Part shown: positions 1 through 64,000 of the stretch, piece by piece
Layout of the letters: the number at the start of each line of letters is the position of its first letter
Position numbering within the stretch: position 1 is the first letter of the stretch
Source of the DNA: Trichoplax adhaerens
Lineage: Eukaryota; Animalia; Placozoa
Length of the DNA: 64,000 bases
Assembly: GCF_000150275.1 (NCBI RefSeq)
Contig: NW_002060974.1
Span: forward strand, 93,744 to 157,743
Reading direction: 5' to 3'
Translations under genes and position numbers: made by a program
The notes under the pieces: generated by a model
What the model was told of the DNA's origin: nothing
Database searches by the model: none
The model's input: only the letters and a program-made list of their open reading frames with translations

Positions 1-3000
1 GTGAAGGTGTTAGTGGACTATTGGCTAGTGCTTCAGGCCTGACCACCGATACATTTAAGGTATCTAAGCGCGATGAAGTTAGAGCTTGGTTCTGTCCTAT
101 AGTGGTAAGATTGATTAAAATAGTAGGGAAAGGATAGCATTAGGAGACATTCAGTGGATGATACTGTAAGTCAGTTGATGTCCATCATCAATATTAAGTT
201 GATTTAACTTAACTTTTCATAGATCATAGCAGCTAATAGGTTGGTATTATAGAGTAGAATTAAAGTATAGTACTGCATCTTAACGCTCGAGTTATGCAAA
301 AGAAAGAGCCTCATCTCTGATATCAAAGCGATATGTTACGGAATGATTGAATAGAATTGATCTATAGCATAGTATATTCACGTTTTAATAGTTGAAAGAA
401 GAGCCTCCTTTTTGATAGAATGGAGCACTCAAAGCTTAGTGCTCCATCTTAACGTTTGAGCAGAAGAAGAACCTCTTCTTTGACATGGTGCGGCAGAATT
501 AAAGTAGAGTATTGTATCTTAACGTTTTAGTGCTGGAAAAGAGGAGCCTTTTCTTTGATACGATGGAGCACATTCAAAGTATAGTATTATATCTTAACAT
601 TCTTGTCCTGAGAACGAAGAATCTCTTCTTCATCCAATCGATAGCTTACAGAATGATGGAACATAATCAACGTGAGTACCGTAATAAACTGTATCACCAC
701 GTTTTAACGCTTTACTAGCGATATAGAAGAATCTCTTTTCTGGCATTTAATGGATAGCTTACAACATCATGAAACACAATTAGTTTATAGCACTGGAAAA
801 GAAGAATCTCTTCTTTTATATGTAGTCGTTAACTTAAACTGTAATTTCTTACCCGTTGTACTGAGTGAATCGGACTCGTCGTGGACACCGGATATTGATT
901 TATTGGAATCGTTGGATTTTAAACTGGTATTGATACTACTGTCTTTCTTGGTTACTGTAGCGTTTTGCTTTTTACGTGCACTTGATTTAGTAGTAGGTAC
1001 TCGCATTAATGATAATTCTTCAGGATGTCGAATCCCTAAATCATTGCATAGATACATGACTGCATTGAAAGCGGTCACCGAGAAATCGACTCTCATATCG
1101 TAATACTGTAAATCAGGTAATTGAATCTTCAGAACTTTATGAGTTGGTGTAAAATAAAGATTGGAATCCGCTTGAACACTACAAGCATCGAGTGACATAC
1201 GATGTTGTAATAGCCAACGTTTCTTGGATGGCCACCATAATGCGTGGTCGGACCAATCCATAGGAATACCTACAGGCAAAATACAAACGAGAAATGGTTA
1301 CTACAGTAATAAAGCCCTGAAGAAAATCTCTTCAACTTGTTATTATTTCCGATAATTTCATTCAAACTTCAAAGTAGTGTAAAAGTGCCAACAGGGCAAT
1401 AAGTCTATCAAGTAATTAAACTATTTTATCTAATTGAAATCATTTTACTACTGAATGAACAATATCAATAATTTAAATTTATCTTGCAATCCTATGCAAG
1501 AATGTACGTCTATCATCATGACTATTTTCCGCTTTGGCTACGTTGATTCAATGGCCGCTAATGGTTGGACTACGGTATTAAAAATTGGATCGATTGGATC
1601 ATTCATTCGTTCACGCGTCGATAGAAACCTTATGACTGAAATAAAGCGATCTTAGATAGAATAAATTGCCATCGACTCTTATTGATTTCCTCTTTAGCTA
1701 CTCCGATTAAAATCATTCATGGTCCCACTACTGAAAGTTGGATACTATTAGTTGCTATCATTCATCCATAGATTAAAATATCATTGGTTGGCCTCTTTTG
1801 AAAATGGAATCGTTTACACTGTAGGCCAAAGTGTACGATTGCGATTGAACCATCAAGGTAAAAATCTGACCAAAGTAAGACTATCTTTACTGTATGATTA
1901 ATTATGTATAATTATCGATCAATTTTTTCCTCTCTAGTTATACTGATTGAACGATCAAATCGTTGCAAACTGGATACTTTATATCCTTGATCAAATGTTA
2001 GTAAGTAGTATAGGAGTTAGTTTATATTTGTTTGCCCTCTCTACAATCACTCTTGGTTGTAATAGTGCATTATGAGACATTTTACACCATGAATCAATCG
2101 GTATGTGGATGATGGCAATGTTTTCAATTCTTTAGCGATTCTATTACGCTATACTAAAGCAAGAATAAACCAGTTTCAAATCTAAACAACTATAGTACTG
2201 TAAGTCGAATAGTGTTTCAATCAGACATGTTTATACACCATGGATCAATCAGTACGCCGATGATAAGCAAGTTTATTTAGGCAATAATGATGGCGATGTT
2301 TCAAATTACATTATTTTGCCGATGCAATGGCACTGTAATATTGTAAAGCAAGGATAAAAGTAGTCCTTTAAACTAGATTGAAACAGCTCAAATGTTCAAA
2401 CTACAGCACTGAACTCGTAGAATAGTAAAATGAAACATTTTCTACATGATCGATCCATCGGTAGGCAAGTTTATTGGAGTCAGGATGATTGAAAATATCA
2501 TTTCGCCTACGCCAGCAATGACACTACAGCCTCTCCATGACGGAACAAGGGTAAAACAGTCTCCAATCTTAAAAACTACCGTATCAAGTCCTTCAAGTTG
2601 ATGGATCAATAAAAAAATAAGGAGTTAATTGTTATTCAAAGGACAGGCCTTGTATTGGTGTAAATGGATTTTTACAAAGCTTAGGAGGGGGTTGTAAAAG
2701 CACACGCGTGGATTATGCCGAGTTGGAGGATGGATGCACTTCTTGAATGTGCTAAATTCATTTTTTTTCACTATTTTACTCTCTTCCTGTCAGCCATAGT
2801 AGGGGAAAGAATTGGTTGCAATTTATGCCTATTGCCTATGGCACAGGATAATGTGTGGATATCCATTGAATGGGAATGAAATTGGGACAATGAGCTCAAG
2901 TTCCAGTTGAAAAGGATAGAAAAATGTTATTCATGTATTTATCAACTTTAATAGTAGACTATCATGACGAGTGAAAAGATTTGTTTTACTATCAATATCA

Positions 3001-4389
3001 ATAAAATAAAATAGAAAAAAATGGCAATAACTGTCTACGATGGAGCGAAAAATCCAAGTGTACGCGTACAATAACGTATCATGATGCGTGGTATTTTAGA
3101 CTACAGTACATATGGCTTCACCATTTTCTCTCCATTCTAGCGATTTTCTTTGATGGTTGATAGCATTAGGGGATTGACTATGAACAGGCGTACGGAAAAC
3201 ATTTTATTTTCAAATTATTTATTGGATACATTTTGATGTATGCTAGTAGAATAACTTTGAAGCGATACAGTTACAAGAATCGTCGTTAAGTTCATGATCG
3301 ACAATGAGGGCAAGTAGGGTAACAGCATGATTGAAATGGGGATCGATAGACGAAAGGATATTGTACGTAGTACTACAGTCTATACTTTGAAATGGCTTCG
3401 TTGATTGCTGTTCTTCAACGATAAGAGGAAAACAACTGAGAAAATAGACGACAGTATCCTTGTAAGAGCTAGGCGTACAAGGTAGGGCAACAGTATCATG
3501 AACTTTTCAAAGACGATGGCAATTTCAAAGCGGTCAAGACAGGGTCGAAAAGGGATCGAACGGCGACAAGATATTGTCATTTTCGATTGCCTCCTTGATA
3601 GCCGTGATTATTCAAGGACATGAGGAAAGCGGGTCGAACGATTGAGAAATAATATTGTCGTTTCCTGGAGTTGGTAAACGATGGCAAGTGGAAATCGAGT
3701 AAGCTACGATCTCGCCAACGCTTGCTAATAAAAATTATTAACATTGCAGTAGCCATTCCTTTTGATTTGAATGGTTTGATTTAATATTCAATGTCTTCAA
3801 GTCATGTCGGCTATCCATTTTAATCGATCGCTTTATTTTAAAATGAAGTTTGAATCAGCGTAGCTCTCTATGGGTAATCAAGTCTGTCAAAATCGTCGAG
3901 GTAGAAAATAGTCGGCGATGGCTTACGATAAAATCATCGAATTTGAACTAGGCGTTGATCAATTTTTTCTTTTTCTTATCGATTTCAATCAAGATGGAAA
4001 GAGATAAAATGGAGCTTAGTCTGTACAGACTGATTGTTTGAAAGTCATGTCCAAAAAAAAGGAGCAAATGCAATATGCAAGTAGTGAAGAAACGCGGTCG
4101 ATAACCGCATCGGACATTGAAATAAGACTGGGCATTAAAATACAAATAGTATCCTTCTAGCGATGTGTGTGCGGAGAGGGGGAAAAAAAAAAAAAGTCAA
4201 GACTATCTTGGATGGTTGCTTACAGCTTCGATTAAATGGATGAATATGCAACTTACCCAGTTCTTCGACTAATTTCAACATGACAGAGCCAATGTCATAA
4301 TTACCGCCAACTTTAATCTTTTTGTCGATACTTAAAGTGGTAATATAAATGGTCAAATTAAAGAATTGAACTTGCGAACTCTCTTCCAT
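1..4389 (-). CDS. FERMT: Kindlin (fermitin family) gene, 5' portion. Coding exons 4389-4257, 1269-853, 96-<1; truncated by the window edge
   Basis: Spliced translation MEESSQVQFFNLTIY...GSVMLKLVEELG|IPMDWSDHALWWPSKKRWLLQHRMSLDACSVQADSNLYFTPTHKVLKIQLPDLQYYDMRVDFSVTAFNAVMYLCNDLGIRHPEELSL matches the kindlin F0/F1 signatures (DWSDHALWW, LGIRHPEELS). A Lys-rich F1 loop follows. Introns are GT-AG with compatible phases. Confidence 0.93.
250..825. repeat. Degenerate ~70-110 bp tandem repeat in a kindlin intron
   Basis: About 7 recurrences of 'atcttaacg...gaaga(a/g)(t/c)ctcttc(t)ttt' with variable spacing. Confidence 0.6.
2070..2580. repeat. Degenerate triplicated segment in kindlin intron 1
   Basis: Related motifs 'gagacattttacaccatgaatcaatcggta' (~2074), 'cagacatgtttatacaccatggatcaatcagta' (~2222) and 'gaaacattttctacatgatcgatccatcggta' (~2432), each followed later by 'aag(a/g)(a/g)taaa'. 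Confidence 0.55.
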
Positions 4390-5694
4390 GATGATTGAAT
4401 GGATTTTGCTGTCGTCCAACGGAGATGAACTATGGAATCAACTGCAGTCAATTTGTTAAGATGGAGTAGACTACAATGGTTTTCTCCTTCAAAGCAAGTA
4501 GAGGATGAGTGTGGATTAGCGTTTCTTTTTTTTTCTCCCTTTCGCTGTTGTTACGATCTGTCGTGACGGCAGAAAGGAAGACGCAATCGAGAGAGTAGAG
4601 GGTAAACTGTCAAGGCTTTCAATTAATCTTTCCAATGACTTTGTAGAAAGGCAGGGAATAGAAGGAGGTGGATAAGTGCACAACAAATTGAATCAGTGAT
4701 TAATTTTTCAACGGTAGTAATAGCAATCGTCTACCTCGTCACCACCACACGTTGACTACTATGTCGTCCTAGTTAGCGTCCTTTTAAGATATTGAAAATG
4801 ATTTCGACGATAATCGATCGTCCAAGAAAGGCCCCAAGCAAGATCCAACGATGATCGTCCAATCTCCACACCAGCAGCAACTGCAATGCAATCGCTTACC
4901 TTGCTCTCGTCCAAGCAAAAGCAATATGCAACAGAGACGTTACTCGTTGCTGCGATCAATCTGAACGAGTGTCTCACTGGATGGCAATGCTTTCCTAGTC
5001 AACAAGAGGAAATAAATTGTCCTCTACACCTGTTCCATCCAAGCAAGAAGAGTATAAAATGCTTTCAAAGCCTGCAATCCAATTCTTTCCCGCAGCTTCC
5101 ACTAATAAAAGTGTCCAATTGCGGAAAAGGCCTGTGGGTGTTACTAAACAACTTTCTGGCCTAGTTAGTCAATTGATCATGCGTCGCTGAGCTTGACCTT
5201 TGTCCAAATAAACATGGCTTCCACCATGGCGAGCAAGGCAATTGAATTTTTCCCTCTTTCACCGTGATAGCGGTAGTGTAGGGTAAGATTGCAATTTGTC
5301 ACTAATGGTTGATGGATGTTGGCTCTTGTGGTCGATAATGGCTTGATTTAGCGCTGCTAGAACAACTTATGGCCGGAATTTGTCGTCGTGCAAGTCCATG
5401 GGCTAACGTGATAGAACGGCTAGACTGCATTCAATGTTGGAGAAGGGGAGGGAGCTGAGTTTATAGGTACTGCCCTACCTCAGTCTGGAGTTAGCGCTAG
5501 TCAAAGAAAGACAACGAAATAGCCGCCTATTCGATAGTATGGTGTCAAGTGCTATTTTGTGTACCTAAGTAGCAGGAATTCTACGCGCAACATGGCCATT
5601 TAAAATGGTGAAAATGGCAAGATTGGACTAGTTCAAGGACATTACAATGGAGGAAATTGGAAGATGATCGGTTGCAATAGCTCCTGTATCGACT

Positions 5695-7345
5695 GTTCAT
5701 AGAGTGCAGCTTAGATAAGAATAAAGGATCAAGATGGTTGGATAGGTTTGCATGGGGTTAATAGCTGGCTTACAACCAAGTATTCATCATCGAATCTGTT
5801 TTCGATGCGACTTCTCGATACGCTGCTCTATGCTTATGCTTGCTAAAGCACAAAACACGGTAGGGTAGTGAGAAGACTGCAATTAGACTAGTTATAGAGT
5901 GCAGCTTTGACAAGGATAAACAGCGAAAATAGTTGGATATGTTTGCATGAGGTAATAGGAGACTTACCCAACCAAGTATTCATGATAGAGTATATCGAAG
6001 CTGTCTTCGATGCTACTTCTCGATACGCTGCTCTGTGCTTATGCCTGCTAAAGCGCAAAACACGGTAGGGTAGTGAGAAGACTGCAATTAGACTAGTTAT
6101 AGAGTGCAGCTTTGACAAGGATAAACAGCGAAAATAGTTGGATATGTTTGCATGAGATTAATAGGTGGCTTACAACCAAGTATTCATCATCGAATCTGTC
6201 TTCAATGCTACTTCTCCATAGGCTGCTCTATGCTTATACCTGCTAAAGCGCAAAACACGGTAGGGTAGTGAAAAGACTGCAATTAGACTAGTTATAGAGT
6301 GCAGCTTTGACAAGGATAAACAGCGAAAATAGTTGGATATCTTTGCATGAGGTAATAGGTGACTTACCCAACCAACCATGATCCAATCTCGTCAATGCTG
6401 GTATGGAAATGGTAGACACGATAGCGCAAAACACGGTGGGGGCAATGACAAGACTGCAACTAGATTTACTCATGGAAAGCAGTTTTAACAGTATGCTGCT
6501 CAGTGCTCATACCTGCTATAGAGTACAACACGGTGGGGGCAGTGAGAAGACTGCAACTAGACTACTCATCGAGTACAGCTTCGACAAGAATAAATAGCAA
6601 AAGTAGTTGAATATAGATGCTCATGGAGTGCAGTTTTAACAGTATGCTGCTCATACCCGCTATAGCGCACAACATGGTGGGGACAGTGAGAAGACTGCAA
6701 CTAGACTACTCATCGAGTACAGCTTTGACAAGAATAAATAGCAAAAGTAATTGAATATAGATGCAGGAGGTAATAGGTGACTTACCCAACCAGGATCCAA
6801 TCTCGTCGATGCTGCTTCGGTATGCTGCCATAGAAAGGGCAGACTATATAGCACGAATTGAGGTAAAAATGACTTACGTAAAGCACCAACGAAATGAGCG
6901 TATATCACTTTAATTACAATCTTAGGATATACAGCTTTGACAAGAATAAATAGCAAAAATAGTTGAATATAGATACAGGAGGTAATAGGTGACTTACCCA
7001 ACCAGGATCCAATCTCGTCGATGCTGCTACGGTATGCTGCCATAGAAAGGGCAGACTATATAGCACGAATTGAGGTAAAAATGACTTACGTAAAGCACCA
7101 ACGAAATGAGCGTATATCACTTTAATTACAATCTTAGGATATACAGCTTTGACAAGAATAAATAGCAAAAATAGTTGAATATAGATACTGGAGGTAATAA
7201 GTGACTTGCCCAACTATGATCCAATCTCGTCGATGCTGCCATAGAAACGGCAGACTCGATAGCGCGAATTGAGATAAAAATGTCTTACGCAAAACACCAA
7301 CGAAATGAGCGTAGATCACTTTAATTACAATCTTAGGATATACCA
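5695..7345. repeat. Composite tandem-repeat array: ~194-205 bp units grading into 212-bp units with a shared core
   Basis: 'gagtgcagc' at 5703, 5897, 6102, 6297; 'acagctttgacaagaataaatagcaaaa' at 6719, 6931, 7143 (period 212). Chimeric partial units lie between ~6400 and 6720. Confidence 0.93.
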
Positions 7346-7544
7346 TTCTTAACAAGATTAGGCTACCGAATATTGTTCAATTTGTAATCCGCCAATAAAG
7401 TAGTCGGTTTCACAATACGCGTACTCCTATACTAAGATACAAAGTAGGATGAACTGTAATCAAACTAAATTGGTTACTTTTAAAGCTACAATACTTACCA
7501 TATTGCAATATATGATCTTGAAGGAGGATTTTCAAAATGAAATC

Positions 7545-8665
7545 AAAGTTGATATCTCTTATTTACTGTATACGGACAGTATCCTCCTATACGGTAGATA
7601 GGTATGCTTCTAGTGATCTGAGTTTTGTCTTTAAATCAGAATTTATATCCGTATCATCCTATGCGGTGGATAAGGATGATTGCAGTAGCAAGACTTTATG
7701 TCTTTAAGTTAACGTTTATATCTCTTATTTACTGTATGCAGACAGTATCTTCCTATATAGTCGATAAGCATGCTTTTAGTGATCAGAGTTTTATCTTTAA
7801 AATCAGAATATATATCCGTATATCATGTGCGGTGGATAAGGATGATTGCAGTAATAGGACTTTAAGTCAAAGTTTATATCTCTTATTTACTGTACTGTAT
7901 ACAGACAGTATCCTCCTCTGCAGTAGATAAGCATGCTTCTAGTGATATGACTTTTGTCTTTAAAATCAGAATTTATATCCGTATATCATGTGCAGTGGAT
8001 AAGGACGCTTCCAGTAATTGAACTTTTTGTCTTTAATCCAAGTTTATATCTCTTATTTACTGTTATACAGGCAGTATCCTCCTTTGCAGTGGATAAGCAT
8101 GCTTCCTGTAATACGACTTTTTGTATTTGAATCGAAATTTATATATCGCCTTTACCGTATACAGATAGTATCCTCCTATGTAGTAGATAAATATGCTTTC
8201 AGTAATATGACTGTTGTGGTTAAAATTGAAATTTGTATCTCTAGCTAGACATTTAATATCCTATGCAGTTGAGAAGCATGCTTTCAAAGATATAGCTTTT
8301 TATCTTTAATATTGAATATCGTCTGCCTCCATTTATTTATACAGTATTATTATATACATCAGACAAGAATATTTCCAGTAATAATCGTATCAATTTTTCT
8401 TTCAATTAAAATTTCTATCTCTTATTTATTTATTGTAATACCGACTGTTGTGGTTAAAATTGAAATTTCCATCTCTAGCTAGACATTTAATATCCTATGC
8501 AGTGGAGAAGCATGCTTTCAAAGATATAGCTTTTTATCTTTAATATTGAATATCGTCTGCCTCCATTTATTTATACAGTATTATTATATACATCAGACAA
8601 GAATATTTCCAGTAATAATCGTATCAATTTTTCTTTCAATTGAAATTTCTATCTCTTATTTACTG
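7545..8665. repeat. Degenerate ~160-bp repeat array ending in a near-perfect 234-bp-period duplication
   Basis: Recurrent 'tatatctcttatttactg...cagtatc(c/t)tcct...gataagcatgctt'. Segment 8209-8428 is almost identical to 8443-8662. Confidence 0.85.
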
Positions 8666-9262
8666 TGTAAACTGTTATTATATGTGCAGGAAAGCACGTG
8701 CCATGTTCTGCCTAGCACAAGCCTACGAAACCACTAAAGTAAACGACTGATAGTAATACTGTTTCAGATGCATCATCGGTCAATGACTACATACAATCAT
8801 GTATGAGAACAACTTTATTGTACTAGATAAGCATCAAAATGCTATCCAACTCATTGCTGTATACAGAATACATGTCTGATGTGTGCTATCTCTAAATATA
8901 TATTCATCTCTCATCTCCATCCTGTAATACCATATTGGACTACTACAGTGATGCATCTTAATATGCCAGTAGCACGATATACCCCGGGTATTCACTATGT
9001 CTAAATATGCATATCTAGATATATCTCCAACGAATTATACCCTGACTACACAACTGCATGTTCATGACATCGATGATGATTTAATAGCGTTATTCACGAC
9101 GCATACCCATAAAATATGGAATTTATTGATAACGTATTATTTTAATAATATTGAACTGTTGTATTTACACGCAGCATTGTGGCTCATTGGTGGTTATTAC
9201 TAAGTTTAAGAGATCGCTATATGGTTTGTCGTAATGACTACATTCTATTCTTAAGCCAGATT

Positions 9263-9313
9263 ATAGACTACTAGAAGAAAGGCAAACGCCGAGATTTTCT
9301 TCTAGTAGTCTAT
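9263..9313. repeat. Perfect 18-bp inverted repeat with a 15-nt spacer
   Basis: atagactactagaagaaa (9263-9280) is the exact reverse complement of tttcttctagtagtctat (9296-9313). Confidence 0.9.
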
Positions 9314-9837
9314 GGCCAAAGCATGCCTAAGTTACTGTGTTCTTGTCCGACGCATTAGTGTCAATTGATTGCTTGCAACAGTGGCCATTAACGTTGATAC
9401 TAACGGCAAAGTACTACCGTAGTACAGTATAGTATCAATGTTAATCTGTTCTTTCAGCATTTAGAATACACATCCTGTGTTCTTGTCCATGTTGTAGCCT
9501 GTTCTTTGACTGGAGATTGGGAAAAAAAGAGCGAGAAAACTTGCTGTGTCAACGCTGCTTTGAACTTGTTGAAGAACTTGACAACTCTGGCATATAGACC
9601 TGAGATCGGTTGGGATCGGTTAGGATCGGTTGGATACCTTGATGATCTTATTGTATCCTAGTCCTGTACACAGTGTACAGTATCGGTAAGAAATTTCTTA
9701 CAGTGTACAGTATTTCTATGGACTGTATCCGTGTCACGTGAAGAACCATTGCTATACTGTATTGCGCTACTCGGAGAGACTACAGGCTACTGTAGTGGAC
9801 GTACAACCCTGTATAGTACAGTATACAATGTACCTGG

Positions 9838-10298
9838 TGACGTGGTGACGGTAGAGTCAAATGACCACCTATCGCATCGTTGATGGATGATGGGTGTCAA
9901 CCGCCACTTCCCTTCACCCTTCGCTAGACGTCACCGTCGATTACTCAACATGGAGAAGATGAGTAATCCATCCGAGGATAAAGTAGCGCCATGGCGTAAC
10001 TTATTTGCTAGCACCTTCAACAGGTATACGGAAACATGGCTCATTTATTGACATTAATAATTACGATAGCGTTGTCAAGTCGACCAAGGCGTTATCCAGA
10101 GTACTGTGTCACGGTGTGCAGTCTCAGGCCGCCTGATAACTACTGGTAGCACAGTCGTCTACACTGTGGCCAGGTTCTACCCTTGGAACCAGCTAAAGAC
10201 CGCAAAGGCCGATGGGATCCAACTCACTTCCATTACGCTTGCGCAAACTTTGCTCAACGTGGCATCTTCTTTGTACTTACTCTAGCATAACTGCCACG
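9838..10298 (+). promoter_or_regulatory. Cluster of bZIP (UPRE/CRE/CrebA-like) sites in the SEC23 5' region
   Basis: TGACGTGG at 9838-9845, GACGTCA at 9928-9934 (approx.), ACGTGGCA (reverse complement TGCCACGT) at 10257-10264, TGCCACG at 10292-10298. The region is locally more GC-rich than its flanks. Confidence 0.45.
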
Positions 10299-10655
10299 CC
10301 AATTTGTCCCTGCTCAAGGCTTTACACTCGCTCTCCACTCATGTTTCTACAGTCTTTCAACAACGTCGTCTAATAGCCTTGCCTAGCAATTCCTGCTCTC
10401 AACTGGATAACTACCCTGTCACGAGCCAACGATCCATACTGAATACCATAAACAACAGGCCTTCTCTCGGTTTGTATACGCTATCCATAACGCGTCAGGT
10501 GAATGCGCGTCACCTGCTCCTACCCGGGTAGTCTACCCCTGCTAACCCCAACCCAACGTCGGTCAAAGATTGTCAAGGCGGCTGTCAAACCATTCCTTCA
10601 TTGCCAAGGTGGAAAAAGTTGGAGTTACAAGGCTAAGAATAAAACAAGGAATTGA

Positions 10656-17982
<7,327 letters not shown>

Positions 17983-20900
17983 TTTTAAATTTCATTGGAA
18001 AGATTAAACTGTGGATCATTATGTGTGACATTTTTTGCCCAAGGCTAAGATATATCACTATCACAAGTTATTTTTTACGTTAACTTGAGTCATAGAATAA
18101 CACCCACCATTATTCTTGTATTGTAAAATACAATATTAAAATTATTTTAATCTATTGACAAAGCGTAAGCACTCTAATGTGTTTAAGATTACGAAGATAT
18201 AATATTTCGTTTGTTACGGCAACTAATTAGTGGTAATTCTTTGTTTATACGGTATTTTGTAACAAGTATAGTACAAATTTAATAGGGATTAAAATTAATA
18301 GATTGGATATGAATTATAAGTGATTTTTTTATAGAAGTATTCATTTCTATAAAGTGTTTCATTAATGTTTTGGAAAGTACATTTAATTACATTATAGCAT
18401 AGAAAGTACAGTGCAATATTAACGCTTAGACACTATTGGATAAACATCTTAACAATTAATATAAGACAAGTCTGTATGGTACTGTAAAATATCGTAATTG
18501 AATATAATCTAAAACATAAAGGAACTTTGTCTTAGTCATAATAGGATATTACGGATTTTCTTTGTTTAAGAATAAAGCTGTTATTGACTCCTATCGAAAC
18601 AGAATTAAGAAGCTGAAAGCACTACTAATAATTAATTTATAGTTAAAGATGCATATGAAAAGTGGTGTCATTGACAGTATGCGAAATAGATAAGCTACAC
18701 ATTAGTAATAAATAGAGTGATGGTTGGTTGCGGACAGATTGCGAGTTAAGAGGAAATTCTAAGAAGCCCCTGGTAGTGATGCATTCATATTCCTGTGGGT
18801 CATACTGTACTGTACTCTGCACAGTGTAATACTGCATATTGCATATATAGACAGTTAAGTACAAAGACTGCTAATGTGTGAGAGGAGTTTATTAACACAG
18901 AGACTAAGACGAGTAGCAATCAGACAGTTGCAGTATGAGAATTGCAGAGCAGAGAAACGGGAGTAAAGAAGTAGAGGGAAACACACACTCACAGATGGAT
19001 AGAGAGATGAAGAATATTGTTCCTACTGTATTCAGAACATATATACTATAATATCTGAGTATACAGTACTGTAGGTTTCAGTGTATCTAAATAAGTTAGA
19101 TGCACAGTATGAGAATAGCGTGATAACAGTAATAAATATGCCAGATTGATCTCATATGGGGGATCATGATCAACGTAGTAGTAACTCTTTAACAGAATAA
19201 CCATTGCTAATTGTACCGTAGTAGAAGAGACCATGAAGACCAGTTACTGTACTGTACAGTGTACAGTACAATGTTGCACACTATAGTACTGTACAGTACT
19301 GTACTGTAAATAACCATAGTAACGTACCATAATTGATGCAATCCATATGATCATATATAATGGTGCAGTCGACCAATCGTGAGTTGGCTTCCAAACGTTC
19401 CTAGTCGGCGAAGGTAGATTTTCTGTGATCGTAAGTGAGGAGATCGCTGACGCTGGAAAGCATTAAATGTGGCATTATTGTGCCCAATTTTTGGAAAATT
19501 TTCTCTTCAGCACATGAGTGTTGAAGTGACAATAAGTTAATTAAAGAACAACGCTTCTTTAAAAATGTCATCTCTAATGTACTGTACAGTATTATGCCTG
19601 TATATCGCATACAGGACATGGTGATTTATGATTATTTGATTCGGGTATTAGCAGCATTCACATTATAAATTACCGAAATATGTAAAGTAGGTACAGTATC
19701 GCGTAAGTCGAACTCATGATGTCTGATCTCTTAGTGATAAGTACGATCAACGATATTACACCGTCAAAGAGTATTTCAATTCTTTTTAACATTACTGAGC
19801 GTACTCTCTACATTGTACCATTATACTGTACTCGTACACTGTTGTACGCAGTGCAGTACAAGGAATTGTCGAGGATACAGTATGACTCCAGTGTGAGGTA
19901 TTACAAGAGAGAAACAGTATACTTTCTACAAAATTATTTTCTATTTTATTAATCAAATATTGGTAATATCGACTTTATGACGCACTATAAAAGAATAGAG
20001 CGCGGCATCGTGCTTAATCTTTAATGGTACAAATATAATTATCAACATAAATACCGTCAAAGTTACTGCATTAGGTTAAACGAAATAATATGCTCAACAT
20101 ACAAAATCATAGCAAAGATTTTAATGCATTACATATCTTATCAAATTCACAGCTGAAAAAAGTACTGTTACTGTGATGATTACGGTTATTATATATAATA
20201 ATTATCAGCAACCTAATTGACTAATTACAAGGTGTTTTCCGGGGGTTAAGAGTACCGCAGTAAATGATTACGATTATATTAACAAAAATAATACAAAAGT
20301 ATAGCTTGAACAGGATAATTCAATGTAAGAAATTCTTATACTGTTGAAGTCATGGCGGCACATGCCATAGGAAAGTGCAATATATATCACATCTAAATGA
20401 AAAATATTTTATAAAGCATAATACATATATCGTTATACACTACAGCCTATGACAATTAATTTCTAAATTACAATGTTACCCCAAATTATACTCGTAAGTC
20501 ATTATTGCACCTTAATTTCTTGTCTTTTTTTACCACATAAGCAAATGACAAAGCCTTTTATAATATCGGTGTTGTTGCAATATATTAAGAGTGAAATTCA
20601 GGATTAAAGCTGAAAATAAAATAAGTCAATAATACTACAAATACTTTAGCAAGGTTTTAAGGTAATTACAACATAGAAGAAAATGATTACATCAAAATTT
20701 TTACAAATCCATATTACATTCTAGAAAGTTAATGTTAATTTTATCATAGTTGCCGTATAGTTAACTCATGTATAGTGTAGTTATAATCGTAAATATCAAT
20801 AATTTCTTAAATATTGATATACTTTCGTGCTACATTATTTATTAACAAATGCATGAATGAGAAATACAGAATCATTAATTATTAGTTCTTTTCATCGCTG

Positions 20901-21273
20901 GAAGTACCGAATATTAACAGTAAATAATTATACACAGTTAATATTTTTATTCTAATAAGATACTCTTATGTTAATATAAGCTATAAAATATAGTAACTTA
21001 TATATATCTGGTAGAAGATCGTCAAAAAATCAATCAACCATATTTATAAAAAAATTTGCTGTAATAGAAATGACGATGAAATTATTTCTCAGTGAAATTG
21101 TATACATTATATTATCTAATATAGTAAAAATCGAATTGAAATATATTGCTAAATAAAGGCATCCAGAGACTACGGATTTGATCGTATTGTTAAAATACTC
21201 ATATAATGTAAAATAATGATCACAACTTTCTTTAATATCAGCAACTATATTCTTTATAAACAAATGAAATCAA

Positions 21274-24200
21274 CTAGCGTTTTACACTTCTCTTTACTTG
21301 AATACTAACGCGCTTAGTATCATCGGGCCTTGCAAGTGGGGCCTGATTAGAATAATTTCTTGGACTTCTCGAAGGCGTTCCCTCATTGTAATTCCCTCTG
21401 GGTGAATTAACACTTGTTGTATCCTTCGATGGGTGTTTAGATCCTCTTCGCGATGCCTCACTGGTGGCAGTCGACTAATTTAAAAAGTATACAAGAATAA
21501 TAAGCAACCCATAAAATATAACTTTTATGTAATACGGTAAAAAAACGACAACTGTAATACGTTGCTATATTCTCATGTTATAATTACAAGTTTACATGTA
21601 TTGATGGTAAGTACGGAATTATTACTTACATGTGGCGATCGGTCATATCCAGTCGATTTATTTATGCTATAGTTAACGTTACGTGGCGAATTAAGCGCTT
21701 GCTGAGATGGTGGGTAATAGTTATTAGAAGAATAATCACCAGGGGGGTGCTTCTCGAACGAAAAATTTCGAGGTAGAGTCGAAGACTCGTAAGTATCATC
21801 AGAACGATTGTTTGTATTTGGTTTCATGGGTCCATAAGATGCAATTGGTGCCGCTTTAAAATTTCTTGGCAAAGTTGCTGATTCATACGAACTTCCTACA
21901 TTATAATTAGGTTGGTGGATAGATTGAGAACTAACCGAAGGTACCTTCGCTTGACTTCCAATTTGCCTATTTGGATGATTGTTTGGAGTCGGGGTATTAC
22001 TTGCGGCTTGCATTCCTTCTACACTTGGTCTTCGTACCGTATTGTCTCGCATAACTGGCTTTAGCCTACCCTTTTGTGACGGACCATAACTAGGAGATGA
22101 CGCGTTCGAAGACGGATGAGCGACGAGAGAACCATTATGAATAACTGCAGGTTGTGGTCTGTGAATAATCCTGCTACGTCTAGGGCTCTTTTCTCTATAC
22201 TGGCTTTGCTGAAAATGGATGGAAAATTGTTAGCGGAACGTTATTATATATTAAAATTAAAAAATGAAATAATCAATACTATTCATGTGATAGAAAATAG
22301 AATCATTTCATTACAACACAAAATAAATTCAATCAATACATTGCTTACTGAAGTATCACTTTCTAATAAATATTTTTCTAATTTCAATTCTTCTTCTTTA
22401 GGCATACTATTTATATCAGATGCAGAATCAGATCGATTGTAATCTCGGTAATTAAATGGTTTTAATGTAGTTTCATCATTGATATCTTTATTAGGATAAG
22501 TACTGTCAGATAAATCATTTGATTCCGTTACGCCAGGCGTCTGATTGACTGGTAGTACTCCCAGTTGTAAGTTATCAAATGTGGGTACGCGCTGTAAACC
22601 TGCGCTGTTATTCGGCGATTTGCTTTGAGGGTTGGATAAGTTAATTTCTTGACTAGGAGAGCTATTAAGAGAACCGCTACTTTCTGCTGTAGCGATTTCA
22701 AGTTGCAATCGTGTCGGTGAGAGACGTCGCGATTTCTCTCTATTTGGGCTAACCGGTCTTTCTCCAATACGATAATCACCGTTTCTAACCATCAGGTTAC
22801 TCTGATTTGGGTAACGTCGATCGCTATCATAATCTCTATCACTAACCACTCGCTCTTGATAAGGTTGAGGTCTAGTCCGTGGAGTAACTGATCTGCCGTG
22901 GGGTGTATTTTGTGTCGATGGGCGATGTGCATCCGATGATTTCTGCCGATAAGGTGACATTTCAGATTTCTTTTCATTTCGGTATGGCTTAAATGCACTT
23001 GAGGGAGATTTCGAGCGTTTAACAGGTGTTACCTGATCTTCATTTTGGTAACGATTAATCGATCGTGATCTTCTTCTTGGTGTTGGACTATTATTGCGAC
23101 TACCGCTCTTTGGCGTGCTTGGTGGTGTATTAGGCAACGATCTTGAACCGTTACGCCCATGACGATGTGGTCTTGGCGAAGATTCATCAGTACCTCCATC
23201 AGATTCTACATCAGTGGCAAATTCAGAAGCCTTATACTCACGTCTAGGCCTTCTAGGTCCATCTGTCATCTGACTTCCATCACTATCGTTGTTTTTACGT
23301 CCTTTTACAATGCTTTTCAATAATGTCCTAATTTTTCGATCCCATTTTTTACTAAATTGATAAAGAACAAGTAAATTAAGATTATAAGTCAGGCAAAGCC
23401 GAATGAAATACGTCAATTTTAAAATATCCTTCATATTTTTTTACTTTTTATCCAACTGAAATTGTTGTAATTTTTGCTCCAAATCTTCTTTATGACGATT
23501 GAGTTTGTCGATTGCTTCTCTATTAATGAATATATTCAGATGATTATGTTAAGATAATTTTTAGCAAGTACAACAACTATGCAAACTAAAATGTTATTGA
23601 AGTATACTGGCATGTAATTACATAAATTAAAATTATAGAACAACCCAATCGTTGGTGGTGAATAGGAAACTACAAGTACTGTATATTTTATACGGCATCA
23701 GAAGGCGTATTCCTTGGTATTTTGTAAACTTTCTACTCAACTTATTAAGAAGTTATTGTTATCTTGGCTATCAAGTTCAGATACTGACCACTACAAATAC
23801 CGTACTGCCTTCACTATAAAAGGCCGCATGTATTGCTACTGTAACTTCTATCAGTACAGCATTGAGACGATATACGCATTTGTCATGTCATAGTGCCTGC
23901 CACAGCATAAAAAACTGCTTAGATTATGATATTTATGGCAATGATGACGTTACAGTTATAATATTATCGGCTAAACTACAATTTAAGGGAAAGAACTTAC
24001 TTGTAGGTATGATGTTCTTCCATGTAAAGTTCTTTTCTATCTAAAGTTCTTTGCATTAATTTATGATTTCTCTCCATTAAAACTTTTTCATGTTGCTTTA
24101 GGTGTTTAATCTCTTCATAAGCGGTTAAACGTAGCTGTTCCAACATCTAAATGACAAATTTTAAACTTCAATAAAGATAATTAAAATATATTTATATAGT

Positions 24201-27200
24201 TACCTTTATAAAGACTGAATCTAAACTAATAATGAATGCTGTATTTCAGCTGACCTCGCATCGCTGTGCAACCTTGGCTGCTGTAATGTCTAAATTGTCG
24301 AAATCCTTTTTAAGTTTACCATAACTAGAATTTAAAGCATTATATTCATCTTCCAATTGCCTTATGGTATGAGCGTCAACTTTCGATTGCTCGTTAATAT
24401 AGTTGGTTTGCATTTGCTTTTTGGCAAATTCCAAGTTCAATTTAGCGCGGTCATACCGCTCTTCTAATTCGTGGCTGCTTTCTTTTAATCTTTCGTTGTG
24501 ACGCTTTAGATCATTATAACTAACTTGTAAGCTTTCATAATTTGCCTTGAGTTGTTTATAATTTTCGTTCAGTTGACGGTAGATGTCCTTTAAATGATTA
24601 TTTTCAGCGTATAACTCGCGATAATCAGTTTGCACATTCTCCTTTTCTTGCTTTATTCGAATAACGTCATCAGCAAGCTGCCTTTCTTTCAGCTGAATTG
24701 AATCATAAGAGTGTTGTAACTGCTGTTTCTCATTCTTAACGATCTCAAATTGCTGACGTAATTCATCAAAACTGGCTTTTAAGCGATCGTTTTGTTCATG
24801 TAACGTTTGGTGCTTTCCATTTAATACGTTGTGCTCGCTTTCCAATTTTTGAATCTATTAGGTAATTAGAGATGAATACTATTAAGGAATAGTATGTAAT
24901 TCGTGCTACCATATAATATTTTACTAATAAAATCTATTATAAAAATTAGAATTCTTTAAATGATATTTTGTTACCATAAATTTTAATGCAGCTATTCTTG
25001 CTTTAAATTCAACGTCTGCAATTTCTTCTGACATTTGTGAGCTACAGGCGCGTATAAACAACAGAATTTTTAAATTCATATTGCAGTGTTATGATGACAG
25101 TTGGAATAGAGATAAACTAGAAATAGTAAACTGCGAAGATTTGTAAAAATCTACAGTATATGTAAAATTCATCGATGGCATTTATTTTAAAGTTGGTCGA
25201 AGCAATATTTAGCTAGAAATCCGTAAATATACCATCACATGTTACACTACCTATTTAAAACAGATCCTGTTATAGCCATATTATCATGTACAGGTGTTAT
25301 TTCATTGGCGTCAATATCATCCTTCCATGAGTTTTTTTCCTAAGAATACGTGATTTGAAACGAATGAGACACAATGTACTGTATTACAGATTCCGAACAG
25401 ACAATTGTCAGTTAGTTTTTATAATGAAAGCTACAATATTATCAGTTAATTAAGTGACTACGAAGGGTGTGCATAGCCCAATATAAGAGGATAGTTAAAA
25501 ATTATAGTCGTAGATAGTCTTACTTCGGCTAACATCACATTTCTATCTTGTGCTCGTTCAAGGCTGAAAGATTTTGAGCATGAAAAAGTACGAAATTACA
25601 ATTTAAGGAAAAATATCTTATACTTATTATTTAAATTAAAAAAATACATTATTCTTCAACTCACGCAATTTCTAGCTGTGATAATAATTTACTTCTAATT
25701 TCTTTACTGCAGTTCAAAGAAATATCTAACTTCTCATCGATAGTTCGCGATTTTCTACATACGAAAAATTGAACAAAACATTATCAGTAATCTATTCATA
25801 AATATAACATATAATCAATCATCTCAAGCAGAATTAGTCTTACAGCTGATCAAAATTTGATTCTTGCTCCATTTCTTTTCTTATAAATTCTATGTCTTTT
25901 ATTTCTTTCGATAGCTTATCCATTTCTTTAATTAGCGTATGTAAACCCTTTCGATCGTTTATTAATTCCTAAGAAGGTAATTCAATAAACAGCAATTAGT
26001 TATTACGACAGCACTTACATAACCTTGAACAAATGTTGCATAAAATAGCGTTTGCAATTTATTAGGTTACCCGTCTAGCAGTAGACAACGTTGTCTTGTT
26101 AGTTATAATTTCGTCTCCGAAAGCGTTATCAAATTCTCCTTCAACCGTAGCTGTTTGCACCTGATCAATTGCTGGCTCGATATCATTAACAGCCATAACC
26201 ATAGCAGAAACTGCGGGATTAATTTGCTCATTAACTTGAACAGCTTGCATTTGTTGCTGTTTCGTTACATTATCAATTTCCTCGGATAACTGATCATTTT
26301 TATTTTGTAATATTTCAATTTCGTCCAGCAGATTCCGTTGCTTATTTACTAGATCATTGTTTTCATCCTTAATTGCTTGTAGCATCGTCAATTGTGCTTG
26401 CTGTTCTTTAATGATTTTATTTAAATCACCAACCTGGTTTTGTAACGCTAACAATTGCTGGCTGAATTCAGCGTTTTTCTTTTCTAAGTTAATATTATCT
26501 TTACTGGTTTTACTTAAATCATCAAGCTGATTTTGCAATTCTAACAACTGTTGATGTAATTCAGTATTTTTCTTTTCTAAGTCAATATTTTTTTCATCGG
26601 TTTTATTTAAATCATCAAGCTGATTTTGTATTTCTAACAACTGTCGACGTAATTCAGCATTTTTCTTCCCTAAGTCAATGTTTTCTCCATTGGCTTTATT
26701 TAAATCATCAAGCTGATTTTGTAATTCTAACAACTGCCGATGTAATTCAGCATTTTTCTTTTCTAAATCAGTATGATCTTCATTCGTTTTGTTTAAGTCA
26801 GTAACCTGATTTTGTAATTCTAATAACTGTCGACGTAGTTCAGCATTTTTCTTTTCTAAGTCAATATTCTTTTGACTTAATTCATCCACGCGCTGCATGA
26901 CCTTATCGTTATTCGATTGATTATCATTAGATTGACTGACTAATCTTGAGTTTTTAACATCCAATTCGATATTTGCCAATTTCAATTCTTCCAATGATAA
27001 CTGCAACGATGAGTTGTCCATTTTTAAATTATGATTAGACTTTTCGAGTTGCTGTAATGTTTTGCCCATTGAATTACATTCTTCAGTTAGTTTTTCGACC
27101 CTAAACTCAGCTTCTTTCAAATTGGTTGATGTTGATTTAATTTTTTTAGACAATTGATCGCTTTCATGGATTGCATCCTGCAATGCTGATTCTTTATTAA

Positions 27201-30200
27201 CCAAGTCTTGCTGTAAGAAAGTTTGATTTGTTTCCACGTCCTTAATTTTTCTTTCTAGTTCTTGCACATGACTATGATAATCGACTTCTTTACTACGCTG
27301 CTGGTCTAATTGATGCTCAATGTTTCCTTGACTTGCTTTCAATAAGCCGATTTCACGTTTCAATTCATCATTTTTTAATTGCAAATCAGTTACTTGAGCA
27401 GCTGCTTCATGATGTTTATCTTTCAGTGTTTGATTGTAACGGTCTACTTCGTTATGTGCTAACTGACTTTTATTAACAGTTTCATTTAACGTTATAATTT
27501 CACTTTCCAGCGTATTAATTTTAGCTACTAATTTATTATTCTTTTCCTCTAACTCGTGCAGCTCTTGCTGCCGGCGATTAATATCATTCTCAAAGTCTTG
27601 ATTAGTACGTTTGAGATGCTGATTTTCTTTCAATATTTGATGATTAGTCAATTGCAAGTTAGATAATTCATCAGCTAATTGGCTATGTTTTTGTCGTAAT
27701 GTATCAATATGTTGACTAGTTTCAAAGTGACTATGAATTTTACTTTGTAATTCATCCTCTAGCATTTCTTTCTTCATCGCTAAGTCTTGAGTACTGCGTT
27801 CCAATTCTTGCGTGCGAATTTCTAAATTAGCCATTTCAGCTTCTAACATTGTCTTTTTACCTTCTAGCTCCTTGATATTAGCTTTAAGGCTTGCAATATG
27901 ATCATGAGAATGATTTAATTTGGTTTTTGCATCATCTAATTCATTGCTGACATGTTGAAATTTTTTCTTCCAGTTATCACTTGCGGTTGTTAATTCAATA
28001 ATCGTGAAATCTTTTTTATTAATATCTTCATTACATTGATAGTATTGTGCTTGCAGGTCAATCAATTGATTTTTTAATCCCTTATTTTCATCCTGTAATT
28101 CATCATGATTTTCTTTTAAATTTTTCATGTTAAGTTCCAGCTCTTGTAATCCATTTTTACAACGTGAATAATCAATCACCTGCTGCTGTATACGGGACTG
28201 ACTGTCAGCTAATTCAGTTGTTAATTGATTATTCTTTAGTTTTAGTTTTGATAATTGATCATTTAAATCTTGTATAGTAATAGCTTGATGATCAATATCA
28301 TCGCTGTAGGCAGCATTTTTCGCTTCCAATTCTTTCATACTCTTATTCAATTCATGGTAATTATTTTCATTTGATTCCACATCAGATATTAGATTAGCAT
28401 TGTTCCTTTCCAATTCTTGTATCGTTTTCTTGCTGACTGCAGCCTCACGGGTTAAGCCATTATATCTCCCCTCTAATTCAGCTAATTGATTACAAACATC
28501 GTTATAACGCTTACGTAAGCTTTCTATTTGCGTTGAATCACTTAATGCCCCTTGTTGATTATTATTGCATTCATCACGCAATAACTTTAACTCAGCTTCT
28601 TGTTCAACGGCTGCTTTGCGTAATTCGTTATTCAATGACTCCAGTGCTTCATTTTCTTCGTCAAGGTTACCTTTTTTCTTCTCTAGTTCATCCAAGGAAT
28701 GCTTTAAATGCTTTGATTGTCTTAATACATCTTGATATTGTGCCTGAGTATTCATTAATTCTCGTTGGATTTCTTGATTTTTTGTTTTATAATTATCAAG
28801 TTGCTGCTGTTGATCTTCAACTATTGCTTCCTTAACACTTAAATCATCTTGAGCTGCAGCATTTTGACGTTGCCATTCTTTACTTTCCTTTTTAACAGTT
28901 TCTAACTGAGCAAGTAAATCAGTTAGATCTGCTTGCTGTCGGGTTTTTAAGCGATCCAATTCCTGATGTGTTTTGCGTAGATTCATCATGTCATGCGTCA
29001 ATTCTTGATTTTTACGCTGGAGTTCCTTGTAATCACCATAAATGTTATCATGTCTTTTTTTCCAGTAATCGGCTTGACGTTCACTATCCTGATCACTGGA
29101 TTGGCGTTGATTTAATTCATTCATCATTTCGACATGACGATTCTCTAGTTCAGTTTTAGCCGATTTTAAACTATCAATTAGTGTTTGTAAATCAGCTACT
29201 TCGGATTGAGAATTTGACGAACGCTTTTCCTCATCTTGCAATGCACGCTTTAATTGTGTTATTTCACGCTGCATATCTTGATTTTTACTTAATAATTCCG
29301 AGATATCTTGTGATGTACAAATCACCTTATCCTTTAATAATTGGATTTGTTTATGCAATTCGGTATTAGCCAGTTGTTTAGAGGCGATATCATCCGTTAA
29401 TAAGGCTATTTTCATATCTAATTCATTATTTTTCCTTTTTAATTCTTCTTGCGTTGCCTCGAGATCAGCATTATCCGATTTTACGTTATTAAATTGGATA
29501 CCCATATGATTATGTTCGCGCTTCAATTGTATATAATCTTGATTAACGGTTTCAATTTTGGCATGTAATTCACTTATTTTTTCTGTTGATTTATTTAATT
29601 TGTTTTGCAAGGTGTGTATCTGCTTGGTACTCTCTTGGATTGTAATATCTTTGTGGGTCAGTTCTTCCGATAGTGATGTTGCTTTACTTTCTAGTGATTT
29701 GACCGTTTTCTTGTATTCTTCCGCTGCATCTTCTAAGTTGGCTACTTCTGATCTTAGGCTATCATTTACTCGAACATAGTCTTCATGTTCTTGACGTGTA
29801 TGGGATAACTGATTCTCTAGTTCTTGAATACTGGTTTTCAATTCTTTCATTTCATTAATAGCAGCTAAATACTTCTTTTTGCTGCTATCGTTTTCACGTA
29901 GAGCCTCTTGTCTAGTAACTTCTTTCTTCGTTAATTCATCCAATAAGACAGAATTTTCAATACCTTGTCCTTTATTTGCCCTTTGTAATGTTGCTAGTTC
30001 TTGTTCTAATACATTTAATCGCTCGCTTGCTGTATTTTTACTATTTAATAATTCTTCATGATTGTCATTCAGTTGCTTGTATTCATTATTTAACTCCTGC
30101 TTCTTATATTTTAGTTCTAACGCTTCGTCACTTAACGTTGAGTACTTTTTCTTCCAATTATTTAGCTCATCACGAATTTGTTGATTATCGTCGTCACGGC

Positions 30201-33200
30201 TTTCTAATTGATTTTTTAATTCATTCACCTTCTTATTCAATCGTTCAACTTCCAATTTATTAAATTTATCTTCGTCACTACGAAGATTAGCAGTGAGTCT
30301 TTCGATTTCTTCGCTTTGTAAACTATTCTTCTTATTCAACTTGATATTTTGTCGATCTACTTCTTGATGTTTCTTCGTTAATTCATCTAATTTCTCCTTG
30401 CATTCATTTAGTTCCGCTAATACTTCTTGATATTGACGATTTTCTTTCGATAATTTAAGCCAATCAGCAGAACTATTGGTAGGATTGTTAAAGTTTTGGT
30501 TAGTTATATATTGCTATATGATCAGTGGAATACTTAAATAAATGATTCACTAATGTAACTGGAAGGCCTAAACAAAAATTACAAAGTAAATGAAGAATGT
30601 GATGCACCGAAATGCATCGTGTTTATCATTTCATACGTATTTGTTGCAAAATTCACATAAAAATCTTCGGTGATGATGCTAAATCATTTCGCATCGATTT
30701 AAATAAAAGTATAGTAAGGATAGATATCTAAATAAAGAAGTAAAATTACTGCACTACGGCTGTTGCAAACTGAAAATAATTTAAAAATTAAATGAACGTT
30801 GATCATTATGATTGTACTTTGCATCAACCACAGTACTCGCAACTCGACATAGATTTTCATTTAGTATTTGAAAATATTAGTGAAAGTAGTTAAATGAAAT
30901 TTCGTGAACAAGTGCTAAGATGAAAATAAATTATGTAATCGCTGAGAAGGTATCGTAATCTTCCAGAACTATATTTTTACATATGCACAGTCCTTAAGAA
31001 GTAATATAGTAATTGAAGGCTTACTTAACGTCAGGACATTCCTTAGCAATTGAAGGCATTGGACCTTATTAGATAATAGAATAGTTTAATGATAAGATTA
31101 TTTCAAAATACTAGAATAGAATTTGATGAAACTAATATTGGTAATGATAAAATATTTACTATTAGGTCGACCAAATTTCAATGTCATTATTTCTCCATTA
31201 GCTTCAGATAGTCGATCCTTACTATTAATTTGCAATCACAGATTAAAATTCTTTAAAATAATGAATTCTATGCTGTATAATTTATAGCGTAGAGCAAGGT
31301 ATCTTATGTATTCAGGCACACCAGGACAAACACCAAATTTAATAACACTCACCTCTTTTCATTTTCTACCTCAAGTTTTCCAATTTCTTCCATTAGATTA
31401 TGTATTGTATGCATATCCGTTTGCCTTTGCTAGTTTTGACAAGGGATTAAGATAAATAATTAATAAATATGTGACAGGATAGCGAGAATTCATTTGTGAA
31501 ATAATTCTATAAGGAGAGAAACAGTGTATTATTTGATTTACAACATAACGCCAGATATAGCGAAATAACTGATAACGATAATATTGTAAAATATTTATCT
31601 ATGGACTCCATTTAATAAATCATTGTAATTTTATATCATTAAAAAGTAAACAACTATTATATAAACCTGCTTATAAGACATACTAACCTAAAGATTTCAA
31701 TATCGTAAAAGAGAATGTAAAATATATTTTAAGTTACGATTACAGCTATTTTCTAACACTATATAATAAAACCTAGGGAGAAACACTGTAGAATTTTATA
31801 ATAAAGGCTAGAGATAAATAGTTCTTACTGGTCTGGTTTATAGTAAAAATTTTTGAAAGTTAGCAATTGGTAAGCTCTACTTAAAGGCAACTTTTAATGT
31901 TGTGAAATGATCTAAGACATACTATTATACCCATTACCTTTGACATGTCATCAACAAATTTGTTCAGTTCACGTATTTCTGCTTGTAATTCGTCTAATAC
32001 AGAATTGACAATAAAATGATCATGTATTTAGATCATACAATGAAGGTTTTATGACAGCTTGAATCTAAACTATAATTATAATTTTATTAATAGATTTTGT
32101 AATTAAGATTACCAATAAAAAATAACTAACCTACTGTTACAGAACTTTTATACTTATTTAATTCCTCTTCCAAAAATGTTTTGGATTCGATTAACAAAGT
32201 ATTTTGCTCCCTTAATTCCTATTTTCAAGTATAGTTATATGGTTTACAGAAAGCGTAAATAGATCACATTAGCACAAATTACTTTCAAATTAAAGACATT
32301 GTGATAATTTCATGAAGACTTTACCTCAACTTTTTTCTTATTTTTCTCAGAGTCCTTCAATTTTTCTCTTAGTTTAACATTTTCTGCCTTGTACTTTTCA
32401 GCTTTGAAAAGCTAGAAAACACAAATGAAGTAAGTAACAAAGAAAATGTGTTATCTAATTTTTAACATCTTAACTTATTAAATTTGATTTAATAGAAGAC
32501 AGCTTTTGAGAACGTCCTCGGCTACTATCATCGATTTATATCGATAGAAAGCATTTTACAGAGATGGACCTACCTGTTCTCTAAGAACATCATTTTCATC
32601 CCTATAGGCCCTAGCACTTTTTGCTTCACTGGAGAGATCTTTAGTCTATACGTACATATAATAGAATGATTAAAATGTAGAAAAATTAAAAAAAATTTCT
32701 TGATCTAGAAGGATTTTATACCGTTTGCTGAAGTTTCTTAATCAATTCAATCTGTCTCGCCAGCTTATCCTTGAAGTCATTAATTGATTCAGTTTTATCA
32801 GCTCTACAGCATTGTAAAAAAAAACAGATCTTAGCACGTAGATTTTACATTTATAATTTATGTTAATTGAGTGCTATTACGATATAATTTGTTATGCACT
32901 AACAGTTCATCTTTCAGCATTCGTATTGTTGTATTTCGTTCTAATTCTTGATAAATATCAGGTTCACTAGGTGGTCCATTGGTTGTCCCCGGCTGACCAG
33001 ATTCGGACGCATTTTGATTTTCCTCATTTTCCGTCTAAAAGTATCGTGTTGTAGACGAATTAATATGATAAGAGGAATCAATGATACCTTATTAGAAGCA
33101 TGATGAGATTAATAGTTATGTAGCGGTAACTAAAAAACCTTACCCGTTGACCTTTCAATTCTTCTATATCGTGTTCCAATTGAGCAGAATTCTGAGAGTA

Positions 33201-36200
33201 AAATAACGAGGAAAAAAATTATAATTTACAAAATAGAAACATTATAGTTCGTAAAATAGAAAACTGACAGACAATATTTAGAAGTACGTTATACGCACAC
33301 AGTATTTAGTTTAACAATTCTACTCATAATAAAAGTAATAATATACCTTAGCGAAGCTATCGCGTTGATCAGCGACTTCTTTTAAGTGTTGAGTCAGTGT
33401 CTGAACTAAATTTTTTAATTCCCTATCACCAAAATAACGAACATGTCATGTTAGAATGCTTTACTGCTTGGCTTTTAGTAAGCGTAATTATTTATTTGTA
33501 CTTTAGTCTACAATTTTAAAATTGACAAATTCAAAATTGTTAGCATATTTCGCTACTACGATAGCAGTAGTAATAAAAATTGTAAGGTCCTTATTTTATC
33601 TTATCTACTTACTCGTTTGATAAATTGCTGCTATCTTCAGTATTATATGGGACTGTTTTTTCAACGCTTTCAGTCATCTAATCATTATAGATAATGTAGC
33701 GATGAATTGATAAGTCAATTTAAAATCATAAGCTTGCAAGGTACCTTCTGCTTTATACTGTAACGCAATCGATTAAACAGTGTACAAAGGCATAAAAGTT
33801 ACTAACCTCTTGAATCAAAGGTACCAGCGCTTCCTGGACATCTACCGGTAACGTTTTTATCCTTTCTATCATTACTTCTTGTCGTTCAGACTAGAGAAAA
33901 GAAGAATCCATTGTCGATTTGCAAAATTAGTAAATTTTCCTAAATTAAAGTAATAGTACCATGCGATGACATTAATAATATCACTTATTACAATCATTAA
34001 TGATGTAAGAGAAATTATCGTGGATTTTATAGCACTGATAAATAATAATTCAGCAACGCACTATAGACCACATCAAAAATTCTGAGCTACCCCATAAACA
34101 TTTTTATACGTTGTACCTGCACAGCACACCCAAGTATGAGCATCAGTACTTTCTGTAATTCAATTTGACTTACATCTAAATAAAGGATTTAGCAAGCACA
34201 AAGACAGATGTTTACCCTAATTAGTATTAGCTAAGGTGTCCAAATAAGATATAGCTGAAGGTATAAATTGTTGGCATAAAAGCCGAGTGATGTTCTCCTT
34301 AATTAAACACATGCTATTGTAATCATCATAACTTATAATCATAACACAGAGTGTGTGATCTTACCGCTCTCAGGTTCGTAGCTAGCAGCGACAAAATTAG
34401 GTGGTTTCATTACGACTAACTGATGGAGAGCATCCTACATGAGCAGTAATTGAATGGAGGCACGTAAAGCATTTAGTATCATAGACGTAAGTGATCAAAC
34501 TTAATATTAGAAAATTGGAGTATATAATATTTAAGTTTTCTATGGTCTTTTCGCTGAAATTTTTTATAAGTATAATTGCTATCTCTATCAACATAATAAG
34601 CTAGTGATCAGGAGTAAAGCGTTAAGTATAGATTGTATATGGCACGCACAGTTTTGATCATTTTATGAATTAACATAGCGACTTTGCTGCATAACAATGT
34701 TTACATATCAAACTTAGAGGTCAGTAAATGACTATAGCTTACAAGGTTCTCAAGATTTAGCGTAAATGTGAGTCCTCTAATTAGTCTTACGTAATACTAA
34801 TTATTATACATGCTTTAGGATATAAAGCTATAAAGTGATACCAGTAAATAAGCCACTAATCGATTGCTTAAATTAGTTATAATTCATTTACAAGTTCACG
34901 GAGAGATACTCGCATTACTTACTGCTATAGCAAGAAAGAAAATTAAAAAAACATTCTAAATAGAATGTAAGTAACTTTCACATATTATCAGGATTTTTAT
35001 GCAAAATTGTAATTTATGATGGCGAAACAGCGCGATTTTATTTACATTAATAGAAGGATGAAGATATAGTATCATGGTAGTCTATAGTAGTTTTATCTCT
35101 TGTATCTCTATATTATAGTTGTTATGTATTGACCAGTCATGAAAAAAATTTCATATCGCAATGGCAAATGCACTGGATAGTACTGTAGATCTGCAAAATC
35201 ATAGACACGTTGTATGAATTACATCTATCATCAGTGAGAAAATCTTGGACTAAAGTTGATAGTGAAACCGATCAGCAATAGTTGGCATACTGTGTATATG
35301 ATAGTGCAGTGATTATGTACACATTGATTATCACGGCACGATTTCATAGGTTATATTGTGGCACTATGGTAGTCAATCGAGAAGCGTTTAGTTGACATAT
35401 TTCTATTTGGTCCATACAGTACTACCGTTTCAATTGTAGGAACGACACGTATTTTAATCATAGCTTAGGTATCGTTAAAAATGAGACAAAAGATAATTAA
35501 TTAGCAAGACGTGAGTAATGAAAGACGATTTATCATTGTTATTTTATTAAGATTTAATGGATACGCAAATAATAGGACTAACTGATTATTCATGTATTAG
35601 CTTTCGATACCCAAGAAGAACTTAAGATCAAACAAGATAGGAAATCTGCAGTACAACATTTACTACTTGCTGTACTATAGGTCATTTTACAACTTGATGA
35701 CTCGCCGATTATACTAAATTTTTTCTTAAAAACGACACTCATAGGATATATGCTTTCATATCTGAATCGACGTAGATTAGTTGAAATCTTATCTACATAT
35801 CTTATTAATTTAGAATAAAGCAAATAGACTGGATTTTAGGATGGTCTAATGTACCGTAACGCAAGTATGTTCCTTGTTAGTGAAAGAAAATAAAATGAAA
35901 TTTAATCTAAATTTTGTATTATTGATTAAAAATACAAAATTAAAATGAAGAAATAGCGAATGACATTTTGGAGTAGACAGCGTAGTACAATCTTGTTTAG
36001 AAGGAATGGACGTTTTTAAGGCTTTAAATCATTCATCGATTAATTATTTACAGTTAAGATGATTATGAGAGTATTTATAGAGCAACCAATAGGGTTGGAA
36101 AGATACAACATAATCATTTCATTTAAGTTCCATACCTGATAATAATTTTTAAGATTTTCGATTAGCAGTTCCAAATTTTGTTGTCTCTGTATACTATTAT

Positions 36201-37631
36201 TAACTAAGCGGTTGACTCTGGCCATACCAAAATTTTTCGGATCGCTAAGGGTATAAAAATAAAAAAACAAAAGCAATTTAAAAAAATTGGGGTTTTGGTT
36301 TCGTACAGTATTTTACATTTTTATTTTATCGATCGGTATGGTATATCATGCTCTTATATATTTTATTATCGTAGGCTAACAAAATAAATTTAGATATAAT
36401 TACAGTCATGAAATCGTGACTAGTACAAGAACCAAAGAGTTAACCGCATTAATGCTTGGTAGGTGTAATCAAGTTACAATAAGCATATTTCTACTACTAA
36501 TAAGAATCACGATCGAGCTCTTGAGTCATGGGTTCTTAATCGACGCAGAATACTATCCGTCATTATTCCAGTAAAAAGCTATAATTCTAACAGTTTCACT
36601 ATTGACCTGTATTGTACAGTTGTAGAGCATCTGTGAAACGATCATGATGAAGCAGGAGCATATTTATATAGCTCAAAATTAATGATAATCCTTGTTACAG
36701 CAAGTGCTGCGGTATGATTTTTCACATCATTCTATTAAACCTCTTAGGAAATGTGCAACAGCGTCTAACTTGATGGCAAATGCTGTACCATATAATAAAT
36801 TTGAGATAGTTAAAAGTAAAAGGAAATGACGATCATGGGCACTCCATCCTTTTCAATATGTTTACAAAGGAAATAAGACTTAAATTATACTCTTCACTAC
36901 TATTTGAACAATACAGTCTATTACTATAAATAAAGTAACGTAATGGTTGATTTAACCGATCATTAGAAATTGGTTGTGTATAATAAGTTGTTGGGAATGG
37001 AAGAGTATTAGCACAATAAAGTATTTAAACGTGTAGAGTACTGTCGATTTACAAAACTTACATGTCGACCATCATTTGATTGAGAATCACCCCATTTGCA
37101 AAATCGGTAATAGATTCCACTTGTGAAGCAGCAGCAAATGTCTTCGCCTATGGTCAAGATAGAGAAGATTTTAGTGAAGCATTACTCTTTTTGAATGTAT
37201 GTCATAGAGTATCGTGCTTAATGCTTATCTTTATGAATGACCGTTAACAATATAATTATATTAGTGTAATAAACAATATCCGTGTGCTGTACATGTGTAC
37301 GTCTCACTTTAATGATTAGTAATGAATAACTGAGCATTTTTAAGAATGTATCTATGCAAACAATGTTAATTGCACTACACTCAAGAAAAGATTTACAATC
37401 GTCTAACTTGTTTTACTCTATATTAAATTGAAATATCGCGTACCGTGTCATCTTAATATTACAGCAAGACTACATATAACCAAAACTTCAATGATAAATA
37501 GTACACGTGTAAACGTCAATTCACTTTAATACGATAAAGGACAATATTAATAACAAAATCATTTAGGAATGATCACATTTTCTTACCCAAATTACTAAGG
37601 GCGATTGAAAGAAGGCTTGTGTTGGCGTCAT
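21274..37631 (-). CDS. CCDC88: CCDC88 family (Girdin/Daple-like, HOOK-related) long coiled-coil protein, ~30 exons, roughly 2,900 aa
   Basis: N-terminal HOOK/CH-like domain: MTPTQAFFQSPLVIW|AKTF...ITDFANGVILNQMMVDI|DPKN...NLELLIENLKNYYQ|...LQKVLMLILGCAVQ. Girdin-like SEAKSARAYRDENDVLRE and ELREQNTLLIESKTFLEEEL. KVAQRCE|MLEQL...IDKLNRHKEDLEQKL precedes a Ser/Pro/Arg-rich tail. ORF-track entries 26062-30339, 24246-24845, 22283-23434 and 21573-22052 are exons of this gene. The C-terminus is ambiguous: ...VKRSVKR* at 21274, or a splice to SLDAFI* at 21149. Confidence 0.9.
26405..26869 (-). repeat. Coding tandem repeat, 93 bp (31 aa) x5
   Basis: DLEKKNAELRRQLLELQNQ(L/V)xDLNKxxxxNI units; nucleotide anchor 'ctaa(g/a)' ends at 26860, 26767, 26674, 26581, 26488. 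Confidence 0.95.
26880..30200 (-). repeat. Cryptic coding repeat with a 273-bp (91-aa) period, ~12-13 units
   Basis: A hydrophobic-K-x-K-hydrophobic/polar anchor recurs at ORF residues 62, 153, 244, 335, 426, 517, 608, 699, 790, 881, 972, 1063, 1154, exactly 91 apart by manual count. Confidence 0.85.
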
Positions 37632-40600
37632 TTTCCAGAATAATTAAAGGGTGAAATTAAATCCAAAACAATTGGCAAAATGGGTAACCAATTTCTTAAA
37701 ATTGATGGGTAATTGAAGTTGGAAAAGGTTTAAAAGTCATGATAAGGTAGTAAAAATTCCAATAGGAAAGTTTGCTTAGTTAATTCATCTCCGAGAAAGA
37801 TGGAGAATGGTAACAATCAACGTTGGTATATTCAGCTTTTCCTTGAGTTCGAGTCTCCAACTGGTGTACAATTTGCACAGTTAGGGTCCAATCTACGTAT
37901 TAGCGATAAGATAGTTATAATGATCAGATTACTGTTGATATCAAAGTTACCGATAAAACGAGAGATTTATCCATTACAGCAGGGTGAGAAAAAAAAAAGA
38001 AGGAGTTCCCCACACTATAATTATTTATCGTTGCTTTTATCGGTTCTGCATGGCGATGTCAATAGCAAGATGATATTTTTAGACTGACATTGCGTTGACT
38101 ATACTATAAGCGTAACTCTAATTTCACAATGTGCGTCAGTCTAAAATCGACCGGAAATTTTATTATTGGTATCGTCGACTAGGGAAAAGATTTTCGTTTT
38201 TACCCTTAGTATTGAATATTAACAACTAGTTTGTAGTTCAAGAAAGAGAAAATAAAATATCTGTTAACTACAGTAACTTGTACAATTTGACAATCGGTTA
38301 TGTCAAGTTTACACTGGAAGATCAAAGCTCAGTGTAAAAATACACAGCAGTGACAAAATTTCACAGACGATTTCGCTGACGACGGCAATCCCCAGTAATG
38401 GACTTCATCAAGTCATTTCAATGAAAGGATAAACATCAATAAAATTAATGGAAAAATTGGACTTACAATAATTGAATAATTTCCAACTTGAAAGAATATG
38501 GACTTATAAATTGGTAATAATGTCCAATTTAAATTGGGCTAATGTTGAAAGTATTTTTGTACAGTGAAAACATGAAAATTGCTGTGCTTTTCTCTTCTAC
38601 TCCACTCTATATACAGTAATACTGTATTACCGGTTCCTAAAAATAGTCAGTGTGTTGTCTACTTGGTTGGAAGGCTGTTCATTACAGTATTAGGGATGAA
38701 GTTGATGATTGTGACAAGAGTAGAATCACCGATACATGGATTGAGGATAGTGTTGTTTGTATAGCGGATGATGAAGCTCAAAGTTGAGAGGTGAATTTTC
38801 TTCTCAGTCATCAGCCTACTCTACTACTGACTTCATGGCATTACGTGGTACTGTACGAGTTGAATCGGTTGTCATTCGTCTGTACATAGCGTCACTTTAT
38901 TGTGCGATCGATGCTCTTGCTATTGTCAAGAAGAGTTTGAACAATGTGGGTTGGTTGACATCTCCCTTTTGATTGACGTGGTGATGAATAAAAGGTAACT
39001 CCACCATTGTCTAGTCAATCGAGCTTTTTCCCTTTTTAAACTACTATTGATTGATTGATATAAATAAATAAAAGGCACCATTAGTACTGGCATAGTTTAT
39101 TCTATGGACTTGGATAGTCTACACTCGACAGTATAGCATCGATTGCGATGAATCAATCATATCGTTTCAATTGAGTCTGTTATGCTGTCAAAGTGCGTGA
39201 ACTAAAATAGCTTGAATAACAGCATTTTACACATTGATTCTACAATTACTGTAATCAAAGCAATGTTGTGCTTAAACGATGCCTGCCTGACCGCATCAAC
39301 ATATCGTACGGTAGTACGCGTAACTGGGTAAGGTAACGGGGGTGAACCCTTCAAAGGTACGTTGTGTAGTAGCGATGATGCTACGCTTGGCACGTTGATA
39401 GTCTAGTGTTGACGTTTATGTAGGATGACACTAGTCGATCGTACTACCATGATGACTCATCTGGTGGTGGATGCCAAGGAAATGATAATAAGGATTTGAA
39501 AAATGCTCTGTGATGGCGATTACGTCTAATAACTGTGTTTTTGAACTTCGATTTAGACTGCCAGCCATCATGGACCTTGAGAAGGATAGTTATCCTCGTA
39601 GATGTTGGAAGTGGCTAAGATTGTTATACTTTAAAATCATGCAAATACGATAATTAAATGTGTAATAACATGGTAACGATCACAAGTTCTACGCCAATGG
39701 CAGTCATCTTTAAGCTGTAGTTTGCAGTAAGAATAAAATGAGCTCAATAGGATATCACATTAGAATAGTAATAGGGATCAACTTCAACGATTGCTGAAAT
39801 CTCCGATGAGTAGTGCACTGAAGTTTGTATGCATAGGTAATCTTGAACAACATCACAAATTAGAAGTAGGGCGCACTCTTTCCTTAGTTCCCGCTGAGCC
39901 AAGCCTATGCGAGTTGTATAAGTACAATGTGGAAATATGAACTAGTGTATTTTATACTTTATGTTAACATGATAATTCGTGTTACTGTAAATGCCGCATG
40001 GTCTGGAATAAATATTTTCTTATGGCCCATATTAATGCCAATGAAATAGTAGAATCAAGCTCAATGTGTTACCCTTTGATTTCGAAATGACTAACGCATC
40101 TAAGAGTATGTGTATGCGGGTATACCACTCGTACTATAAAATTTGTTATTGCGGATACGAATTGACCGGATTATTCAAGAAATAAAGAAATTCGAAAGTC
40201 TCAATCTAGCATATATTTTACGGATAATGTATCTATTTTCACAGCTATTTAGCTTAATATTGAACATTTTAGGCTGTCATTGAATGCGTCTGCAGGTCAT
40301 ATGGGTCATCAATCGTACTAGATCATGATCAAACATAGGGGTTAGCGCAAGTAAACTAATATCCGATTGAAATGGAGTAAATAATATTTAGATGATTACG
40401 GTTTAATTTTCAAAGTCTCTTCTCCATACTTTGAACGGAATGATGGGCATAAAATGTGATGCAAGAACAGTTGGACAAAATTTTGCGTTTATATTCTACC
40501 CATGGTATACGCTAATTGTATTTGAATGTTTTTATGGCTAGTAACTTCCCTTTTAAATGAACAGCCAGAAAAGCATCCTATCTGCAATTGCTTAATGCTA

Positions 40601-43600
40601 GTAGACACTTGTCACCTTACTCGTATTATAGATGGATGCGTGCTGTAGCGTTATTAAGAGTCACAGAAAGATTTTAGAATAATTAGATAATCCTGGCAAT
40701 AGCACTCATGATGTAAAAGTTGCCTACCCATCAAGCTTGATGGATAAAATTTCGATCAAACTATATCATATCCTCATGTAACAATTAAAGTACTAGACTA
40801 CTGGCTCTATGTATACTGTTTACATATTATAATGATCGAAGGTTCATTGTACAATTGCGCTTATTTAGCGAAAGAATATATGTTGTATGTAGTGTAACTC
40901 TATTCAGTTGAACGCTAGTAAATTCATACTCAGAAGCAGTATCGATAAAGTCAATTTGGAAGGAAAATATTCCCCTTTCAGTTCTATCTCTACAAGTCTA
41001 CTCTATTGCAGTACTACCGTGTTGCTAAGGTTTACTAGAATGACACCAGCACAACCGTTATAGGAACGAAATTGCCGCATATTAATGCTTTCCTCTTCAG
41101 GTCGTACATGAGAAAATCTTTAAACAGTTTTGATAGCTTTCGGTAATTCAACAACAACACAAAACGTGATGATAAATCATTACATTTAAGGTAACCGTGT
41201 TGTAAAGTTGCGGCATCACAGGAATAGCTTGTAGGCGGATTAGGATTCAATTTACTAGCTTCCTATTTCCGTGATTTACTGCGTATTAATTACGGGAAAT
41301 AAAACAATAATGTAGTTACATCAATATAGATGTAATTAGCTCCTACAAAATAATCTATTTACTTTGTCAAATATTGTGTACATTGCTGGCGACAGTCGTA
41401 TTGAAATTAGGCTTGATTAAATTGTTTGTGTATGTATTCTTCTCATGACATTTAAACCGCCCTTTAGCAAATTAGAATAGATAAGTAGGCGTATGTATTT
41501 TGATAATTGGCATACAGTATTACTAAACACCTAGTATGTATAGTATATATCGCCATAGTGTGCATGGTGACACGAAAGGCAACGTAACAAAATAGCTATC
41601 ACTGCGATCATTTCTTTTTGATGATTGTTATTTTGTGAGCAGTTAATCTTCTAAATTTCAGTCAGTGTTATATAGATTTACCGGCTTTACGGTTAATATA
41701 TTCAACATTATACAGTATACCGGTATTTAATCTTTTAATCGATCGAAGGTGCACTGTATATGTCCAAATAAGCGATAAAATAATTCCCTGTTAGTATCGC
41801 GTACTATATCATAAGGCTGCCACATTCCGGTATTCCACAGTTATTCACTCTAACTTAATAGTCGGGACCTAAAGCACAGTATACTGCGCACTTACTTTCG
41901 ATATTCTCTTATGGATTCCCTAAATAATATTTAGGTGCTCCAAGATTAGAAGATAGTATTAAATATAAAAATGTAAAGATATAGGAAATGATTGGACTAG
42001 TGTAGCAATAAGATAAAATAACAAGCAAAAAGTACCGTAATCTACATACTCGTATCTGTCACTAATGGAATGATCAGATTCATGAACAATGCAACGTTTT
42101 AAGTCATCATCATCATGCCTTCTATGCTTTAATTAAATAAACATTGATACAGTATACTGCAATTATAGTAGTACATTCCGGAGGAAAATCTAAAGATAGT
42201 AAGAAATATTTTATAACATTAAACACAGCAGTTTCTGTATTCTTAGCTACCTTTATGGGATGTCAATCAGATCTGCGTTTGTATAACGTACACCATGTTT
42301 CCATTATGGTATGATTGCAATGATTGCATATTAATTACATAACACTTAGAAGGAAAATGTCAGACAAACGCTAATTGCTAGACGATTGGCTAAGTGAGAG
42401 ACTATAATATGCATGTTAGTCAAAAGGTAAATCAATTATGCAAATGATTCGGAAACATATTAATGGATTACTTTATGAGCGCATTAATACGACTGCTCTA
42501 TTTTTCTTGCTTACGGCCGTATTAACTAGTACCAATAGCCCATTCTGTATCATTTGATATAGGATCACATTATCGGCCTAGATTGATGTTTGTTGCATGG
42601 TTATATGCAGTAACATTGCTACAGTAGTGGTACAACAGTATGTATTGTATAATATATACTACAGTTTGTCCGTTAATTATATAGTATCATACTATTATTG
42701 AATAGTATATATTGGTATTTTGCAAAATTATGATCTAATTCAGATTAATTATAAACTTACTATAAAAGAAATAATGAGAAATGCATGTATAGCGAAATAT
42801 GATGAAATATTGCAATGCCAAATTTAAGCCTAATAATTAGTATTTAAAATTTTTATTGTATAAATGATTATTATATTAACGATTGATTATTATTTAAGTA
42901 CATGTACCTGTATGACTGCGCTAATTAAGATCCTAAGTCACGAACTGCAGGAATGATAATTCTGGCGCAGTAAGTCCAATACATAAAAATTTTTACCTAT
43001 GCTAGTAATATTCCTTTAGGATTCACCCAAGACGGGAATTCATAAAAATTATTGCTATGATGCTAAAATTTTGTTCTATATTTCTTCGATGAATATAAAT
43101 CTTGACCATTATCTGTTTAGTTGCTCGAAGTTCTGATCATAATAAAAATTATTACTTGTAACGTAGTTACTGAAGCAAACGCTTATATACGATTTACGCA
43201 TATTAATATACTGTTTTGCTATACGTTATGAATATACGTATTGCTAAAATGATTTCTTTTAATTGGTTGGCAAATGAATGAGATCCATGTGATGTATAAG
43301 TATCGGCGTTCTAATCGAATCGCAGGTGTTTGACATTGATGACATTGGTTAATAAAAGTGGGTGATGCACTTTAAAAGTGTACATCATATCACTAATTAA
43401 GGAAACATACGAGTACTAGCGGTTTATGAAACAATCATTGTTTAATTCAGAGATGGATATAGTATAAACCTAGATTGCTTATATAGTCAATATGTAGAAA
43501 GACGGTTTTGCGATCGCTTAAAACTGTAATCACCATTGTACTCGTAATCATCTGCAAACATGCATAAGCAACGACGTTGCAAAGGCGATACGCATAATTC

Positions 43601-44657
43601 AATTTAGCATATCTGGCAATTTGTGCATGTTTAGGTGCATCATCTATAATACTTCATAGTCCATTTCTAATATACGAGTAATTTAAGCATTAATTGGCAG
43701 GTTCTCGTAGTCATAGACTAAAAGGATATTATTGTCTTCGATTAAATAGAATATAGTGTAGAAGCACTAATTATTCTTTCTTCGTAGTAGTCTTTCTGTA
43801 CATGCAACATTCATAAAGTATATAAATTTATACTTAGTAACCTAGCATTTAAAAGTAGACTTCTAAATTATAGCTATACTTTGGCAATCTCGCATATCTT
43901 TTTTTGCAATTAAATAAAAAATCTCATAAAAGTAAACAAAAGCATTATCTTCAAGTTTAAAAAGATTTACTATTTTCGTAGTAAATAACGAATTATTTGC
44001 TACATCATTCTGAATTAACTAATAACTGCAACTATTTTTATCGGCTATAATACTGCATCACAACTATCACACAAGTCATTAGAAACGTATAGTATACGTA
44101 TAATACACCATCTTTTACATTATATTAGAGCGAACTATTGATATGTTAAGAAGCATTGCAGGGTTCGTATAGGGCAATGCTAGTTATTTAGTAATCACTT
44201 ATTTGCGTAAACGTGATAAATCAGATAGTAAATAATGGATATTATTAATAAGCTATTTATATAAATCTAAATTCACGACGATAACATTTATCATATAACT
44301 AACGAATGATTTTTAAGCAATCGCTTGTTATGATATGACTTACGAATATATACATTAATACTAGAAACAGATTATTTTATAGCTATGGTACTTGCAGAAA
44401 TATTTGTTGTATGAGCATAACATCTTTCAGCTCTAAATTCATGCTCGTACCGGGAATTATAATTTTAGTACATTAACAATATCATAAAAGTTTATCGTAG
44501 GCGCTATTATGTTAAGTAAGATTTATAAAACATCGATTGATGAAACAAACACTTCATTATCTATTCTCTGATCACAAGTTCATATTTTGCAAGTGTAGAA
44601 AGATGAAAATTTCATGTATGGGACGTGAAGGAGCTCCATAATTTCTCGAATCAAGAA

Positions 44658-47600
44658 TTATTTTTTGGGTTTGAAAAATTTTAGATAAATGACAAGTCCT
44701 AGGATACCCACTTCCAATATGATAATGAATCCCAGCAACAATTTGTTTGTAACGACCCTGTAGTGTATTGTAAAAATCTATTTTAAGAATAAAAGAATGA
44801 TATTACTATTAAAATCTAATGGTAAAATGCGCTTACCTTCTACCAATGGTTGATATTAGTCTTCGACTTTTGCCGAGTTCCTGATTTGTGCCGGTCAACT
44901 GATATAAAATTATGAAAGTTCTTAGTGTAAATGTCTAAATCATGAAAGCCATTTTCAAAGCTGAAGTCACGGTTATTAAAATACAGCTGCAATACTTACG
45001 GTATCTCTAGTTCGAACAAGTGATTCCCGCTGGTCTCCCAGGTCTGTTAATATATTTATACCGACTTCGTCTTTATTTTTACCAGTAAGTAGGTTCATAA
45101 TTTTTGGATTTAAACAAGAAATTGAAAAATTAGAAAGTTAGCAGCTAAGATCGGTGAAAAATAAATTATAAAAAATTAAGGTAAAGATTTTTAAATCCTA
45201 TTATTGAACCTATTTAAAGATTTGAGGCATACATATTACGAATTTGTATTTATCAATAACCTGTTTCCGCGGCAACACGTTGTGATCTAGCAACGCTTTC
45301 ACTAGCTCGATTAAGCGTCTCATTTCCTTGAATTAACTTGGCTCTGTAGTCAAGTTCAGCTCTCTGTAAATTTTGAAGAGAATGGGATAAAGATTACAAA
45401 TACACCTATCTGTGGAGCGTTAAAATTGCCTATTTTTATACCATACATCCGCCGAAATAAGCTGGTAAGAAATAAAACTACACGCAGTAATCAATCTTGC
45501 ACAATGTAAAATAATACGAATAATTTCTAGCAGCTACTTATCAAAATTAATTATGTAAAGATCTTGTTTCTTAAATTTATATTCCTACACTTACTTCGAT
45601 AGCAGTGTCACCACTGTTACCAAATAATTGTTCGCGTCCGGCAGCCATGGAACTGTTACTAGTCGTAACGTCGTTCTAAACGTTGAAAATATAGTTAAAT
45701 ATGATTAATCTCATAACTTTATTCACAGCTTAAAATAGATAGGTTTGAGATTTATAGATAGAGCTTAATTGAATCTTATAGAATACGAAATCTTCGGTAG
45801 CTATACCTACTGAATCATAAAGAGCACAATAACAGAGAGAGTTACATGATAAGCTAATATTTTTGCCTACCAACTTATATTTGTATTGCTCGTATTCACG
45901 ACGTAGAGATCTTGCTTTGGATGACATTTGATTGCGATAGCTTGCCGGAGCTTGTTGTAGCTCAGCATCCAAATCATTTAACTAATAAATATGGCTTGTA
46001 TTAATTACAACAGTTTAAGAGCATTTACATACGATCCAGAAGCGAGTATTATTTTAGTATTTAGCTTATCAAGACTACAATGTTACGTACAGTATTTAAC
46101 TAAATTATGAAACATATTAAATTGATGATCATTATAGGTATTGGAAATTAGAAAATATTAGTGTCACACCAGTTACAACAAATGATAATTATGCTATTGA
46201 CCCGCGGTAAATAGTAAACGCCTGTAAAACTTGTAATTCAAAATGTAACTATGATATTGTGTCTATGATATACATATTAATATGGAAAATTTACTCTTGC
46301 ATACTGGTGTTATAATAAATTCACGTTGGTAAACATACCAAATATTTGACTTCATCTAGCTTTTTCTGAGTCTTTCTAATAGTATTTTTTCTCTGTTCTG
46401 TAAATGGAAGTAAATGTCAAATGTTTAGCAATGGTTTTTCATTTAGTCATCATGGAAATAGCATTTACCATGGATTAAAACAATATCAGAATAACACTTA
46501 ATAGTATTCTACTCGTACTATAAGTCTTATTGGGTATACGTTGCAAAAACCAAGAAGTACACTATACAATAAATAGAAGCACAACATTATACATAAAGAG
46601 CATTTACTACATGCAGTAAAAATATTGAAAGACTGGAGCTAGCAGAATTGCTTATAAACTTATACGTGATAATGGTGATGACACAAATTTTCTGAGAGAG
46701 TGCCTGTGATCATTAGTACACAATGACAGAGCATGTATACTCGATTAATCCACATACGTAAAGACTCGTTAATAGCGTTACTATTTTATCATTTGTAAGC
46801 AAACGAGTCTACGATAATCATATCACATTATGTCATGAATACCTAGCGAATAAAGATTATCGAAACGTAGTACTGTAATCATTCTTCAATGGTGGGCATG
46901 GGTGCGATCATCGATACAACAGTTCCTATTTACTCTATTTACTTCACTCCTTTCAAGTAGTTGCAGTCACGAGACGCAAGTCAACTACTTTTTTCCGACT
47001 ATAAGATTAGATAATTGAAATGTACTTTCTATCGCACATGACTTTATACTGTAGAAATAGAAATAATCAAGCATTGCATGTGGCATGAAGAAGACTATTG
47101 CTAATGGAAGTTTCGAAGCAGGACTAATATCCTATAGTACTGTAGAGTACAGGTCCAATTTTAAACTCAAGTGTAGTTCTTAATTTAGTACGTAACTGGT
47201 ATTTGACACGTTCACCTCGTCTCCTATTTGTAACGTAAAAGGAGTCTTTTAAGAACTTAGAGAGAGAGTCATCGTATTAAACTAAATATAATTCAGTGTA
47301 ATGATCATTGGAAAAGTAGATTTAAGTGGTCATGTCCAGATGAAAGTCTTTTAACAGCATTTAATTGACCAACCGACGACTAGTCTTCGCCTATATTTGT
47401 ATACAGTAGATTAGACACGATTGGCTGTACCATTATACGCATATACTGCAGTGTAGGGTCAACGATCTGTCAGTACCGTAGCATCGTTATTCTGAAATGC
47501 ATCAATAAGGGATGATTGAAAGGCAAACCAGAAATTTGTACAGTGATCCATTTGCAAATAAGTAATACATAGGCATTTATTATATTATTGATAAGTAAAG

Positions 47601-47868
47601 GGATAAGGTTGTCTTTTTCAATTAAGTTGAGTGGCTACTACTACGCCTGACTACCCGTCGAAGTTCCTGTCGCCATCGATTACTATTCTATCCTACCTTT
47701 AGACGAAAGTAGGCTACAATAGCGTGTTTTAGATCAATATTGAAAGTATGGATCCTAGTTGACTGTACCTCCAGATTCTTTCGGTATGGTAATATTGATG
47801 GTTTTATCCACTTCCTTAAAGAGGAACGCTAAATCCTCGCAACAATTTTCGAATCTTTCCGATGACAT
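44658..47868 (-). CDS. VTI1B: Qb-SNARE Vti1b (Habc domain, SNARE motif, C-terminal transmembrane anchor), 8-9 coding exons
   Basis: MSSERFENCCEDLAFLF...|EQRKNTIRKTQKKLDEVKYL|LNDLDAELQQAPASYRNQMSSKARSLRRE...RAKLIQGNETLNRASESVARSQRVAAETDEVGINILTDLGDQRESLVRTRDTLTGTNQELGKSRRLISTIGRRVVTNKLLLGFIIILEVGILGLVIYLKFFKPKK*. The TNKLLL and YxKFF motifs favour VTI1B over VTI1A. Confidence 0.95.
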
Positions 47869-48242
47869 GATGGCTGCCTACGGGGAAATGCTCGACTGTC
47901 TAGTTCTACAGTGAGGTGGTCGACTGCGGTACAGTACTGTACTCTACCGGTATTTACCAGCCCATGCTACTGACCAAATGCTATACTGTACTGTGCAATG
48001 TCGACATGTATCTTGTTGTTGTAGTTATCGTTGCGTTTACTTGCGTACTGTACTGATTGCCCTAAAGTACAGTACAGTACGCTACAGTACTAGTACTGTA
48101 GTGTAGTACAGTGAAAACGACTGTGATACTGTACAGCACATTGTACCATCAGCACCATTCAGTAGTACGTGTAAGGTACTGGACGGTTCAAAAAAAGTTC
48201 TTTCTGTTTTTTACTACAGTAGTAGTTACAGTCAACAATGCA

Positions 48243-49212
48243 CCTTATGACTACAGTATGACAACGATGACAACGATGACATCATGATCATTTATCGCCA
48301 TTCGTAAGCTTAATTCCTCCTTTTCCTGGTGATCGTTCATGCTGTTTTCGTGCAATTAGATAGTTCTCAAATTCAAAATTCAATCGTTTTCTTGATTCTC
48401 ACCAGTTTCAACTGAGTTTATGCATACTTTGTACTACCTTATGACTACATACAGTCTACAGTATGGCAACGATAACTTCATGATCATTCATCGCCATTCG
48501 TAAGCCTAATTCCTCCTTTTCCTGGTGATCGTTCATGCTGTTTTCGTGCTATTAGATAGTTCTCAAATTCAAAATTCAATCGTTTTCTTGATTCTCACCA
48601 GTTTCAACTGAGTTTATGCATACTTTGTACTACTTTATGACTACATACAGTCTACAGTATGACAACGATAACATCATGATCATTCATCGCCATTCGTAAG
48701 CCTAATTCCTCCTTTTCCTTGTGATCGTTCATGCTGTTTTCGTGCTATTAGATAGTTCTCAAATTCAAAATTCAATCATTTTCTTGATTCTCACCAGTTT
48801 CAACTAAATTTATGCATACTTTGTACTACTTTATGACTACATACAGTCTACAGTATGACAACGATAACATCATGATCATTCATCGCCATTCGTAAGCCTA
48901 ATTCCTCCTTTTCCTTGTGATCGTTCATGCTGTTTTCGTGCAATTAGATAGTTCTTAAATTCAAAATTCAATCGTTTTCTTGATTCTCGCCTGTTTCAAC
49001 TGAGTTTATGTATACTTTGTAGTACCTTATGACTACATACAGTCTACAGTATGACAACGATAACATCATGATCATTCATCGCCATTCGTCAGCCTAATTC
49101 CTCCTTTTCCTTGTGATCGTTCATGCTGGGGTATTCGTGTAATTCGATAGTTCTCAAATTCAATCGTTTTCTTGATTCTCACCAGTTTCAACTGAGTTTA
49201 TGCATACTTATA
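48243..49212. repeat. Tandem repeat, ~196 bp x5, highly homogeneous
   Basis: 'cgccattcg' anchor at 48297, 48492, 48688, 48884, 49080; units differ by only a few substitutions or indels. Confidence 0.97.
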
Positions 49213-51670
49213 TGACGGAAGCGATTCTGATTCAATACAGTAAGATTTCCGAGCTCATTGCAAACTCATATCACTCAACGGCTAAAGCCTGAGTAGATCA
49301 CAGTATCGTTTCCGTGACATTTTAAAGTTCTCTACTCGACATGGGTGCTATGAACAAAGATTTCTATTAAAGATGAACCATACACAAGTAACAGTACAGT
49401 ATAGTACACAGGAACGTCCGAAAATACAGTACTGCATGCCTTACTCTATTTTATTTATTTATTTATTTTTTCCCCTCTTATAAAGTTAATATTAGCAATT
49501 CTATACTTTTTGCGGACAGTGTTACAAGAGGATATGCTGGTTAACACATCTCCTTGTATAGGGAAGTTCCTGGGATTACATACGCGTACATTGAATTCAT
49601 GGGAGTTATTAAACAGCTTTCAACCAACTACTGTAGGTCTAACAGAAATTCCAGGAGAATTTTCTCTTATTAGAAGTCGCTGACGATATTTAGGACTGCA
49701 GTCCTAAGCTGTATGTACAGCACTATACCGAAATTTATTCCGAGAAGAAGGGGCGGATTTAATTACATACAGTACGCATGTGACTACTTAATTAATTAAT
49801 CGCTCTGAAATCAAATTATTATTAGCGGGTAAGTGAGGATTATTAGCTTTAAAGCGACCGTATTTGGTGACAGAGCTATAGTAGTTTACAGTAGTAGTTT
49901 AAATTAGAAGCAAGATCACTTCAGTATATTGCAAGCGGTAAAGCTATTACCTCCACCAGTTGGTCATTTGCCGAAAATATATAAAATAACGAAGGTGTCG
50001 GAGAAAGGGGTGAAATACCCTTGAAGCATCCCTTAATTCATGGAATCGCCAAATTCAGCTGTTCATCATAATGTCCATCCTAATGATGGGTGACTGATAG
50101 GGTTTATCCGCTTAAAATGCAGGTTGAGTATTGCAGAACCAACTTGAATGTTCTCAAACATCATTAATAAAAGTTAATATTCGTACATGTATTCTAGTAA
50201 TTATGATAATACTGTACTCGTACGTTGATAAATAAATAAATGTTGAGCCAACTGTTGAGTATTTGCTGTCTGTACAGTATTTAGTTTCTGCATCTATACA
50301 TACAGCATGTCTACGTATGAAACTGGAATCTATATTAAATCCGCATGGACTTGTACTGCACCATGCTAATATACTGATGTAGTCAAGTATTTACGTATTA
50401 TAATTTCATACAGTAAATTCCAACGATTTTCAGTCACTGTGTAAATAACTTATGAAAAGTAAAATATAATGCAAATAGGTTGCGTAAAATAATTTCATTA
50501 AAATCGTAACAATGATTTACTTACAGTTAGTAATAATAATGGTCTTAGGTATAATTAGCTATAGGACTGGTAAGATCGTTCACGTTGCACTACATTTATA
50601 CCCACATTGGCCAAGTAAATAACAAGATATTTATTTATCTATCGATTGTCCATAACTGAGTCTACGGTATCACAACAGGAAACTATGCATATTCGTTGCT
50701 ACTTCACTACTAGAGGAAATATGCATAGAAGATACTTTATCCAATCTGTTGCAAAAATGATTTTACTTAAAGCTAGCCTAGTAGTGATTATTTTATTATT
50801 TTAGAGAAAAGTCATCATACTGGACGAGAAAAGATATAGGAGAAATATAGATTTACAGAGTCGATAGACTATCTATAGGTCTTATGATTAATACAATTCT
50901 TGAATATAAGAAATCACGATCTAGAATTGTTATCACTTGAGTAAAGGTGCTACTCTTGTTCGATGACAAGCTGAAGTCAGGATCAATTTTTGACCAACGT
51001 TATGACGCAATACTCATAGGCATTTGATAACTGGTGAGAAATACTTGACGATAACTGCACCCTCCTGGCGTCTATTATTTAGCTAAAGTGATTGACTTCG
51101 CGGGGATATTATTTGTCGATATTTCGTCTAGCGAATAATAAGCCAATGTGCGTATTTCGGAGTCTTACATTTTACATTCGATAAACGATCAATGACAATT
51201 ATCCAAACTGTTGCCCAATATGAAAAATGTTAAGTACAAGTAAGTTCCAGAAAATCAGATAAGACGCAGCTAAGGCATCCAGACTTGAGACATTGGCTAT
51301 CTTTATCGTAATTAATATCATTATTTCATTCATATTTAGTATTGTCTCAAAATAACTGACGAAAGATGTTTATTTTAAGTAGAAATGAGCGCGTACAGCT
51401 ACATGCGGACCGGCATCCCGTAGTCATTAATATAATTGCGTGGTAGCTGCATATAGTTATAAATAGGATGCTTTTAAAATAGGCAGACTTTTTCGAATTT
51501 TTCTTGCAGTGGTTGCTGTCACAGCTTGCTGCGTAAAGAGCTGTAAATTTAGTACAGAATTTAGATCTATTTAATTCCTTTCGTATCAGAAATTAAGAAA
51601 AAATTAAAATAAACTAAATTTCTCCATTGCAACATACGCACGATAGAACACATTAAGTAATCAATTCTCG

Positions 51671-54527
51671 ATGGATACTAAAGCTAACAGGTAAAAAAAA
51701 AATACCATACAAAACTTTATGATGCTGCATGTAGATCTTGTACGATTATCTACGTTAACGTAAAATCTAAGTTTTCATTATTACAGTAATAATAAATGTG
51801 CTTTGCTAAGCTGCTGTTAACGAACATTGTGGTAACGGTTGAAACCTACGCACGTATTATCTACTCTAGTATTCTCGTATCTGCTTTACGAGTAAACTTG
51901 CATTAATCTATGCCTTTTTTCATTTTTTAGTGAAAATTATTCGTACGAAGACGTAGAAGCAATCTGCAAGTTCTTGTTGGAAAAATCTCATTATCGTCCA
52001 AAAATTGGAATTATTTGCGGTTCAGGACTGTCAAACTTAGCTGATATATTACAGGAACAAGAAGTAATTGCATATTCGGATATACCGAATTTTCCCACAT
52101 GTACAGGTGACAATCCCGGTGATAAACTCTGGGATATTTATAGGCATATTTTGCATTAATTTAATTATAATACTGCACTTGCCGTACGAATATAAGATAC
52201 TAGTGCAAACTCCCGTCGCTTTGCTGACGGTTTACGATAATGTGCTCATTTAACAGATAGTATTACCATTTGATAGACCTGTCAGATTCGGAACTAAGAT
52301 TGCTATAGCTCCTAAAAGATATTATAAGCTTGCAGTACTATGTCTTCTTTACGATATTAGTCAGATACTACCTATTACTGTTATGTACAGGCAGTTGATA
52401 TAGTCTAAGTAAAATTGTAGTAGGTGACCATAAGAACTTAAAAATTAAAGATAGTTAATTTACTGACTGCTATCTTAGCTTGGAGATCAATATGAGCGAG
52501 TGTAGCACCACGTAGCATATTAAAAATTTCACAAGTACCGTAATTTGAGAAGAATTGGACAATGATACTGTACCATCGTAATGCTGTAAAATAAATTTTT
52601 AAGTATACAGTAATATACTATATTTTCTAAGATGGTGATTGTCTTTATATGTCTGTTCATGGGTACTTTACATTTGCCATTTGATATCCAATTAGTCATG
52701 TTGCATTTCTTATTTTGCTGAACTTTTATTGCTTCATTCATACACATTTATAAGGTGCTACAGTATCAAAAATCTATTTAGAAAAAGAGCATCATACATG
52801 ATTTTTACTGCAATGTTTGCCTATGATTTCATGATGTAAAAAATAGTTCATGCTCTTAAGTTATTTCTTTCGTCAATAGTTCAAGGCCATAGGGCATGTT
52901 TAGTTTTTGGGATCTTAAACGATAAACCTGTTATCTGTATGCAAGGGCGATTTCATAAGTATGAAGGTTATTCAACATCTAAGGTTAGAGTTTAATTATT
53001 TATACAGAAGTAACTGTAAAATATTAGACTTCAATTCACTCAAATTCTTACTGTACAGTATAACTAATAAATATGTTAATTTACGCATTTATATGTAGTA
53101 CTATCTATCAAAGACATACTATATGAATGTACTATACTATATTGTGATTACTTAGTTATACATGCTATAGGCTTTAATTTCACAGTAAGAGTGATGGAGG
53201 GTTCGATATCTCAGAGGATTGAGATTTAGTCGCCATTTACAATTATTACAACAAAGGGTTTATAAAAGTTATGCTTTATTGTAGGTTAGTAATGTGAAGT
53301 ACAGTGAGGTAGTTACGGTAGATCAGCGTGCAAGCTGTCGTGAGTAACGAGTAGAAGTATTAGACTGTGAGAGACTAACTAGAAGACTAACTGAGAGGCT
53401 AATGAACTCTGAGGTAGAAATCGCCGGTATTTATAGTTTTAAAGATAGAGCACATGCAGAGAATAGGATTGTGGAATTAGATACAACATATACCATAACA
53501 GGTTACAAAATAGCAGATGATTGTAGAAAACAGCGAGTACCGTAATAACTAAATACAGTAGTCTATATATGAATGTAGAGTAAACGGACTGTAGATCTGT
53601 CTAAATATAAGAGTAATACAACATGTCTATATTTAAGAGTAGAATATAGTTACAGTATATTCTAAATACACTACAGTAAGTTATAAAGATAGCAGCTGAT
53701 TCTTGAATTAGTTTGCAAAAACATGGATAAAAAGAATAGCAAGCACTTTAAACTGAGAAAAGATATTTTAAATACGTGATTAAGATACATAGTATACTAT
53801 AGTTATACTATCATTTAAATGTAGTATTTGTTCTGCATATTTTGTTATACTGTAGGTTGCATTACCTGCTAGGCTTATGTATCTACTTGGAGTTGAAATT
53901 ATGATAGTGACTAATGCCGCCGGCGGTATTAATAGCGATTATGATCCAGGTAACATTATGATCATAAAAGATCACATCAATTTTCCTGGTATGGCAGGTG
54001 GTAGTGTTTTACGAGGGCCTAACGATGAAAGGTAAGACTAATAACTTAGATAAATTTCACATTGAATATGAGGTTAGTTGCAGTTTAATATATACTTCGA
54101 ACGAAGTTTATTTGATGCTTTACTGATGCGAACTAGATTTGGTCCACGTTTTCCAACTATGAATAATGTATATAATGACAAGCTGAGAGAACTAGTGAAA
54201 GTAGCTGCCAAAAATTGTGGAATATCTAATATCAGAGAGGGTGTATACTGCTTTCTAGGAGGGCCCAGCTTTGAGACGGTTGCTGAACTGCGCTTCTTAA
54301 AAGCAGCTGGTGTGGATGCTGTAGGAATGAGTACTGTGCCCGAAGTTGTTGCTGCGGGACATTGTGGCTTGAAAGTGTGTGGTTTATCGTTAATTTCTAA
54401 TAAAGCCATCATGGATTACGATACTGATGATAAGCCTAATCACGAAGAAGTTTTAGATACGGGAAAAACTAGCTGTGCTAACATACAGTCGTTAGTATCA
54501 GATCTTTTAAGACTTATAGAAGTGTAG
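51671..54527 (+). CDS. PNP: Purine nucleoside phosphorylase (trimeric, 6-oxopurine type). Exons 51671-51690, 51931-52107, 52880-52983, 53856-54031, 54137-54527
   Basis: GIICGSGL, YSDIPNFP, MQGRFHKYEGY, VTNAAGG, DHINFPG, GPSFETVAE, DAVGMSTVPEV, LISNK, NHEEVL motifs. The identity of the first exon is less certain. Confidence 0.96.
53190..53675 (-). mobile_element. Putative solo-LTR-like insertion in PNP intron 3
   Basis: Flanked by the direct repeat (ACA)GTAAG at 53182-53189 and 53673-53680. On the minus strand it begins TGTAGTG, has TATAAATA at 53435-53428 and AATAAA at 53280-53275, and ends CATCACT. It is purine-rich on +, unlike its flanks. Confidence 0.5.
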
Positions 54528-56072
54528 GCAAGATAACTATCGTATACATCCAATCATAAGAATGCAATAATTATCATAAAATATCGAAATTGGGCAGGAA
54601 CTTGAATGGTTATATCACTAGATTGAAACAATTTGTTACGTTAGGAATATTTTGTTTGATTTCTCATACTATACGTAAATAATAATTGTTTGCCGTTGTA
54701 CCTCATAATCACATTGCTTTACTTAAACGTATAAATTTTAATTTAATTTAATCTACTAACTTGTTTCATGATCAACTTACTTATGAATAAAAGGTTACGA
54801 TGACAACAGCAATGCAAATTGATGAGAATACGTCTATACTGCGACTCGTATACGCGAGTATAATATAACGCGTACTCGTAATATATTCTTGCGAATAAAT
54901 CACAGTTCGCCTGTATCTGCTATTTTCTTAATCGAATCTTTTATTTTGAAAAGCCAGCATATCTATGAGAAATTTGTTTTTGGTTTTCCTCATTTTCTTT
55001 AATGTTTATAAATTAATACTATATTATATTGCACCATCTATCTTTTGCCCTTTTTTTAATTTGATAATGAAATGGAACTGATAAGTAGTACAAGTGAGGC
55101 GTGGGTTACTGACTTTTGATTTGATAATATTAGTATTACTTATGCAGCATTTGCGTAATATTGTACAATAGGATATCGAGTGCGAAAGTGCTTTTATGAG
55201 TGCGTTTCTGTCGTGTTAGGATTGGCTAAGATATTCGAGATATTGTGGGTGTATACCTATAGAGCTATAAGAAACCAGATTTGGATACCAGGGACTTTTA
55301 CAGTAGTAGTCGGTTTATTTTACGGGCAAAGGCCGAAGTCTGCAGGCCAGTGTCTGCCATTTTCTGAATAAAATTGACAAATTCGTATTTATAACATACT
55401 CGTATCAGGGACCTGTAAGATCTTACAAGTCCCTGCTCATACGTACGTAAGCACTATTAGGATACTTTTAATCGCTAAGGCAATTAAAATATTGCAATTT
55501 GTCTATTTAAAATAGATCAAGAATAGTGGGCACTAGCTGATTTTACAGCTTGGCTGCGATATGTAAGAGTATAACTATATATAACATATACACCTGCATG
55601 CAAAGGATGGCGTATGCTATAGACAGATTGTGTTCCGAGTTTAGAACCAGCCATTTGTTCTTTATTTACAGCAGTCCAATATAAGATAGTACGAGCGTCT
55701 GTCTGCCCGCCAATTTCGTTCTAGAGTACGCTTTTAGCAGTAAAATAACAGTACAGTAGTATTGACTTCCTTCGGTAGGACAGTTTCAACGAAGTGTACA
55801 AAACAATTTATGCAAAATAGCTAGAGCTAAGCTAGACCCCTACACCTGTCGATAGTTCGGTTTCGACGCAAATCTACTTGATGTTCTCTTTCTCCAAAAA
55901 GAATAAGCGGAGCGGACTGACGTACTGCGATACGCCTGCTATGGACTTAATGAAGCTACATGTTCTACTTCATCAGCCACCTTGGATATCAATCGCAATA
56001 TCAGAAATTCCATTTCTTTTCTCGTTGTCTACAGCTGGCTTTTTAGAGGCAATCTTCATGTTGAAGCAATTT

Positions 56073-56083
56073 AAAAAAAAAAA
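56073..56083 (-). terminator. RNA polymerase III oligo(T) terminator for the 5S gene
   Basis: A11 run on + (T11 on -) starting ~13 nt past the 5S 3' end. Confidence 0.65.
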
Positions 56084-56096
56084 TTTTGGATAGAGG

Positions 56097-56215
56097 TGCC
56101 TACGGCATGAGGTATTCCCAAGCGGTCACCCATCTAAGTACTAACCCCACTCGACGCTGCTTAACTTCCGTGATCAGACGAGAACGGGTGTATTCAACGT
56201 GATGTGGTCGTAGGC
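56097..56215 (-). rRNA. 5S rRNA gene, single dispersed copy
   Basis: Minus strand reads GCCTACGACCACATCACGTTGAATACACCCGTTCTCGTCTGATCACGGAAGTTAAGCAGCGTCGAGTGGGGTTAGTACTTAGATGGGTGACCGCTTGGGAATACCTCATGCCGTAGGCA (119 nt). It has box A (AGTTAAGC), a box C region, terminal helix I, and an upstream TATAAAT at about -25 to -30. Confidence 0.96.
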
Positions 56216-56344
56216 GACAGTGAAAGTTATAATTGTCTATTTATATCATTAGTCGCATGCAGGTAAGGTACTATACTTCAGTTGTGTAATCCAGTCTAGT
56301 GAATTCCCACTATTCAGAGAGTCTGCCATGGTCCTCGGGAGGCA

Positions 56345-56500
56345 ACTGTACATTGTACAATACAGTATGTACAGTACAGTGTACAGTACAGTCATTCACA
56401 GTACATAGTATTGTGAAATGGACATTACAATCCTCACAACTTACAGTACAGTACTGTACAGTACACGACACTGTACGGTACAGTAATGTACTGTACTGTG
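56345..56500. repeat. Low-complexity TACAG/TACTG-type cluster between 5S and the EML start
   Basis: Dense 'gtacagtacagtgtacagtacag' and 'tacagtacagtactgtacagtac'. Similar clusters at ~9410-9830, 19240-19310 and 47925-48140. Confidence 0.8.
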
Positions 56501-56654
56501 ACTGACTCTAAAGCGCTTCGCGGGTTAATTAATTAACGGTCTTGTCAGCACCAATGATTGATGAACTATGAGTAAAAGTGCTCCGACATTGCTCGCTGGG
56601 CTACAACATTATTGAACTTTAACTTGGAGATTTTGTATACCCAGCCATTATTGA

Positions 56655-64000
<7,346 letters not shown>

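Follow-up and report, generated by a model that had tools for sequence, protein, structure and literature searches.

A tandem array of twelve 91-residue units in an uninterrupted coiled-coil rod of Trichoplax adhaerens

Introduction

Long coiled coils are usually regarded as featureless spacers, and longer periods are seldom sought in them. We analyzed a 64,000-nucleotide stretch of the placozoan Trichoplax adhaerens genome (contig NW_002060974.1, positions 93,744 to 157,743; hereafter, the window, in whose coordinates all positions are given), where a preliminary description had read a 91-residue repeat in the rod of a Girdin-like protein. The locus raises the question of whether this periodicity is real and, if it is, whether it carries information or records the physics of the coiled coil. 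By uniting 156 uninterrupted heptads, twelve exact 13-heptad units, and surface charges that outlasted synonymous saturation, an unusual trio, the rod offers a clean natural case in which periodic information (docking sites, a stagger code, or a ruler) can be weighed against heptad continuity that freezes length.

Results

The repeat array

The 91-residue repeat is real. In a BLOSUM autocorrelation of the 1425-aa open reading frame (ORF), with heptad-preserving shuffles as the null, peaks appeared only at lags of 91, 182, 273, 364, 455, and 546 residues (z = 9.8, 9.8, 6.8, 7.7, 6.6, and 5.3, respectively). The autocorrelation at lag 91 was 0.66, far above the background at the remaining multiples of 7 (mean 0.08, maximum 0.29), a comparison that the preliminary description had proposed as its own check. 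MAFFT needed no gap to fit the twelve units into 91 columns, at identities of 11–26 of 91 residues between units, their HMM domains fell in exact register, and each unit was found at 27–56 bits by a profile of the other 11. When the unit profile was run against the whole genome, the array's own units scored 82–97 bits each and the next best locus 29 bits. An internal 28-residue sub-repeat within the unit gave only a marginal signal (z = 2.7).

26866..30141, minus strand: array of 12 tandem 91-aa units (273 bp, 13 heptads each), ORF residues 67–1158, ungapped alignment
30141, 29868, 29595, 29322, 29049, 28776, 28503, 28230, 27957, 27684, 27411, 27138, minus strand: high ends of the units
30142..30414, minus strand: degenerate unit 0, ORF residues -24 to 66, unit-like only in its last ~35 residues, which end in WKKKY

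In unit 0 the sliding lag-91 score climbs from about ORF residue 33, and the HMM domain keeps the register at a score of only 2.1 bits. All 13 anchors said to recur every 91 residues lie at the ORF positions given for them (62, 153, and onward to 1154), and the WKK codons assigned to 30156, 29064, and 27972 are correctly placed, but there are only 12 full units, with anchor 62 closing the degenerate one (2 bits). The (D/E)(D/E)(L/I)xxK segment described ahead of most anchors is also present, at unit columns 68–73.

A 4-unit super-period, by contrast, did not hold up. The idea that the rod grew by copying blocks of four units (364 aa), which would produce a super-period of 54 nm, comes down to three Trp residues at anchors 62, 426, and 790 in similar WKK(K/R) motifs, the first of them in the degenerate unit; three Trp among 13 anchors at a spacing of 4 have a post hoc chance of ~2%, and any equal spacing ~13%. 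Units 4 apart show no extra similarity over other pairs (permutation p = 0.35; modulo 2, p = 0.42), and the autocorrelation at lag 364 (0.66) is no higher than that at lag 91, both being exceeded by lag 182 (0.73). We therefore regard growth by 364-aa blocks as highly improbable, and as 4-unit blocks are not supported, neither is the 54-nm spacing.

The duplications themselves are old, as had been proposed, although not as 4-unit blocks. Tandem Repeats Finder detected no 273-bp DNA repeat in the array, third-position identity at lags of 273n was 0.33–0.36 against a background of 0.327, and residues identical between units used the same codon in 51.6% of cases, compared with 52.7% expected from codon usage. 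Units are now ~20% identical and the synonymous sites between them are fully randomized, indicating that the duplications are ancient and that the pattern has been maintained at the protein level in every unit. Differences between the run contigs (described below) and the window comprised 11 synonymous and 6 non-synonymous changes, where 36% synonymous would be expected (p = 0.017), which likewise speaks for constraint on the protein.

A giant exon expressed as a single piece

The whole array lies in one exon, within an open frame that runs from 30513 to 26065, and the gene outside this exon is split into very small exons.

26071..30472, minus strand: giant coding exon with the whole array, 4402 bp (run contigs; splice sites read directly)
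30473..31024, minus strand: intron upstream of the giant exon, 552 bp (RNA joints)
31063-31157 and 31224-31354, minus strand: more upstream introns (RNA joints and a loose end placed at 31355)
25968..26070, minus strand: intron downstream of the giant exon (RNA joints)
25844-25967, minus strand: next exon, spliced to the giant exon's end (RNA joints)
25755-25843, 25564-25664, and 25339-25522, minus strand: more downstream introns (RNA joints and a loose end placed at 25338)
26415..26868, minus strand: younger tandem repeat, 4.9 copies of 93 bp (31 aa), adjoining the array end
26071..26414, minus strand: exon end without repeats, a last coiled-coil stretch followed by a hydrophobic and acidic segment (translation)
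24249..24854, minus strand: downstream coiled-coil open piece of 202 aa, apparently of the same gene, outside the array

Contigs from three runs, two recorded as RNA-Seq (X16 and X19) and one guessed to be an RNA run (X5), link position 25967 with 26070/71, and 30472 with 31025, at GT..AG borders on the minus strand. In the RNA contigs the array-bearing exon is spliced whole, and it is thus expressed as a single piece (26071–30472). The younger repeat has a unit of DLEKKNAELRRQLLELQNQ plus a polar linker, scored 612 in Tandem Repeats Finder with 83% matches and no indels, and at 31 aa has a length that is no multiple of 7; RNA and DNA contigs break at this repeat. The 202-aa downstream piece matched the unit profile with a total score of only 29 bits, of which its best stretch reached 19.5, and its Pfam matches were generic coiled coils.

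Heptad register and rod geometry

The claim that register is never broken over ~1,100 aa proved accurate: the heptad phase is constant across 1092 residues, or 156 heptads, all unit borders included, with no stutters, stammers, or skips. The hydrophobic Fourier peak lies at a period of exactly 3.5, harmonic 26 of 91, and the 1092 residues contain 0 Pro and only 14 Gly. At 0.1485 nm per residue the array would span ~162 nm, in agreement with the ~160 nm suggested earlier. Taking 3.63 versus 3.5 residues per turn (PMC4786415), one supercoil turn requires ~98 residues; in this simple geometry 91 residues make 0.93 of a turn, and unit faces would drift by ~25 degrees per unit.

A continuous two-stranded rope is not the only fold that might be imagined, and units forming separate helical bundles or hairpins, as in spectrin repeats, would agree with an AlphaFold2 single-chain model of three units, which shows three helices with two breaks at Gly-containing sites. 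The breaks, however, fall at non-equivalent columns (56–61 in unit 1 and 32–39 in unit 3), a rod that is dimeric can be expected to double back when modeled as a single chain, and the absence of Pro, the scarcity of Gly, and the single heptad phase across borders all argue against bundles, which we consider very improbable. A two-chain prediction for units 1–3 scored 0.23, under the mark, and is evidence neither way.

Affinity to HOOK and CCDC88 proteins

Membership of the gene in the HOOK group is weakly suggested by an upstream piece.

34090..34188, minus strand: open piece with an exon bearing the LILGCAVQ motif of the HOOK N-terminal domain (Pfam, PDB)

With exons queried singly and unjoined, the sole Pfam match of this piece was to positions 102–122 of PF19047 HOOK_N (E = 0.0029; 17.8 bits, cut-off 23.5), and its sole PDB matches were Hook1 (1wix) and Hook3 (5j8e/6b9h), in each case at the corresponding position (E 0.5–1.4). 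The other candidate exon pieces gave nothing meaningful in Pfam, a second piece had no match in PDB, and a whole-genome PF19047 scan did not flag the window. The long central coiled coil expected of HOOK/CCDC88 proteins is present, as 1092 unbroken residues and further coiled-coil exons; the 1452-aa exon translation did not match the HOOK coiled coil PF05622 at E ≤ 1, and a genome scan with PF05622 returned contig C1408 only. The genome has a separate, canonical Hook gene on a different contig, and in BLASTP the window pieces matched pieces of it only at the level of noise.

A putative CCDC88-like tail consists of Ser/Arg/Pro-rich open pieces (23440–22286 and 22229–21576) that belong to no Pfam family; an RNA contig extends >4 kb downstream of the giant exon, and its link to these pieces is presumed. 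In the minus-strand frames of 12000–24300 we found no GC[VIL], YGCx, or [ED]YGxx before a stop, as a Daple/Girdin-L-type PDZ-binding end would have. What we take to be likenesses to human Girdin, IDKLN...LE.K near the rod end and LEKxN motifs, serve as leads only.

Search for relatives of the unit

Word-indexed protein searches were blank for the pre-repeat N-terminus of the exon (E ≤ 10), for the downstream 202-aa coiled-coil exon (E ≤ 1), and for the repeat region; such blanks mean little. No relative emerged from a scan of metagenome loci, and the ESM Atlas returned only unnamed or plectin-like coiled-coil clusters with low recognition. The unit profile had 1114 matches at E ≤ 0.001 among 1.84 billion representatives; the best 150 of these were generic, mostly bacterial-type coiled coils, the top one reaching 86 bits versus ~90 for an own unit, and the matches listed included neither the protein encoded in the window itself nor any close relative. 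The profile search also yielded 92 strongly repetitive coiled-coil proteins with repeat lengths that are mostly multiples of 7 (14, 21, 28, 35, 42, 49, 63, 70, 84, 91, 98, 140, 189, and 196).

Tandem repeats of many heptad multiples, from 14 to 196 residues, are common in the unrelated coiled coils retrieved, among which 91 is not special. We rejected 91 as a length favored for matching one supercoil turn, since lengths of 91 and 98 were not enriched in the 92 proteins.

These searches bear on whether the periodicity is an ordinary inherited trait of CCDC88 (Girdin/Daple) rods that has escaped description. To our knowledge, a regular 12 × 91 array has not been described for this family, and literature searches on Girdin periodicity and on repeats of 91 residues brought up nothing relevant. 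A family-wide trait would fit poorly with the generic, mostly bacterial-type character of the best 150 profile matches, none above 86 bits, and with the confinement of the array to one intron-free 4.4-kb exon in a gene of very small exons, which is better explained by lineage-specific expansion than by an ancestral rod. We consider it distinctly unlikely.

Conserved columns and charge pattern

In the units, Leu occupies d positions, the core is polar at fixed a positions (columns 14, 35, 63, and 91), and column 73, a d position, is Lys. Columns 68–70 hold the acidic D/E-D/E-L motif and columns 87–90 a basic LKxK (L-K-x-K) cluster, and an acidic zone occupies columns 40–51, half a unit away from the basic cluster. 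Column 90 is K/R in 12/12 units, columns 45 and 52 are L in 10/12, and column 25 is K/R in 10/12. Because the basic cluster and the acidic zone lie half a unit apart, half-unit parallel staggers are the most charge-complementary: the best complementarity fell at shifts of 45–47 modulo 91 (mean z about -4.7), a post hoc result for which column permutation gave p = 0.037 for depth and p = 0.17 for location. The charge pattern is thus suggestive of a preference for half-unit parallel staggers.

Discussion

We propose, with somewhat better than even confidence, that an old duplication within one exon built the twelve units and that these form a parallel dimeric rod with a functional periodic surface and no 4-unit super-period. 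An intron-free 273-bp segment would have been tandemly duplicated long ago, leaving 12 full 13-heptad units and one decayed unit as an uninterrupted, Pro-free coiled coil of 156 heptads; such amplification inside one exon would be a simple explanation of the giant size of this exon in a gene whose exons are otherwise tiny. The units drifted thereafter to ~20% identity and full synonymous saturation, and position-specific features were retained in each. We infer a parallel, in-register dimer of ~162 nm that presents the same charged surface every 13.5 nm, a spacing close enough to one supercoil turn that successive units would face nearly the same way, although the calculated drift of ~25 degrees per unit counts against this. 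This surface might serve half-unit-staggered self-association or the repeated docking of a partner between a HOOK head and the tail.

The array might instead be a historical relic with no periodic function, its 273-bp segment amplified because units hold phase only when they consist of whole heptads. The exact length would then have persisted because indels that are not multiples of 7 break the rod and heptad-multiple indels are rare; with only ~1–3 heptad-compatible indels expected over such divergence from general indel length distributions, finding none is not striking. The mostly heptad-multiple repeats of the 92 other proteins and the modest charge statistics agree with a relic, and the remaining similarity could reflect generic needs of dimer stability. 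Against it stand the surface residues at b, c, e, f, and g positions kept in 10–12 of 12 units despite randomized synonymous sites, and the lack of any stutter, stammer, or skip over 156 heptads, itself a strong constraint. We hold a relic to be a serious possibility, less probable than a functional surface. The exact unit length needs little beyond a ban on breaking the heptad, and selection for lateral packing or a ruler role, the preliminary description's reading of that exactness, may or may not have contributed.

Going further, a Girdin-like adaptor may in this lineage have become a periodic cytoskeletal element, its equal units with their opposed charge zones assembling laterally with a half-unit stagger of ~6.8 nm or binding one partner per 13.5 nm, which we think unlikely but worth stating. 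If true, the rod would be a banded filament or molecular ruler that spans from a head binding microtubules or dynein to a membrane/actin tail. If the periodic surface is functional, a family best known for signaling and for dynein or actin links would gain a structural role; otherwise the array is a tidy example of coiled-coil physics constraining the evolution of repeats.

The locus resembles several known systems in part. With CCDC88 (Girdin/CCDC88A and Daple/CCDC88C) and Hook proteins it shares a very long central coiled coil and perhaps a HOOK-type N-terminal piece, but its rod lacks a PF05622 match and our search for a C-terminal GC[VIL] PDZ-binding end found none. Together with the long Ser/Arg/Pro-rich downstream pieces, these features fit the architecture described for Daple and Girdin, and CCDC88 rods are reported to self-associate (bioRxiv 10.1101/2025.09.26.678488).

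Bacterial-type surface coiled coils also have in-register, heptad-multiple units of the same length class without indels between copies.

P0006 and P0084: bacterial-type repeat proteins with 91-aa units
P0015, P0026, and P0094: bacterial-type repeat proteins with 98-aa units

Their repeats, however, are young (40–93% identity), number 3–5 copies, and include non-heptad linkers; the proteins are unrelated, carry LRR_5, aBig_2, or cohesin domains, and match the unit profile at the level of generic coiled coils.

CCDC39/CCDC40 form the 96-nm axonemal ruler, and the Trichoplax rod, likewise long, could set distances through its length or its internal period, although a ruler role by this analogy is pure conjecture. 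Myosin II and paramyosin rods have a 28-residue charge repeat and pack with staggers. Like them, the Trichoplax rod is a long two-stranded heptad rod with a longer period superimposed and alternating charge zones that may favor half-period staggers; it differs in its period (91 rather than 28/196), in lacking skip residues and a motor domain, in having true sequence repeats rather than a charge pattern alone, and in being known from sequence rather than as filaments. Tropomyosin has seven pseudo-repeats of ~39 residues that match actin subunits. The unit described here exceeds that length 2.3-fold and fits no obvious spacing of actin or tubulin, but both proteins are unbroken coiled coils with equivalent surfaces at a fixed axial spacing, and tropomyosin thus offers a model for docking along a periodic partner.

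Repeat architecture of the giant exon

The 91-residue repeat is a genuine one, both old and exact, that every family model had missed. All 13 anchors (WKKKY and its counterparts) that the preliminary description had placed at intervals of 91 residues were found at their stated positions in the 1425-amino-acid open reading frame at 26062–30339 (minus strand), the only long one there, whose frame stays open as far as 30513. When the first 1200 residues were autocorrelated with BLOSUM62, the top five lags were 182, 91, 364, 273 and 455 (0.57–0.69), and the next-ranking lag was 154, with a score of 0.27. Against 500 shuffles that preserved the composition of each heptad position, successive multiples of 91 from 91 to 546 gave z = 9.8, 9.8, 6.8, 7.7, 6.6 and 5.3, while the remaining multiples of 7 had a mean of 0.08 (sd 0.10, maximum 0.29), confirming the expected lag-91 peak above the heptad background.

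In a sliding comparison the lag-91 signal began near residue 33 of the reading frame and ended near 1160. The 12 units cut in register aligned in MAFFT over 91 columns with zero gaps. HMMER recovered 12 domains in exact register at 75–90 bits each, with no significant domains flanking the array on either side; the degenerate unit, a partial copy ending at the first anchor, scored 2 bits. Each unit was also detected by a profile of the other 11 (27–56 bits). Pairs of units are identical at 11–26 of 91 residues. The features of the exon and its surroundings are as follows.

Features of the giant exon and adjoining introns (window coordinates)
26071–30472, minus strand: coding exon, 4402 bp, from joints in contigs of three runs
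26866–30141, minus strand: array of 12 units, residues 67–1158 of the reading frame, cut in register and aligned with MAFFT
26415–26868, minus strand: younger tandem repeat (Tandem Repeats Finder: 93 bp, 4.9 copies, 83% DNA identity)
30473–31024, minus strand: intron removed by a GT..AG contig joint
31063–31157, minus strand: intron, likewise
25968–26070, minus strand: intron, likewise
25755–25843, minus strand: intron, likewise
25564–25664, minus strand: intron, likewise

The exon boundaries follow from minus-strand GT..AG spliced joints in contigs of three sequencing runs (two with an RNA-Seq record, X16 and X19, and X5, whose RNA label is a guess only), together with the splice sites, which were read directly in the sequence. 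The giant exon is expressed in one piece. Contigs of run X2 (label "RNA?") read through the introns and lack the joints; by its behaviour this run is evidently genomic DNA. Its contigs differ from the window by indels at 30753 and 30970 (a 1-base deletion and a 13-base insertion; one of the two also in X16), confined to the intron 30473–31024, and no indels were seen within the giant exon when the contigs of the runs were compared with the window.

The hydrophobic Fourier peak corresponds to harmonic 26 of 91, a period of precisely 3.5 residues, and a single heptad phase runs through all 91 columns and across every unit border, so that the register is unbroken, as had been claimed. Leucine predominates at d positions (6–10 of 12 units), column 73, also a d position, is lysine in 7 of 12, and polar a positions (Asn, Lys or His) occur at fixed columns 14, 35, 63 and 91. 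Conserved surface features include K/R at column 25 (10 of 12 units), E at column 32, D/E-D/E-L at columns 68–70 and L-K-x-K at columns 87–90, with K/R at column 90 in all 12. The 1092-residue rod contains no proline and 14 glycines. In a single-chain AlphaFold2 model of units 1–3 the helix is interrupted only twice, at Gly-containing sites that are not equivalent between units, which in the model argues against a periodic hairpin.

Within the unit profile (26866–30141) a sub-period of 28 residues is weakly visible (z = 2.7 at lags 28 and 63), and the a positions in columns 14, 35 and 56/63 are polar; shorter repeats may have given rise to the 13-heptad unit. The 4-unit super-period that had also been proposed was rejected: mean similarity between units is independent of the distance between them, pairs at distances that are multiples of 4 show no extra likeness (p = 0.35), nor do multiples of 2 (p = 0.42), and the idea depends on three Trp residues, one of them within the degenerate unit.

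Age and origin of the array

Tandem Repeats Finder found no 273-bp repeat at the DNA level. Third codon positions at lags of 273n match at 0.33–0.36 against a background of 0.327, and where a residue is identical in a pair of units, the codons agree 51.6% of the time; codon usage predicts 52.7%. Because both measures are close to background, synonymous sites are saturated, unit similarity is maintained at the protein level only, and the duplications are old, as had been suspected. Run contigs differ from the window at 17 exon positions, 11 synonymous and 6 non-synonymous, a synonymous share above the 36% expected (p = 0.017).

A profile search of the organism's own genome (105,631,681 bases in 1414 contigs) scored each unit at 82–97 bits and the next best place at 29 bits; the unit is thus unique to the giant exon within this genome. 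The 12 copies of 273 bp make up 3276 of the exon's 4402 bp, and with about five copies of 93 bp, about 85%. We propose that an intron-free 273-bp segment was tandemly amplified inside one exon, which would explain why one exon is giant when the others of the gene are tiny. Its size is largely accounted for by such amplification, which points to expansion within this lineage.

The younger 93-bp repeat comes immediately after the array. Each copy encodes 31 amino acids, DLEKKNAELRRQLLELQNQ plus a polar 8-residue linker, and since 31 is four heptads plus three, each copy shifts the heptad phase. Every RNA and DNA contig breaks within this repeat. Its LEKxN motif may be reminiscent of vertebrate Girdin motifs.

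Among 1.84 billion representative proteins, the best profile match reached 86 bits over 7 stretches, about the score of one of the exon's own units. In seven matches that were scanned, the domains identified were limited to generic coiled coils or to bacterial-type ones such as LRR_5, aBig_2 and cohesin. Neither a metagenome scan nor the Atlas and word-indexed protein searches gave anything useful. Two retrieved proteins, P0006 (about 1090–1545) and P0084 (about 330–694, with a sortase-type SPKTG end), have tandem coiled-coil repeats of their own of exactly 91 residues. Repeats of 91 or 98 residues in P0006, P0084, P0015, P0026 and P0094 belong to unrelated proteins with bacterial-type domains, the former in 3–5 copies that are 40–55% identical, the latter up to 93% identical.

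Gene family

Exons were searched singly, not as a joined model. For the upstream exon piece 34090–34188, HOOK_N was the sole Pfam match (E = 0.0029, with a score that falls short of the cut-off), and the PDB matches were Hook1 and Hook3 only. The rod gave no PF05622 match, and a Daple-type C-terminal end was not found. Downstream of the giant exon lie more coiled-coil exons and long open pieces that are rich in Ser, Arg and Pro and have no domains. A short coiled-coil piece, AIDKLNRHKEDLEQKLQQF (23444–23548, minus strand), precedes a basic stretch, KKWDRKIRTLLKSIVKGRK, that starts the Ser/Arg/Pro-rich tail (23440–22286, minus strand); these may resemble the rod end and the basic, lipid-binding stretch of Girdin. 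A separate gene on contig C1408 of the same genome (about 1070143–1073407; loci L001, L002 and L004), which matches HOOK_N at 30 bits and HOOK at 27 bits, probably represents the genome's canonical Hook orthologue. Daple and Girdin are described as consisting of HOOK, coiled coil and unstructured tail (bioRxiv 10.1101/2025.09.26.678488), a layout that the locus fits. Membership of CCDC88 is plausible.

Possible function of the rod

In the 92 other repetitive coiled coils among the profile matches, repeat length ranges from 14 to 196 and is for the most part a multiple of 7, with no enrichment of 91, so the exact length is in itself unremarkable. It requires little more than a ban on heptad breaks, and heptad-compatible indels would be rare anyway. 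The ban alone could explain the exact length, and we give about one third of the probability to the array being purely a historical relic; against that reading, surface charges beyond the heptad constraint have been conserved column by column even though synonymous sites are saturated.

In net charge the unit shows a single strong basic cluster, at columns 86–91, and a single strong acidic zone, at columns 40–51, which make parallel staggers of 45–47 mod 91 the most complementary (mean z −4.7). Permuting columns within heptad classes gave p = 0.037 for the depth of this trough and p = 0.17 for where it lies; the half-unit charge complementarity, a post hoc observation, is no more than suggestive. 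From 3.63 versus 3.5 residues per turn (PMC4786415), a supercoil turn takes about 98 residues; 91 residues would then span about 0.93 of a turn, with the faces of successive units almost, though not fully, aligned.

We favour a parallel dimeric rod, about 162 nm long, in which the same charged surface would recur at intervals of 13.5 nm and serve either staggered self-association or the repeated docking of a partner. Long-period repeats in coiled-coil rods are already known, and the 12 × 91 array belongs among them.
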